Assembly: GCA_965249275.1 (NCBI GenBank)
Contig: CBDFLQ010000007.1
Location: 288,001-352,000 of the forward strand
Reading direction: 5' to 3'
Origin: Dehalococcoidia bacterium
Lineage (GTDB): Bacteria; Chloroflexota; Dehalococcoidia; Plut-88900
DNA length: 64,000 nucleotides
Shown here: positions 1 through 64,000 of the stretch, piece after piece
How positions within the stretch are numbered: position 1 is the stretch's first letter
Layout: the number at the start of each line of letters is the position of its first letter
Translations under genes and position numbers: made by a program
The notes under the pieces: generated by a model
Database searches by the model: none
What the model was told of the DNA's origin: nothing
The model's input: only the letters and a program-made list of their open reading frames with translations

Positions 1-80
1 TGTACATACTGTTGGGAAACCCCGTCACGCGAATCTTGCTCTTCTCCCAATGTCTCCCTACCTGCCTCAACGTTCAGCAT
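1..80 (-). CDS. possible 5' end of a gene running off the window edge
   Basis: ATG at 80 (or TTG at 50 behind GGGAG) opens a stop-free frame MLNVEAGRETLGEEQDSRDGVSQQYV to the edge; too short to identify. Confidence 0.3.
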   Translation of the reverse strand, partial: MLNVEAGRETLGEEQDSRDGVSQQYV

Positions 81-97
81 GGATAGTATCAATCATC

Positions 98-293
98 CCT
101 TATTAAAGATATCAGGCTAATATTTTAACAAAAGGCAACTCAGCATTCTATATCAAAGTCTACCTTTAATATGGATCCTGCCCTGCCGCTTTTATTAAAG
201 GATAGGCTTGCCATACTTTAATATGCAACCAGCAAATCTCCCATGTTAAACGCTACCTTTAACATGGCCCATCACCACAGCCCTTATTAAAGG
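98..293. repeat. AT-rich degenerate ~92-bp-period array of inverted half-sites
   Basis: TTATTAAAG at 100, 192, 284; CTACCTTTAAYATGG at 160 and 253; perfect inverted repeat CCATGTTAAA-N7-TTTAACATGG at 241-267. Confidence 0.75.
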
Positions 294-332
294 AACCGGC
301 CCCTGAACGTTACCGTGTGGAGGCAACCGCCC

Positions 333-1385
333 CTAGTAGGAAAACCCCCCACCCCCCGTCGGCTGACCGGTCTTCATGTCTATGGTCTCGAACAACCGGG
401 GCCCGAGAGCCGCCAGCAACCCCAGCGCCGCTAGGTGCATTGTCCTGTCCGTCGGGTCCAGGGGTGGGGCCACCTCACACAGGTCTATCCCCTTCACGAT
501 GTCGTACTGGCCGAGAGCCGTCATCAGCGAAAGAAATTCACGGGCTCGGATACCCTGGTAAACGCACGCCGTCGTCCCCGGAGACTCGGAGCCGTCCACC
601 ACGTCAATGTCCACGCTCACGTACACCGCGTCCACGCTCGCCGCAGCGACTTCCAACACTTCCTTGAGAGCTTCCTCGATTCCCTTGTCCAGCATCTGGC
701 GCGCCGTCACCATCTTGAGACTGTGGTCGGTGTACATACGGTACTGCTCGGCATCCAGGACAGCGCCGTTCAGCCCCAGCCATGCCATGTTCTTGTAGGA
801 AATCGTCGCGTTCTCGCTAATGCGCCTAGCCGAGGTGCCGTGATTGAACCGGCTGCCTGCCTGCAGTTCATCCCAGAAATCAGGATGGCTGTCGATGTGC
901 AGATATCCGATGCGCGGGCTCGAATGCCTCTCCAACATCCCCCTGGCAAACCCGAGAAAGCCCGGGTAGCAGACATAGTGGTCGCCCCCAAGGATTACCG
1001 GCGAGCCCCCCCGACGCACGATATCGCTCACTCCCGAGGCCACGCCCTCGGTGGTCACCATGATGTCCTGGGGGGAAATATCCAGGTCACCGATGTCGGC
1101 CAGGAGCCCGTCACCCTTGAACCGGAACCCCATGTGCGAGTCCAGGTCGACCGTCGTGCGGTCCTCGGCCATCTCCTGCACCATCCGGTACTTGTAGGTC
1201 CCTTCTCTTATGCCCCGAGGCCCGAACCGCGCCCCCTTCCTCCCGATGTTGATTCCCTCGTCGATCGGCACCCCCGCCACCACCGTCATCCCTTCCTGCA
1301 CTTCCTCCCTCCCGATGATCGGCGCCCCGAAGAAGGACGGAAATCCTACGTATGAGTTGATGTAGCCCGGCTTGGTTACTGCCAT
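333..1385 (-). CDS. agmatinase/ureohydrolase family protein
   Basis: GARFGP, GGDH, DSHPD and SVDIDVVD metal-binding motifs; GGAGG RBS upstream. Confidence 0.9.
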   Translation of the reverse strand: MAVTKPGYINSYVGFPSFFGAPIIGREEVQEGMTVVAGVPIDEGINIGRKGARFGPRGIREGTYKYRMVQEMAEDRTTVDLDSHMGFRFKGDGLLADIGDLDISPQDIMVTTEGVASGVSDIVRRGGSPVILGGDHYVCYPGFLGFARGMLERHSSPRIGYLHIDSHPDFWDELQAGSRFNHGTSARRISENATISYKNMAWLGLNGAVLDAEQYRMYTDHSLKMVTARQMLDKGIEEALKEVLEVAAASVDAVYVSVDIDVVDGSESPGTTACVYQGIRAREFLSLMTALGQYDIVKGIDLCEVAPPLDPTDRTMHLAALGLLAALGPRLFETIDMKTGQPTGGGGFSY

Positions 1386-1492
1386 ATTGCACCTCCGGTT
1401 AGTGGGAACCGCGCTAATTTAAACCCCTCCCCCGAGACAGGTCAACAAACCACTTGCTGATCCCGTTCACATAGAGGGGTGTCATATCCCTC

Positions 1493-1521
1493 TTGACTTT
1501 ATAAGACATGTGTTCTATTAT
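1493..1521 (+). promoter_or_regulatory. sigma70 promoter with LexA-like box
   Basis: TTGACT-N17-TATTAT; AGAC-ATGT-GTTC (near GAAC-N4-GTTC) abuts the -10. Confidence 0.55.
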
Positions 1522-2231
1522 TGGGCCAGTCTAGACCCGACACTCACCTTAAGGAGGTACCGGACAACCTAGGGAAGCCCACCCGACCCACCCGAGGACT
1601 CAACGTCTAAGCCCATCCCAAAGGGCGGCCCACAAGCCGTCCCTCGGCACAAGCGAACGCCGCCATCTCCTCTACCAAGGGCCCGGCTATCCCTTACCCT
1701 GACCATCAGGCGATGGAAGACGCACTGGACCGTACTTAAAAGTCTCCTCACGGAGCAACCCGACCTATGGAGCGGAACGGGGCAGCCCGTAGCCGAGGCC
1801 CGCTCGGCTCTCCGTCCGCTTCCTCAAATAAACTGGGCTGCCGCCGTCTCCCGGCTCCGGGACATCGTCGGCTAACTGGATACCCCGTACTCCTGCGAGG
1901 GGAACTGACCCTGGACTTTCCCCTTCCTGCATCCGCCTCCGGCGGACAGCGCAGCCAACCCTGCATCGGAGCCTATGACGGACGACGGACCCGTACGTCC
2001 GACCATACTTCCAGGTCTAGGCGGCGGCGGAGTCCCGTCCCAACGCTTCCCGGGACGCCTCCATGCCCGCATTATCTAAATGTAGGGAGCCTAATCCAGC
2101 AAGCGTCTTTCATCGCCTTCCCAAAACCTGACAGACAGAACTGAAACCGAAACCCCACAATCGAAGATCCGCCTCTGGAGGACTGAAGAAAAACCCGGTG
2201 TGTCACTAACCTGTCAAACGAATGCAATTGC

Positions 2232-2260
2232 TTGTACGAACCGCATGGGCAGACTAGAAT
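2232..2260 (+). promoter_or_regulatory. sigma70 promoter, probably giving a leaderless transcript
   Basis: TTGTAC-N17-TAGAAT, 7 nt before ATG 2268, no SD. Confidence 0.5.
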
Positions 2261-2267
2261 TGCCCCC

Positions 2268-3263
2268 ATGACTACCCAACCCACTCCCGAGGCAGAACCC
2301 TCCTTCATCGGCCTACCCTCCTTCCTCAAGCTCCCCTACGTCACCGACTCCGCTGAACTCAAACGCCTCGCCCCCGACGTGGCGATCATGGGTGCCCCCT
2401 TCGACATGGGGACTACCATTCGACCGGGAACGAGGTTCGGGCCCCGGGCGATTCGCCAGGCTGCAGGCTACGTCGGGGGCAGTCCCGTCGAGCCCATGTA
2501 CCACGTCTCCCTCAAGGTGGCGCCTTTTGCCATTCTGAAGGTCGTGGACTTCGGCGATGCCAACTGCTCCCCCCATTCCCTTGAGCTAGCCCACGCCGCC
2601 ATCAATCGCAAAGTCTCCGACGCCCTGGCCGCCAACACCCTGCCCATAGTCCTCGGCGGAGACCACTCTATAACCCTTCCAGCCGCTACGGCCGTCGCCG
2701 ACGCCTGGGGTCGGGGAAAGGTCGGCATCATCCACTTCGACTCCCACGCCGACACCGCCCCAGACAGCTTCGGAGGCAGCCTGATCGCCCACGGCAGCCC
2801 CATGCGCAGGCTCATCGAAAGCGGCGCGGTCCTACCCAGAAACTTCGTCCAGATCGGCCTCCGGGGCTACTGGCCCCCCGCCGAGGTCTGGCAATGGATG
2901 GAAGAGCAAGGAATGCGCTGGCACCTCATGACCGAGCTCGAAGAGCGTGGCTTTGACACCGTAATGGACGAGGCCATCGATGAGGCCTTGGACGGCCCCG
3001 AGTTTATCTACCTATCAGTTGACATCGATGTCCTTGACCCGGGCTTCGCGCCCGGCACCGGCACCCCGGAACCCGGCGGCATGACCCCCAGCCAGCTTCT
3101 CCGTGCCGTGCGGAACATCGTTTCCCGGGTCAACCTAGTCGCCATGGACGTGGTGGAAGTCTCTCCACCCTACGACGGCCCCGGCGCTGTCACCGCCGAG
3201 CACGCCCACCGGGTGGTCGTCGAAGCCATAGCCGCCCTGGCCCACAAACGCACCTCGTCCTAG
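2268..3263 (+). CDS. speB: agmatinase/guanidinobutyrase-like ureohydrolase
   Basis: GAPFD, RPGTRFGP, GGDHS, DSHAD, SVDIDVLDP, APGTGTPEPGG motifs. Confidence 0.85.
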   Translation: MTTQPTPEAEPSFIGLPSFLKLPYVTDSAELKRLAPDVAIMGAPFDMGTTIRPGTRFGPRAIRQAAGYVGGSPVEPMYHVSLKVAPFAILKVVDFGDANCSPHSLELAHAAINRKVSDALAANTLPIVLGGDHSITLPAATAVADAWGRGKVGIIHFDSHADTAPDSFGGSLIAHGSPMRRLIESGAVLPRNFVQIGLRGYWPPAEVWQWMEEQGMRWHLMTELEERGFDTVMDEAIDEALDGPEFIYLSVDIDVLDPGFAPGTGTPEPGGMTPSQLLRAVRNIVSRVNLVAMDVVEVSPPYDGPGAVTAEHAHRVVVEAIAALAHKRTSS

Positions 3264-3298
3264 CGGTCCATCCGCACTCGGCGTCTCCGAGTCCCCCT

Positions 3299-3398
3299 AT
3301 GGTACTATCCCGCGAATCTCACACAGTAGATGGTCAGTTTTTTGAAAATCTCCAGCGAAGCCCGCCTCCGGGCCAGTGCTCCCAGGGTTGTAAGGAAG
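3299..3398 (+). pseudogene. decayed amidohydrolase 5' fragment
   Basis: with one frameshift reads MVLSRESHTVD...EARLRASAPRVVRK versus ISADSHVVE...DARFRDKAPRVVRN of gene 4188. Confidence 0.6.
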
Positions 3399-3417
3399 TC
3401 TAGAAAAGAGAGAGGCT

Positions 3418-3933
3418 GTGAATACTCACCTAAAACTGGTTGTTTTGGCACTGGTATCGCTGGTTCTTGCTTTATCGTGTAGTCAGAATCCAGAGTCGGC
3501 TTATCGGGAAAAGTCCGCGGAGTTAGGAATCGAGTTCTATCAGACCGCACGGGCGGTTCCGGAAGCCCTGCAAGGGTTGTCCTTGTCGAACCCGCTCGGC
3601 GGCGATGTCACCAGGACGGAGGCACGTCGCCGGTTTGCCGCTCTTGATGAGGCGCATGGACGGCTTTATGAAGTCCTCAAAGAGTTTCGAGACATCAAGG
3701 ACGCAGAGAGATTCAAAGAGCATTATCAGCTCCAGATAAACGAGTTCGAATCTCTTATAACGGCAACATGGGCGCTGCGTTCATTTTATGGGACATGGCT
3801 GGACAGGTGGGGGTCTTCTGACTTAGAAACCGAGGTCTTGTTGCGCAAGGCCTTAGATATAGCTCTTGTTCAGATGGATGAAGTCGAGTACTTCAACGAA
3901 CAGATTCAGGTTTTGTTGCTGCCTCTTCCTTAG
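3418..3933 (+). CDS. hypothetical lipoprotein
   Basis: hydrophobic signal peptide ending LALSC (lipobox-like); more AT-rich codon use than neighbours. Confidence 0.65.
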   Translation: MNTHLKLVVLALVSLVLALSCSQNPESAYREKSAELGIEFYQTARAVPEALQGLSLSNPLGGDVTRTEARRRFAALDEAHGRLYEVLKEFRDIKDAERFKEHYQLQINEFESLITATWALRSFYGTWLDRWGSSDLETEVLLRKALDIALVQMDEVEYFNEQIQVLLLPLP

Positions 3934-3980
3934 CAGTGAAATGCCAGGCTGGCATAGACAATCTAAAAGCCTGCGCTGAA

Positions 3981-4113
3981 CCCGGCGCAGTCACCGCCGA
4001 GCACGCCCACCGGGTCGTCGTTGAAGCCATAGCCGCACTAGCCCACAAACGCACATTCTCCTAAGGGTTTGCTTGCGCTTGGCGTGGCTAAGGCCCCTTA
4101 TGGTAATATCTGC
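3981..4113 (+). repeat. diverged direct repeat of the speB 3' end and downstream spacer (3180-3312)
   Basis: CCCGGCGCwGTCACCGCCGAGCACGCCCACCGGGT...GCCCACAAACGCAC at both places, offset 801 bp. Confidence 0.9.
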
Positions 4114-4187
4114 CCATCGGATTCCCACGTCGAACCCCCAAATAAGCCCCTCAGCGGGCCTGTTTAATGAGAGAGGTAGGCTAAGCA

Positions 4188-5321
4188 GTGGTCCTTGAGC
4201 AGCTAATCTCCGCCGACTCCCACGTAGTAGAACCCCCCGACCTCTGGCAGACCCGCACCGACGCCCGATTCCGAGACAAGGCTCCTAGGGTCGTCAGGAA
4301 TGGCAATGTCGACAACTGGGTTGTCGGCGACGACATACTCATTGGCTCCATCGGAGGCCCGACCCAGGCCGGGCGCCGGTACACCGACCTCGATTCGCTC
4401 TCCATAGAAGGTAACTACGAGGAGTCCCCGCTGGCGGCCTACGACCCCGACGAACGCCTCAAGGCCATGGAAGTCGACGGCGTAGTAGGCGAGGTGGTCT
4501 ACTCGACCATCGGCACCCGCCTCTACACCGTAGACGTTCGCGGCGACCTCCTTGCCGCCTGCTTCCGGGCCCTCAACGACTGGTCCGCCGACTTCGGCGC
4601 CGCCCACCCCGACAAGTTAAAAGGCACCGCCGCCATCAGCTTCGACAACGTCCCCGAAGCTGTGGTAGAGATCCAGAGATGCGCCAAACTCGGCCTCTCC
4701 GGTTTCGTCATCCCCGCCTACCAGTCCGAAGACGAGCATTATGACAACCCCGAGTTCGCCCCTATATGGAGCGCCTTCGAGGATACCGGCATTCCCGTCG
4801 GCATTCACTCCGGCTCCGTACGGCCGGGCCCCGCACGTATCGGCGCATTCGCCAACAACGCGTCCGTGGCAGGCACCGCAGCCTTCAGGGCCACCCAAGA
4901 CTACTGGGTCCGCAGGTCCGTAGCGCAGATGATGTTTGGGGGCATATTCGAACGGCACCCGAAGCTAAAGGTCGGCGTCGTCGAATACGAGCTTTCTTGG
5001 GCGCCCTATTTCATCAAGATGATGGACATGGCCTATGAAAAGCACCGCTATGTCACCGAGATCCGATTCAAGGACGACCGGCTCCCCAGCGACGTCTTCC
5101 ACCAGAACATGTTCGTCTCCTTCCAGGAGGATGAGCTGGGTATCGCCCTACGTCACGTGATTGGGGTAGAGAACATTATGTTCGGTTCCGACTACCCCCA
5201 CCGGGAGTCGACCTGGCCCCGCTCCCGGCAGGTCCTCACCGAAGTCCTCTCCGATTGCACCGAAGAAGAGAAGCATAAGATCAGCTACCTGAACGCAGCT
5301 CGCCTCTACGGCTTCAACTAG
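4188..5321 (+). CDS. amidohydrolase_2 family protein
   Basis: SADSHVVEP, GIFERHPKLK, MFGSDYPH motifs. Confidence 0.9.
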   Translation: MVLEQLISADSHVVEPPDLWQTRTDARFRDKAPRVVRNGNVDNWVVGDDILIGSIGGPTQAGRRYTDLDSLSIEGNYEESPLAAYDPDERLKAMEVDGVVGEVVYSTIGTRLYTVDVRGDLLAACFRALNDWSADFGAAHPDKLKGTAAISFDNVPEAVVEIQRCAKLGLSGFVIPAYQSEDEHYDNPEFAPIWSAFEDTGIPVGIHSGSVRPGPARIGAFANNASVAGTAAFRATQDYWVRRSVAQMMFGGIFERHPKLKVGVVEYELSWAPYFIKMMDMAYEKHRYVTEIRFKDDRLPSDVFHQNMFVSFQEDELGIALRHVIGVENIMFGSDYPHRESTWPRSRQVLTEVLSDCTEEEKHKISYLNAARLYGFN

Positions 5322-5339
5322 CTTACCTGCTTTGAAACC

Positions 5340-7754
5340 ATGATTCCTGAAATCTGCTCCGGTCTCAGGGTTCTTGACCTCAGCCGCACTTGGACGGGCG
5401 CCCTCGCTACCGTGCTCCTCGCCGACGCAGGCGCCGAGGTCATCAAGATCGAGGCCCCCGGTGGCGACCCCACCTGGTCCCACTACGCCTCCCCCATGTG
5501 GCATCGAGGCAAGAAGAGCGCCTTCCTGGACCTCAAGTCCCCCGACGGACAGGACACCCTCAAACGTCTCGCCGCCAACAGTGACGTTCTCCTCCACACC
5601 CTAATGCCCGGCGCTGCCGAACGTCTCGGCGCAGACTACGAGACCCTGAGGGTAGTCAACCCGGCCCTCGTCTATTGCTCCGTCTCGGGGTTCGGCCCGC
5701 TCAAAGGCCTGGAACACGTCAAGGGATACGACGCCATTGTCGCAGCCCACACCGGCCGTTTTCATGTTTTCGACAAGCAGATAGATCGCGATGGGCCAAA
5801 GTTCGCTGCCCTGCCCGTCGCCAGTTTCGGTGCGGGTATGCTGGCCCTGCAGGGCATCTTTTCCGCCCTCCTGGTCCGGGAGCAGACGGGCCGAGGCCAG
5901 AAAGTCGAAACCAGTCTCCTCCAGTCTCTTATAGCCTACGACTGGTTATGGCTCCTCTGGCAGCTCAAGAACCGCGGAGACAACCCCACCCTCGGATGGT
6001 CTGAGACCGAGCCCACACCTCAATATTTCGTAAGCCCCACCAAGGACGGTCAGTGGCTCCAGATGGCCAACGCTATGGAGCACCTATTCTTCAACTGGAT
6101 TATTGGCATCGGCTTGGGCGATTACCTTGCCGACTCCCGCTTTTCCCACTTCCCCAACACCGAGTCCAAAGAGGCCGAAGAAGAGCTCTACCAGCGCATG
6201 TTCGCACGGATGAAGGAGCGCCCCTTAGACGATTGGACCCGCACCTTTATGACGGAGGTCGACGCCGCATCAGAGCCATTCAGGCAAACGGCCAGCGCCT
6301 TCACCCATCCCCAGGTCGTCGCCAACGCCCACACCATGACCGTTGAAACCACGGACGGTCGTCTAATCAAGCAAGCAAGCCGGATAGCCACGTTTACCGA
6401 GACCCCCGTCGGCGTCACCCGACCCGCCCCCACCCTCGGCCAGCACACCGCTGACGTAATCGCCCTCTCCCGAAACGGCAGCCGGCCTTCGGCCATCACG
6501 GGAAACGGAGCAAGCCCGAAAAAGCCCCTCGAAGGCATCACCATCGTTGACTTTGCCTCCTGGATTGCCACGCCTCTCGGCCCGTCCATCCTCGCCGACC
6601 TCGGCTTGCGTGTGATCAAAGTCGAACCTCTGGGTGGCGAGCCGTGGCGCGGCTTCGGGCTCATGGGCCTCAGGACCCACCAGAGCAAGGAGTCCGTGGC
6701 TGTCGACCTGAAGACAGACGAGGGCCGTGAGATAATCCATCGTCTTATCAAACACTCCGACGCCCTAGTCCACAACCTCAGACCCGGCGTCCCCGATCGC
6801 CTTGGCATCGACTACGCCACCCTGAGCAAAATAAACCCCGGCCTCGTCTATCTGTATGGCGCGGGCTACGGGTCAACCGGCCCCTACTCACCCCGCTCAG
6901 TCATGCACCCCATACCCGGGGCTGTGGCGGGGGGTGCCCTGTACCAGGCGGGATTCGGGACTCCGCCCCCACCCGACTCTGATCTCTCATATGAGGACAC
7001 CCGCCGCATCGCCAAAGCCCTCTCCGTCTCCAACGAAGCCAACCCCGACGTCAGTGCCTCCATGGTAGTTGCCGTCTCTCTGCTGATGGCGCTCTACGTC
7101 AAGAAAAAAACCGGAAAGGGCCAGTACGTAGAACCCACCATGGTGGGCACGGGTTTGTTCGTCAACTCAGACGACTACGTCCAGTTCCCAGGCAAGCCCT
7201 CCCGCCGCCTCCCCGACCCCGACCTCTTCGGCATTCACGCCCTCTACCGCATGTATGAATCAAATGAAGGCTGGCTCTTCCTCGCCTGCGACACTGATGA
7301 CGAATGGAAAACCTTGTGCCGCTCCCTCGCCCGAGAGGATTTGATCACTGACCCACGCTTCTCCACCCCCGACTCCCGCCTCGAAAACGATGATGCCCTC
7401 GCAGCCATCCTGGACTCGATATTCAAGACCTGGCCCGCCTCCGAGTGGCAGGAATACCTGACCCCCAAGGCCGTCGCCTGCGTGACCGTCTACCCCGAGG
7501 ACTTCAGCGACTTCGTCAACACTGACTCGCGCATGAAGGATAGCGGCCTGATGGTCGACCAGAAGCACCCGGCAATCGGAAAATACCTTCGCTACGGCCC
7601 GATGATCAACTTCTCCGAGACCACCGGCACCAACCTCGGCCCCATCACCGTCGTCGGAGAGCACACCGCCAGTGTCCTTAGCGAACTAGGCTACACCCCC
7701 GACCAGATTGAGGACTTTGCTTCCCGTAAGATAGTCGTCTGCGGAGAGACCTAG
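5340..7754 (+). CDS. family III (CaiB/BaiF) CoA-transferase, two fused domains
   Basis: two copies of the VLDLS/IVDFA...LADxGxxVIK(I/V)E...DLK module. Confidence 0.9.
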   Translation: MIPEICSGLRVLDLSRTWTGALATVLLADAGAEVIKIEAPGGDPTWSHYASPMWHRGKKSAFLDLKSPDGQDTLKRLAANSDVLLHTLMPGAAERLGADYETLRVVNPALVYCSVSGFGPLKGLEHVKGYDAIVAAHTGRFHVFDKQIDRDGPKFAALPVASFGAGMLALQGIFSALLVREQTGRGQKVETSLLQSLIAYDWLWLLWQLKNRGDNPTLGWSETEPTPQYFVSPTKDGQWLQMANAMEHLFFNWIIGIGLGDYLADSRFSHFPNTESKEAEEELYQRMFARMKERPLDDWTRTFMTEVDAASEPFRQTASAFTHPQVVANAHTMTVETTDGRLIKQASRIATFTETPVGVTRPAPTLGQHTADVIALSRNGSRPSAITGNGASPKKPLEGITIVDFASWIATPLGPSILADLGLRVIKVEPLGGEPWRGFGLMGLRTHQSKESVAVDLKTDEGREIIHRLIKHSDALVHNLRPGVPDRLGIDYATLSKINPGLVYLYGAGYGSTGPYSPRSVMHPIPGAVAGGALYQAGFGTPPPPDSDLSYEDTRRIAKALSVSNEANPDVSASMVVAVSLLMALYVKKKTGKGQYVEPTMVGTGLFVNSDDYVQFPGKPSRRLPDPDLFGIHALYRMYESNEGWLFLACDTDDEWKTLCRSLAREDLITDPRFSTPDSRLENDDALAAILDSIFKTWPASEWQEYLTPKAVACVTVYPEDFSDFVNTDSRMKDSGLMVDQKHPAIGKYLRYGPMINFSETTGTNLGPITVVGEHTASVLSELGYTPDQIEDFASRKIVVCGET

Positions 7755-7759
7755 GCCAC

Positions 7760-8815
7760 CTACACAAACGGCAGCACCCGCTTCGGGTTCTCCACAAAGA
7801 TCGCGTCTATTTGCTCCCTGGTCATCCCCTTGCCCCGCATAATCGGGACCACAGTTTCCAACAGGTGAGCGTATCCGTGCCCCCCGAAACTGTGCAGCCT
7901 CGTCTTCCACGCCGTGTCGTGCGCCACGACGATCTGTCCCAGGTGCCCATCCTCGATTAGACGCATGATGAAGTCGACCCTCGTGCCGTCATTCGGCATG
8001 GTGAACGACGGGGCCAGGGGATAGAAAGCCTGCTCAGCCCCGAACAGGTCGTATTCGATGTAGCAGCCCGTATCCGCCAGCTCCTTCAACGTTCCGTAGT
8101 CTGATATCGTCCGGCAGACGTGGCTCATTATCGTCCGGGACACGTCCCCTCCCGCCGCATCGATAGCCCGGACGATCTCCAGCGGCGCTGAGGGATGGCG
8201 CCCGGGGTGGATCGATAGCGGCGCCCCCGTCTTTACCTGCGCCCGAGCCCCCGCCTTCACAGACCTCCGCTCCGTCTCCGTCCACGGCCACGAACACCCC
8301 AACTCCCCGATTATCCCGGCCTTGATACCCGTGTCCCCGACTCCCTCCGTCACATCCTCCACTATCTCCTCCATCATCTGGTCCTCGTCTATCTCAGTCC
8401 ATCCCGCCGGTTGGAATGGCTCTATGTAGTACCCGGACCCCATGACAATATTCAGGCCCGTCGCCCTCGATACCCGCGCCAGTGCCAACGAGTCTCGGCC
8501 TATCCCCCGATTTGTGGCGTCCACGAGGCTCTGTCCCCCGGCCCTGTAGAACCGGCTTACCTCCTTGATCATCAATTCCTCGTCGTAAAGGCCAAGATTT
8601 TCGTAGTTACTGGCCCAGTTTCCCCTTATCCACCCAACGTCGTCGATTGTCACGGGCTTCATCGCGAGTCCCTTGCGACTCCCTTCCTGTGGCTCCAGGT
8701 ACAGGGGCTTGAAGTGGATGAATACGTGCTCGTGGGTAAGGGTTACTCCCAAGTCCTCGGGAGATATGGGCCCGAGGACCGTCTGGACCATGCCGGTTGC
8801 GTCTGAAGTTGCCAT
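7760..8815 (-). CDS. phosphotriesterase-related (PTE/PHP) hydrolase
   Basis: VQTVLGPI, TLTHEH, GIIGELG, SIHPG, MSHV, VAHD motifs. Confidence 0.9.
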   Translation of the reverse strand: MATSDATGMVQTVLGPISPEDLGVTLTHEHVFIHFKPLYLEPQEGSRKGLAMKPVTIDDVGWIRGNWASNYENLGLYDEELMIKEVSRFYRAGGQSLVDATNRGIGRDSLALARVSRATGLNIVMGSGYYIEPFQPAGWTEIDEDQMMEEIVEDVTEGVGDTGIKAGIIGELGCSWPWTETERRSVKAGARAQVKTGAPLSIHPGRHPSAPLEIVRAIDAAGGDVSRTIMSHVCRTISDYGTLKELADTGCYIEYDLFGAEQAFYPLAPSFTMPNDGTRVDFIMRLIEDGHLGQIVVAHDTAWKTRLHSFGGHGYAHLLETVVPIMRGKGMTREQIDAIFVENPKRVLPFV

Positions 8816-8865
8816 AAGTTGTCTCCGATTCGGCTTTGTTACGAATTGGGCCGGTGGTACCCCGA

Positions 8866-8938
8866 ATCATAGGGTCGCCCAAAACGGCATGTCAACGAGT
8901 CTGGTTTCATTGACACGCCCCATTTCCTCTCCTAAGAT
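8866..8938. promoter_or_regulatory. back-to-back sigma70 promoters
   Basis: minus strand TTGACA-N18-TATGAT (8895-8866); plus strand TTGACA-N17-TAAGAT (8910-8938). Confidence 0.55.
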
Positions 8939-8969
8939 TCCACCATTCTCTCTATGGAAGGCGAATGCT

Positions 8970-10103
8970 ATGCCAAACTTGGAAGTTCTATCCTCCGATT
9001 CTCACATAGTCGAACCCCCTGACCTCTGGATCTCGCGTATAGATCCCGCCTTCCGAGACCGCGCCCCCCACATGGTCATCGGCGATGATGGAATGGCCAA
9101 TTGGCTGGTGGAAGGCGACCAGCCCCTTGGCTCCGTTGGCGCTCCCTCCCAGGCGGGCCTCCGCTACGAAACTCCGGAGGCCATAACCTTCGAGGGTGCC
9201 CTTGATGATGTCCGGCCCGGTGCCTTCGACCCCGGCCCGCGCACAGAGGACATGCGAATCGACGGCGTAGACGGAGAGGTCATCTACCCCACCATCGGGG
9301 CCCGACTTTACACCATACTTGAACCGGACCTCCTCGCCGCCTGTTTTCGAGCCAGCAACGACTGGCTCGCCGACTTCTGTTCGGCAAACCCCGGCCTCTT
9401 CAAGGGAAATGCCCTCATATCCCTGGACGATGTCGAAGACGGTACCCGAGAGCTCGAAAGGTGCGCCAAGCTCGGATATCGCGGGGCCATGATCACCACC
9501 TACCCAGGCGATGACAAGCAGTACGAGCATCCCGACTACGAACCCTTCTGGTCCGCCGCCGAGTCCCTCGGCGTGGTACTCAGCATGCACATAGCCTCGA
9601 ACAGGCCGGGCCCCGGGCAGGTCAGCGTCTTCACCGTCAACGGCGACGAAGAAGGAGCGGCCGCCTTCAGCGTCAACCAGGACCACTGGGTCAGGAAATC
9701 CGTGGCTTCCATGATCTTTTCAGGCGTATTCGAAAGACACCCGGACCTGAACGTAGCGATCGTAGAGCACGAGCTTGCCTGGGCCCCATACTTCCTCCGG
9801 ACCATGGATTGGCTCTATTCCGAGCTAAGCCAAACGGCGCCCCATCGCTTCAAGGAGGGAGTCCTCCCCAGTGACTACTTCCGAAGCAATGTCACCATGA
9901 GCTTTCAGCAGGACGACATCGGGATTCAGCTGCGAGACCTCATCGGTGTCCAGTGCCTCACCTGGGGCTCAGACTATCCCCACGCCGAGTCCACTTGGCC
10001 CAAGTCCCGTGAGGTCCTCGCCAAAGTCCTTGCAGACGTCCCAGCCGACGAACAACGCAAGATAGTCTGCGACAACGTTGCGGGCCTCTTCGGCTTCGCC
10101 TAG
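8970..10103 (+). CDS. amidohydrolase_2 family protein, paralog of 4188-5321
   Basis: SSDSHIVEPPDLW, GVFERHP, WGSDYPH; start moved to ATG 8970 behind GGAAGG. Confidence 0.9.
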   Translation: MPNLEVLSSDSHIVEPPDLWISRIDPAFRDRAPHMVIGDDGMANWLVEGDQPLGSVGAPSQAGLRYETPEAITFEGALDDVRPGAFDPGPRTEDMRIDGVDGEVIYPTIGARLYTILEPDLLAACFRASNDWLADFCSANPGLFKGNALISLDDVEDGTRELERCAKLGYRGAMITTYPGDDKQYEHPDYEPFWSAAESLGVVLSMHIASNRPGPGQVSVFTVNGDEEGAAAFSVNQDHWVRKSVASMIFSGVFERHPDLNVAIVEHELAWAPYFLRTMDWLYSELSQTAPHRFKEGVLPSDYFRSNVTMSFQQDDIGIQLRDLIGVQCLTWGSDYPHAESTWPKSREVLAKVLADVPADEQRKIVCDNVAGLFGFA

Positions 10104-10825
10104 GCCCCTATCGGTCTGCCCATCAGTATCGACCTGGGCACATCCGCCGCCATCGCCCGCGCCCTTTGCAACCCCACAATCTTCCCCGCTTCCACCACTG
10201 CTTGCGCCATCACCGGGGCCCGGGGCCCGGTCGGCCTGTGACAATCGGTGCTGACTACGTGAACCCAGCCCTTCCTCAGTAGAATCTCCGCCGTGTCCCG
10301 CGCCTTCGATCCAAACCTCCCCAATATGCACGTCGAAGTCACCTGCCCGAGCATCCCCCTCCCCACCAGGTCCCCCATTATCGATGTGTCTCTCATGATG
10401 TCCGCCTGCCGTTCAGGGTGAGCAATCAGGGGCGTCAGTCCTTGCTCCTGAAGACGAGTCAGCACATCATCGGTGTAGTCGGGAAGGGAGTCGAAAGGAA
10501 GCTCAACCAGGATGTAAGGGCCCCCGCTGATCGGGAATCCCGCACCGTTCGCGACGAGTTCAGGAAGGTCCGGCGTCAGGTGGTTCTCCATCCCGACATA
10601 TATCTTTATGTCGAGCGTTTCTTCCTGCGACAGCCGGTTCAGCGTCCCGACGTACTCGGACACCAGGCCTAGAACCCCGGCCTCACGCACGTCCTTGCCG
10701 TGCGGAGTTGCCGCCATCCCTTTAATCCCGTCCCCCGACGCAGCCCTCAGCATCTTCATCGACTCTTCAATGGTCTTTGCACCATCGTCGAGGCCCGGCA
10801 GGATGTGGCTATGAAGGTCGAACAA
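10100..10825 (-). CDS. CpsB/CapC/YwqE PHP-family tyrosine phosphatase
   Basis: DLHSHILPGLDDGA, ATPH, IAHPER, STDCH. Confidence 0.9.
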   Translation of the reverse strand: MFDLHSHILPGLDDGAKTIEESMKMLRAASGDGIKGMAATPHGKDVREAGVLGLVSEYVGTLNRLSQEETLDIKIYVGMENHLTPDLPELVANGAGFPISGGPYILVELPFDSLPDYTDDVLTRLQEQGLTPLIAHPERQADIMRDTSIMGDLVGRGMLGQVTSTCILGRFGSKARDTAEILLRKGWVHVVSTDCHRPTGPRAPVMAQAVVEAGKIVGLQRARAMAADVPRSILMGRPIGA

Positions 10826-10833
10826 CCGGCGCC

Positions 10834-11535
10834 CTACCCCCGAAGGTTCATCACCTTGAACGCCTCGGCGTACGGAATGCCCTTGTCCCTGCCCAGGTTC
10901 TCTGCGTGATTCCGCAAGCTGTCAGCCACATTCCAGTCTTCCGTATCGGCCACCTGGCTCTTGTGGCACTTCAGGGCCGCAATCTTCAGGTCGATAGTCT
11001 CGGAGATGTCGAAGTGGGTGTCGGGGTCTTCGCTTCCCCAGAACAATATGTGCTTCACCTTATGGGGTTCCAGCCCCTCGGCGGCGTGTTCGGGGAAGTG
11101 GAGCCTGTCCCGGGCGTATGGAAAAGATGCGTCCAGGGTTACCTGTCCCGCCATGCGATGGTCCCGGTGCAGATAGAAGCTCCGGCGGAGGGGATAGGTC
11201 GTGAATACCGCATCTGGCTTGTGAATCCGAAGGTTCCTGACCAGCTTGCCGCGGAATTCCGTTGTATCTTCCAGGCCACCGTCCGGGTAATCGAGGAAAA
11301 CCACTTCACTCAGCCCCAGCACCCGACCGGCCTCCAGCTGCTCCTCCCGCCTGATCGCCGCGAGTTTCTCGGCAGTCATTTCAGGGTCGTCGGTCCCTTT
11401 GTCCCCGTTGGTGGCTACTACCAGGACGGCCTTGGCCCCTTCTTTGATCCACTTGGCTACTATGCCCGCACACCCGAACTCGAAATCGTCTGGGTGGGGC
11501 GTCACTACAAGGACTGAACTGGGGGTGGGAATCAT
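10834..11535 (-). CDS. PIG-L family N-acetylglucosaminyl deacetylase (MshB/BshB-like)
   Basis: PHPDD, TNGDKG, RREEQ, HRDH, ALKCHKSQ, YAEAF. Confidence 0.88.
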   Translation of the reverse strand: MIPTPSSVLVVTPHPDDFEFGCAGIVAKWIKEGAKAVLVVATNGDKGTDDPEMTAEKLAAIRREEQLEAGRVLGLSEVVFLDYPDGGLEDTTEFRGKLVRNLRIHKPDAVFTTYPLRRSFYLHRDHRMAGQVTLDASFPYARDRLHFPEHAAEGLEPHKVKHILFWGSEDPDTHFDISETIDLKIAALKCHKSQVADTEDWNVADSLRNHAENLGRDKGIPYAEAFKVMNLRG

Positions 11536-11713
11536 CAGATGCGTTGCTCCTGGAGTAAGTTATTAACCCGACCCCAATAACCGGGGTCGGCAAGCTACTT
11601 TCCTACACTCGAGACACCTCTGTCAATCCCGACAATGTCCCTCCCCCTTGCCCCACACCCCTCCAATCTGTAATCTGAGCACATAAGAGTCCCACCCCCA
11701 GGAGGCCGATACC

Positions 11714-12619
11714 ATAATTACCGTAAAAAGCTACCAGAATTCAGACCTAGACCGGCTCTGGGCCCTCACCAACTCCATCCACGGCGACAAAGGCTGGTGG
11801 GCCGCCCGATCCCCGGCCAACATGTCCGTGTGGCTGGGACAGCCCACCATCGACCCCGAGCGGGACGTCTTCCTCGCCTTGGACGGCGACCAACCCATCG
11901 CCTATCTAATAGCCAATATGGAGCCTCCCCTCAAGCGCGTAGTCCTCGAAGGCGCCGTCCACCCCGACCACCTTCACCGTGGAGCTGGCACCCGACTCGT
12001 CCAAGCCTCGGTTGACAGGGCGTCAGGCCTCGGCTACGAGATAGTCCAGATGGCTTTCCCCTTCGGCGCACTCAACACCCGCAGGCTCGCCAAGGGTTGC
12101 GGCTTTCGCTTCATCCGTAAGTTCTGGGAGATGAAGCTCGACGACCCCTCCACCGTCCCCGACCCCGGCCTGTCATCAGAATTCCAGCTCCGCCCCTTCA
12201 GAGACGGCGACGAAGACCGGCTCCGCTTTATCCAGAACCTGTCTTTTGCAAAGCACTGGGGCTACAGCCCCAATAGACTCGAAGACGTCCACTACAAGGT
12301 CCGCATGGGCCTCTTCAGCTTCGACGACATCCTCCTGGTCCTGGACAGCGACACACCCGTCGGATTCAACTGGACTCGGCTAGAGCGCGGAGATAAAAGC
12401 ACCCAAGGCTGGATCGGGATGATGGGCGCCCACCCCGAATACCGAGGCAAGGGCCTGGGCACGTCCATAATGAGGGCCGGCGTTCAATATCTGAGAGAAT
12501 CAGGCGCATCCCGCATCGACCTCACTGTCGACAGCCAGAACCCGAGCGCCCACAGGATATATCAAGCCGGGGGGTTCAGAAGACAGGCCGTGACGGTTTG
12601 GTACGAACGGGCCTTGTAA
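11714..12619 (+). CDS. tandem-GNAT acetyltransferase, MshD-like (inferred ATA start)
   Basis: two GNAT motif A copies (VHPDHLHRGAG, HPEYRGKGLG), GFNWT, LTVDSQNPSA; frame open upstream to ATA 11714 behind AGGAGG. Confidence 0.75.
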   Translation: MITVKSYQNSDLDRLWALTNSIHGDKGWWAARSPANMSVWLGQPTIDPERDVFLALDGDQPIAYLIANMEPPLKRVVLEGAVHPDHLHRGAGTRLVQASVDRASGLGYEIVQMAFPFGALNTRRLAKGCGFRFIRKFWEMKLDDPSTVPDPGLSSEFQLRPFRDGDEDRLRFIQNLSFAKHWGYSPNRLEDVHYKVRMGLFSFDDILLVLDSDTPVGFNWTRLERGDKSTQGWIGMMGAHPEYRGKGLGTSIMRAGVQYLRESGASRIDLTVDSQNPSAHRIYQAGGFRRQAVTVWYERAL

Positions 12620-12625
12620 ACGGTC

Positions 12626-13849
12626 TTAGTTAACCGCCCGGTACACCGATTCGTACAGACCCGCTACTCGACCGGCCACCGTAGGCCAGTCCAGCGCAGC
12701 CACCGACTCCCGCGCCTGCGACGCCAACAGTCCACGCAGCCGCACGTCATTTAGCAGCAGGCTGATCTTCTCGGCCAAAGCCTCGGGGTTCCGGTCCCGG
12801 ATCAGGCTGCCGTTCAGCCCGTCCTTCACAGTCTCAGGCAACCCCCCGACCGCCGTGGCTACCACGGGAGTGCCGCAGGCCATCGCCTCCGCCGCTACCA
12901 GCCCGAAGCTTTCGTAGAAAGAGGGGACCACACAGAGATCGGCCGCGTTGTAGTAGTGGACCAGCCGTTTGTGGGGTACCGTCCCTTCGAATGAAACCAG
13001 GTGATCTATCCCCAGTTCCCCTGCCAGCCGACGCACCTTCGTAACCTCTTCATCCCCCGTCACGTCCCCGCCCACGATCAACACCTTCACTTCCTCATCT
13101 AGCCCCAGCCTAGCCACCGATTCCAGCAAGAGCTCAGGCCCCTTGAGTGGCTGGACTCGGCCCACGTAGAGTAGGACATTCTCGTCGCCAAGCCCAAGTT
13201 CCCGTCGCGCTTCATCTTTGGGCATCGGCTTGAAGACATCCATGTCAACGCCGCAGGGGATGACCTGAATCCGGTCTCCCGGCGCCTCGTAGAAGTCGAT
13301 CATGTTGCCCCGCTCGTGTTCGCTCACGGCGACAATTCGGTCCGCCCGATGCAGAGTGTCCCTCTCCGACCGGATCCGCACTATGCTCTCGTTCTCCTCG
13401 GGCCGGGCGCGTATCTTCGCCTCTCCCAACGTGTGGAAGCTGGCGACGTGGGGAAGCCTTACGTGTTGATTAAGCCTCGACACCACCTCCCCCGACAACC
13501 AGTAGTGGCTGTGATACAGATCGTAGGCCAGCCCGCGCTCCCTTTGGAAGCTGATCATGTTTTCCACGAATTCCGGGAGTAGGGAATAGATGCCCTCTTT
13601 GGATTCGTACCAGGGCCCCGCCTTGATATGTATCACCCGAGATCCGGGCCCCAGGTCGACTATCTCGGGATCGTTCGGGTCGTGGAAGCGGGTGAAAACG
13701 TCGGCGCTGATCCCCAGGCTGCCCAGTTCCTTGGCCAGTTGAAGCAGATATACATTCATGCCCCCGGTGTCTTTCTCACCCAAACGAGCGAGGGGGCAAC
13801 CGTGGACGCTGACTAGCGCTATCCGCAAATTATCCTTGGACATGGACAC
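12626..13849 (-). CDS. mshA: GT4 glycosyltransferase, MshA-like
   Basis: SVHGCPL...DTGGMNVY, HSHYWLSG, FHTLG, GRVQPLKG, PSFYESFGLVAAEAMACGTPVV. Confidence 0.75.
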   Translation of the reverse strand: MSMSKDNLRIALVSVHGCPLARLGEKDTGGMNVYLLQLAKELGSLGISADVFTRFHDPNDPEIVDLGPGSRVIHIKAGPWYESKEGIYSLLPEFVENMISFQRERGLAYDLYHSHYWLSGEVVSRLNQHVRLPHVASFHTLGEAKIRARPEENESIVRIRSERDTLHRADRIVAVSEHERGNMIDFYEAPGDRIQVIPCGVDMDVFKPMPKDEARRELGLGDENVLLYVGRVQPLKGPELLLESVARLGLDEEVKVLIVGGDVTGDEEVTKVRRLAGELGIDHLVSFEGTVPHKRLVHYYNAADLCVVPSFYESFGLVAAEAMACGTPVVATAVGGLPETVKDGLNGSLIRDRNPEALAEKISLLLNDVRLRGLLASQARESVAALDWPTVAGRVAGLYESVYRAVN

Positions 13850-13885
13850 AGTGAACTGGTGTGTGTGCGCACTGAAAAGGACGCC

Positions 13886-14866
13886 CTAGCGGTTGGCCGA
13901 TATGGTGTAAACAACTTCGTCGACGGCCCCTAGGTGATATTTGTACGGCTCGGCGCCCCTCAGGAAATTGAATTCCGTTTTGCCATTCTCAATGGCTTGC
14001 TTAAGGCACAATGCCTTTAGTAGCAGCCCGACGCTAAGGTGTGAATACTCCGTATCGTACCCGCTGTTATAGAGGAAATATCGGTTGTCGTAGTCGAAGC
14101 AGATGGTCGAAGAAACCCGCTTGCCGTCCACTTCCAGAAAGCTGAGCCGCACGGCCCCGATCTTCGCAAGCCCCGAAAGTGTGTTCCTGAAGAACCCTCT
14201 CATCTTCGGGGTCATGAACGCCGCTTTGTCGACTCGGCTGCCCTCCAGCAACCCTAGAAACTCCTCCAAATCTTTGGGAAATCCGTCACATTGGGCAGCG
14301 ACATGATATCTCACGTCTCCAGCACTGTAAAGGCGGCGCAGCTTCCTGCGAAGCTCGTGGCGGTCTTTCTTGCTCAGCCCAGCTAGGTACTCGTCCCAGC
14401 TTCCCGGCAGCTTGACGGTCGGGCACACTTCCTCTGGCCGGATTGTCACCCCGACCCCACACTCCCGAAGGGAGTCCACGAGACTCGTCATGGTCGGAGA
14501 CTGACCATGGACCCCGTTCAGCGCCAATTCCTTCCACTCCATCCCAAGCACGTGCTCCGTGATCGCAGCATAAACCTCCTCCTCACGACCCTCCGCCACC
14601 ACGAAGTCCATGTAGTCGCAAACGTTGGCGCTGCCGATAAACGAAAGCTCGTTTGCTGCCCTCTTCAAGGGAAGCACTCCAACCAGTTCGTCACCATCCA
14701 TGCAGGCGTAAAGAAGCAATTCGTGGCCGTCAGCAAGAGAGTCCCACCACAGCTTATACCATTGGGGACTCAGGAAGATGTTGTTCTCCCCCGCCCTACC
14801 CAACAGCCCTTCCCATCGCGGCTCAAGCCCCGAGAAGGTCTCCCGCACCATTTGCAGACCCGTCAT
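13886..14866 (-). CDS. CelD/BcsL (Acetyltransf_6, Fem-like fold) GNAT protein
   Basis: LPGSWDEYLAGLSKKDRHELRRK, YNSGYD, FNFLRGAEPYK. Confidence 0.8.
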   Translation of the reverse strand: MTGLQMVRETFSGLEPRWEGLLGRAGENNIFLSPQWYKLWWDSLADGHELLLYACMDGDELVGVLPLKRAANELSFIGSANVCDYMDFVVAEGREEEVYAAITEHVLGMEWKELALNGVHGQSPTMTSLVDSLRECGVGVTIRPEEVCPTVKLPGSWDEYLAGLSKKDRHELRRKLRRLYSAGDVRYHVAAQCDGFPKDLEEFLGLLEGSRVDKAAFMTPKMRGFFRNTLSGLAKIGAVRLSFLEVDGKRVSSTICFDYDNRYFLYNSGYDTEYSHLSVGLLLKALCLKQAIENGKTEFNFLRGAEPYKYHLGAVDEVVYTISANR

Positions 14867-15426
14867 TAACTCCCCTGCAGAATCGAAATAAGCTGTTCTT
14901 TGGTATATCGGCCCCGCTCGAAGTCACCCCTTGTCGCCAGTGTGACGATGCGAGTCCCGGGCTTCTGAATCCCCCGCATGGTCATGCACAGGTGCTCGGC
15001 GTTTAACATCACCACCAACCCGTCCGGCGATACTGCTTCGAATATCGTATCAGCCGCCTGCTGCGTCAACCGCTCCTGCATCTGCGGCCTCCGAGACAGT
15101 ATCTCCACGACTCGGGCCAGTTTGCTCACCCCCGCTACCTTCCCGCTCGGAATGTAGCCTATGTCCGCAGACCCAAAGAAGGGAAGCAGGTGGTGCTCAC
15201 ACATCGAGTAAAAAGGCATGTGCCGCACCATGACCAGGTCGTCATGGTCTGCTTCGAAACTCGCAGCCAGCTCCTTGGAGGGGTCCTGGTCGATTCCCGA
15301 AAACAGCTCTTCATACGCCACCGCCACCCGAGTCGGCGTGTCCAGCAACCCGTTGCTCGGGCTCAGCGCCCCGAGCCCGGCTATTATCTCTCCGACCGCC
15401 TTTTCTATGGCTTCTTTGTCTACCAA
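14866..15426 (-). CDS. folE: GTP cyclohydrolase I
   Basis: TPTRVA, SMCEHHLLPF, SKLARVV, QMQERLT, HLCMTMRG. Confidence 0.95.
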   Translation of the reverse strand: MVDKEAIEKAVGEIIAGLGALSPSNGLLDTPTRVAVAYEELFSGIDQDPSKELAASFEADHDDLVMVRHMPFYSMCEHHLLPFFGSADIGYIPSGKVAGVSKLARVVEILSRRPQMQERLTQQAADTIFEAVSPDGLVVMLNAEHLCMTMRGIQKPGTRIVTLATRGDFERGRYTKEQLISILQGS

Positions 15427-15435
15427 CTGTCCATC

Positions 15436-16506
15436 CTAAGTCGCAGACCGGACCCGGCTAAGTCCAAGGACGGACTCAACTCCCTCCACTGTTGGAGGAG
15501 CCTCCAGGAACGTACCTCTGCTCTGCAGGGCAATCTCCTGGTCTTTGAGTCCCGTACCCGTGATCACGCACACCGCCGAGGCCTCGCGAAAATCTTTCCC
15601 GTCCCGCACCATTTTATACAGCCCCGCCACCGAGGCGGCAGAGGCCGGTTCTCCAAATATCCCCTCTTTTTCCGCAATCGTTCGGTAGGCAGCCAGAATC
15701 TCATCGTCAGTGACCTTGTCTATTACCCCACCCGACTCCCTCTCCGCCGCCAGCGCCCCGCTCCAGCTCGCCGGGTTCCCTATTCTGATCGCCGAGGCCA
15801 CAGTTTCGGGGTTCTCTATTGGCTTCCCTTCGACTATTGGAGCAGCCCCGGCAGCCTGAAAACCCATCATCCGCGGCCTGTTCCCCGCCTTCCCCAAATC
15901 TGCATATTCTTTGAAACCCTTCCAGTACGCCGTGATGTTCCCTGCGTTGCCCACGGGCACGAAAAGGTAGTTCGGGGCCTCTCCCAGATCGTCCACTATC
16001 TCGAAGGCTGCCGTCTTCTGTCCTTCTATTCTGTTGGGGTTCAGAGAATTCACGAAGGCCACTTCATAAGTGTCGGTGAGAGTCTGGGCAATGCGTAATA
16101 TCTCGTCGAAACTGCCGTCTACACTGACCAGCTTGGCCCCGTGGACCAGTGCCTGGGAAAGTTTGCCTCTGGCTATCCGACCCTTGGGCGCCAGCACGTA
16201 GGTCGCCAGCCCGAATCGTGCCCCGAACGCCGATGCCGAGGCGCTCGTGTTCCCTGTGGAGGCGCACATGATGGCCTCCGCATTCGCTTCCAGGGCCTTC
16301 GCCACCGCAACTACCATTCCCCGGTCCTTGAAAGAACCCGTGGGGTTGCATCCCTCCAGTTTGAAATAGAGCCTCCCGACACCCAATTCCTTCTCAATCG
16401 TCCTCGAACGCACTAGGGGAGTGCTGCCTTCGCCAATGGTGATCATCGGCGTTGAGCGTGTGAGCGGGAGATATTCGCCGTACCTGCTGAGAACTCCCTG
16501 TCCCAT
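15436..16506 (-). CDS. thrC: threonine synthase
   Basis: NPTGSFKDRG, CASTGNT, EGQKT, PVGNAGN. Confidence 0.95.
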   Translation of the reverse strand: MGQGVLSRYGEYLPLTRSTPMITIGEGSTPLVRSRTIEKELGVGRLYFKLEGCNPTGSFKDRGMVVAVAKALEANAEAIMCASTGNTSASASAFGARFGLATYVLAPKGRIARGKLSQALVHGAKLVSVDGSFDEILRIAQTLTDTYEVAFVNSLNPNRIEGQKTAAFEIVDDLGEAPNYLFVPVGNAGNITAYWKGFKEYADLGKAGNRPRMMGFQAAGAAPIVEGKPIENPETVASAIRIGNPASWSGALAAERESGGVIDKVTDDEILAAYRTIAEKEGIFGEPASAASVAGLYKMVRDGKDFREASAVCVITGTGLKDQEIALQSRGTFLEAPPTVEGVESVLGLSRVRSAT

Positions 16507-16519
16507 CAGTCCCTCTCCC

Positions 16520-17833
16520 TCAACCTTCAACCCGAATCACGTTCCCGATCTCCCTCACGGCCTCGAGCCCCTCCATCCTCCCAACCGAACCCCGCATCGA
16601 CTTCTCCGATGCGGGGTGTGTCATCAATACAATTTCGGCGGTATTGTTCTCGGGGTCCGACCTCTTCTGGATCACCGAGGCCAGGCTTATCTGCATCTCG
16701 TTAAATATCTGCGTTATCTGCGCCAGGACACCATAGGTGTCCTCCACCGTCATCCGCACGTAGAACTGGCTCTCGCTCTCTACCATCGGCCTTATCGCCT
16801 TCGGCACGGCCGACGATACCAGCCACCCGTTGGCCTGGCCCATCGACATCGCCTTGGCGATTCTCAAGACGTCGGAGATAACGGCGCTGGCGGTGGGCTC
16901 GGGGCCCGCACCCCGGCCATATAGCAGTATCCTGCCCGCCACGTCAGTGTCTATCTGGATGGCATTGAAAACACCGTCCACCTTGGCTAACAGCAGGTCT
17001 TCGGGCAGAAGCGTGGGATGCACCCCTACTTGAATCGACTTCCCATCATTCTTGCCTATGGCCAGCAGCTTGATCGCGTACCCCAGCTCCTGGGCGTACT
17101 GAAAGTCCCGCGCCGTTAGCCCAGATATGCCCTCACAATACACGTCCGAGGTTCGTACCTCCGAATGGAAGGCCAGGCTGGCGATTAGGGCCAGCTTGTG
17201 GGCCGAATCCGTCCCTTCTATGTCGGCAGAGGGGTCGGGCTCTGCATAACCCAGCTCCGAGGCCTCCTTCAAGGCCTCCCCAAACTCAATACCCTCTTGC
17301 GACATCCGGGTCAGGATGTAGTTGGTTGTCCCGTTAATGATGGCTGTGATGCCGGTAACTTCGTTGGCAGATAGGTCGTGGTGGAGGGTGCTTATAAGGG
17401 GAATCCCGCCACCTGCGCTGGCCTCATACAGAAGCGCAACGCCTTGACGCTGTGCCAGCCCCGAAAGATCAGGCCCGTGCTTGCCCATCACCTCTTTGTT
17501 GGCCGTCACCACGTGCTTGCCCCTCGACAAGGCGTCACAGATATACTCTCGTGCTGGCTCTTCTCCACCCATCAATTCGACTATTATGTCGACTTCCGGG
17601 TCTTGGAGCAGGTCAGCCGCGTCGGTAGTGAACAGTTCAGGTGCTAGGGAAGCAGGTCTGGGTTTGGACGTGTCTCTTACCAGCGCTCGCCGGATTTCGA
17701 TATAGGCCCCGGGGCCCGCATCCAGGACCCCCGCTTTCTCTTCCAGTACTGCCGCCACCCCACTCCCCACTACCCCAACTCCCATAAGTCCAATCCCGAT
17801 CTTCTTCGATGGGGAAGCTGGTTGGGTGTTCAT
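16520..17833 (-). CDS. hom: homoserine dehydrogenase with C-terminal ACT domain
   Basis: GVGVVGSG, VVTANK, GGGIP, NGTTNYIL, GYAEPDP, GRGAG. Confidence 0.95.
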   Translation of the reverse strand: MNTQPASPSKKIGIGLMGVGVVGSGVAAVLEEKAGVLDAGPGAYIEIRRALVRDTSKPRPASLAPELFTTDAADLLQDPEVDIIVELMGGEEPAREYICDALSRGKHVVTANKEVMGKHGPDLSGLAQRQGVALLYEASAGGGIPLISTLHHDLSANEVTGITAIINGTTNYILTRMSQEGIEFGEALKEASELGYAEPDPSADIEGTDSAHKLALIASLAFHSEVRTSDVYCEGISGLTARDFQYAQELGYAIKLLAIGKNDGKSIQVGVHPTLLPEDLLLAKVDGVFNAIQIDTDVAGRILLYGRGAGPEPTASAVISDVLRIAKAMSMGQANGWLVSSAVPKAIRPMVESESQFYVRMTVEDTYGVLAQITQIFNEMQISLASVIQKRSDPENNTAEIVLMTHPASEKSMRGSVGRMEGLEAVREIGNVIRVEG

Positions 17834-17922
17834 ACTTGGGGATATGCTAAAACGCTGCGGGAATATCCGGCCCTGCTCTCCAGGCGCCGAGGCACGGACC
17901 GTTGTCAAAGTCCTTCGACGCC

Positions 17923-18231
17923 TTACGCAGAGACGACTATTGGGCCGGTGTCCATCGTGTGGGTCGGGGCAATGGGCAGTAAAGCTATGGTCCGGGCCCT
18001 CTTTATGGCCGTGGTCAGCCTGCGCTGGTGCTTTGCGCAGGTGCCGGTCTTCCGCCGGGGCTCGATCTTCGCCCTGTCGGAAATGAAACGTTTCAGTTTC
18101 GTCGGGTCTTTGTATTCTATGGTCTTTACCTTGTCTACGCAGAACGAGCAGACCTTACGCCTGCGTGCGAACCACGTTTTGCCTCCCCGCCGCTCCCTTG
18201 GTGGACCCGATCTCGACCTTGACTGGACCAA
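17923..18231 (-). CDS. rpsR: 30S ribosomal protein S18 (zinc-binding type)
   Basis: CSFC...YKD...TGTCAKHQR. Confidence 0.97.
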
Positions 18232-18307
18232 TTTAGACCATCCCTTTCTCGAACTCGCTCAGAGGCGTGACGTTAGAACTCAGTATGTCTTGACTTGATT
18301 GGGCGCG

Positions 18308-18712
18308 CTAGAAGGGCAGGTCCTCATCCCCGACTCCGGTATTCTCCCCGTACGCCTCGTCCCCAGGGACGGTTACCACGGGTTGCCGGTCCAGGAACAG
18401 GACTCGGTCGGCTATGATCTCGTTCGTGAATCTGGTCTGGCCGTCGCGGCCCTCCCAGGTATCGCTCTTCAGCCTGCCTTCTACGTAGACCCGCTTGCCC
18501 TTTTGTAAGAATTGATTGCAGGACTCGGCCTGCTGGTTCCAGGCGACTACCCTGAACCACTCGGTCTCCTGCCGCCGCTCACCACCTTTTGGTGTGTAGG
18601 ACCTGCTCACCGCAATTCGAAATGAAGTTACGGCGTTGCCGTTGGGGGTGTACCGCATCTCGGGGTCCGTCCCCAGGTTGCCGATCACCATCATCTTGTT
18701 CAAGCCAACCAT
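18308..18712 (-). CDS. ssb: single-stranded DNA-binding protein
   Basis: GNLGTDPEMRYT, VYVEGRL, C-terminal DLPF. Confidence 0.97.
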   Translation of the reverse strand: MVGLNKMMVIGNLGTDPEMRYTPNGNAVTSFRIAVSRSYTPKGGERRQETEWFRVVAWNQQAESCNQFLQKGKRVYVEGRLKSDTWEGRDGQTRFTNEIIADRVLFLDRQPVVTVPGDEAYGENTGVGDEDLPF

Positions 18713-18714
18713 GA

Positions 18715-19233
18715 TTACGGCTCTCCTTTAACCTCCGCCTCCGGCTGCTCTGCAGCCTCGGCAGTCGGCTTCTCAGCGCCTCCCGACTCTTCCGCCGTTG
18801 CCGGCTCTGACGCCTCTTCTGCAGGCGGCTCAGCCGCGGGCGCCTCAGCTACGGGGGCTTCTGCAGGTGCCGCGGACTCAGCGGGTTTCGCTGGGGTCAC
18901 CACCGCAACCGGCTTGGGTGGCTCTTGGGCAGCCTTCTGAAACTCCGCCTCATCCACCTTGATTACCATGTGTTTAAGCACTTCCTGGGCAAGAACGAGG
19001 TCCGCCTCCAATTCGGAAGCGTGCTGCGGTTCCAGGGCAAAAGTCGTGAGCAGGTAGTGGGCCTCAGTGTGTCTCTGGAGAGGGTAGGCCAGTCGGCGTC
19101 TTCCCCATCTCTGGACCCGAGCTATCGAGCCGCCCCTGGAGGTGATGAACTCATTGATCTTTTCCGACGTTTTCGGCACATCCTCGTCCGCAATCTGCGG
19201 ATCGACGATGGTTACTATCTCATAGCCTTGCAA
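18715..19233 (-). CDS. rpsF: 30S ribosomal protein S6 with Ala/Pro/Glu tail
   Basis: YEIVTIVDP, WGRRRLAYP; rpsF-ssb-rpsR order. Confidence 0.95.
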   Translation of the reverse strand: MQGYEIVTIVDPQIADEDVPKTSEKINEFITSRGGSIARVQRWGRRRLAYPLQRHTEAHYLLTTFALEPQHASELEADLVLAQEVLKHMVIKVDEAEFQKAAQEPPKPVAVVTPAKPAESAAPAEAPVAEAPAAEPPAEEASEPATAEESGGAEKPTAEAAEQPEAEVKGEP

Positions 19234-19314
19234 GGGCGAACTCCCACTACTATAAAATCTGGTTTTTGGCCGAAAGGCATTATAGCATAGGCCCCACAGC
19301 CCCTAGTCCCGCGC

Positions 19315-20559
19315 CTAGTAGTCAATCCCCGGCACCGGGAACCGAGACGTCAACTCTCCAACGGCGTCCGTGACCTCTGCCTTTACCCTCTCGTCGTCTA
19401 TGTTTGTAACCACCCGATACATCAGCCGAGCGATTTCGGCCATTTCGTTGGGTCCGAAACCTCTGCTGGTCACCGCCGGAGTCCCGACCCGCAACCCGCT
19501 CGTGATCCGGGGCGGACGTGGATCGTTGGGTATCGCGTTCTTGTTGGCCGTGATGTTCACGGCGTCCAACGCTTCTTCGGCCTCTTTCCCAGTGAGCCCC
19601 AACGCCGACACGTCCACCAGCATCAAGTGCGTGTCCGTTCCCCCCGACACAATTCTGAACCCCAACTCTTGAAGCTGGTTCGCCAGAATTCGGGCATTGT
19701 CCACCACGGACTGCTGATACTGCTTGAACTCGGGCCTCAGGGCCTCCCCGAAGGCCACCGCCTTGGCCGCAATTGCGTGCATGAACGGGCCGCCCTGCAT
19801 TCGGGGAAATACCCCCTTGTCTATGGAACTCGCCAGGTCCTTGTTGCACATGATCATCGCCCCACGCGGGCCCCGCAGGGTCTTGTGGGTGGTCGTAGTG
19901 ACTACCTGGGCATGAGGTACGCACGAAGGGTGCACACCAGCAGCCACCAGCCCTGCGATGTGGGCCATGTCTACCATCAGCAGCGCCCCGACTTCGTCGG
20001 CTATCTGACGAAAACGTGCAAAGTCAATTATCCGCGGGTATGCCGTGGCCCCAGTCACAATGATTTTGGGCCGGTGCTCCCGTGCCAGCCTGTCCACCTC
20101 GTCGTAGTCAATTAGCTCGGTATCGGGATCGAGACCATAGGAGACGAAGTTGTAATAGCGTCCGGAGAAGTTTACGGGGCTTCCGTGAGTTAGGTGTCCC
20201 CCTTGGTCCAGACGCAGTCCCATGACCGTGTCCCCCGGCTCGAGAAGGGAGAAATAGACGCCCATGTTGGCCTGGGCCCCTGCATGGGGCTGGACATTGA
20301 CGTGCTCGGCCCCGAATAGCTCCTTGGCCCTTTCGATGGCGAGGGTCTCGGCCTGGTCCACGAACTCACAGCCACCGTAGTACCTTTTGCCAGGATAGCC
20401 CTCGGCATACTTGTTGGTCAGGATGGAGCCCTGGGCTTCCATTACCGCCCGGCTCGCGTAGTTCTCCGAGGCGATCAGCACGATCTTTCGCTTCTGCCTC
20501 TCCGCCTCCGCATCTATTATTCGCTTAATCTCGGCGTCTTGTTCCAATAGAGTAGTCAT
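19315..20559 (-). CDS. glyA: serine hydroxymethyltransferase
   Basis: [33 protein letters not shown]. Confidence 0.98.
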
Positions 20560-20697
20560 GTCGCCTCTGTTCTAGGGCTTGCAGCAAGTGGCCGCTCCCA
20601 TGAAATAAGGCACTTCCTGAAGAGAGTGCCTGCCTGAATCGGGAGCTATGGCCCGGCCCACGCCGCAGGGCCCGTGGTCTCTTTTCCTTGGCTAAAA

Positions 20698-20727
20698 ATT
20701 CTATCTCACGCTAGTTAGGAGAGTCAA
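20698..20727 (-). promoter_or_regulatory. glyA promoter
   Basis: TTGACT-N18-TAGAAT, implying a leader of about 130 nt. Confidence 0.55.
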
Positions 20728-20754
20728 TGAAAATGACTGTCCTACCCTCACTCC

Positions 20755-20825
20755 GTAGGGGCTGCCGGCCGGTCACCCTCCCAGGCTCCCTATGTAGGGG
20801 CTACCGGCCGGTAGCCCTCCCAGGC
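20755..20825. repeat. tandem pair of GTAG-type REP-like palindromes
   Basis: GTAGGGGCT(G/A)CCGGCCGGT(CA/AG)CCCTCCCAGGC at 20755 and 20794. Confidence 0.75.
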
Positions 20826-21893
20826 CGCATCAATAAGCGCCAGCATCCCCCCCGACACCAGAGAATGCCCCCCCAAAACCACCGGAATCGCCGCCTCCCT
20901 TGCCCCGAGCGTGAACTCCCGCAGCCACGGGTCAGCCACCGACTCTGCTTCCAACATGTCCGAATAAAACCTGTCGGAGGCCGAGAAGCTCTTTCCTGCG
21001 TGATTGAATATCACCCTCGTATCAAGAAACGCCGTATCCCCCATTTCTGATAGCTTGTCGAAAAAACCACTCACACCTGACGAGTCAAGCAAATAGCCCA
21101 GCATCGACTTTCCACCCCACCCGTCGGACCGCATCCCTCTCCCCTCCGACACCACCCGGCACCGGCACGCCGTGTCCGTCTCCAGCCTCGACCACACGAA
21201 GCTCCCCACCCGACCCGCCACCGTGACTCGTGCCTCCTTGTCCGTGAAACAGGCTATCGCCCTCTTGAGTTGCCTTGTTTGCAATTCAGTGGCAACTAGG
21301 GCCCGTCTCAAATTTTCTGGCAATCGAGGGTATAGTGACAGCACGGCCAAGTCGGTTGGCGTGTCCACGTCCATGAGCGTCTCGATGCCCTTGTCCAGGG
21401 CCACGGCATCGAGACCCGCGTGGTCCCTCAGTAAACGCGGCAGGGGATTGTCGATTTCCGGCAAGAGTATCCTGTCCAGGGCATCCACAGGTGTAAACGC
21501 CGTCATGTCCCCCGAATACAGGTTGTTGGATATCACGATATCCGAGCCTTCCACGAGCCGCTTCGCCACCTCCCCGAACAGCGACTCTGACGCCAAGGGC
21601 ATCGACCCACCCCCGAGGCAGCAGGCCCGGTCCGCGCCCTGCTTCCGCAGCACGTCTCTCAAACACCGCCCGAAATGGAACGGCTCCGGCGACCTCTCAA
21701 CTTCCACATTTGGAAGCTTTATGTCGAGCAGCTCGGGCTCATTCGTGACTAGAACGTGCCTGTCGAATCCCCCACACCCCACCGCCTTCCTCAGGTTCTC
21801 AACCGCTATCGCCCTCTGCGCCGAGGCCAGCGCCCGCTCCGGAGCGCTCTCTCCCCACCCCCCAACAAACGTCACGAAAACCGAGTTTCCCAT
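20790..21893 (-). CDS. hypothetical protein with GT-A/nucleotidyltransferase-like (CofC/MobA-like) N-terminal half
   Basis: DVDTPTDL motif; long clean ORF 11 nt downstream of comF. Confidence 0.55.
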   Translation of the reverse strand: MGNSVFVTFVGGWGESAPERALASAQRAIAVENLRKAVGCGGFDRHVLVTNEPELLDIKLPNVEVERSPEPFHFGRCLRDVLRKQGADRACCLGGGSMPLASESLFGEVAKRLVEGSDIVISNNLYSGDMTAFTPVDALDRILLPEIDNPLPRLLRDHAGLDAVALDKGIETLMDVDTPTDLAVLSLYPRLPENLRRALVATELQTRQLKRAIACFTDKEARVTVAGRVGSFVWSRLETDTACRCRVVSEGRGMRSDGWGGKSMLGYLLDSSGVSGFFDKLSEMGDTAFLDTRVIFNHAGKSFSASDRFYSDMLEAESVADPWLREFTLGAREAAIPVVLGGHSLVSGGMLALIDAAWEGYRPVAPT

Positions 21894-21904
21894 CTCCGCC
21901 TTTC

Positions 21905-22612
21905 TTACAGCTCCCTCGCCACCGTAACACCCCACACCTCCGTTGCACCGGCCCTTTTCAGCGCGGCCGCACAGGCCCGAAGCGTTGCCCCCGTGGTGGT
22001 GACGTCATCGATCACTGCGATCTTCCGGCCCTCGAGACCGCCCGGCTCGCACTGGAACGCCCGAGCCACGTTCGCCCGCCTTTCGTCGGCTGTCGAGGCC
22101 CGTGCCTGGGGCCCGGCATATGTGACTCGCCTCAGCCGTCGCTCATCCACATCTACTCCCAACGCCTCTCCCAAATGCTTAGCGATTATCTGGGCTTGAT
22201 TGTAGCCCCGCTTCCGCAGCCTCCGCTTGTGGAGTGGGACCGGAGCCAACAAATCAAACTCCAACCCATCCTGGCTCACCATGTCCGCAACGTATCCCGA
22301 TAACGTGCCCGCAACCGACCGCAGATTGGCATATTTGAGCGCCAGTACCGCCTCCCTTACCGGGCTCTCGAACTCAAACGCCGACCTCATCCCGTCCAGC
22401 GGCCACACGCGCGTCGCCTCAGCGATGCAGAGACACGGGTTCGGGCCAGGATTCCCGCACCTGTGGCACCGCGGCGCCCTGATGGTCGGCAACTTCGATT
22501 CGCATTCCGCACATATAAACGCCCCCGACCTGTCGCACGCCACACAGCGTCGCGGGAATACCAAGTCCAGGAACGAGTCCTTAGCGTCTGAGATTACGTT
22601 CGAAAGGCTGAT
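21905..22612 (-). CDS. comF: ComF family protein (inferred ATC start)
   Basis: double zinc ribbon CxxC, PVPLH, RGYNQA, VIDDVTTTGATL. Confidence 0.9.
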   Translation of the reverse strand: MSLSNVISDAKDSFLDLVFPRRCVACDRSGAFICAECESKLPTIRAPRCHRCGNPGPNPCLCIAEATRVWPLDGMRSAFEFESPVREAVLALKYANLRSVAGTLSGYVADMVSQDGLEFDLLAPVPLHKRRLRKRGYNQAQIIAKHLGEALGVDVDERRLRRVTYAGPQARASTADERRANVARAFQCEPGGLEGRKIAVIDDVTTTGATLRACAAALKRAGATEVWGVTVAREL

Positions 22613-22734
22613 GTGCTACCTCAACTGGTAAACGTTGAACCAAATTGGCTTGAAGCTCAATTATAGCCACCGTTGTATACTCCCCATTACATTTTCTGCC
22701 ATCGTCCCCCCCACAGGAGGCACGCGAGTCCCCA

Positions 22735-23445
22735 ATGTTCAAGGCCGTCTTCTTCGACCTCTACAACACCCTCGCCAAGTTTGACCCCGCCCGAGAAGAG
22801 CTCCAGCAGCAGGTCTGCGCAGAATACGGTATCCAGATCACCCAGGACGGCATCATCAAGGGCTACGCTACCGCCGACGACTTCATGGCGCGGGAGAATG
22901 GCAAGCATCACCTCGCCAAGCGCACCGAGGAAGCACGCAAGGAATTCTTCGCCGAATACGAACGTCTAATCCTCCTCGGCGCGGGCATCGACGTTCCTGC
23001 TCCCCTTGCCGGCGACATCTTTCAGAAAATCCAGACAATCCCCTACCACCTCGCCCTTTATGACGACGCCCTCCCCTGCATTCAAGCCCTCAAGTCGCGG
23101 GGAGCGATAGTTGGCATGATCACCAACATATATGCTGACCTGCACCGCACCTGCGCCCGACTCGGCCTGACGGACTGCCTCGATTTCTGGGTCACGTCCA
23201 AAGAGGCCGGCTCCGAAAAGCCCCACCCTGCAATCTTCGAAATGGCCCTCTCCAAGGCCGGCGTCCCCGCTCCCCAGGCCGTACACGTCGGTGACCAGTA
23301 CTACTCGGATGTCACCGGGGCACGGGGCGTGGGCATTACGCCTGTCCTCATTGATAGGGCTGGACTGTCCAGCAACATGGACTGCACCGTGGTCCAAGGG
23401 CTGTGCGAGGTTCCCGACCTGCTTCTGTCCACTCCCACTTCCTAG
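22735..23445 (+). CDS. HAD-superfamily hydrolase
   Basis: FFDLYNTL, ITN, KPHP, HVGDQYYSD. Confidence 0.9.
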   Translation: MFKAVFFDLYNTLAKFDPAREELQQQVCAEYGIQITQDGIIKGYATADDFMARENGKHHLAKRTEEARKEFFAEYERLILLGAGIDVPAPLAGDIFQKIQTIPYHLALYDDALPCIQALKSRGAIVGMITNIYADLHRTCARLGLTDCLDFWVTSKEAGSEKPHPAIFEMALSKAGVPAPQAVHVGDQYYSDVTGARGVGITPVLIDRAGLSSNMDCTVVQGLCEVPDLLLSTPTS

Positions 23446-23560
23446 AGCCTTGCGCCTCGTCCTCTCCTGACCTACAGTATTGTCAGGAGTAAGGCCCGGA
23501 CATCGGCTTCCCTCCGGTCTCTATCTAAGATTGCTGACGAGCCGGGCCGGATGGGCAGTT

Positions 23561-24958
23561 ATGGGCGGCCAAGGCCGGTTAGTAGTAGTCTCCAACAGGG
23601 CCCCTTCCGTATCGACGCCCTCCACCACGGAAGAGCGGCGAAACCTCCCCGTCGGTGGGCTGGTCAGCGCCCTCCGTCCTGCCCTCGAAAGCCGAGACGG
23701 CCTCTGGATGGGCTGGAGCGGGGAGACCGAGGTCGCAAATAGCGATGCCCGACTCTCAATCTCGGAAGTAGAGGGCATCAGCCTCGCCTCCTTATCCCTT
23801 TCCCGGGATGAAGTCGAGCACTTCTACGACATCTTCTCGAACCAAACCCTCTGGCCTCTCCTCCACTCCTTCCCCGGCAAGGCAACCATCCGCCACGACA
23901 GCTACCAAGTCTACCGCAGCGTTAACCGCAAATACGCCGCCGCCCTAATCGACCTCCTGAAGCCCGGCGACCTGGTCTGGGTCCACGACTACCACCTTTT
24001 CCCCCTGGGCCGAGAACTTAGGAAGCTCGGATGGACGGGTAAAATCGGCTTCTTCCTCCACAGCCCCTTTCCACCGTCTGAAATCTTCGGCATCCTCCCC
24101 TGGGCCCGAAAGCTCCTCACCCGCCTCTTCGACTACGACATCGTCGGCCTGCAGACCCGTAAGTATGCCCACAACCTTCAGGAGTCGATGGGCGACGAGA
24201 TCAGAGCAGTGCTAATCGGAGATACCCTTCACTATCGGGACCGTACCCTCAAAGTCCGCTCCTACCCCGTCAGCACCGACGTAGAATCCTTCCGCTCAAT
24301 GGCCCTGAACAAAGACCCAAGCCCCGTCGTGGAATTCCTCGAAGACTACTCAAAGGACAGGAAAATCCTTCTTGGAGTCGACCGTCTTGACTACACCAAA
24401 GGAATCGCCCTGCGGATGCAGGCCATGGAACGTCTGCTGGACACCCACCCCAAACTTCGTGGGAAAGTCACTCTAATCCAGATTTCGGCGCCCAGCCGAG
24501 TCAACGTCCCTGAATACGCCCAGGAACGCGCCCAACTCGACTCCCTTGTCGGCCAAATCAACGGCAAGTTCGGAGAGGCCCACTGGATGCCCATTCACCC
24601 CCTCCACCGTTCCTATTCGCAGCAAGACTTGGCCCACTTCTACCGGGAAGCCGACGCCTGTCTCGTCACCCCTCTTCGAGATGGGATGAACCTGGTGGCC
24701 AAGGAGTTTGTCGCCTCCCAGACATCCGACCCCGGAGTCCTCGTCCTCTCCCGCTTCTGCGGCGCCGCAGAAACGATGCAGGACGCCTTGATGGTCAATC
24801 CCTACGACGTTCAGCGCACTTCAGCCATGATTCACCGCTCCCTGACTATGAAAAAGGAAGAACGTCAGCGCCGCTGGCAAGCTCTTTTCCAGGGCATAAG
24901 CAGGCACACCGCCGAAGACTGGTGCTACGGTTTCCTCTCCGACCTCGGAGACGAATAG
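23561..24958 (+). CDS. otsA: trehalose-6-phosphate synthase
   Basis: [42 protein letters not shown]; start uncertain (23480-23561). Confidence 0.93.
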
Positions 24959-25746
24959 GCCATCCAGCGCAGGAACTCTTCCACTTCCCCTTGCCCCTCC
25001 AGCCGGTAGTCGGCCTTTTGCAACACTGCTTTCGGCGTCTCATCGTCCACCACGGCCACCGCTAGCCCCCTGAAGTCCCTCCCCAGACCTGCATCGTGCA
25101 CCGCATCAAAAGCGTCACAATCCGTAACGTCGTCCCCGAGGACTATCGCCCCCGTCAGCCCAAACTCTCGCACCAACCGACCCACTGCCGTTCCCTTGTT
25201 CACCTCTGCTGTTGGCCCCACCTCCACCACCATCTTCCCCTCTTTGATCGCCATATCACGGGTTTCAGCTAAAGCGTGCATCAGTTTCAGCACCGAGAGC
25301 CGTGCGTTCTCAGGGTCAGGAGCGTTGCGGTAGTGCACAGCCACGTTCACTCCCTTATCCTCCACGTATAACCCCCTGGTCCCGAGCCCCTCAACCTCCC
25401 TCTGCACCTCCCCCAAGAGTCCCTTGTCCAACTCTCCATTCGCCTCCGGTTCCAGTCTCCCCACCCCCCACACCTCCATCCCGTGATTCCCTAGGTAAGT
25501 GATTCCTCCCAGCCCCACCACCCCCCGCAGGAACCCCACCCCCCTCCCCGACACCACCGCCACCAAATCCAACTTCCCCGCCAATACCGCTAATAGGGCC
25601 CTGATGTTCGATTCAAGCATCGTATCCCGGGGATCATCGAAAATTGGCGTAAGCGTCCCATCAAAATCACTGAACACCCCGACCCTCTCGGCGCTCAAGA
25701 TGTGAGACAGCTCGTCCAGATGGTCCAAGGCACGCGGCGGACACAT
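24925..25746 (-). CDS. otsB: trehalose-6-phosphate phosphatase
   Basis: DFDGTL, VVSGR, GNHGME, EDKG...HYR, NKG, GDDVTD. Confidence 0.92.
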   Translation of the reverse strand: MCPPRALDHLDELSHILSAERVGVFSDFDGTLTPIFDDPRDTMLESNIRALLAVLAGKLDLVAVVSGRGVGFLRGVVGLGGITYLGNHGMEVWGVGRLEPEANGELDKGLLGEVQREVEGLGTRGLYVEDKGVNVAVHYRNAPDPENARLSVLKLMHALAETRDMAIKEGKMVVEVGPTAEVNKGTAVGRLVREFGLTGAIVLGDDVTDCDAFDAVHDAGLGRDFRGLAVAVVDDETPKAVLQKADYRLEGQGEVEEFLRWMAYSSPRSERKP

Positions 25747-25824
25747 ACCCTCTTCGTCACGCCCTTCCCTATTCAAGAGACTTTTCCGCAACCCTGATTT
25801 CGAGTGGCGGATGGGTGGACAAGT

Positions 25825-26060
25825 CCCCTCTTCCTTGATGGGAGAGGGCTAGGGTGAGGGTGTTCCGGACTCCGCAGAGTAGTTACGCAAAAGCCCCTTG
25901 ATTGCCCGAATGTCCCCTTTTTGAGGATTGTAAATGCTGCAAGTGGAACATCCGCCTTTGGAGGATGCGCCTTTAGCGTGCGCCAAGCTGAAAGCCCGCC
26001 GAGGCGGGGCGTGACCCCTGCATACCCGTCATTCCTGTGAAAACGGGAATCCAGGGCTGG
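25825..26060. repeat. intergenic REP-like palindrome mosaic
   Basis: CCCCTCT...GGGAGAGGGCTAGGGTGAGGG and GTCATTCCTGTGAAAACGGGAATCC elements. Confidence 0.6.
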
Positions 26061-26165
26061 CAATTCACCATTGATTAGTATGACTGAAATGCTCAATACG
26101 GCCCTGTTCCAGGTGTCATGCAAATGTCTTTCGCCGAGGAGAGCGAAGGTGATCCCAACACATAT

Positions 26166-29100
26166 TCAACGCTGAGCCACCACAGCCTCGCGCCTTCCTC
26201 CATGAGCTTGCACTTCACCCTCCGGCACATCTATCTGCTCTACAACCTTCTCCAGCATCCGCTGCCACCCCTTCATCGTCATGTCCATGTCAATCCTCAC
26301 CTGCCTGCTCCCGACCCTCACCCGCCTCCCCACCCCCTGCATCCCCCGTCCGTCGACGCGCGCCTTCGGCCCCAGAAACACGACTACCTGCTTCCCTTCC
26401 CGCGCTATCCTCATTATCCCACGCTGAGACGCCATGAGCTTCAGCTTGAGCAGATACAAAAGGTTCTCTACCTCCGTGGGCCGGGCCCCGAACCTGTCCT
26501 GCATCTCCCCCGCAAGGTCGTCTACACCTGTTGTCTCCCTCATTCTGGCCAATCTCTGGTACAGGGCGAGTCTCACCTCCAGGCCCGGGACGTAGTCCTC
26601 AGGCAGATAGGCTGGGACCGGAATGTCCACGGACGTCGCGTTGTCCAGGGGCAGCACAAGGTTCGTGGCCCCGTTCGCGTCCATGCCCGCAAACCCGAGC
26701 TCCTTCAGTTCTTCTATTGCCCTGGCAAGCATCGCGCAGTACAGGTCGAACCCAACCGCTGCGATATGGCCGCTCTGCTCGACTCCCAGCAGGTTCCCCG
26801 CCCCCCTGATCTCCAGGTCCTTCATAGCAATCCTGAATCCTGCCCCAAGCTCCGTGGCCGCCTGGATCGCTTTCAACCGCTTCTCCGCCACCTCGCTCAT
26901 CGCCCTGTACCGCTCGAAGAAGAAATAGGCGTAGGCCCGGTCCGCCCCCCTTCCCACCCGTCCCCGCAGCTGGTATAGCTGAGACAACCCCATCCTCTCC
27001 GCCTGGTGCACGATAATCGTGTTCACGTTGGGCATGTCTAGCCCCGACTCGATGATCGTTGTGCAGACCAGGACGTCGTAGTCCTTAGCCGCGAAGTCGA
27101 GCATCACCTTTTCCAGCTGTCTCTCGTGCATCTGTCCGTGTCCCACGGCCACCCGCGCCTCCGGCACGAGCTTGCGCAGCCTCTGGGCCAGCGCCTCGAT
27201 GCTCTGCACCCGGTTGTGCACGAAGAATATCTGCCCGCCCCGATCGATCTCCCTGATCACCGCTTCCCGCACGACTTCGTCGTCGTATTCCTGCACATAG
27301 GTCCTGATTGGCAGCCGCTCCTCGGGGGGAGTCTCCATCGTGCTCATGTCCCGCACCCCGACCAACGACATATGCAGAGTGCGAGGTATCGGCGTCGCGC
27401 TCAGCGTTAGCACGTCCACCTCTTCCCTCATCTTCTTCAGTTTCTCCTTGTGCGCCACCCCAAACCGCTGCTCCTCGTCGATGACCACCAGCCCCAAGTC
27501 CTTGAATTCAACATCCTTCTGCAGCAGCCTGTGAGTCCCGATACACACATCCACCGTCCCCTCTTCCAACCTCGCCAGAACCGACTTCTGTTCTTTCACC
27601 GACCGGAACCGGCTCAGTACCTCTATCTCCACCGGAAAGGCCTTTAGCCTCTGCCGAAAAGTCTGGAGGTGCTGCTGTGCCAGCACGGTAGTAGGCACCA
27701 GCACCGCGACCTGCCTCCCGTCCAGCACCGCCTTGAACGCCGCCCTAATCGCCACCTCCGTCTTGCCATAGCCCACGTCACCACAGACTAGTCTGTCCAT
27801 GGGTCTCGGCTGCTCCATGTCCCGCTTTACGTCCCGGATCGTATCCATCTGGTCCAGGGTCTCGACATACGGGAACGAGGCCTCCATCTCCTGCAGCCAA
27901 GAGTTGTCCTGTGAATATGCGAACCCCTTCTTCATCTCCCGCTTGGCGTACAGGGACAACAGTTCTCGGGCTATCTTCTCCGCAGACTCCTTGACCTTCC
28001 TCTTCGCCCGACCCCACTCCTGCGTCCCGAGCCGGCTCATCGCCGGAGGCCCTTCCCCCGACCCTATGTAAGGCGTCACCCGGTCCACGCTGTCGTTCGG
28101 CACGTAGAGCCGGGCGCTGTCTGCATATTCGATTGTCAGGTATTCCCGCTCCCCCTCGTCCCGCCTCATCGTCGTGACCCCCACGAACCTCCCTATCCCA
28201 TGGTCGATGTGAACCACGTAGTCCCCAACCGCGATGTCCGAAGCAAAAGCCTCCTTCCGCAAAGGCCTCCGCCTCGACGCTCGTCTCTGCTTCACATACC
28301 CGAATATCTCCTTGTCCGTGAAGAGGACCAGCGGTTGTTTCTTGCTCCCCCCCTTCAGCGTCCATCCCTCTGCCAGGGCCCCCTGCACTAGCTTCGGCGT
28401 GCCGGGAACGGGAGGCTCGGAGATTGCTGTGGTTACAGGTACGAAGATGTCCAACTCTGCGAGAAGTTCTGACAGCCTTTCGGCCTGGTGACTAACTATC
28501 GTTACCCGGTGCCCTTCTTCCAGCATTCCCCTTAGGTCTCGAAGGAAATATCTCAGATGCCCCCCGAAGTTAGGCGTTGGCGCGAACCCCATCATCTCCG
28601 CCCCCGACTCCCCGGCCCGCTCCCAACCCTCCAGCCGAGCTACCCGGCCGGCCCCTTCCAGCGATTCAAGTATCTCGCTCCATTCAGGATAAGCGGGGGG
28701 TACGGTAGGAGGCAGTTCCTCTTTCTCGACCCGCGAGGATCGGACCTCCTCCGCCTGCTCCATCAATTCCGTGTATGCGTTCTCCAGCGAGACCCCGCCG
28801 TCCAGCAGAACAACCGCATTTTTAGGGAGATATTCCAGGAAGCTGCCCTTCAGGAACAGCTGCGCGTATGCTTCTCTACCCTCCACCCCCACCCCCAACG
28901 CGAAGCCCTCCAACTCCTCCTTGAACCTCGCCGCCACCTCTGCTGGACACCCTGACAGGTCTATCGATGCCCCCACCTCTTCAACCGTCGGCCCCGACTC
29001 ACCACCGTACAACGACTCCTTCGCAGGCCCGATCCGCACGGAGTTCAGGTTCTCCACCGAGGCTTGCGTTCCCGGATCAAATCCGCGCAGGCTTTCAACC

Positions 29101-29726
29101 TCATCCCCAAAGAAGTCCAGGCGTATCGGCCGGTCCTCCGTCGGGGGATACACGTCGATTATGCCGCCGCGACGAGTGTAAGTCCCAGGCACTTCAACCG
29201 CGGCGTCGTGCTCGTACCCCGCGGCCATCAGCCGCTCAATCAGATCCCGCGGGGCTATGCGTCCACCCGCCCGCACCTTAAATCCCAATTCCGCGTAGCG
29301 TTGTGGTGACAGGGTTTTCAATGCCAGTGCAGGGACACTGGTCACTATCACAGGCGCGGTGCTGCGCGTGCCCTTGAGCAGCAAGTCAAGCACCCGGATA
29401 CGATCCAGCGCGATGGACGGGTCCCACCCCCGACCCTCGTACGGCAACGTGTCGGGTTCCGGAAACAGATGGACGTTTTCAGGGGTAGACGACCAGAGGG
29501 AGACCTGTTCGTAGAGAGCGGTTGCACTGGCGTCCCGGGGCGTTACCACCACTATGGGCCGACCCAGCTTACTTCTTAGCGCTGCAACCAGGCACGGCTT
29601 GGCCGAGTCCAGCGCCACCCCCGACCACACCACCCCGGGTACTTTCGCCTTGGACGCGACTGACTTGCCGAGGCCCGCAAAAGAGGGGTCCCGGGTCAAC
29701 TGGTCGATCAGGCCCGTTAGGTCCAT
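26166..29726 (-). CDS. mfd: transcription-repair coupling factor
   Basis: UvrB-like N-terminus, [40 protein letters not shown]-terminus. Confidence 0.97.
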
Positions 29727-29876
29727 ACGATGGGAGTCCAAAAGCCGCGCAAAGGATTCTAACAAATGTGCGCAAGAAAGTAAGGAACGTAATGGTCGTG
29801 ATTTCTTTGGGGCAGGCGTACGCCCGGCTATAATGTGTCTGCACGCCGCTTCACAGCACCCTATAGGAGACCATCG

Positions 29877-31133
29877 ATGAGCACCGAGGCCACAATTATT
29901 AGCATCTCGCTTATTGCGTTCTTTATGGTGCTGTCAGCCTTCTTCTCCAGCTCCGAGACCGCATTCATGTCTCTCCAGCGGGTGAGGATACTCCACCTTG
30001 CCAACATAGGCCGGGCCGGAGCCAAGAAGATGCTGGACAGGATGGACCAGCCCGAGCGGACCCTATCCACCGTCCTCCTGGGTAACAATCTGGTCAACAT
30101 CGCCGCCGCGGCAGTCGGTACAGCCCTCGCAGTGGCGTGGCTTGGGGAAAACCTGGGGATCGCAGTGGCTACTTTGGGCATAGCGTTCCTCCTTCTCGTC
30201 TTCAGCGAAGTCATTCCCAAGACCTTTGCAACTCGCCACGCCGAGTGGCTTGCCTTCCGTTACCTTAGACCCTTCGCCTTGGTGGAAGTCTTACTCTTGC
30301 CTGTCTCCGTCTTCCTGGAGCTCATCGGACGCGGCATTATCAGTCTGAGCGGCGGGCGGATTGGCGCTAGAAATCTGGTCAGCGCCGAGGTCCTCCGCTC
30401 CGTCATCTCCGTAGGTCGGGAGCACGGCGCAGTCGACCGCGAAGAAGCCAAAATGCTCCAGAACGTTCTTGTTTTCAGGGACCGACTCGTCAAAGAGGTG
30501 ATGACCCCGCGCACCGAGATGGTGTGGCTCGACGAGGACACCACCCTTAACACTTTCCTTGACGAATACGACACCGCCCCCCTCTCCCGATTCCCGGTCT
30601 ACAAAGAGGCCTACGACAACGTAGTCGGTATCCTGCACACCCGGGACGTCATCAGGGCCCTGCACGGCGGCCAGGTGCAGTCCGACAGCCAGCTCATCGA
30701 GCTAGTCCGCCCGATCCAGTTCGTCCCCGAAACCAAGCGCCTCGGCGACCTCTTTTTCGAAATGCGCTCCTCCGGTCAACAGATGTACCTCGTCGTCGAC
30801 GAATACGGCGGAGTCTCAGGACTCGTAACCAATCAGCAGCTTGTAGCCGCCATCATGGGTCGAGTCGCGGACGACGAGGCCGGTCGGGACGAAGTCGAAG
30901 AGCTGGAGTCCGGTGCTTTCCAGGTCGACGGCGGAATGCCTATTCAGGAAGCCAACGAGACCCTCGGCTTCAATATCCCCGACGGTGACTACGAGACCAT
31001 TGCAGGCTTCGCCCTCGATATCCTCGCCCACATCCCCACCGAGGGCGAAGCCTTCCGCTTCCAGGGACGCCGCATCACCATCTCCGAGATGAAGGGTGTT
31101 AAAATCGAAAAGTTGCTGGTCTCCAAACGCTAG
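29877..31133 (+). CDS. hemolysin/CNNM (DUF21-CBS-CorC) membrane protein
   Basis: SAFFSSSETA, LLGNNLVN, EVIPK, VMTPR, VVDEYGG. Confidence 0.92.
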   Translation: MSTEATIISISLIAFFMVLSAFFSSSETAFMSLQRVRILHLANIGRAGAKKMLDRMDQPERTLSTVLLGNNLVNIAAAAVGTALAVAWLGENLGIAVATLGIAFLLLVFSEVIPKTFATRHAEWLAFRYLRPFALVEVLLLPVSVFLELIGRGIISLSGGRIGARNLVSAEVLRSVISVGREHGAVDREEAKMLQNVLVFRDRLVKEVMTPRTEMVWLDEDTTLNTFLDEYDTAPLSRFPVYKEAYDNVVGILHTRDVIRALHGGQVQSDSQLIELVRPIQFVPETKRLGDLFFEMRSSGQQMYLVVDEYGGVSGLVTNQQLVAAIMGRVADDEAGRDEVEELESGAFQVDGGMPIQEANETLGFNIPDGDYETIAGFALDILAHIPTEGEAFRFQGRRITISEMKGVKIEKLLVSKR

Positions 31134-31169
31134 TCCCTCCTCTCTCGAATCCCATCACCAATCACCAAT

Positions 31170-31784
31170 ATGCGAATAATCCTCGTTAGACACGGCGAAA
31201 CCGACGCCAACAAGCAGGGGCGATTCCAGGGCGCCAGCGACGCCCGGCTCAATGACACCGGTCTCTCCCAGGCCGCGGCCCTCGGACGCCGACTTGCGTC
31301 CGAGAAGCTCGTTGCCGTCTACTGCAGCCCCCAGACCCGTGCCATCCAGACCGCAACCCCCATCGCCGAGGCCCTCGGCCTCCCCATCGAGACCTTGGAC
31401 GGACTTCGTGAGCTGGATATCGGCGAGCTCGACGGCCTCCAGGCCAACGACCTCCGGGAACGTTATTCCCACATCCTCGATCAGTGGCGCACAGACGTCG
31501 GCACCCTCACAATGCCCGGCGGGGAGTCCATTGTCGGTCTGCAGCTGCGCACGTGGGAAGCCATCCAGAAGATTCGCGAACGCCATGAGGAAGACATCAC
31601 CGTTGCCGCCATCAGCCACAATTTCGCCATACAGAGCATCCTGATCAAGGCCTTGGGTATGGATCTGCGAAACTTCCAGCGTATTAGGCAGGACCTGGCC
31701 GCAATCAGCGAGGTCGACTTCAGGAACGGCGAGCCCTCCCTCAAGTCCCTCAATGATCGGTGCCACCTTTCGGGGCTGGCTTAA
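31170..31784 (+). CDS. histidine phosphatase (PGM/CobC/PspA family)
   Basis: LVRHGET, LRELDIGE, PGGES, ISH. Confidence 0.9.
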   Translation: MRIILVRHGETDANKQGRFQGASDARLNDTGLSQAAALGRRLASEKLVAVYCSPQTRAIQTATPIAEALGLPIETLDGLRELDIGELDGLQANDLRERYSHILDQWRTDVGTLTMPGGESIVGLQLRTWEAIQKIRERHEEDITVAAISHNFAIQSILIKALGMDLRNFQRIRQDLAAISEVDFRNGEPSLKSLNDRCHLSGLA

Positions 31785-31808
31785 CCGAACCCCGAGGAGG
31801 CTCCTGTC

Positions 31809-33242
31809 ATCACTGGAAGTAAGAAATCCATCAGTGCGCTAGAATCGCCCGTCCGCGCGTTCATCCTCGACCACGGCCTCGCCCACGACCCACGACCTCT
31901 TGTCCTTGGCGTCTCCGGAGGCCCCGACTCCCTATCTCTCCTCCACGCCCTACACCACCTCTCTCCCGAGCTAGGTCTCTCCCTCCACGTCGCCCACTTC
32001 AACCACGGCCTGCGTGCCGATGCCTCTGACGCCGACGCCGATTTCGTTGCCTCTCAAACCGAGAGCCTCGGCCTCCCCTTTTCCACCGCCAAGGAATATG
32101 TAAGGTCCCGTGCCAAGGGGCACAGCCGCTCTCTCGAAGAACAGGCCCGTGATGCGCGCTATGATTTCCTTGCCCGCGTCGCCGCCGAGCAAAATACCTC
32201 CGGTGTCGCTGTCGCCCACACCGCCGACGACCAGGCCGAGACCGTCCTGATGCACCTGATAAGAGGGACCGGCCTCCGTGGTCTTAGGGGTATGTTCCCC
32301 GTCGTGGAAACGCAATCGGTCTCCGGGCTGGACCTGAAGTTATTCCGCCCCTTGTTGTCGGTCTCCCGTCAACAGACCGAGGACTATTGCAGAACCTTGC
32401 CCCTTGAACCTCGTATCGACCACACTAACCTCCTCCCGGAAACGTTGCGAAACCGGATCAGGCTCGAACTACTGCCCATGCTCGGGGAGTACAACCCCAG
32501 GTTCTCCGATGCGCTCCTCCGCCTCGCCGATTCCGCCAACCTGGACCTCTCCTTCATCGAGTCCCGCGTCGCTGCGATATGGCCGGAGGCGGTGGAAGAG
32601 ATGGCCGGAGGACTATCCATATCCCGCAGAAAGCTCTCAGATATACACCCCGCCTTGCGCCGTCGAGTCCTGTCGCAAGCCTTGGAGTCGGTGTCCGGTA
32701 GCCCATTGGACATCGAAGGTGTCCACGTAAAATCGCTGGAGTCCCTGCTGACCGGAGACACTGGCTCCGAGCTTGACCTGCGCAAAGGCGTCCGAGCCTC
32801 CCTGGGCTACGACCACCTCACCCTGACCAAGATCCCCACCCCACCCCCAACCCCCCTCCCCGAAGAAGAGCGGCCTATCACCGTACCCGGCAAAACTCTA
32901 CTGCCTGGCTGGAAGATCACAGCCACCGTTGACGAAGCAACCTCTAGCGAATGGAATGCAGACCCATATTCCTCTCTCTTTGATATGGACAAAGTGTCGG
33001 GGCATATCACCGTGCGTCGCCGCCGAAACGGCGACCACTTCATCCCCATCGGCATGTCTGGCTCCAAAAAGCTCCAGGACTTCCTCACCGATGCCAAAGT
33101 CCCCAGAAATCACCGCGACTCCATACCCATTGTCCTCTCCGACGATAAAATTATCTGGGTTGTCGGCTACCGCCCCTCCAACCACGCCAAGCTCACCCCC
33201 ACCACCCGACACACTCTCCGGCTTGCCTTTGAGCCCGTCTAG
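31809..33242 (+). CDS. tilS: tRNA(Ile)-lysidine synthetase (inferred ATC start)
   Basis: SGGPDS PP-loop, HFNHGLR, ARDARY, AHTADDQAET all lie upstream of the track ATG at 32250; RNRIR and C-terminal TilS domain follow. Confidence 0.93.
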   Translation: MTGSKKSISALESPVRAFILDHGLAHDPRPLVLGVSGGPDSLSLLHALHHLSPELGLSLHVAHFNHGLRADASDADADFVASQTESLGLPFSTAKEYVRSRAKGHSRSLEEQARDARYDFLARVAAEQNTSGVAVAHTADDQAETVLMHLIRGTGLRGLRGMFPVVETQSVSGLDLKLFRPLLSVSRQQTEDYCRTLPLEPRIDHTNLLPETLRNRIRLELLPMLGEYNPRFSDALLRLADSANLDLSFIESRVAAIWPEAVEEMAGGLSISRRKLSDIHPALRRRVLSQALESVSGSPLDIEGVHVKSLESLLTGDTGSELDLRKGVRASLGYDHLTLTKIPTPPPTPLPEEERPITVPGKTLLPGWKITATVDEATSSEWNADPYSSLFDMDKVSGHITVRRRRNGDHFIPIGMSGSKKLQDFLTDAKVPRNHRDSIPIVLSDDKIIWVVGYRPSNHAKLTPTTRHTLRLAFEPV

Positions 33243-33262
33243 GAAGTGTGGATTAGACACTT

Positions 33263-33508
33263 CTTATTTGCGTTATTAGCCCATTACGATAATAAGCATT
33301 TATATAATTTTCATTCCCGAAAATAAAGGAGCGTACTGGTGCCCTAGGGTTTCGCCCAACGAGGCCACCGGAGCATCCCTGGCTTTTTTCTCACGGGTAA
33401 GGGGGTTATTTACAGAACGTACTCATCTGCATACATAGTTGTCTTATTTTCATTTAAATAGCATAATGCTAATAACGTGTCTCTAAATTAGCGGCGTTGA
33501 AAGTAAGG
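33263..33508. repeat. two 66-bp degenerate units upstream of fic (33263-33328, 33443-33508)
   Basis: CTTATT-N19-GMTAATAAS-N10-RTTWKS-N6-GAAARTA with identical spacing. Confidence 0.85.
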
Positions 33509-33514
33509 AATCCT

Positions 33515-34675
33515 GTGACTCTAGTGTCTATAGGTAATCGTCAACCCAGCGGTCGCATGGTGAGGTGCATCGGCGGTTATCAGGCTTATGTGCCGGATCC
33601 TCTCCCACCTCCCATAGTATGGAATCAGAGACTCACCGTCGCGCTCTCATCCGCCGACCGTGCTATCGGCAAGCTTGCGGGTGAAGGACGGCGCTTGCTC
33701 AATCCTCATCTCTTGCTGCGGCCATTTGTCCGTAAGGAGGCTGTTCTCTCCAGCCGCATCGAGGGGACCCAGGCTACCCTCGGCGAGCTCTTGATTAAGG
33801 AGGCTGGTGCCACCGTGTATCGGACTCACTCCGATCTCAATGAGGTGGGCAACTACGTCGCTGCGCTCGAATACGGCCTGAATCGCCTCGAAACATTGCC
33901 CTTGTCCTTGCGCTTGGTTTGCGAAATGCACGAACGGCTCATGCGAGGGGTTCGGGGCGACATGGCCATGCCCGGCGAGTTCCGACGTAGCCAAAACTGG
34001 ATTGGTCCGCCCGGTTCTAATCTGAGCAACGCCACTTATGTTCCGCCGCCCGTTCCCGAACTCATGCCTTGCCTGGACTCTTGGGAGCGGTTCCTGCATG
34101 ACGAGGCCCTTCCGCCTCTGCTCCATGTCGCCCTCGCCCACTCTCAATTCGAGGCTATTCACCCTTTTATCGATGGCAATGGCCGGATAGGGCGGCTGCT
34201 TATCACGCTTTTGCTGGTATCGAGAGAGATTCTTCCATCTCCCCTTTTATACCTGAGCGCCTATTTCGAGGCGACCCGACAAGAGTATTATGCGCGACTC
34301 CAGGCGGTAACGGAAAAGGGGGAATGGGAGGAGTGGCTGGTCTATTTCCTCAGGGGCGTAGTCATCCAGTCAGAGGATGCTTTGGACCGGGTAAGGCGCA
34401 TCGACGAGTTGTTCGCTGGCTGGAAAAGGCTGCTTGCCGACGGAAGATCAAGGCTCCCCGAATCTGCACTCGAACTCTTCATCGAAAACCCCTTCTGGAC
34501 TATACAGAGGGTAGCCGAGAGGCTGAACGTTGCATTCACAACTGCCCAGCGCGCCATCGACAGGCTGGAGTCCGTAGGAATCGTCGCTCAGGTCGGAGAA
34601 GCGAGACGAAACAGGGTCTATTGTGCAGAGTCGGTCCTCAACGTTTTGGAGGAACCAACACCCCTCCCTACCTAG
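33515..34675 (+). CDS. Fic family protein (class II) with C-terminal winged HTH
   Basis: SSRIEG inhibitory motif, HPFIDGNGRIGR Fic motif, TIQRVAERLNVAFTTAQRAIDRL HTH; GTG 33515 behind TAAGGA. Confidence 0.93.
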   Translation: MTLVSIGNRQPSGRMVRCIGGYQAYVPDPLPPPIVWNQRLTVALSSADRAIGKLAGEGRRLLNPHLLLRPFVRKEAVLSSRIEGTQATLGELLIKEAGATVYRTHSDLNEVGNYVAALEYGLNRLETLPLSLRLVCEMHERLMRGVRGDMAMPGEFRRSQNWIGPPGSNLSNATYVPPPVPELMPCLDSWERFLHDEALPPLLHVALAHSQFEAIHPFIDGNGRIGRLLITLLLVSREILPSPLLYLSAYFEATRQEYYARLQAVTEKGEWEEWLVYFLRGVVIQSEDALDRVRRIDELFAGWKRLLADGRSRLPESALELFIENPFWTIQRVAERLNVAFTTAQRAIDRLESVGIVAQVGEARRNRVYCAESVLNVLEEPTPLPT

Positions 34676-34686
34676 CCCCGACCACA

Positions 34687-34906
34687 CTTATTAGCTCAAT
34701 GTAGCCTTTATGCTAATAAGCATGCACGTAGTTTTGGTTTCGGAAAATATGGGGCGTTCCAACACTCAGGGCTTCAGCCAGTAGGCCGAGCCCACCCTAC
34801 GACACCCTCTCCCCACCTAGCATCGGCAGCCAATACACCCCTTATTTGCACAATATGGCCTGAACGCTAATAACTATGTGGGCAATTTTCAAACCCGAAA
34901 ATAAGT
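34687..34906. repeat. two further 66-bp units downstream of fic (34687-34752, 34841-34906)
   Basis: same consensus and spacing as the upstream units, direct orientation. Confidence 0.85.
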
Positions 34907-34957
34907 GCCCGCCTGCCGATGTAGAGCTTTTCTCCTAGCCTCTATTTTCATCCGTGT

Positions 34958-35701
34958 CTAGGCTAGAGCGGCTTCCACGAATTCCTTGTGTTTCTGGTAG
35001 CAGTACCGGCACACTGGTTTTGCCCGGCTAGTTTTCCAGCTCTTAGCGCACAGATGACAGTGTTTTTCTTCAAATTTATCGTTTTTGTATTTGTCCCAGC
35101 TTTTTAAGTGAGTCTCGCAGTAAGGTATCCCCGGGTTTGCTTTCAGCGGTCTTTTGCAGCGAAGACAGTAGCCCTCACTAGGCGAACCTGTGCTCAATTG
35201 GATTCCTTTAGTGCTTTGGCTGAATGCTAAATAGCCTGTGGAAGTTTCCTTGACTTTTTTGCTCTTCTTAGGGGCTTCCACCACCTCACTGATACGCTCT
35301 ATGTCTCTGGCTTCTTTGAGTATTTCTTCGTAGAGCTTCGGGTCATTCTCAAGAGAGACGCGAATTCCCATCTCTCGATTGTTCTCTTGAGAATACTCAT
35401 ATAAATTCATTGAAGTCAGGATTGCCTCTTTCTCGTTGAGGTAGCACTTGGCGTGTAGATTCTTGCAAAACTTTGTTTCAATCCATTCTATGGACTTCAG
35501 CCAGCTATCTTCTTCAGACTGCAGTTTCTTCTTTCCGTAAACAACAGTTACGCTTGTCAGGTGCCCCGTACCTTCAATACGCTTCTTAATGTCATCGTCA
35601 AATTTAAGGTAGGGACTAATGAGCAGAATACACTGCTCAGCGTTCCTGATGATGCTCTCTATCCCTGCTGTTGTGCTTTTCCGAGTCAGAAACTCCGCCA
35701 T
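34958..35701 (-). CDS. PLD-superfamily nuclease-like protein with Cys-rich C-terminus
   Basis: ISPY, LHAKCY...TSMNL...NREMG single HKD-type domain; CLRC, YCETH, CHLC, CRYC. Confidence 0.8.
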   Translation of the reverse strand: MAEFLTRKSTTAGIESIIRNAEQCILLISPYLKFDDDIKKRIEGTGHLTSVTVVYGKKKLQSEEDSWLKSIEWIETKFCKNLHAKCYLNEKEAILTSMNLYEYSQENNREMGIRVSLENDPKLYEEILKEARDIERISEVVEAPKKSKKVKETSTGYLAFSQSTKGIQLSTGSPSEGYCLRCKRPLKANPGIPYCETHLKSWDKYKNDKFEEKHCHLCAKSWKTSRAKPVCRYCYQKHKEFVEAALA

Positions 35702-35772
35702 TGCGCGCTTACTCCCCAGCCATAATACGAAACTTAGGCCGAATTGACGTATTTACTCACCACCCCACCCTC

Positions 35773-36813
35773 CTACAACACCCTCTTCAACTTCGGATTC
35801 TCAGTCAACCCCGGGATCCGACCCCGCTTCGCAATGGCTTTCCCGTCCACCTCATGAATATCTGCGGTGAAGTTGATGGGCCCGGCATTGCTGATATGTC
35901 CCCCCACCCCGAAGCTGTCCACCGGCGCATCATTCTCCCTGAAGTAGCGAATGCGCTCCGGGTCCAACCCCCCGCTCACGATCAGCCGTACCGAGTTGAA
36001 TCCTTCCAGGTCCAGCCGAGCCCGTATCTCCTTGACCAACTCCGCCGTCACCCTGCCCCGTTCCCACGGCGTATCCACCCTAACCCCGGCCAATCTCTCC
36101 CGCATCGCTCGGGCCACGCGCAGACTCTCCTCCGCTTCATCCTTGAAGGTGTCTACCAGCACTATTCTTGGCACTTCCGGACCCTGGCTCCGGTCGAAGG
36201 CTTCTGCCGCTTCCAATGTGTCTCCCATCACCAGGATCAGTGCATGGGGCATGGTCCCCGTAGGCGCGACTCCCGCCAGCGCCGCGCCGTCTATCGAGGC
36301 GCACCCCTGGCACCCGGCCAGCACCGCCGAGTACTCCATCCTTCCCGAGACCAGCGGGTGTACGTGCCTCGCCCCGAAGCTCACAACAGGAATACCCCCA
36401 GCCGCCTCCACACACTCCCGGGCCGCAGTAGCCCACCCTGTGCAGTGCGACAAAATCCCCAGCAGCGGCGTCTCGTACAGGCCGAAGGGTCTGTAGGGCG
36501 CCCGCACCCTCATCACCACCTCTTTTCGCTCTATCTCCGACCCCTCTTCGATGGCCTCCACTTCCCTGTCTTCGGGAGGCACCACTTCCTCAATCAGCTG
36601 AAGCGCTTCGTCTATGCCGCTCAGAATTCCAGGCTTACTGGGGAAAAACTCCACGGTGCATATCGGGTTCAGGCCCTCGGCTTCAAGAACTTGCTGAGCG
36701 CGCCGGAAGTAGATGTCCGTCGTCTCTCCGGACAAGACCCAGTCCGGAAGGGGAAATTTCGGGCGAGTCGCTGAGCCTAAGGAAGGTGGTAGATCATCTT
36801 GGGTAATAGCCAT
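35773..36813 (-). CDS. pncB: nicotinate phosphoribosyltransferase (short type)
   Basis: TDIYF, SFGARH, GTMPHA, LVDTF, VRVDT, SGGLD, FGVG. Confidence 0.9.
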   Translation of the reverse strand: MAITQDDLPPSLGSATRPKFPLPDWVLSGETTDIYFRRAQQVLEAEGLNPICTVEFFPSKPGILSGIDEALQLIEEVVPPEDREVEAIEEGSEIERKEVVMRVRAPYRPFGLYETPLLGILSHCTGWATAARECVEAAGGIPVVSFGARHVHPLVSGRMEYSAVLAGCQGCASIDGAALAGVAPTGTMPHALILVMGDTLEAAEAFDRSQGPEVPRIVLVDTFKDEAEESLRVARAMRERLAGVRVDTPWERGRVTAELVKEIRARLDLEGFNSVRLIVSGGLDPERIRYFRENDAPVDSFGVGGHISNAGPINFTADIHEVDGKAIAKRGRIPGLTENPKLKRVL

Positions 36814-36835
36814 GAAATTTCAGGTTTCAGAGACT

Positions 36836-37372
36836 TCAGCTGACAGTCTGAGGCTGCACTACCCTGGCCCCGAGCACTTGCTCTATGTGATCGAGAGCAA
36901 ACCGATGCACTTCTTCAGAATAGCTGGCCACGGCATCCGCGGGCACCTCGACTTGGTAGTCTCGATTTCGGGCATCGGCCACCGTGTGCATGATGCAAAC
37001 GTTGGTGCAAACCCCGCACACGATGATCTTCTCGGGGTCCAGCGCCCTCAGCCTTTCATCGAGGTCGGTATTGAAGAAACCGCTGTACCGCTGCTTGGGT
37101 ATAACGTCCCCCTCAAAATCCACCAGTTCGGGGATTATCTCCGTCTCCGAGGTTCCCCGGACGCAGTGTTCGGGAAACATCTCAAACTCCAGGTCGTCGG
37201 GCTCGTGGTTGTCGCACAGGAAGATGATTTTGCTTCCCAGCCGAGACTCACGCTCTATCAGGTCTCGCACCACCGGAACAATACACCGCGCCGACTCCCC
37301 CGTGTAAAGATTGCCGCCCTCTTCGCAGAAACCCCGTACCATATCTACTACTAGTACTATGTTCGGCATCAC
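36836..37372 (-). CDS. pncA: nicotinamidase/isochorismatase family cysteine hydrolase
   Basis: VVDMVRGF, FPEHC, KQRYSGF, GVCTNVC; adjacent to pncB. Confidence 0.82.
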   Translation of the reverse strand: MMPNIVLVVDMVRGFCEEGGNLYTGESARCIVPVVRDLIERESRLGSKIIFLCDNHEPDDLEFEMFPEHCVRGTSETEIIPELVDFEGDVIPKQRYSGFFNTDLDERLRALDPEKIIVCGVCTNVCIMHTVADARNRDYQVEVPADAVASYSEEVHRFALDHIEQVLGARVVQPQTVS

Positions 37373-37435
37373 ACACCTCCTTGCTAGACTGCAGTCTATC
37401 CTCCGGCAGGATGTTACCCCCGCCGAGGGATGGAT

Positions 37436-38179
37436 TCAAGGACGGGACTTGCTGACCCGGTTGCGAGGCTTGGGGATCCCACCCAAACGGAGCCTGAGCA
37501 GTCCCTGGAAATCCGCCCAGGCCGTGGAGAACACTCTGACTCGCGTGTCGGGATCGTCCACCCAATGCACGGGGACTTCCTTAACCCGGTACCCGTTCTT
37601 CTCGGCAAGTATCAGAAGTTCTGAGTCAAAGAACCACGCCTTGTCCCTGATCAAGGGAATTAGCTCGTTGGATGCCGTCTGACTTATCGCTTTGAATCCG
37701 CACTGGGCATCCGAAAAGTGGGTCCGGAACATGCATTTGATCAGCGTGTTGTAAGAACGGGAAATGAACTCTCGTTTCAGGCTCCTCTTCTCCACCCTGG
37801 AGCCTTTGGCTAGCCGGGTCCCGATGGCCACGTCAAACCCATCCTCAATGGACCCTATCAGCGCGGGCAGTGCATCCAACCGCGTCGAAAGGTCGACGTC
37901 CATGTAACACATCACGTCCGCCTTGCTATCCGTCCACGCCTTGAACAGTGCCCGCCCCCGACCCTTCTGATTGAGGTGCAGCAGAGACACCCGGCTGTCT
38001 TCGCTGGACAGTTTCTCGGCCACATCACGGGTGGAGTCGTTAGACCCGTTGTCCGCCACTACAATCCGCCATTCGCTGTTCGCCAATTCCCTCCGGGCAA
38101 ACTGGGATAAAGTAGCGATGCACTGGGGCAGCGCTGCCTCCTCGTTATAGACCGGAATGATTATGTCAATACTTCTCAA
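37436..38179 (-). CDS. GT2 polyprenol-phosphate glycosyltransferase-like protein
   Basis: IIPVYNE, ADNGSND, YMDVDLS, DAQCGFKA, WFFDSE. Confidence 0.88.
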   Translation of the reverse strand: MRSIDIIIPVYNEEAALPQCIATLSQFARRELANSEWRIVVADNGSNDSTRDVAEKLSSEDSRVSLLHLNQKGRGRALFKAWTDSKADVMCYMDVDLSTRLDALPALIGSIEDGFDVAIGTRLAKGSRVEKRSLKREFISRSYNTLIKCMFRTHFSDAQCGFKAISQTASNELIPLIRDKAWFFDSELLILAEKNGYRVKEVPVHWVDDPDTRVRVFSTAWADFQGLLRLRLGGIPKPRNRVSKSRP

Positions 38180-38224
38180 AGGGCCTTCTCCCGATTCAGA
38201 AAGGGTGATTTCTCCTTACCCGCC

Positions 38225-39754
38225 CTAATGCTTGAAGTGCCGTACTCCCGTGAACACCATCGCCATGCCTAGTTCATCCGCCGTATCAATGACCTCCTGG
38301 TCCCTTACCGATCCCCCCGGCTGCACCGCCGCAACCACCCCACCCCCCGCAGCCAGCTGTACGTTATCTGCAAACGGGAAGAACGCGTCGGAGGCCAACA
38401 CCGAACCTCTCGCTTTATCTTCTGCTGCTCTAAGGGCCAAGTGAACACTGTTCACCCGGTTCGGCTGCCCCGCCCCCATCCCGACCAACGCCATATCTTT
38501 AACAAGTACAATTGCGTTGGACTTCACGTGCTTTGCAGTCTTCCAGGCGAAAGCCAGGTCTTCCATCTCTCCAGGCGTCGGGCTGCGCTTGGTAACACAT
38601 TGCCAGGTTGAGGGGTCATCCCCACCCGAGTCCCGGGTCTGAACCAAATACCCTCCTTGAACTGTCTTCACATCCAAACTTGAACTGTCACTTCTCCCAA
38701 TACCCATCTCAAGTATTCGAAGATTCTTTCTCCTTTTGAGAAGGGCCAACGCTTCCTCTTCGAACGAGGGAGCAATGACGATCTCATAGAAGACCTTCGA
38801 GACCTCTTCTGCCGTCGCCAGGTCGATCTTCCGATTGCACGCCACAATGCCCCCGAACGCCGACACCGGGTCGCCTGCCAAGGCCCTCTTGTACGCCTCG
38901 GTGAGGTCTTCATGGCTGGCCAGGCCGCACGGGTTCATGTGCTTGATGACCGCCACCGCAGGCCCCTCGAAATCCGAGGCAGCACCCCACGCCGCATCCG
39001 CATCAGCAATGTTGTTGAAGGAAAGCTCTTTTCCCCAAAGCTGGTTCGCACCCGCAATCCCCCCACCCCGAGACATCGACCCCGCATAAAACGCACCCTG
39101 CTGGTGTGGGTTCTCGCCATAGCGCAGCCCCTGGGCCTTGGTCATGCCTATGGTCAGCTCATCGGGGAACGGGTCGCTCCCGTCTGACAGATAGTCGGCG
39201 ATGGCCGTGTCATATAGCGCAACGTGCCTGAACGCTTTTCGAGCCAGGTCCTTTCTGAGTTCGTGGTCAATAGTCCCATCCGCCAACCTTTGAGCTACCG
39301 CATCGTAGTCCCGGGGATCGACCACCACCAGCACGTGTGGGAAGTTCTTCGCCGAGGCCCGCACCAGCGTCGGCCCTCCTATATCGATATTCTCTAAAGC
39401 CTCCGCCAGGTCCACACCATCCCGACTGACAGTCTCCACGAACGGGTACAGGTTGACGACCACCATGTCTATCAGCCCGATTCCGTGCGACTCTAGTTGG
39501 CTCATGTGGTCCGGCACGTCCCGCCGAGCCAGTATCCCGCCGTGGACCGCCGGGTGCAGCGTCTTGACTCGACCGTCCAGGATTTCGGGGAAGCCCGTCA
39601 ACTCGGAAATGCTTTTGACCGGGGCCCCAGCCTCGGCGATGGCCTTCTTGGTGCCCCCCGTTGAGTAGATGTCGACACCCTGCTCAGCCAGCGCCCGGGC
39701 GAAAGGCCCTAGTCCCGTCTTGTCCGATACGCTGATTACCGCTCTCATATTCAC
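38225..39754 (-). CDS. purH: bifunctional AICAR transformylase/IMP cyclohydrolase
   Basis: ISVSDKTG, GRVKTLHP, IDIGGP, LRYGENPHQ, SDAFFPF. Confidence 0.97.
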   Translation of the reverse strand: MNMRAVISVSDKTGLGPFARALAEQGVDIYSTGGTKKAIAEAGAPVKSISELTGFPEILDGRVKTLHPAVHGGILARRDVPDHMSQLESHGIGLIDMVVVNLYPFVETVSRDGVDLAEALENIDIGGPTLVRASAKNFPHVLVVVDPRDYDAVAQRLADGTIDHELRKDLARKAFRHVALYDTAIADYLSDGSDPFPDELTIGMTKAQGLRYGENPHQQGAFYAGSMSRGGGIAGANQLWGKELSFNNIADADAAWGAASDFEGPAVAVIKHMNPCGLASHEDLTEAYKRALAGDPVSAFGGIVACNRKIDLATAEEVSKVFYEIVIAPSFEEEALALLKRRKNLRILEMGIGRSDSSSLDVKTVQGGYLVQTRDSGGDDPSTWQCVTKRSPTPGEMEDLAFAWKTAKHVKSNAIVLVKDMALVGMGAGQPNRVNSVHLALRAAEDKARGSVLASDAFFPFADNVQLAAGGGVVAAVQPGGSVRDQEVIDTADELGMAMVFTGVRHFKH

Positions 39755-40770
39755 GATATGATCACCCGTTCCGGTCCGTCTCCCCTCACCACCTCCCCAA
39801 TCTCCACCGACCCCGGTATCTCCTGCAAAAGCACAGGTGTGTTCTCAGTTGACGTGGTAACCACCAACCCGATTCCCATGTTGAACACGTTGTACATCTC
39901 GTCATCGGAGACCTGACCCGCATTCTGTATCAGCCTGAAGACCGGCGGCGCCGCCCATGTGGAGGCATCAATCTGCGCCGTAAGTCCCTTGGGCAAGGCT
40001 CTCGGCACGTTCTCCCGAAACCCGCCGCCCGTTATGTGTGCCATCCCTTTGATTCTGTCTATCAGTCCCCCCACCACCCCGAGATAGCACCGGTGAGGCT
40101 CCAGAAGCTCTTCTCCCAGAGTCCGCTCCAGCTCCGGATAGAATCGTTCCAACTCCGATGGATCGTCGTCCAACCCGAAGGCCTTCCTAACTAGCGAAAA
40201 TCCATTAGTGTGCAGCCCCGAGGAAGGAATCCCGATGATAGCGTCCCCTTCATTGATCGCCGAGCCGTCGATTATCTCGTCCTTCTCCACCACCCCCACT
40301 ATGAATCCGGCCAGATCAAACTCCTTGCCGACGTATACTCCCGGCATTTCCGCCGTCTCCCCGCCTATGAGGACGCAGGCTGATTCCCGGCACGCCTTCG
40401 CCAGTCCTTCGACTAGGGAATCGGCCGCGTCGGCATCCAATTTGCCCATCGCAATATAATCCAGGAAGAAGAGAGGTTTCGCCCCGCCGACCAGTATGTC
40501 GTTGATACAGTGGTTGACCAGGTCCTGGCCCACCGTGTCGTACCGCCCGAGCATCGCTGCGATTCGAACCTTCGTCCCGACTCCGTCGGCGCTTGAAACA
40601 AGCACCGGATCCCGGTATTTCTCTAGGTGGTACAGCCCGCCGAAAAAGCCGATGTCTCCAAGCACGCGAGAGTTGAAGGTAGTCCTGGCGTGTCGGGAAA
40701 TCCGCTCCGTGGCCCGGGACGCGGTCGTTAGGTCGACCCCTGCAGCCTGGTATTTGCTGTCGATAGTCAT
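39751..40770 (-). CDS. purM: AIR synthetase
   Basis: YQAAGVD, DGVGTK, GGETAEMPG, SSGLHTNG, HITGGG. Confidence 0.97.
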   Translation of the reverse strand: MTIDSKYQAAGVDLTTASRATERISRHARTTFNSRVLGDIGFFGGLYHLEKYRDPVLVSSADGVGTKVRIAAMLGRYDTVGQDLVNHCINDILVGGAKPLFFLDYIAMGKLDADAADSLVEGLAKACRESACVLIGGETAEMPGVYVGKEFDLAGFIVGVVEKDEIIDGSAINEGDAIIGIPSSGLHTNGFSLVRKAFGLDDDPSELERFYPELERTLGEELLEPHRCYLGVVGGLIDRIKGMAHITGGGFRENVPRALPKGLTAQIDASTWAAPPVFRLIQNAGQVSDDEMYNVFNMGIGLVVTTSTENTPVLLQEIPGSVEIGEVVRGDGPERVIIS

Positions 40771-40871
40771 GGGTAGGTCTCTGGCTTAGGCCGCGGGCAT
40801 GTCTCTCTAGTGGCGTACTGGAACAAGGACGCACCCTGGCGGATGCGTATCCGCAGGGTTCCGACGCTGGC

Positions 40872-42272
40872 TTATGGGCGGGTCTCCATCGCGAGCTTGT
40901 CCATCTCCAGCTGCACCGGTATGGGGTACTTTCCCGTGAAACAGGCTGTGCATACTTCGTTGTTGGGAATACTCACCGCCTCCACCAGGCCCTTGATGCT
41001 CAGGAAGCCCAGGGTGTCCGCTCCAATCAGCTGCCGGATCTCTTCAACAGTATTCTGAGCCGCCAGAAGCTCCCCGCGCGTCGCAAGATCGACACCGAAG
41101 AAGCACGGGTGTTGGATAGGCGGGGCGCATATCCTCATGTGTATTTCCTTGGCCCCGTTCTTCTTCAATAAATTCACCACGTGGGGTGTCGTCGTTCCCC
41201 GGACTATGCTGTCGTCCACCACTACTATCCTCTTACCCTCCAGCACCTCCGGCATCGCATTGAATTTGAGGCGTACCCCCAACTCCCGTATCCGCTGGTC
41301 CGGCTGGATGAACGTCCTGCCGACATACCGATTCTTAAGGAGCGCCTCTCCAAACGGGATCCCCGACTCCCTGGCGTATCCCATCCCCGCCGCCACTGCC
41401 GAATCAGGCACCCCGACCACCATATCCGCATCCACCGGGTACTCTTTGGCCAGCTGTGCTCCCATCCTCTGCCTTGCAGAATGGAGCAGCTTTCCCCCTA
41501 CTATGCTGTCGGGACGAGCGAAGTAGATGTGCTCGAAGATGCATAGAGAGTGCGTGTCCCGTTCCACAAGCTGGTGAGACGTCACACCCGTCTCATCGAT
41601 GATAACCGCCTCACCCGGTTCGATCTCCCGGATCACGTCCGACCCTATGTGGTCCAGCGCCGCACTCTCCGAGGCTATGACCCAACCGCCGTTCAGCTTG
41701 CCCAGCGACAGGGGCCGCACGCCCATCGGGTCCCGTATGCCGATCAGCTTGTCCTTGGTCATCAAGACCAGGCTGTAGGCGCCCTGGAAACGGTTCATGC
41801 AGTAGCGGATGCGCTCGGGCCACGTTGCTCCGGGAGCCTGGCCCATCCAATGAGCCATCACCTCGGTGTCGGAGCTTCCCTTGAACTCCACACCCCGCTC
41901 TTCCAGCTCTATCCTGAGCTCCTGGGCGTTGATAACGTTCCCGTTGTGCCCCATCGCTACTTCGCCCCAGGGACCGTTCACCAGCATGGGTTGGGCGTTG
42001 TCTATGCGGCTCGACCCCGAGGTCGAATATCGTGTGTGCCCGATGGCCAGGTGCCCGGTGAGTTTGCTCAGGGATTCTTCATCGAAAGCCTGGGCCACGA
42101 GACCCATGCGTGTGTGCACGGATATCCTGCCCCCATCAGACGCGGCAATGCCCGCGCTCTCCTGGCCTCTGTGTTGTAGCGCGAACAACCCGAAAAAGCT
42201 TATTCGGGATACATCCTCTCCGGGAGCGTAAATCCCGAAGAGCCCACACGCCTCTCTCGGCTTGTCATCCAT
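40872..42272 (-). CDS. purF: amidophosphoribosyltransferase
   Basis: EACGLFG, LQHRGQE, GHTRYST, VVDDSIVRGTT. Confidence 0.97.
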   Translation of the reverse strand: MDDKPREACGLFGIYAPGEDVSRISFFGLFALQHRGQESAGIAASDGGRISVHTRMGLVAQAFDEESLSKLTGHLAIGHTRYSTSGSSRIDNAQPMLVNGPWGEVAMGHNGNVINAQELRIELEERGVEFKGSSDTEVMAHWMGQAPGATWPERIRYCMNRFQGAYSLVLMTKDKLIGIRDPMGVRPLSLGKLNGGWVIASESAALDHIGSDVIREIEPGEAVIIDETGVTSHQLVERDTHSLCIFEHIYFARPDSIVGGKLLHSARQRMGAQLAKEYPVDADMVVGVPDSAVAAGMGYARESGIPFGEALLKNRYVGRTFIQPDQRIRELGVRLKFNAMPEVLEGKRIVVVDDSIVRGTTTPHVVNLLKKNGAKEIHMRICAPPIQHPCFFGVDLATRGELLAAQNTVEEIRQLIGADTLGFLSIKGLVEAVSIPNNEVCTACFTGKYPIPVQLEMDKLAMETRP

Positions 42273-42360
42273 CTGAACGCGTCACCGGACTGCGGTCATG
42301 AAGGTGATCGATAGGGCATCTCCCGCGAGCGTATCCGTGCCGGTCGGGACCCGTCCTCGG

Positions 42361-42389
42361 ATTATAGCCCCCACCCCTCCCACGGTCAA
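42361..42389 (-). promoter_or_regulatory. purF operon promoter
   Basis: TTGACC-N17-TATAAT. Confidence 0.65.
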
Positions 42390-42438
42390 CGACACCCTCC
42401 CCCGTTTCTCTCCTCCAAACAGCCGTCTCAGGGTAAGG

Positions 42439-43680
42439 TTAAGTAATCTTGTGGAAGCGAACGGGTTTATCCAGTTTTTTGTATTTCCCTTCTGCCACCA
42501 ATCGATACAGCCAGGCTCTAGCTTGAGTTTTGTTGACTTGGAGACATTCAGCTACATTCGATTCCCTTATAGGCATATCCATCGCTTCCAGAAGTTGTTT
42601 GACTTTAGCAAATAGGATATTCGCAGGAGACACTTCTTTTCCGTCATCCTGCTCTGAGTATAGAATTCCCAGCTTCTTTTGCTCCAGCCCGGGTAGGAGT
42701 TGCTGTGCTATCTCTTCCTTTTTCGGTGAAATAGATGTATCTTCGAATACAGCTCTAAACTCATGTGTGGTTTCAGGGTTAGGCCAGTCTCTTGCACCCT
42801 TTCGGCGTAGAGCTTTCAATCCGGAACTCATTTCGCCTTCGTTACGGGTGTGCACATATACCGGCACATGGTGCAATTTGGCTAGTTGCTCAACCGCACC
42901 CGACCATGTACCGCCTTTGCCATTGTTGGACTCCATAATCAGGCCCGCATCGGACAGAGCGTAAATCACCTTATTACGTTGCATAGCGTTTCCGACATTC
43001 CAGCCTGCCCTCGGGTCATACTGAGAAATCAACACCAGTTGCCCGTCCATCAACATCTCTCGGTTTTCATGGTTAAGCGCGGCTTTCTCCAGACCTTCGG
43101 CCAGCACTCCCACCGCTGTTCCTCCCCGCATTAATGCTCCATTCATCGCGGCCCGGTCTACGCCCCTCGCGGCCCCAGAAATGATAGTGCAGCCCGATTC
43201 AACTGCAAGGTTGCCGATCTTTGCCGTATGTTCCAGCAATTCATCGTTCGCATTGCGTGATCCAACAACCGCCAAACCACCATTTCCCAGTAAAGACGCG
43301 TCACCACAGCCGTATAACACAGGTGGTGCATTGCTTGAAAGCCTAGTCTTGAGGCGCGGCGGGTATTCGGCATCTGCCCTGCAAACTACCCAGATGCCCC
43401 TGGTTTGCCAGCGCTCTATTGCCTGGCTGAGGAGAAAACCGCGCTTCAGCAGTTGGTCGATCCACCGCAGGTCGAATGAAGTCTGGCATGCACGCAATAT
43501 TTCGTCTCTTTCAGTTCCCAGCAAATCGGCGGGTTCACGTTGGCCTTCATGGAGATACCCGGCGAGTTTGTTGTACTGTGTCGGTGTCAAAGGTCTTTCC
43601 ACACCTCTTTTTTTCCCAACAATCAGAGGTGCAGTCAGTAATAGAATTGCTTTTGCGTTGTCCGAAAGCTCAGTAGACAT
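42439..43680 (-). CDS. DprA/Smf-like DNA-processing protein with C-terminal HTH
   Basis: [45 protein letters not shown]. Confidence 0.88.
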
Positions 43681-43685
43681 GCACT

Positions 43686-45734
43686 TTATCCCGTCCCTGC
43701 ATCAGCGAGGGCGAATGGAAATACCGCCGCGCAACCGTTAACTCGCAACAGAGATGAAGCAACGGCGAATGTCCAGCGAGAGTCCACCATATCATCCACC
43801 AGAAGGACCGGCTCACATATCAAGTTTGTTTCCACAAGGGCAAGAGACCCTTCCACGTTACGCCATTGCTGAACGCTGTTGGTCATCTCCTTCTGCGCCC
43901 GGCGTGTCTTGGTTTTGGTCAGAGCAGCGCGAAATGGCAACCCCAACCTACCGGCCAGCCTCCGCGCAAAGTCTGGGACTAAATCGGAATGCCGCTGCGA
44001 GGGAATGCAGGTTACCCAAGTCGGTGTGGGCTGTGGCCTCCATTTCTGTATCAGTCGGGTGGAAGCCTCCACCAACTCATCAGAAAAGCGACCATGCTTG
44101 TATTTGCCATCACGCACTATATCGCCCCATCCTGGGTCGCCCCAGTAGCAAAGCGTCCGCCCAATTTCCGCCCTTTGCTCTTCCTGGATTGATTTGCGTG
44201 GATAAGCCCACTGTTTACGCGGCTCAATACAGACATTGCTGTGACGCAGGAATTCTATGGCCATCAACACCATTTCCCGGTCTGTGGTAACCGGCAGAGG
44301 CGGTAAGTCCGGCGTCCGAACTCCTTCCGCATTGCCGTCCAAGGCGCTTATGAGAAATTCCATATGGCCCGAATCTAATGCCAGATACTCTTTCATCTGG
44401 GCTTGTTCTTTATGTCGGAGAGAAGTTAACCGTTTGACCCGTTCCCAGAATGCGTTACTCAATCTAACTGGTGTTAATTGCCATTTGCTACCCTGTTTGA
44501 CAATGGGAGCAGGCGATTCCAGAGCCAATACTTTGATGGCCTGAGAAAGTCGTCCAGGCCTGATGTTCACTTGCGCCAAGATTTGGGGTTCGGAAAGGCC
44601 TTGGGTGACCCCACTCAGTGTCTCAATTATCAGTTCGACTTCTTCTTTGGTCGGGAAAGCATTATTGATGAAATAGTCGGTAATATCGTTATCTTCTTCG
44701 CCGCTCAACAACACGCCATACGCGGCATCCACGCCACGTCCCGCACGTCCAACCTGCTGGTAATATGCCACTACTGAACCGGGCATTTGGTAATGAATCA
44801 CAAAGGTCAAGTCCGGCTTGTCGTAACCCATGCCCAGTGCTACCGTCGCCACAAGTGCTTTGACACGGTTCTCCAACAAAGCGTGTTCCAGTTCTTCTCT
44901 GTTGCCAGAATCTGAGGTATACGCCTCAACATTCAGCTCTCGCGATTGTAGCCAATGGGCTATTTGGCCCGCATCGCGTTTAGTCAATGTGTATATTATT
45001 CCGGACCCAGGAATCTCTTTCAGCCGCTCGGCAAGCCACGCTAGCCGTTCCGCTCGACTTGGCATTTGGATGGTTTGCAGTAATAGAGACGGACGGTTCA
45101 GATCACCGCGCGTAATTAGGATGTTGGGACCAAGCACTTCTTGCAGGTCACCCACTACCCTGTTATTCGCTGTGGCAGTAGTGCCGAGCACTTGGACATT
45201 TGGTGGCAGAGATTGGACTATTCTTTCAATGCGTCGGTAGTCGGGACGAAAATCGTGGCCCCAGTCGGAGATGCAGTGCGCCTCGTCAATAACCAGCATT
45301 ACAACTTGACCAGCCATACCTGGAAGGAAGTTTTCGCGGAAATCATCATTCGCAAGGCGTTCCGGCGAGATTAGCAATATGTCTATTTCATCCCTGCTTG
45401 CCTGCGTTTTTACATCGTCCCAATCTGCGATGTTATTGGAGTTGATGGTAGCCGCCCGCACGCTCATCCGTTCCGCGGCCGCAATCTGGTTTCGCATCAG
45501 GGCCAGCAACGGGGAAATAAGCAATGCTGGGCCTCCTCCGCCTTCCCGCAACAGTTTGGTCGCGATGAAATACACGAAGCTTTTTCCCCACCCTGTCCTC
45601 TGGACGACCAGTAGCTTGCCACGTCCTTCCACAACATGGCGGATGGCTTCTTCTTGGCCTTCTCGGAACTGTGCGTCAGGGATACCGGATCCTATACGCA
45701 GTAGTTCGAGCGCCCGCTTCTCATCGTAACGCAT
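43686..45734 (-). CDS. RecQ-family helicase fused to a C-terminal PRTase/ComF-like domain
   Basis: [47 protein letters not shown]. Confidence 0.9.
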
Positions 45735-45979
45735 TTCGCAACCGTGCGAGGTAAAAGCCTACTTTCTCACCATACATTCCCATTTCTTCTCCGAAACCCC
45801 GACTGACACCCTTGCTTTCACCCTATTGTAGCCCAATGGCCCGACCCCTCCAACCGGCCCTGTATCCGTCATTCCCGCCCTCCTACCCTTCCCCACCTAT
45901 CCCCCCAGGTGCTATCATTTTCCCGTAACCTCGACCCCTCTTTGACAAGCCTTTTACCCGTTCCCGACTGCTGATTTTG

Positions 45980-47041
45980 ATGAACTACGCCCAAGTCCGC
46001 GCCTATCTCGAAGAACGCGAGGAGTTCCTCTCGCCCTTTGCCGTCAAGTCCCGGCTCTCCCGAGGCCGCAAGGTCGAAGAGGAACCCAGCCCCCTGCGCA
46101 CCGACTTCCAGCGCGACCGCGACCGAATCATTCATACCAAGTCCTTCCGTCGGCTTAAGCACAAGACCCAGGTGTTCATCTCCCCCCTCGGCGATCACTA
46201 TGTCACCCGCCTCACCCACACCCTGGAGGTCTCCCAGATAGGCCGAACCATTGCCCGAGCCTTGAACCTCAACGAAGACCTCGTGGAGGCCATGTGCCTT
46301 GGCCACGACCTCGGCCACGCACCCTTCGGCCACATCGGCGAAGATGTACTCGCATCCCTCTACCCCGGCGGCTTCCGGCACAGCCATCAGAGCCTCCGGG
46401 TCGTGGATAGGCTGGAGGGCAACGGCAAGGGCCTCAATCTCACCTGGGAGGTGCGTCAGGGCATCGTTTCCCACTCCAAGTCGAGCCTCGGAATCATGGG
46501 CGAAGGGTGGAAGAACCCGCCGACCCTCGAGGCCCAGGTCTGCAAGATCTCCGACGCCCTCGCTTATCTCAACCACGACACCGACGACGCCATCCGCTCC
46601 GGCCTGATCACCGATTCTGACCTCCCTCCCGGCGCCGTAGCCGTCCTCGGGGCCAACTCCTCCCAGCGCGTCAACACCCTCGTCTCCGATGTAGTCGAAC
46701 ATTCCTGGGCTGCCTCCGGCCGGGTCCCTCTACCCGATGGCGAGACCCCGTCAATCAAGATCGGCGACCGGGTCAAAGAGGCATCTAACCTGCTCCGGGA
46801 CTTCCTTTTCGAAAGGGTCTATATGGTCAGTGGCGCAAGCCCCGAAGCCACCGAAGCCCGCGCCGCCGTCAAAGCCTTGTATAATCATTATGTCGAGAAT
46901 CATGAGGACATTCCCATTGAATATCGCCTCCCGGAAGACTCCACTGAGAGGTGGGCCTTGGATTACATCGCCGGCATGACCGACCGCTACGGACTAAGGA
47001 AAGCCCGAGAACTGGGCCTCGTCTCCCAGCCCGTGGGATAG
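45980..47041 (+). CDS. dgt: dGTP triphosphohydrolase-like protein
   Basis: FQRDRDRI, RLTHTLEV, GHDLGHAPFGH, DYIAGMTD. Confidence 0.93.
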   Translation: MNYAQVRAYLEEREEFLSPFAVKSRLSRGRKVEEEPSPLRTDFQRDRDRIIHTKSFRRLKHKTQVFISPLGDHYVTRLTHTLEVSQIGRTIARALNLNEDLVEAMCLGHDLGHAPFGHIGEDVLASLYPGGFRHSHQSLRVVDRLEGNGKGLNLTWEVRQGIVSHSKSSLGIMGEGWKNPPTLEAQVCKISDALAYLNHDTDDAIRSGLITDSDLPPGAVAVLGANSSQRVNTLVSDVVEHSWAASGRVPLPDGETPSIKIGDRVKEASNLLRDFLFERVYMVSGASPEATEARAAVKALYNHYVENHEDIPIEYRLPEDSTERWALDYIAGMTDRYGLRKARELGLVSQPVG

Positions 47042-47061
47042 GAATTGAGGAAATCCGCCAC

Positions 47062-48876
47062 TTGAGCAGCGCATCCATAGAAGAAGTTAGAAGCAGACTG
47101 GATATCGTCGACGTGGTGTCCCAGTCTGTGCCCCTGAAGAAGGCCGGGCGCAACTTCAAGGCCCCGTGCCCCTTCCACAACGAAAAGACGCCCTCGTTCG
47201 TCGTGAACCCTGAGCGTCAGACTTGGCACTGCTTTGGCGCCTGTGGCACCGGCGGCGACGCCTTCTCCTTCGTAATGAAACGGGAAGGGTTGGAATTCGG
47301 CGAGGCCCTTCGCACCCTCGCCGAAAAAGTTGGCGTCACCCTGGAGACCCGCGACAAGAAGGCCGAAAGCAAGACCTCCCGGCTTCTGGAAGCCAATAAG
47401 GCCGCCGCCGCCTTTTTCCACCACCAGCTTCTCACCGACCCCGCTGCCACCGAGGCCCGCAAATACGTTCAACAGCGCGGCCTCTCCAGCGAAATAGTCA
47501 CCGCCTTCCAGCTAGGCTACTGCCCTCCCGCCTCCGGTGCCCTCTTCAAGAACCTCTCCCAACACGGTTTCAGCCGAGATGAGTGCGCCGATGCAGGCCT
47601 CGGCACCCGCAACGAGGCCGGTGAGGTCCGCGATATTTTCCGCGGCCGTCTGATGTTCCCCATCCGTGACCCCCGTGGCCGGGTTATCGGGTTCGGCGGC
47701 AGGGCCATGTCCGACTCGGGGCCCAAGTACATCAACTCGCCCCAGACCCCCATATTCGACAAGAGCGGCACCCTCTACGGCGCGGACAGGGCCCGGGAGG
47801 CCGCCCGGCAGCTTAAGAGAGCCGTCGTAGTCGAGGGCTACATGGACGTCATCACCGCTCACCAGTTCGGCTTCGAAAACGTCGTCGCCTCCATGGGCAC
47901 CTCTCTCACCGAGAAGCAGGTCGAGGTGCTGAAACGCCTCTGCAGCCGTATATCCCTAGCCCTGGACGCCGACACCGCAGGCCAGGAGGCTACCCTCCGC
48001 AGCCTCAAGTCCTCCTGGCAGTCCTTCTACCGCAGTGTTCACCCTCTCCAGGGCAGCAAGCGGCAGCGTTTCCTCGAAGGCCCACCCGACCAGACTGTCG
48101 ATATCGTCATGATGCCTGAGGGCGAAGACCCGGACAGCATCATCCGCAAAGACCGAGACGGCTGGGTTTCCCTTCTAGACTCCCCCAAACCCCTGATCGA
48201 CTATCTAATGGAGATGGAAGTAGGCAGGGCCAACCTCGATGCACCCGGCGCCCGCACCTCCCTCCTCGAAGAGTTCCGAGGCCTCCTAGTCACCACCGAT
48301 TTCCTGGACCAGGAAGTCTACATCCGCAAGCTGGCCCGGCTTATGGACGTCAGCGAGGAAACCGTCAAGACCGCTATCAACGCCCCTGCCAACAACAGCG
48401 TGCGCCAGCCCCGTGCCCCGACCCCCCGGTCCCGTACCCGTCCACAGCCCACCCCTACCCCCCGTCGTGGCGACAAGCTCGAAGAGTATGTCCTGTCCAT
48501 TCTGCTCCGGAACCCCTCTCTCATTTCGAATATGGAAGACGCCGACCCCGAATGGTTCGTAGACCTTGCTAATCGGGAGATTTTTAAACGGTTGGCTGCG
48601 GGACATCGATTCGAAGACTTGGCCGACTCGATCCCCGATGAGTTCGCTGAGCCCCTGGCCCGGATTAGGAATACTCACGTTCCCGCAGATTCGGATGAGC
48701 TGCTGACCAGGGGGCTGAAGGAGGGGAGCACCCGGCTGGAGGTTCGTCATCTCAAGAGGCTGAAGCTCGAGGAGAAGAGCCTGCTTGAAGACCAGGACTC
48801 GTTGCAGGGCATGGCTGATACGATCGACCAGCGCAAGCTTAGTACGAACAAAGAGCTAAAGAGAGTGTATAGCTAG
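47062..48876 (+). CDS. dnaG: DNA primase
   Basis: CPFHNEKTPSF zinc finger, KYINSP, VEGYMD, LDADTAG. Confidence 0.97.
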   Translation: MSSASIEEVRSRLDIVDVVSQSVPLKKAGRNFKAPCPFHNEKTPSFVVNPERQTWHCFGACGTGGDAFSFVMKREGLEFGEALRTLAEKVGVTLETRDKKAESKTSRLLEANKAAAAFFHHQLLTDPAATEARKYVQQRGLSSEIVTAFQLGYCPPASGALFKNLSQHGFSRDECADAGLGTRNEAGEVRDIFRGRLMFPIRDPRGRVIGFGGRAMSDSGPKYINSPQTPIFDKSGTLYGADRAREAARQLKRAVVVEGYMDVITAHQFGFENVVASMGTSLTEKQVEVLKRLCSRISLALDADTAGQEATLRSLKSSWQSFYRSVHPLQGSKRQRFLEGPPDQTVDIVMMPEGEDPDSIIRKDRDGWVSLLDSPKPLIDYLMEMEVGRANLDAPGARTSLLEEFRGLLVTTDFLDQEVYIRKLARLMDVSEETVKTAINAPANNSVRQPRAPTPRSRTRPQPTPTPRRGDKLEEYVLSILLRNPSLISNMEDADPEWFVDLANREIFKRLAAGHRFEDLADSIPDEFAEPLARIRNTHVPADSDELLTRGLKEGSTRLEVRHLKRLKLEEKSLLEDQDSLQGMADTIDQRKLSTNKELKRVYS

Positions 48877-48924
48877 GGACAGCGCGCTAAGTGTGTATAA
48901 TATATCCATGCACACGGATACAGC

Positions 48925-50454
48925 ATGAACCGAAATCTTAACCCCCACACCATAGCGGAAGAAGAGGACCGTGACTCCGATCAGGAGTCCCAGGTTAAGC
49001 CCGCTATCGAGCCCAGCCCTAATGGCGGCGAGACCGACTACCGAAAGGTCATAGGCGCCGCCATCGCCAACAGAAGTGTCCTGGACCTCATCTCCCCAGA
49101 CAGGCCCCACCACTCCGAAGGCCCTACCAAGGTCGAGAAGGTCTTGGCTGCCGCCGAAGACACTATCGAACAGGAGATGGTGGATGATCCCGTTCGCATG
49201 TACCTGCGGGAGATCGGACGTGTCCGCCTCCTTAGCGCCCGGGACGAGCGCATCCTGGCCCGCAGGATGGAGGGTGGCAAGCTCATCTCCACCATTGAGG
49301 ATAGACTCACGGAGAGGCAGGGTGCCGAGCCCTCGCCCGCTGAGCTCGTGGCCTACATGCTGGAGCACCTCGGCTCCTGTGCCCCTACCATCGAGAAAAT
49401 GGCCTACGACTTCGGCCTGACACCTCCTCTCACCCTCGCTCAGCTCACTTCTCACCCCATCCTCCGAAACTCGATCAAGGCCGAGATAGACCCCGCCGTA
49501 TCCACCCCCATTGGCGAAGCCGAGGGCAGGCCCCCCGAGGATGTCGTCCATGACCTACTCAACGCTTCCGTGGAAGCCCGCATACTCCCCGAGTCTGCCC
49601 TCGACGCTGTGGGTATAGACACCCCCCTCGTCGAAATTGACAACTGCCTGCAATCACCGGAGACCGCTAACGCTCTGGCAGCATTGAATGGCCACCTACG
49701 CCGGGACTTGGAAGTCCTGAAGGCAGAAGGCGGCAGGGCCCAGCGCCACCTCACCGAGGCCAACCTTCGCCTCGTAGTCAGCGTTGCCAAGAAGTACATC
49801 GGTCGCGGCATGTCCCTCCTGGACCTCATTCAGGAAGGGAACATCGGCCTGATCAGGGCAGTCGAGAAGTTCGACTATCGGAAGGGCTACAAGTTCAGCA
49901 CCTATGCCACCTGGTGGATTCGCCAGGCCATAACCAGGGCCATTGCCGACCAGGCCCGCACCATCCGCATCCCTGTCCACATGGTCGAGACCATTAACAA
50001 GCTCCTCAGGATGAGCCGACGCCTCGTGCAGGAATATGGCCGGGAGCCGACCAGCGAAGAGATCAGCCAGAGTATGGAGATCACCCCCGAGAAAGTCCGG
50101 GACATCATCAAGATTTCCCAGGAACCCGTCTCCCTCGAGACCCCCGTCGGCGAAGAAGATGACAGCCACCTCGGCGACTTCATCGAGGACCGGTCCACTG
50201 TCGCCCCCGCAGACGCCGCTTCTCATCAGCTCCTCAAGGAGCAGGTTAACGAGGTCCTCGAGACCCTCAACGGCAGGGAGAAGAAAGTGCTCCAGCTTCG
50301 TTTCGGGCTGGAGGATGGTCGCAGCAGGACACTGGAAGAGGTGGGCCGGGAGTTCGGGGTTACCCGAGAGCGTATCCGCCAGATCGAGGCCAAAGCCCTC
50401 CGAAAGCTCCGCCACCCGACTCGCAGCAAGAAGCTGAGGGATTTCCTCGAATAG
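48925..50454 (+). CDS. rpoD: primary sigma70 factor
   Basis: [39 protein letters not shown]. Confidence 0.97.
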
Positions 50455-50573
50455 AGTGCCCAACGCCTCTCGATTCGCCTTGCCAACAACCTGCCCGCCC
50501 CTCACGAGCACAGAGCACCCCCCCTTTTTCATCGCGCCTTGGGCTGTCCTAGCCTGAGCCAGGTGACCCAACC

Positions 50574-51479
50574 TTGAAGGCCCTCAGAAATGCCCCCAAC
50601 CCCATACTATTAGTCCCTACTTTGGTGGTCCGCACCATCAAGGAACTTGGCGACGACGATGCCACTCACATGGCCGCCGGTGTCGCCTACTACGCCCTCT
50701 TCTCCCTCTTTCCCCTCCTCCTCGGCCTGATAGCCATCATCGGCCTGGCCGCCGACTCCAACACCGTTCGCTCCGAGATACTGGAGTGGGCGGCAGACAA
50801 CCTCCCGGGCACCGGCGACTTCATCTCCGACAACGTGATCGCCTCCGCTGAGGCATCCGGCTCCCTGGGAGCAATATCGATAATAGGCCTGATATGGTCG
50901 GGCAGCGCCATTTTTGGCGCTATTACCAAGGTGGTGAACCGGGCCTGGGACATCCAGCAAGATAGGCCCTTCATAAAGGGCAAGATAATGCAGCTCTCCA
51001 TGGCCATGAGTGTGGGTGTTCTCTTCGCCCTCGCCTTGACTAGCGCCTCCCTAGCCCAGACCGCCGAGCGCTACGCCCACACCGACATGCCCATCCTCGG
51101 TCAGGCCGATGAGGTCTCGGGGATTCTGCTTTTCCGCACCCTCTCTTTCGTATTCAACCTCGCAATCTTCCTGAGCCTATACAAAGTCCTGCCCAACACC
51201 CAGACCCACTGGCGCTACATCTGGCCCGGCGCCCTTGTCGCAGCCCTCCTGTTCGAAGGTTCGAAATTCCTCTTCGTCCTCTACCTGGACAACTTTGCCA
51301 CCTTCAGTGCAGTCTATGGCTCCATCGGCTCCGTGATAGCCCTTCTCCTCTGGGCCTACGTCAGCGCCTTCATCCTGATCCTCGGGGCAGAGATGAGCTC
51401 CGAGTTCGGGCGTATGATAAGGGGCATCGACAGAGGCAAACCAATAGTGAAACGCTCCAGCCAGGGGCCCTTCTTCTAA
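50574..51479 (+). CDS. YihY/BrkB family membrane protein
   Basis: AAGVAYYALFSLFP, YGSIGSVIALLLW, GAE. Confidence 0.9.
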   Translation: MKALRNAPNPILLVPTLVVRTIKELGDDDATHMAAGVAYYALFSLFPLLLGLIAIIGLAADSNTVRSEILEWAADNLPGTGDFISDNVIASAEASGSLGAISIIGLIWSGSAIFGAITKVVNRAWDIQQDRPFIKGKIMQLSMAMSVGVLFALALTSASLAQTAERYAHTDMPILGQADEVSGILLFRTLSFVFNLAIFLSLYKVLPNTQTHWRYIWPGALVAALLFEGSKFLFVLYLDNFATFSAVYGSIGSVIALLLWAYVSAFILILGAEMSSEFGRMIRGIDRGKPIVKRSSQGPFF

Positions 51480-51485
51480 TACACA

Positions 51486-52199
51486 ATGAACACCTTAGCC
51501 GAACTAAATGACAAGATAGTCTCCTGCACCCTATGCCCGAGACTCGTGCTGTGGCGTGAAGAAGTTGCCCGCACTAAGCGCAGGATGTATATGGACTGGG
51601 ACTACTGGGGCAGACCTGTCCCCGGCTTTGGTGACCCCGCCGCCCGAGTCCTGATCATAGGCTTGGCCCCGGCGGCTCATGGAGCCAACCGTACCGGTCG
51701 AGTCTTCACCGGCGACGACAGCGGCAACTGGCTCTACACCGCCCTGCACAATCAGGACTGGGCCAACAAGCCCATATCCACCCATCGCGGCGACGGACTC
51801 GCTCTCACCGACGCCTACGTCTCGGCAGTGGCCCGATGCGCCCCGCCCAAGAACCGCCCCACCCCCGAAGAGCTGTCGAACTGTGCCCCGTTCCTTGAGG
51901 CTGAGCTTGGCCTGCTCAAGAATCTGGAAGTAGTCATCGCCCTCGGCAGCATCGCCTTCGACCGGTTTCTCCGACTGTGGAAAAGCATGGGCAACCCCGT
52001 CCCGACCCCCAAGCCCCGCTTCGGCCACAACGTCGTCTACTACCTCCCACCTGGGTTGAAGCTGGTCACCTCCTACCACCCCAGCCGACAAAACACCCAG
52101 ACCGGCACCCTCACCCGCGAAATGCTCGACGCTGCCTTCACCACCGCCAAGTCCCTCCTCTCCCCTCCAATCCCCCCTCCTTCGATGGGAGATGGCTAG
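51486..52199 (+). CDS. udgB: uracil-DNA glycosylase family 5
   Basis: CTLCPRL, GLAPAAHGANRTGRVFTGD, SYHPS. Confidence 0.9.
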   Translation: MNTLAELNDKIVSCTLCPRLVLWREEVARTKRRMYMDWDYWGRPVPGFGDPAARVLIIGLAPAAHGANRTGRVFTGDDSGNWLYTALHNQDWANKPISTHRGDGLALTDAYVSAVARCAPPKNRPTPEELSNCAPFLEAELGLLKNLEVVIALGSIAFDRFLRLWKSMGNPVPTPKPRFGHNVVYYLPPGLKLVTSYHPSRQNTQTGTLTREMLDAAFTTAKSLLSPPIPPPSMGDG

Positions 52200-52422
52200 G
52201 GCCGTAGGCTCGCTGAGGAGAGTGAGGGTGATTCCCGCTAAGACTCACGCAGAACTCCCAACACAACTTTGGGGAAGCGGGGCCGTTCGTGCTGTCGAAG
52301 ATCCGCCTGAGGCGGGAGGCTCTCGAAGTATGAGCGGGGGGAGTCTGAAGGGCCAGGTATACCTTCAACCCACCCTCAAGCCTACTCACGAATTCAATTT
52401 CCGTGACCAACCTAGTTACCAT

Positions 52423-52452
52423 GTCATTCCGAGGCTCCGCGAGGAATCTAGG
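52423..52452. repeat. GTCATTCC-type REP-like palindrome
   Basis: GTCATTCCGAGGCTCCGCGAGGAATCTAGG; a related inverted copy is near 61363-61393. Confidence 0.6.
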
Positions 52453-52527
52453 ACTTGCGCCAGCACCTTTTGACCCCCAACCCTGTATAATTCTCATGGA
52501 CTTCCAAACACCCCCGAGGCTTAACAC

Positions 52528-53829
52528 ATGACTCACGGACACCTTTCCACCTTCCCCTCCACAACCGTAATCAACGATCAGGACCACCTGAACATCGGCG
52601 GCTGCGACCTCGTAGACCTCGCTCGCCAATTCGGCACCCCCCTCTACATTTTCGACGAGGTAACCCTCCGAAACATGTGCGCCCAGTTCCGCGATGAATT
52701 CGCCAACCGCTACCCCAACACCCAGGTACTCTACGCCAGTAAGGCCTACGTCAACCCCGCCCTCGCCCGTATATTTAACGAGGAAGGGCTCGGCTTGGAC
52801 GTCGTTTCCGGAGGTGAGCTCGCCGTCGCACAGGCCGCCGACTTCCCCGCCGATTTGGTCTACTTTCACGGCAACAACAAGGGCATCGACGAGTTGGAAG
52901 CCGCCCTCGACTGGGGCATCGGTCGCGTCGTAGTGGACAACCCCCGAGAGATGGACCTTATCGACGAAATGGCTCGTGCCAGGGGGAAGGTCCAGGATAT
53001 CTTGATTAGAGTCTCTCCGGGCGTCGACCCCCACACCCACAGCCACACAACCACCGGCATCCTCGACAGCAAGTTCGGCATCCCCATCGAGACCGGCTTA
53101 GCTGAGGAGGCCGTGAAAAAGGCCATGTCGGCGGACAACCTCCGGCTCGTGGGCCTCCATTTCCACCTCGGCTCCCCCATCTATGAGATCGAGCCTTACC
53201 GCACAGCCATAGACGTTACCATGTCCTTCGCTGCAGAAATGCAGGACCGCCACGGCCTTGAGATGCTCGAGTTCAGCCCCGGTGGCGGATTTGCCATCCA
53301 ATACACCGCCGACGAACCTCCCCCCGACGTATCCGAATACGCCGACGCAATCACCTCCGCAATCCTTGAGCGCACCCAGTCCCCGCCCCGCCTCCTCATC
53401 GAGCCCGGCAGGGCCATCGCCGGGCGCGCCGGTGTTGCCCTTTACAGCGTCGGCACGACGAAGGACGTGCCCGGCATCCGCAAATACGTCTCTGTAGATG
53501 GTGGAATGGGAGACAACATCAGGCCCGCGATTTACGGCTCCCGCTATGAGGCGATGGTCGCCAACCGAGCCTCCGCGCCTTCGGAAGAAACCGTCACCAT
53601 CGCAGGCAAGTTCTGCGAGTCCGGCGACATCCTCGTCGAAAACGTGGAGTTGCCTGTCGTGGACAGCCGGGACCTGATAGCCATTCCGGCTTCAGGGGCA
53701 TACTGCCTGGCGATGGCCTCCAACTACAACGCCGCCCCCCGTCCCCCCATAGTCCTCGTTAAGGACGGCGAGCCCCGTCTCATCCGGCGCCGGGAGACCT
53801 ACCAGGACCTCATGCTTTGCGATCTGTGA
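52528..53829 (+). CDS. lysA: diaminopimelate decarboxylase
   Basis: FGTPLY, YASKA, SKFG, HFHLGS, GGGF, EPGR, CESGD, GAY. Confidence 0.96.
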   Translation: MTHGHLSTFPSTTVINDQDHLNIGGCDLVDLARQFGTPLYIFDEVTLRNMCAQFRDEFANRYPNTQVLYASKAYVNPALARIFNEEGLGLDVVSGGELAVAQAADFPADLVYFHGNNKGIDELEAALDWGIGRVVVDNPREMDLIDEMARARGKVQDILIRVSPGVDPHTHSHTTTGILDSKFGIPIETGLAEEAVKKAMSADNLRLVGLHFHLGSPIYEIEPYRTAIDVTMSFAAEMQDRHGLEMLEFSPGGGFAIQYTADEPPPDVSEYADAITSAILERTQSPPRLLIEPGRAIAGRAGVALYSVGTTKDVPGIRKYVSVDGGMGDNIRPAIYGSRYEAMVANRASAPSEETVTIAGKFCESGDILVENVELPVVDSRDLIAIPASGAYCLAMASNYNAAPRPPIVLVKDGEPRLIRRRETYQDLMLCDL

Positions 53830-54872
53830 TCGACGCTAAAGCCTCCGGGACGGCTTCCCACATCCACGGCCATAACGGTGTTCTTACCCTACTGTACACA
53901 GCCGCGCAGGCCGACAGGCTTGCCCATGCTTACGTCTTGGTCGGGCCTCCCCACGTCGGCAAGATGACGGTAGCCGTCCACCTCGCTCAGCTGGTCAACT
54001 GCGAAGACCCGACACCTGGTCCCTGCGGCGCTTGCCGTCAATGCACACGTGTCGCAGCCGGCCACCACTCCGACGTTCAGGTAACGAGCCTTCCAACCAC
54101 TGAGGAAGGAGCCCTGGGAACACAGATCAGGATCGAGCAGGTGCGCGAGCTTCGCAGGCAGGCCAGCCTCCGCCCATACGAGGGCCGCACTCGGGTCTTC
54201 ATCATCCAGGATGCAGAGCTACTCACTAATGAAGCTGCCAACAGCCTGCTGAAGTACCTCGAAGAGCCGCCTCCAAATGTCCTGCTCCTCCTTCTCGCTG
54301 CAGATGAGGACGCCCTGCTCCCGACCGTCCTATCTCGCTGCCAGCGCATGGAGCTTAGGCCCGTGCCTTTTGTCTCCCTCCAGGACGTGCTGACCGCCAA
54401 CTACGGCATCGGCGAAGAGCAGGCTGCACTGATATCCCGACTCTCCGGCGGTTGCCCCGGTTGGGCCATCTCCGCTGTGGAGGACGAATCGGTCCTCGAA
54501 GCCCGGCTTACCGCCCTCGACGAGCAGATCGCTCTCGCCGAGGCCGACCTCGGGGCTCGTTTCCGTTTCGCCAACTCCCTTGGAAGCGCCTTCTATCGTG
54601 ACCGGCCCCGGGTCAGAGACGTTCTCGCCCTCTGCCAGTTATGGTGGATGGACCTCGCCCTCTGCGCCGCCGGCGTCCCCGACCATATCGTCAACATCCA
54701 CAGGATCGAACAGGTGGAGGCCCAATCTCAACTTGTTGGCGTCTCCGCCGCGCACGGATTCATAAAGGATGTGGCCCGTGCTCGGAACATGCTGGAACGC
54801 AATGTAATACCCCGCCTTGCTCTGGAATGGCTTATGCTCAAGATGCCCGCCGGGGCCCGACAGGCGGCCTAG
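53826..54872 (+). CDS. holB: DNA polymerase III delta-prime subunit
   Basis: HAYVLVGPPHVGK, PCGACRQC, AANSLLKYLEEPP, TVLSRC. Confidence 0.92.
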   Translation: MIDAKASGTASHIHGHNGVLTLLYTAAQADRLAHAYVLVGPPHVGKMTVAVHLAQLVNCEDPTPGPCGACRQCTRVAAGHHSDVQVTSLPTTEEGALGTQIRIEQVRELRRQASLRPYEGRTRVFIIQDAELLTNEAANSLLKYLEEPPPNVLLLLLAADEDALLPTVLSRCQRMELRPVPFVSLQDVLTANYGIGEEQAALISRLSGGCPGWAISAVEDESVLEARLTALDEQIALAEADLGARFRFANSLGSAFYRDRPRVRDVLALCQLWWMDLALCAAGVPDHIVNIHRIEQVEAQSQLVGVSAAHGFIKDVARARNMLERNVIPRLALEWLMLKMPAGARQAA

Positions 54873-54880
54873 GTGACTAA

Positions 54881-55123
54881 ATGGCTTCTATAGCAGGCGT
54901 AAGGCTCAAGAGATCGGCACCCGTGCTCTATTTCAACACGGGAAACCTGGAGTTCAACGTCAACGACATCGTAGTAGTCGAAACTGAGGATGGAGAGCGT
55001 CTCGCCCGCATCACCTTCACACCGGACCAACTCCTCCTCATTCAATTGAAAGAGCCTTCCGGGTCCGTTCTCAGGCTGGCAACCGAGGAAGATTTGAACG
55101 AGGGTTCATCGGCCCTGGTCTAA
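54881..55123 (+). CDS. short PSP1/RicT N-terminal-like protein
   Basis: GVRLK...YF...DIVVVETEDG...LRLATEED; follows holB. Confidence 0.7.
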   Translation: MASIAGVRLKRSAPVLYFNTGNLEFNVNDIVVVETEDGERLARITFTPDQLLLIQLKEPSGSVLRLATEEDLNEGSSALV

Positions 55124-55130
55124 GGCCTCC

Positions 55131-55649
55131 CTACCCCGGGACGAACTTCCGCCACTCGCCTCGAACGTTCAGGTAGGAGCCCAGGTCCCGGTATCTCCGC
55201 GATGGCGGCATCTTCGGCTCGCGCATCAGCTTCATGCCCGCCTGGGCAGGCGTGCGGCCCGCCTTCCTCAGGTTGCAAGGCACGCAGGCGCTCACGATGT
55301 TGTCCCAGGTGTGGACTCCACCCGCCCGCCGGGGCACGACGTGGTCCAACGTCAGATCGGGGACCTGCTTCCCGCAATACTGGCAAAAGTGCTTGTCCCT
55401 AACGAATACCTCTCGACGGGACAAACGGGGCGGCAGCATGGGTCGCTTGATCATATGCCCCAGCCTGATCACCGAGGGTAGAGCAAACACCGACGATTCG
55501 CTGCGCATGCCTCCCCGGCCGTTCTCCAGGGTCTCCGCCTTGCCTTTCAGCAGAAGCACTATGGCGCGGCGCAGGTTGCAGACGTTGAGCGGCTCGTAGT
55601 TCTGGTTGAGGACCAGGACGGCTTTTGGGGCCGGAATTGTGCGAGCCAT
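55131..55649 (-). CDS. HNH endonuclease
   Basis: LVLNQNYEPL, RDKHFCQYCG, TLDHVVP, ACVPCNLRK. Confidence 0.9.
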   Translation of the reverse strand: MARTIPAPKAVLVLNQNYEPLNVCNLRRAIVLLLKGKAETLENGRGGMRSESSVFALPSVIRLGHMIKRPMLPPRLSRREVFVRDKHFCQYCGKQVPDLTLDHVVPRRAGGVHTWDNIVSACVPCNLRKAGRTPAQAGMKLMREPKMPPSRRYRDLGSYLNVRGEWRKFVPG

Positions 55650-55677
55650 TCGATAAGGTCGCCTTCCAACTGGGCCA

Positions 55678-56352
55678 CTATGCGGATTGGCGTGATTCTA
55701 TCACACCCCCACCCCCCTGCAACCTCCCCCGAGACCACACCAGTACCGCCAAATATACTCCACCCATAGCTAACGCGCCCAACACGTCGCTCGGCCAATG
55801 GACTCCCAGGTACACCCTTGAGGTCGCCATAGCTGCTACTAGAAGCATAAGCCCGGCCTGCATTGCCTTTCTCAGCCCCGTGTACCGACCCCGCACCCCC
55901 GACAAAAGTATCGCCAGCGCCCCGAAGCAAACGACAGCAAACAGCACGTGCCCGCTGGGAAATCCATACGTCGTGAGCTCTTCCCGCACATCCAGTAGCG
56001 CCGGGTCGGGACGAGGGCTCGCCACTATCTGCTTGATCACCCAGTTCACCCCCAAGCTCACTAAGACCAGTACAACGAGCAGCGCGGCATCCGACCTCTG
56101 CTTTAGCACAACCAGGGCCAGACCTGCGCACACGGTTATGATCGACGCCGGAAACCACCACCCCACCCCCGACACCCCTCTCATCACTTCATCGAACAGT
56201 GGTATGGATATCGACTGCACCCACTCCGCAACCGCCAAGTCACCCGGCAACCATTCCAACTGCGCCGCGCTCACCGACAACCCCACCGCCGCCGCTATAA
56301 GGATGATTACAAACACATTGCGCCATGACCGTATCACCTCGGGTTGGGACAT
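55678..56352 (-). CDS. PAP2 family phosphatase
   Basis: KQIVASPRP, FPSGH, SRVYLGVHWPSD. Confidence 0.9.
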   Translation of the reverse strand: MSQPEVIRSWRNVFVIILIAAAVGLSVSAAQLEWLPGDLAVAEWVQSISIPLFDEVMRGVSGVGWWFPASIITVCAGLALVVLKQRSDAALLVVLVLVSLGVNWVIKQIVASPRPDPALLDVREELTTYGFPSGHVLFAVVCFGALAILLSGVRGRYTGLRKAMQAGLMLLVAAMATSRVYLGVHWPSDVLGALAMGGVYLAVLVWSRGRLQGGGGVIESRQSA

Positions 56353-56520
56353 GGGCCAAATAATACACTTCCATGACCGTGCAGGCCGAGATAGATGGCC
56401 ACCGACTGTACTTAACCCCACATTATGTAACGCTCTGCACGCCTGAGATTGCCTAAATCGGCAGTCCGTTGTTTACTTATATAGGAGCGCCGCGTCCGTC
56501 AACACATAAGGAAACAAACA

Positions 56521-57861
56521 TTGCTTGAGTCCCTAACCGAAAAGTTAACATCCATACTCAAACGCCTCGAAGGCAGGGCCCGACTCACCGAGGAGATCAT
56601 CAACGAGGCCCTCCGCGAAGTCCGCCTCGCTCTCCTCGAAGCCGACGTCAATTTCAAGGTCGTCAAGACCTTCGTCTCGACTGTCAAGGAACGCTGCCTA
56701 ACAGCGGAAGTCCTCGAGGCCGTCACTCCTTCCCAGCAGATCCTCGCAATAGTCCACGAGGAGCTAACCAACATCCTCGGCGCTGAGGGCCACGGCCTTG
56801 AGTCTGCTGACACTGCCCCCGGCGTCATTCTACTGGCAGGCCTCCAGGGCTCAGGTAAGACCACCACTGCCGCCAAGCTGGCCCTCCAGCTTAGGCGCGA
56901 CGGTAAGTCTGCCCTCCTCGTCGCCGCCGACCTCCAACGCCCAGCTGCGATCGACCAGCTCGTGTCCCTTGGCAAGCAGCTGAGTGTACCCGTCTATAGC
57001 GAACCCCCGGACTCCGACCCCATAGACGTATCCAAGCACGGCCTTCAAGAGGCCCGGGACCTGAATGTCGATTGGGTAATCGTCGACACCGCGGGACGCC
57101 TCAATATCGACGACGATCTTATGGAGCAGCTGTCCCGTATCAAAAAAGCCGTCTCGCCCACAGAGTCCCTCCTCGTCGTAGACTCCATGACCGGCCAGGA
57201 GGCCGTAAGTGTCGCCGAAGAGTTCAACAAGCGAATCGGGCTGACCGGCCTGATTCTCACGAAGATGGACGGCGACGCCCGAGGCGGAGCGGCCCTGTCC
57301 GTCACCTCCGTTACAGGTGTGCCAATCAAGTTCATCGGCGTCGGCGAAAAGGCGGACGCCCTCGAACCCTACCATCCGGACAGGCTTGCCTCCCGGATCC
57401 TTGGCATGGGAGACGTCCAGACCCTCGTCGAAAAAGCCAAGCTCAGCATGGACGAGGCCCGGGCCAGGGAGATGGAGCGCAAGATGCGCAACGCCACCTT
57501 CACCCTGGAGGACTTCCTGGAGCAGATGCACCAGCTCCGGGAGATGGGCGGCCTGGGTCAGGTCCTCGACATGATCCCCGGCATTGGCAAGCTCAAAAAC
57601 CGCATCGGACCCGGAGACCTGGACGACGACAAGCTCAACAAGACCGAGGCCATCATCCTCTCCATGACCCCGGAAGAGCGCCAGAACCCCAGCCTAATTG
57701 GGGGCAGCAGGAAGCGCCGCATTTGCAAGGGAAGCGGTACTCTGCCCCAGGACGTGAACCAGCTCCTAAACCAGTTCCGCCAGATGCAGAAGATGATGAA
57801 GGCCATGGCCGGCACAAAGTCCCGCCTCCGCGGCCAACAGATGGCCCAGCTGTTCAGGTAG
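56521..57861 (+). CDS. ffh: signal recognition particle protein
   Basis: ALLEADV, GLQGSGKTT, DTAGR, TKMDGDARGG, Met-rich M domain. Confidence 0.97.
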   Translation: MLESLTEKLTSILKRLEGRARLTEEIINEALREVRLALLEADVNFKVVKTFVSTVKERCLTAEVLEAVTPSQQILAIVHEELTNILGAEGHGLESADTAPGVILLAGLQGSGKTTTAAKLALQLRRDGKSALLVAADLQRPAAIDQLVSLGKQLSVPVYSEPPDSDPIDVSKHGLQEARDLNVDWVIVDTAGRLNIDDDLMEQLSRIKKAVSPTESLLVVDSMTGQEAVSVAEEFNKRIGLTGLILTKMDGDARGGAALSVTSVTGVPIKFIGVGEKADALEPYHPDRLASRILGMGDVQTLVEKAKLSMDEARAREMERKMRNATFTLEDFLEQMHQLREMGGLGQVLDMIPGIGKLKNRIGPGDLDDDKLNKTEAIILSMTPEERQNPSLIGGSRKRRICKGSGTLPQDVNQLLNQFRQMQKMMKAMAGTKSRLRGQQMAQLFR

Positions 57862-58050
57862 TCAGTCCGGGCTTCGGCTCGTATTTCGTGAGCGTGCTCC
57901 ATTTGGGAGCAGCGAAGTGAGCGCGCAAGTCCTACATTCCAACTCAGGGCCCGGAATGACGGTAATGCAAAGGTCTCGCCTCGGCGGACCCTCCAGAGGC
58001 GGGTGTTCCACTTTAAGCGCGAGGCTTCGGCATGACACGGGGGAGGGGCC

Positions 58051-58365
58051 TTAGAGATTCAGCTCTTCCACCCGTGTCGGGCGCTCTAACCTGTAGTCGA
58101 GGCGCTTGATCGAGCCGCGGCCCTTGACATACGGGACAATGCGCGCATCGAATGCGATTGTGCTCCGAGCGGGTATGGGAGAGCTCCACTTGCCTTCCTG
58201 AAACCAGACGTGGTCCGTAAGCTGTACGCCTGTCTCCGAATCTTGTATCTCGGCCAGCATGATGTGGCCGAGATGTCTATTCCGCTTTTTCAATACGGCG
58301 GTGAACCGAGCTCGCTTGCCTACGAGCTTTTCAAGCGCCTTTCTGTATCCCTTAGCTCTTCTCAA
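58051..58365 (-). CDS. small basic hypothetical protein
   Basis: 104-aa ORF with GGAGGA RBS; TDHVWF, probably beta-rich. Confidence 0.55.
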   Translation of the reverse strand: MRRAKGYRKALEKLVGKRARFTAVLKKRNRHLGHIMLAEIQDSETGVQLTDHVWFQEGKWSSPIPARSTIAFDARIVPYVKGRGSIKRLDYRLERPTRVEELNL

Positions 58366-58771
58366 CTATTCCTCCAAAATGCACCGTTATGAAACCCCTC
58401 GGTCTCCACCTGCTTATGCTTCGGGGGAGCCGGGATGAGTGGCCGCTCCCGTGGAGGGCTTCACACCAGAGGGACACTTTCGGACTGATCGGGGCCGGGG
58501 GCTATCCTAGCCATTACGTTCTTGAGTGCGTCCAACGGGGTCAGGGTGGGCGGGGGCGGCCTCTGGCGGTGCGGCGGGGGGTTTGGGAGCCGGGTGCGAG
58601 GTCATCGTGCGGGACAGATGCACGGCTCGGTGCGTCTTGCTGAGGAGGATTTTCCGGTTGCGGCGTCTTTGATGACAGGCGCGATTCTTCACGGGGATGG
58701 ATTTCCGCACGCCACGGCGCACGCCCATGCGCATCTTCGACATCTGCGACACCTACGACCTCCGCAGGAAT

Positions 58772-59827
58772 TGTGGATGTCAGGTAATTCGTTGACAGAA
58801 TTAGAGGGATTTAAGGGTCTCCAAAGGGGTCTTTCCGTCCATTGCCTGGTGGGGTCTCTGAGTATTGTAGTAGATCAGGTATTGCTGAAGCTCGTCCTTC
58901 AGTTCCGAGACCGATTCGAAGGTTGTCCCCTCCAGCAGGTCCTCGTTCAAGGTTCTCCAGAACCGTTCTATCTTCCCGTTGGTCTGGGGCCTATAAGGGC
59001 GGGTGTAGCGGTGCTTTATGCCCAGTTCATTGAGCATCCGTTCCATGGGGTGGCCCTCGGTGTTCCTTGGGGAGGCCATCTCGGGGCCGTTGTCGGTGAG
59101 GATAGCCTCGAATTGGATGCCGTACTCCGCATTGAGGAAGTTGATGGACTTCAATACAGCAAACATAACGGAGAGACTCTTGATGTCTCCGACCACTTCG
59201 GCCCAGGCCAGACGGGTGTAGGCGTCGATGAGGCCCACCAGGTAGTAGCGGTGCTTGGTGCCCACGATGGTATCCCGGCTGAGGTAGTGGCTGTCCAGGT
59301 GGCCCAGCTCTCCTGCCCGGGTCTTGATGATCTTGCGCTTCGATTGCTGCATCGGCTTTGTGAGCCTATTGAAACCGTGGCGTCTGGTGATGGCGTAGAT
59401 GGTGGAGGGCTTAGGGGTGTTGTGTTTAAGGATGGGTTTGAGTATGGCATAGATCTCGTAACGGTTGGTACCGTTAAGGCGCTCGTTGATGACCTTCTGC
59501 TCAATGTAGGGCAGGGTGCGGCGGGACTTCCACCCGGGACCCCGCTTACGGGGGAGGAAGGCGTTGTCGGAGGGGGAGAGGAGGAATCGGTTGTAGTACT
59601 TGGCAAAGGTCTGACGGCTGGTGCCGTGGAAGGAGTAGAAGTCCTGGGCGAAGCGGAAACGGGGATGCTTCCCTGCCTTGACCAGTTGATACTCATGGAT
59701 GAGGAACCGCCACTTCTGAATGTAGTTCCGTTCAAGGGTGAGATCCTTGCTATTGTCTCGCATTCTCGCCTCCAGATTGGTGTTGGCCTCTTATACCAAT
59801 CTGTCAACGAATTACCTAACACTTACA
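58772..59827 (-). mobile_element. IS481-family insertion sequence
   Basis: TGT...ACA ends; 28-bp terminal inverted repeat TGTnnnTGTyAGGTAATTCGTTGACAGA (24/28); GGAAT duplicated at 58767-58771 and 59828-59832. Confidence 0.92.
58801..59763 (-). CDS. IS481-family DDE transposase
   Basis: GHLDS, LTDNGPE, RPYRPQTNGKIERFWRTL, YNTQRPH. Confidence 0.93.
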   Translation of the reverse strand: MRDNSKDLTLERNYIQKWRFLIHEYQLVKAGKHPRFRFAQDFYSFHGTSRQTFAKYYNRFLLSPSDNAFLPRKRGPGWKSRRTLPYIEQKVINERLNGTNRYEIYAILKPILKHNTPKPSTIYAITRRHGFNRLTKPMQQSKRKIIKTRAGELGHLDSHYLSRDTIVGTKHRYYLVGLIDAYTRLAWAEVVGDIKSLSVMFAVLKSINFLNAEYGIQFEAILTDNGPEMASPRNTEGHPMERMLNELGIKHRYTRPYRPQTNGKIERFWRTLNEDLLEGTTFESVSELKDELQQYLIYYNTQRPHQAMDGKTPLETLKSL

Positions 59828-60552
59828 GGAATGACGGTTAAGCCATCGCGGTGAGGCTCTTCGTCGGGTGGGGTGTCGGGGAGGGGATTGCTCTCCGACT
59901 TCTCGGGAATGACGGTTAAGGTGGGCGGGGGTTCGCCGTATGGTAGCGGGTCATAATCTGGGCAATGGTCATCATCGGGGTCTTCGTCATCGGGATCTTC
60001 TTCGTCGGGGTCGGGGAAAGGGCCGGGATAGTACTTCAAAATAAATCTGTCCATGTCTTCCACCTCGGCGGTCAAGGCCTCGTTCTCCACTAGCCGTTCG
60101 GTTTCTTCCTGGGGCCACGGCTCATCGGGGTCTATGAGACCGTAGCGCCATCTGGTCTCCAGGGAGAGGAGCTGCCTCCAGGGCCACCATTTCTCGCCGG
60201 GTTTCGCCATGCGGACGGGGACTATGTCGTGGAAATCGAGGTTGCCATTGTCCACGTAGTCCTGGAAGACCTTCTTGATGAGGGCGTCGATCTGCTCCTG
60301 GTCGGTGAGTTTACGGGGCATTCGGGAGTTGGCGGGGAGGGACCTGGCGAGGATGCGGAGGTAGCGGGAGACCTGGACGTGGTCGATGGGGCGCTTGCTC
60401 AAGAGGCGGTTGGTCAGGGAGCGAAGGAGGGCGATTTCGCCTTCCATGCCGGGGCTGTCGGGAGACAGGGGGGGCAGGGAAGGGCTGACAGTGGCGAGGG
60501 AGCGGCGGCGATGGGGCCGTCGGCCTCTGACGTGTCCACTGCGCCCGACGGG

Positions 60553-60830
60553 GCGGGTATTCTTCCGCGGCGCATTGCCGCAGGCATCCGCTTCTGCGCC
60601 AAGGGCAGCAGTGCGGGTTTTCTTCCGCGGCGCATTGCCGCAGGCATCCGCTTCTGCGCCAAGGGCAACAGTGCGGGATTTCTTCCGCGGCGCATTGCCG
60701 CAGGCATCCGCTTCTGCGCCAGGGGCGGCAGTGCGGGATTTCTTCCGCGGCGCATTGCCGCAGGCATCCACTTCTACGCCGAGCACGGCGGAGCGGGCAT
60801 TCTTCCGCGGCGCATTGCCGCAGGCATCCG
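60553..60830. repeat. 60-bp-period tandem repeat, five copies, in frame (20 aa)
   Basis: invariant TTCTTCCGCGGCGCATTGCCGCAGGCATCC at 60560, 60620, 60680, 60740, 60800. Confidence 0.95.
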
Positions 60831-60954
60831 CGAGGGGATCGGGCTGGGGGTGCAGACCAACCGCCTCTTGAGCAGGCGCCCCGACGGTGAGTCGGGGAGA
60901 GGGGTTTGACAAAGGTTTGTTTTGTGTTTTGGATGGGGACATGGACTGAACAGG

Positions 60955-60984
60955 ATAATAGAACGTGTGTACTGTTTGAGTCAA
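60955..60984 (-). promoter_or_regulatory. sigma70 promoter with LexA-like box
   Basis: TTGACT-N18-TATTAT with GTAC-ACAC-GTTC abutting the -10. Confidence 0.55.
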
Positions 60985-61067
60985 GGGGTCCGTGTCACAT
61001 TTGGGGAGGGGGAGCCTTCCCGTGTTACGCTGCGGGAGCAAATCGACGCTGCACTTTCACGGTGGAA

Positions 61068-61395
61068 CCCTCACCCCCTTGATCCCCCTCTCACGCCACA
61101 GGCGCATCTTCGACCCTTAGGGCCTGTAAGGGAGAGGGGGAGATAAGAACAGAGGCCCGCATTGGCGCAGAGCGCCAATGCGGGCCTCTAGTTCAGTACT
61201 GGGGGAAAGGGGGGAGGGAACAGCTTCACGCTCGACGCTTGCCTTTGACGGGGCTCAGGATGAACGACCCAAGGGATGGATTCCCGATCGGAGTCGGGAA
61301 TGACGGAATAAGGGGAAGGCGGCCGGTCGCCCTACGGAAGGGAGAGGAGACAGGAGCCCCGCCCTAGATTCCTCGCGGGGTTTCGGAATGACAGA
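61068..61395. repeat. cluster of REP-like palindromes
   Basis: perfect 18-bp stem at 61151-61189; GGATTCCCGATCGGAGTCGGGAATGAC; CGGCCGGTCGCCCTAC; TAGATTCCTCGCGGGGTTTCGGAATGAC. Confidence 0.7.
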
Positions 61396-61424
61396 GCAAA
61401 TTGTGGACTCGGGATGAAGGGCTT

Positions 61425-62351
61425 TTATCCGGTGAGCTCAATCCCCGCACCCAGCCCAGCGTACATATACGTCATCGCCGGCACCTTGTACTCGCCCCAA
61501 CGGTCCGTAAAGGCCTCCACATCCTCAGGCGACACGGCACGGCCGTCCATGAATACATTGGAAATCGTCTTTAGCAGGTACAGGTCGGACGTCGGCAGCA
61601 CGTCGTTCCGGCCAAGAGAGTGGCAGAGAATTCGCTGCGCTGTCCACACCCCAATTCCCCTGTAAGCGACCATCGTCTCCGTCACCGACTCATTGCTCAT
61701 ATCCCATAGCAAGTCCAGGTCCAGCTCGCCGAGGGCCACGGCTTTTGCCAGGTTGTGGATATACTCCGACTTCCTCGCCGAAAGTTTACATGCCTTCAGT
61801 TCCTCGACACCCGCTTCCACGAACCTTTCGGGCGTCGGCGAAAGCCAATATTCCTCGCCGTTCACATTGACCCGCTCCCCGTACTTTTCAATCAGTCTCC
61901 GCTGCATGGTCAGGGCCACCTTCGTCGAAAGCTGCTGCCCGAGTATCGTCCCGACCAGCGCCTCGAACAGGTCCGGGTCCAGACCCGGCTTCAGCCCCCG
62001 GAACCTGTCGATTGTCTTACTCAGCCCTGTATCCTTCGCCGCCATCCCATAGAAGCCGCTGAGGTCGTACGCCGTATTCAGCCGCCATTCCACCTCCGAC
62101 ACCAGCGCACCCAGCGACTCTATTTCAAGCCCCTCTCCCTCCGCACGCACCTCCAGCCTGGGCTCCTCCACACTCCCCACCGATGTCACGGACACCAACG
62201 CGGGCCTTCCCCCGGCCCTGGTCATCCGGCGCCACACGTCGTCCTCAATGCGCTCCGTCCCCAGGCCTACGGCGTACCAGCTCGCGTGTCTAGCAGTCAG
62301 CCCGAAGTCGAAGGGCGGTACGGGATCGATATGGGCGGTTAGCAATTCCAA
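61425..62351 (-). CDS. AlkA-family HhH-GPD DNA glycosylase
   Basis: FEALVGTILGQQLS, RGIGVWTA, LPTSDL. Confidence 0.88.
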   Translation of the reverse strand: MELLTAHIDPVPPFDFGLTARHASWYAVGLGTERIEDDVWRRMTRAGGRPALVSVTSVGSVEEPRLEVRAEGEGLEIESLGALVSEVEWRLNTAYDLSGFYGMAAKDTGLSKTIDRFRGLKPGLDPDLFEALVGTILGQQLSTKVALTMQRRLIEKYGERVNVNGEEYWLSPTPERFVEAGVEELKACKLSARKSEYIHNLAKAVALGELDLDLLWDMSNESVTETMVAYRGIGVWTAQRILCHSLGRNDVLPTSDLYLLKTISNVFMDGRAVSPEDVEAFTDRWGEYKVPAMTYMYAGLGAGIELTG

Positions 62352-62413
62352 AACGCGGGCCAGTATAGCACTGCCCGTGTAGTTGCGGGCCTGGAGGGGG
62401 CGTGGCAACACTA

Positions 62414-62442
62414 TTGACACGCCGCGTATCAACTAATATAAT
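62414..62442 (+). promoter_or_regulatory. consensus sigma70 promoter of the heat-shock operon
   Basis: TTGACA-N17-TATAAT. Confidence 0.8.
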
Positions 62443-62491
62443 CCGTATAGCATTAAATGCCGTATCACATAGACAAGAAGGGGCGGTGCAA

Positions 62492-62839
62492 ATGAGACGA
62501 GAGGGCGTGTACGTCATGCGGGTCGCCTCCCGACTTTCCGGGATGCACCCCCAGACTCTGCGTAAATACGAACGGTTCGGGCTGCTAGCCCCCACGAGAA
62601 TCGGGGCCCTGCGCATGTACTCCGATGCCGACATCGCCCTGCTAAAGATGATAAAGTATTTGATTGGAAATCTGGGACTCAATCTTGCAGGAGTGGAATT
62701 GGCAATGGCGATGAGATCGGGCTTGAAAGCGCTGCAGCGGCAGGCCGAAGACCTGCCCGGCGATTCGCCTTCGAGACACAACATGGGCCGCACCATCGAG
62801 CAGATGCTCCGCATAATCGAAGCCCCGGATGCACGGTGA
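62492..62839 (+). CDS. hspR: HspR-type MerR family regulator
   Basis: GMHPQTLRKYERFGLLAPTR, YSDADI, GLNLAGV; heads grpE-dnaK. Confidence 0.85.
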   Translation: MRREGVYVMRVASRLSGMHPQTLRKYERFGLLAPTRIGALRMYSDADIALLKMIKYLIGNLGLNLAGVELAMAMRSGLKALQRQAEDLPGDSPSRHNMGRTIEQMLRIIEAPDAR

Positions 62840-63398
62840 CAAAATGTCATTAGACGACGATTTTAGCCAGTTCATAAAAGGCCCCGCCGGCTCCGAGTCA
62901 GGCCTCAGCGCCCGGCTCGAAGAGCTCGAGCAGGAAGTCAACCGCTTGCGGGAAGCGCTTAATCGCAACCGCGCTGAGCACCTGAACTATAAGCGCCGTA
63001 TGGAGGAAGCCGAGACCCACCGCACTGCACAGGCAGCCGCCCTGCTCACATCCAGTTTGCTGCCGGTCCTCGACGATCTGGACCGAGCCGCGGGAGCCGG
63101 CCCGGCCACGGGTCGGGTCAGTGTTGTAAGTGCGCAGGAAAGGGTCTGGAAAGAAGGAATGGAACTGATCCGGGAAAAGCTGATGGCCATTCTGGAGAAA
63201 GAGGGTCTTCGCAAGGTCAAGGCAATGGGCGAACCCTTCAATCCCGTCCTGCACGAAGCCGTCGCCCCCCACCCCACCCATACCATACCGGAAGACACCA
63301 TTGTCGCCGTTCAGCAGCACGGATATACACTCAACGGTACGCTCCTCAGACCCGCCAAAGTTACGGTCGCCCGCAGACCGGAGCGCCCTCGATATTAG
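62829..63398 (+). CDS. grpE: nucleotide exchange factor GrpE
   Basis: NYKRR, LLPVLDDLDRA, FNPVLHEA, GYTLNGTLLRPAKV. Confidence 0.93.
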   Translation: MHGDKMSLDDDFSQFIKGPAGSESGLSARLEELEQEVNRLREALNRNRAEHLNYKRRMEEAETHRTAQAAALLTSSLLPVLDDLDRAAGAGPATGRVSVVSAQERVWKEGMELIREKLMAILEKEGLRKVKAMGEPFNPVLHEAVAPHPTHTIPEDTIVAVQQHGYTLNGTLLRPAKVTVARRPERPRY

Positions 63399-63407
63399 AA
63401 TTTATAA

Positions 63408-64000
<593 letters not shown>

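Follow-up and report, generated by a model that had tools for sequence, protein, structure and literature searches.

A fic gene of a Dehalococcoidia bacterium amid four arrays of phased half-sites: probable operators of its own product

Introduction

Why should a single gene stand amid four copies of an elaborate DNA site, two before it and two behind? The question is raised by a fic gene in a Dehalococcoidia bacterium, lying in a stretch of 64,000 nucleotides (the window: contig CBDFLQ010000007.1, positions 288,001 to 352,000). An original prediction, made from the letters of the window, offered two answers: that the sites are bound by the Fic protein encoded between them, or that they are recombination sites, like those of serine resolvases, that make fic a mobile cassette.

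Fic proteins ending in a helix-turn-helix (HTH) domain are known to bind DNA. CccR of Yersinia pseudotuberculosis is described as a dimer whose DNA-binding helices lie some 70 A from each other; it represses its own promoter by way of a palindrome with widely separated arms, close to the -35 and -10 boxes and visible as one 46-nt footprint over two 10-bp boxes 26 bp apart (PMC9755527). SoFic of Shewanella oneidensis, an anti-phage system (10.1101/2022.05.11.491447; PMC12249575), binds as a dimer, sequence-specifically, to the 100 bp 5' of its own start, according to a preprint whose main text names no operator motif and uses none of the terms 'palindrom', 'inverted repeat' and 'operator' (10.64898/2026.07.09.737422). 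In CbFic2 of Coxiella burnetii, binding of DNA by the HTH drives dimerisation and alters catalytic behaviour (PMC10628234). As for recombination, res sites II and III of Tn3 are reported to have spacers that differ by 9 bp (PMC9943657).

I argue here that the units are very probably operators of the Fic protein, and that sites of this kind occur, without the gene, in some phages as well.

Results

Four units, each of four half-sites

Table 1. Features at the fic locus, in coordinates of the window
Feature	Position	Strand	Remarks
tilS (C-terminal part), left flank	32250..33242	+	Pfam TilS_C, PP-loop; NCBIfam TIGR02433
Unit 1 (upstream, distal)	33263..33328	+	half-sites 33263-72 forward, 33287-96 reverse, 33304-13 forward, 33318-27 reverse
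Promoter, sigma-70-like, TTGTCT-17-CATAAT	33439..33467	+	9/12 bases
Unit 2 (predicted promoter-proximal operator)	33443..33508	+	half-sites 33443-52, 33467-76, 33484-93, 33498-507
fic (Fic_N + Fic + C-terminal winged HTH, SoFic-like class II)	33515..34675	+	Pfam, PADLOC, AlphaFold2, Foldseek
Presumed inhibitory motif SSRIEG	33749..33766	+	fits (S/T)xxxE(G/N)
Presumed Fic catalytic motif HPFIDGNGRIGR, intact	34160..34195	+	motif read in translation
Presumed wHTH recognition helix (AFTTAQR...)	34532..34573	+	opens helix 338-350 of model
Unit 3 (downstream copy 1)	34687..34752	+	11 nt past fic stop; first pair a perfect inverted repeat
Unit 4 (downstream copy 2)	34841..34906	+	154 nt past unit 3
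PLD-like nuclease-fold gene, Cys/His-rich tail	34958..35701	-	Pfam PLDc_2 below cut-off; weak DrmC matches
pncB-type nicotinate phosphoribosyltransferase, right flank	35773..36813	-	NCBIfam NF006415 above cut-off

The four units stand in direct orientation and align without gaps, as had been claimed of them (Table 1). Each was said to contain two inverted pairs. The first pair matches at 7/9, 6/9, 9/9 and 7/9 positions in units 1 to 4, hence perfectly in unit 3, just as described. The second is sound in units 1 and 4 (6/6 in each) and reaches 4/6 in unit 3, but it is weak in unit 2, where three of the six bases match. A better reading divides the unit into four half-sites of 10 bp, oriented forward-reverse-forward-reverse, at offsets 0, 24, 41 and 55; half-sites of like orientation then recur with a period of 31 or 41 bp, about whole helical turns.

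Two further claims stand in part. Spacers were said to diverge while their lengths stay fixed, but a duplication (copies at about 34658-34749 and 34802-34903) that takes in roughly the last 20 nt of fic also holds units 3 and 4, so the spacers of these two are related; downstream units share on average 15.6 of 25 spacer bases, as against 6.9 for unrelated units. Spacing is indeed exact within the window, but relatives are less strict: placed at the standard offset, the fourth half-site gets a negative score in four of eight downstream units.

Could the resemblance be a matter of chance? When a weight matrix is built from three of the units, the one left out comes next after them in rank among 5,798,578 genome positions, and does so in all four rotations. 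A model drawn from homologs of other genera only picks out exactly these four places at 8 bits or more in the 2.9-Mb genome. Chance is thus excluded without circularity. A scan of the whole genome found no regulon elsewhere: the four sites that score are all around fic.

The Fic protein and its promoter

The winged HTH (wHTH) that had been read at the C-terminus of the protein is borne out by an AlphaFold2 model (pLDDT 90), with helices at 311-321, 327-334 and 338-350 plus wing strands, and with a long helix near the N-terminus (residues 35-57), the part through which proteins of the SoFic/CccR kind pair up as homodimers. Pfam places Fic_N and Fic above cut-off and HTH_11 weakly. The best Foldseek match to the model is SoFic (3zcn; TM 0.82, full length), and the PADLOC SoFic profile (PDLC03963) matches over the full length (388 bits, residues 7-365). 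The protein differs from SoFic in that identity is only about 26% and the NCBIfam equivalog NF046030 scores 161.9 against a cut-off of 550. A TM of 0.57 was obtained with PDB chain 7xux, presumably CccR to judge by its length and release date. The catalytic motif and the inhibitory motif, SSRIEG, are assigned by the customary definitions, and the helix beginning AFTTAQR is presumably the recognition helix, given the usual layout of winged HTH domains. The closest named relatives outside the genus belong to Dehalococcoidia assemblies.

The start of fic is uncertain: GTG at 33515 or 33524 and ATG at 33557 are candidates, and the longest reading frame begins with TTG at 33497. The last half-site of unit 2 overlaps a Shine-Dalgarno-like AAGGA (33505-09). 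The -35 box of the putative promoter overlaps the first half-site of this unit, and the -10 box falls within its long spacer. The promoter match is weak by itself, since a scan gave 2 sites versus 2.2 in shuffled sequence. The -35 hexamer is conserved in three congeners (G002, G005 and G003), and a -10-like hexamer occurs at the equivalent place in all four congeners that carry fic. Across homologs there is no fixed phase of the -10 box relative to the unit (5/58 at the position seen in this window), and the larger -10 peaks coincide with the half-sites themselves.

The units accompany fic in many phyla

If the units serve the Fic protein, they should be found near its homologs, and the original prediction took their absence there as grounds for giving up the idea. 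They are present, 5' of homologs in many phyla. In a set assembled by protein similarity (80 homolog loci of many phyla, 79 usable), direct repeats of 9-mers 41 bp apart were found in 36/78 upstream regions, in 0/75 downstream regions and in 1/66 distant controls. The equivalent of unit 2 lies about 100 nt 5' of the aligned start. The prediction had also called for shuffled controls, and the geometry beats every shuffle in 53/79 regions, or 58/79 in a second run. A separate set of 30 loci from the same phylum shows offsets of 31, 40 and 41 in 7, 8 and 10 cases, respectively. Several homologs carry more than one unit upstream, up to a total of four.

A search that began with the DNA, using the four-half-site pattern and including metagenomes, leads to the same place. 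Among the 123 matches listed, 93 (81 of them distinct) lie directly 5' of a gene for a Fic-wHTH protein; the remaining listed matches comprise 1 directly 3' of such a gene, 4 beside remnants or other Fic genes, 16 with short flanks and 9 with long flanks and no fic, of which 2 hold small remnants. The complete proteins behind the listed matches have an [AS][FY][TS]T helix in 44 of 44 cases.

It might be supposed that some other winged-helix protein of similar specificity, from host or phage, is the true reader of these sites and that fic is just one of its targets. Units without fic, such as those in five listed metagenome contigs that have long flanks and no remnant, in phages, and in three of six matches to a second class of pattern within the phylum (both described below), invite the thought. 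It is a highly improbable one, considering that the only four sites of this genome surround fic, that the two Fic paralogs of the genome have different arrays, each resembling those of homologs with similar helices, and that 13 phage records contain neither a cognate wHTH nor an HTH family common to the different lineages (best E 0.055).

Half-site sequence and recognition helix

The original prediction proposed a test for covariation of the half-sites with the recognition helix. The outer TATT of the half-site is common to the family, and the four inner base pairs change along with the helix's first turn. Of 363 seven-residue windows of the protein, AFTTAQR best accounts for the inner bases (partial r 0.58, n=57, identity of the Fic domain being allowed for). 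Nine of 10 helices with [YF]P, which come from separate branches, are paired with A[AT]A[GC], a grouping chosen after the data had been seen. Those two results speak for covariation, but pairs that are phylogenetically independent do not reach significance: one test yielded a single pair and another a score of 3 to 0 (p=0.25), so both are underpowered. Dropped before the pair test were L135 (partial gene), L097 (no helix), L094 (call out of register) and loci without a significant call, and the test giving p=0.25 also lacked most of the large AFTT clade. Prediction of new loci from the nearest helix is modestly successful, with 31/52 bases correct versus 22 from the nearest Fic domain and 19 at random. 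The link between helix and DNA is, on the sequences compared, confounded with kinship.

A comparison within one genome is offered by a second Fic_N gene, which lies shortly beyond the window. Its recognition helix reads VSYPSAN, and upstream of it is an array of nine TRTTAAAG half-sites with repeats at 41, 52 and 41 bp (like-oriented spacing of 41-42 or 50-52 bp). There are no half-sites close downstream of this paralog. Two paralogs thus have different arrays, and each array resembles those of homologs with a similar helix.

Copies downstream of fic

Two of the units lie downstream, beyond the stop codon of fic, where neither an antisense promoter nor a terminator was found within them. From unit 4 it is 51 nt to the stop codon of the PLD-like gene, which runs convergently. 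The bracketing of fic, central to the original prediction, is real in this lineage but is not a trait of the family: no downstream unit was found among genes with at least 300 nt of flank (0/34 and 0/35), and the only cases outside the genus are two loci, L088, near a contig end, and L231, where the unit begins 11 and 27 nt past the stop, respectively.

Within the genus, each of the five species with fic retains one downstream unit or more. Among these units 14/32 columns vary in half-sites and 21/25 in spacers, and no more than 0.0018 of simulations of neutral decay score as high as the real units, even if only two of the copies are taken as independent. The eight downstream units are kin, so these tests overstate the case for selection. 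Still, by the measure of sequence conservation, the downstream copies in this genus are kept by selection.

It would be simpler, perhaps, to regard the downstream copies as functionless leftovers of a tandem duplication of promoter and gene, the second gene having been deleted, with operator function confined to the upstream units. Much at the locus would be consistent with such a history. Units 3 and 4 lie within a duplicated block that contains the end of fic. The first unit of congener G003 is of the downstream type, sharing the left flank of a downstream unit and 15.2/25 of its spacer. The downstream pair of L088 is identical to its own upstream pair at 32/34 positions. Operators are found, moreover, before internally deleted remnants of fic at five loci (L179, L248, L249, L166 and L173). 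Against it are the presence of at least one downstream unit in 5/5 species, with half-sites more conserved than spacers, and the case of congener G001: there a phd-vapC-like pair has come to lie between fic and the downstream unit, and the unit still adjoins the remnant of a PLD-like gene. I consider leftovers an unlikely explanation.

The tilS-pncB junction and the case for recombination

The stop of tilS is 20 nt 5' of unit 1, and the outer unit lies about 20 nt past that stop in four species; at the other end some 50-75 nt separate the outer unit from the terminus of the convergent PLD gene, or of what remains of it. A terminator-like hairpin at 33240-33266 appears to be broken in G002 and G005. 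Upstream units are separated by 180, 194 or 382 nt, depending on the species. Junctions of tilS and pncB that hold fic, with three or four units apiece, occur in four of eight congeners, and a search of the class by pattern found matches in 4 of 301 genomes, all at this junction. The place is a hotspot, with a changing content of divergent PLD-like genes and of a phd-vapC-like pair, whole or as remnants. The PLD-like gene is present also in congeners that lack fic, with 35-67% identity between species. No small AS1-like or antitoxin reading frame 3' of fic is shared among the five species.

Do the units then mark a mobile cassette? That would make them res- or att-like sites, with fic, alone or with neighbors, moved by a recombinase acting in trans. 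There is a likeness in geometry to the res sites of Tn3 and gamma-delta: two inverted pairs of half-sites whose spacers differ by about one helical turn, 10 bp in this case (PMC9943657). The outer units do mark both ends of an inserted segment, G003 has a displaced 3' fragment of pncB 5' of its first unit, and single orphan units exist. But the likeness goes no further. From -90 to +110 of all four units there is no third common inverted repeat that might be a crossover site I, only the 34-bp pair. This genome, 87% complete, has no match to the resolvase family PF00239, and the first tyrosine recombinase is met at a distance of about 264 kb. Among the congeners, serine recombinases are found in some that have fic and in some that lack it. 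If fic had been excised by such sites, one would hope to see an empty tilS-pncB junction retaining a unit, as the original prediction envisaged, and none of the four fic-less congeners has any unit there. It is also hard to see why the sequence of a recombination site should follow the recognition helix of its cargo. Fifteen phage records bearing units have no resolvase, and the three that have an integrase have it at 12-19 kb. The recombination half of the original prediction has therefore very little in its favor, and I would give it scant probability.

Contigs of four runs, in which rare events would be hidden, gave no joint of an upstream to a downstream unit in 15 of 20 joints; they do contain relatives with one downstream unit. 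An array of cassettes with changing cargo, on the pattern of integrons or pdif sites, was also considered and rejected: fic is the constant cargo in 5/5 unit-bearing species of the genus, and 0/4 fic-less congeners have a unit.

Operators without fic in phages

Viral sequences were searched with a three-half-site pattern (class 1), the reversed pattern serving as a control. Sixteen viral loci in 10 clusters matched, versus 1 locus for the reversed pattern, and none of the 10 clusters has fic within its flank, up to 2 kb. The number of clusters proves little, because patterns with other gap pairs give up to 10 and 9; the support comes from bases outside the pattern, which score 2.9 in the phage sites, 2.5 in fic-linked sites and -3.3 in 75 control clusters (p=3e-6). 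Nine of the 10 clusters score high, and one unit is inside the reading frame of a polymerase. Five records come from one phage family, so the clusters represent about five lineages.

A pattern for the second specificity class (class 2) gave 113 loci. The exact gap accounts for 74 loci in 22 clusters, versus 0-9 clusters at other gaps. Twenty-one of the 22 lie outside long reading frames, with nearly uniform half-sites, and only one, L526, has fic; five clusters have just about 300 nt of flank. In 251 genomes of the same phylum as the window the class 2 pattern matched six times, three times directly before a fic with a YP or FP helix and three times without one.

No Fic protein came up in a search of 17 entire virus records. 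In each of 13 records that were examined over all or nearly all of their length there is one strict 34-bp pair. Several phage units stand directly 5' of a phage gene, for example those encoding DUF6496 and DUF6378. A related Fic is found in 13 GenBank phage records, with 28-31% identity among the matches listed.

Some explanations of the phage units may be set aside. As attP sites they would be expected near an integrase, which is present in 3/15 records and 12-19 kb off (resolvase in 0/15). They are not the core of one phage family, as only 4 of 48 relatives selected by terminase have the unit (the query and one other sequence), many of the 48 with short flanks. Nor do their scores support the idea of decoys better than the native sites, as they average about 37 bits (ten cluster representatives, picked by pattern) versus 39.5 for 78 fic-linked units (p=0.04).

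The sequences suggest that operators without fic, in about 9 and about 20 phage clusters of the two classes, may be decoys or may place phage genes under the control of Fic.

Discussion

A model for the function of the units

I propose that the Fic-wHTH protein whose gene they flank uses the units as its operators. This half of the original prediction, a self-binding array, has fared well, as judged from the linkage of units to the upstream side of fic, the correspondence of half-sites to the protein's own helix, the separate array of the paralog, and the 93 of 123 listed matches that precede such genes. All of this is evidence from sequence, and I hold the proposal to be very probable on its strength.

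CccR and SoFic suggest how such operators might work. Dimers with widely spaced wHTH domains would fill half-sites on one face of the DNA, and several dimers over unit 2 would cover the promoter and repress fic, keeping low the level of a toxic, probably anti-phage AMP-transferase. Units 1, 3 and 4 would have arisen by local duplication in the ancestor of the five related species and been kept as auxiliary binding sites for Fic. If the units are operators at all, this account of the additional copies is probably right, though I hold it with less assurance than the operator function itself. Auxiliary units might act as a sink or as looping partners that tighten control, or else as roadblocks to transcription coming from tilS and from the convergent pncB-PLD operon. 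Sink, loop and roadblock may all be compatible with the data; looping over short range is not favored, because the spacings between units are not conserved in phase.

Would binding to the operator turn the enzyme on or off? The published examples point both ways. The dimer of CbFic2 is the de-AMPylating form (PMC10628234). SoFic, on the other hand, requires the dimer for AMPylation, and the Sofic of E. coli also requires it for activity. For the Fic protein considered here the effect might have either sign.

Comparison with known systems

How much of this is new? The original prediction knew of no description of such an arrangement. That is too strong with respect to binding and autoregulation at the promoter, both published (CccR, SoFic), but the geometry itself was not found in print: a survey of open-licence literature in PMC and bioRxiv turned up neither the four-half-site geometry nor the helix code, the downstream copies or operators borne by phages. 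Self-repression by the Fic-wHTH class is thus already in the literature, while the layout of four half-sites and its link to the helix, as read from sequence, are apparently new.

CccR has the same order of domains, Fic followed by a C-terminal HTH, as the protein of the window, but it is described with one footprint, whereas at the locus considered here each of four units, two of which follow the gene, is made up of four phased half-sites (PMC9755527). The boxes of CccR may be viewed as an outward-facing pair at an offset of 36, in series with 17 for this gene and 26-27 for its paralog, a placement of my own. SoFic is the nearest relative by structure and by PADLOC profile, with the differences of sequence noted above. 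CbFic2 has the same architecture and shows that DNA can affect not only transcription but the enzyme itself, but it was assayed with random DNA, and it is not known to have a specific site (PMC10628234). The res sites of Tn3 and gamma-delta share the inverted half-sites with the units, which differ in having no crossover site I, no resolvase, and a sequence set by the helix of the cargo.

Operators as antidotes?

A bolder idea is that operator DNA is itself the antidote to SoFic-type enzymes, and that the operators copied by phages are a form of noncoding counter-defense. Binding to the operator would hold the enzyme inactive or sequestered, and the chromosomal copies around fic would amount to a DNA antitoxin. 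A phage that captured a single operator, matched to the recognition helix of its host's protein, would neutralize the defense as phage genomes multiply. The idea gains from the finding that clusters with the operator alone far outnumber those that carry fic, an excess that simple decay of cargo would not give. It is weakened by the phage sites having been picked by pattern, by their slightly lower scores and by their rarity among the relatives selected by terminase. I regard it as possible yet doubtful. Its mirror image may also be entertained: titration by phage DNA may derepress the host's Fic, or the host's Fic may switch an adjacent phage gene, in either case to the benefit of the phage.

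Implications

Genes for Fic-wHTH proteins of the SoFic-like kind are common, and CccR is the only one found in the open-licence literature with a mapped operator. What emerges here is an operator geometry that extends over the family and a code connecting helix to DNA, which two paralogs of one genome make testable. The operator pattern can serve as a marker for remnants of Fic genes and for orphan sites. The operators that phages bear without a gene possibly represent a direct interaction between phage and defense by means of noncoding DNA. Whether the enzyme bound to its operator is on or off decides if the phage copies disarm the host enzyme, provoke it or merely sense it.

A variable junction between tilS and pncB

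The gap between tilS and pncB (positions 33243-35772 of the window, and the same junction in congeners, L042-L049) is a small hotspot of the defence type. Its contents are fic, a phd-vapC-like pair or the remnant of one, and PLD-like genes, the last 35-67% identical between species where the pncB genes of the same species are 87-98% identical. The window's own PLD-like protein is weakly similar to DrmC of DISARM. In G003, a congener with fic at this junction, a displaced copy of the 3' end of pncB, 85% identical to the intact gene, lies between tilS and the first unit (L044, oriented 1465-1615), consistent with an integration that was homologous at one end and illegitimate at the other. Serine recombinases were not matched in the window's own genome (87% complete), as against 38 matches in the congener G006, most in long frames and several paired about 2.6 kb apart.

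Other arrays

The genome has a second Fic_N gene, most of which lies just ahead of the window, its array falling inside. The nine half-sites of that array are unlike the main fic units in sequence, and the gaps between pairs are longer by about one helical turn. The congener G005 also has a second Fic_N gene with an array. Upstream of fic homologs other layouts occur, and five homologs with a THRS- or TPRA-type helix (L109, L123, L125, L128, L131) have clear upstream palindromes that depart from the 24/41 geometry and may represent another spacing class.

Coordinates of arrays and associated genes
Feature	Location	Strand	Remark
PLD-like protein gene	window 34958-35701	minus	C-terminal Cys/His-rich region
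Second Fic_N gene	G000:C7:286872-288292	minus	own array at window 108-292
Upstream array	L057:2641-2953		four units, 82-bp period
Upstream array	L090:2632-2949		three units, 126-bp period
Upstream array	L091		two mirrored double units

Predicted operators without fic

Among viral contigs (L296-L311, L468-L580, L629, L638, L639), phage records that lack a Fic gene carry predicted operators of the Fic type, in two specificity classes. Each of the records read has a single such site. Most of the sites are intergenic, and several stand immediately 5' of DUF6496, DUF6378, RuvC-like or portal genes or of others that look structural. A set of 35 related viral contigs, forming one cluster, has a seven-half-site array of strict 41-bp period (L497:1500-1633), with fic absent from the flank that the contigs cover.

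Seven cellular or unclassified contigs (L155, L185, L168, L176, L181, L584, L586) likewise have intact predicted operators, with neither fic nor a remnant of it nearby; that of L176 is followed by an HTH-nucleotidyltransferase-like gene. At five other loci (L179, L248, L249, L166, L173) fic survives as an internally deleted remnant. Because an intact predicted operator precedes each of these remnants, I suggest that fic is often lost while its operator is retained.
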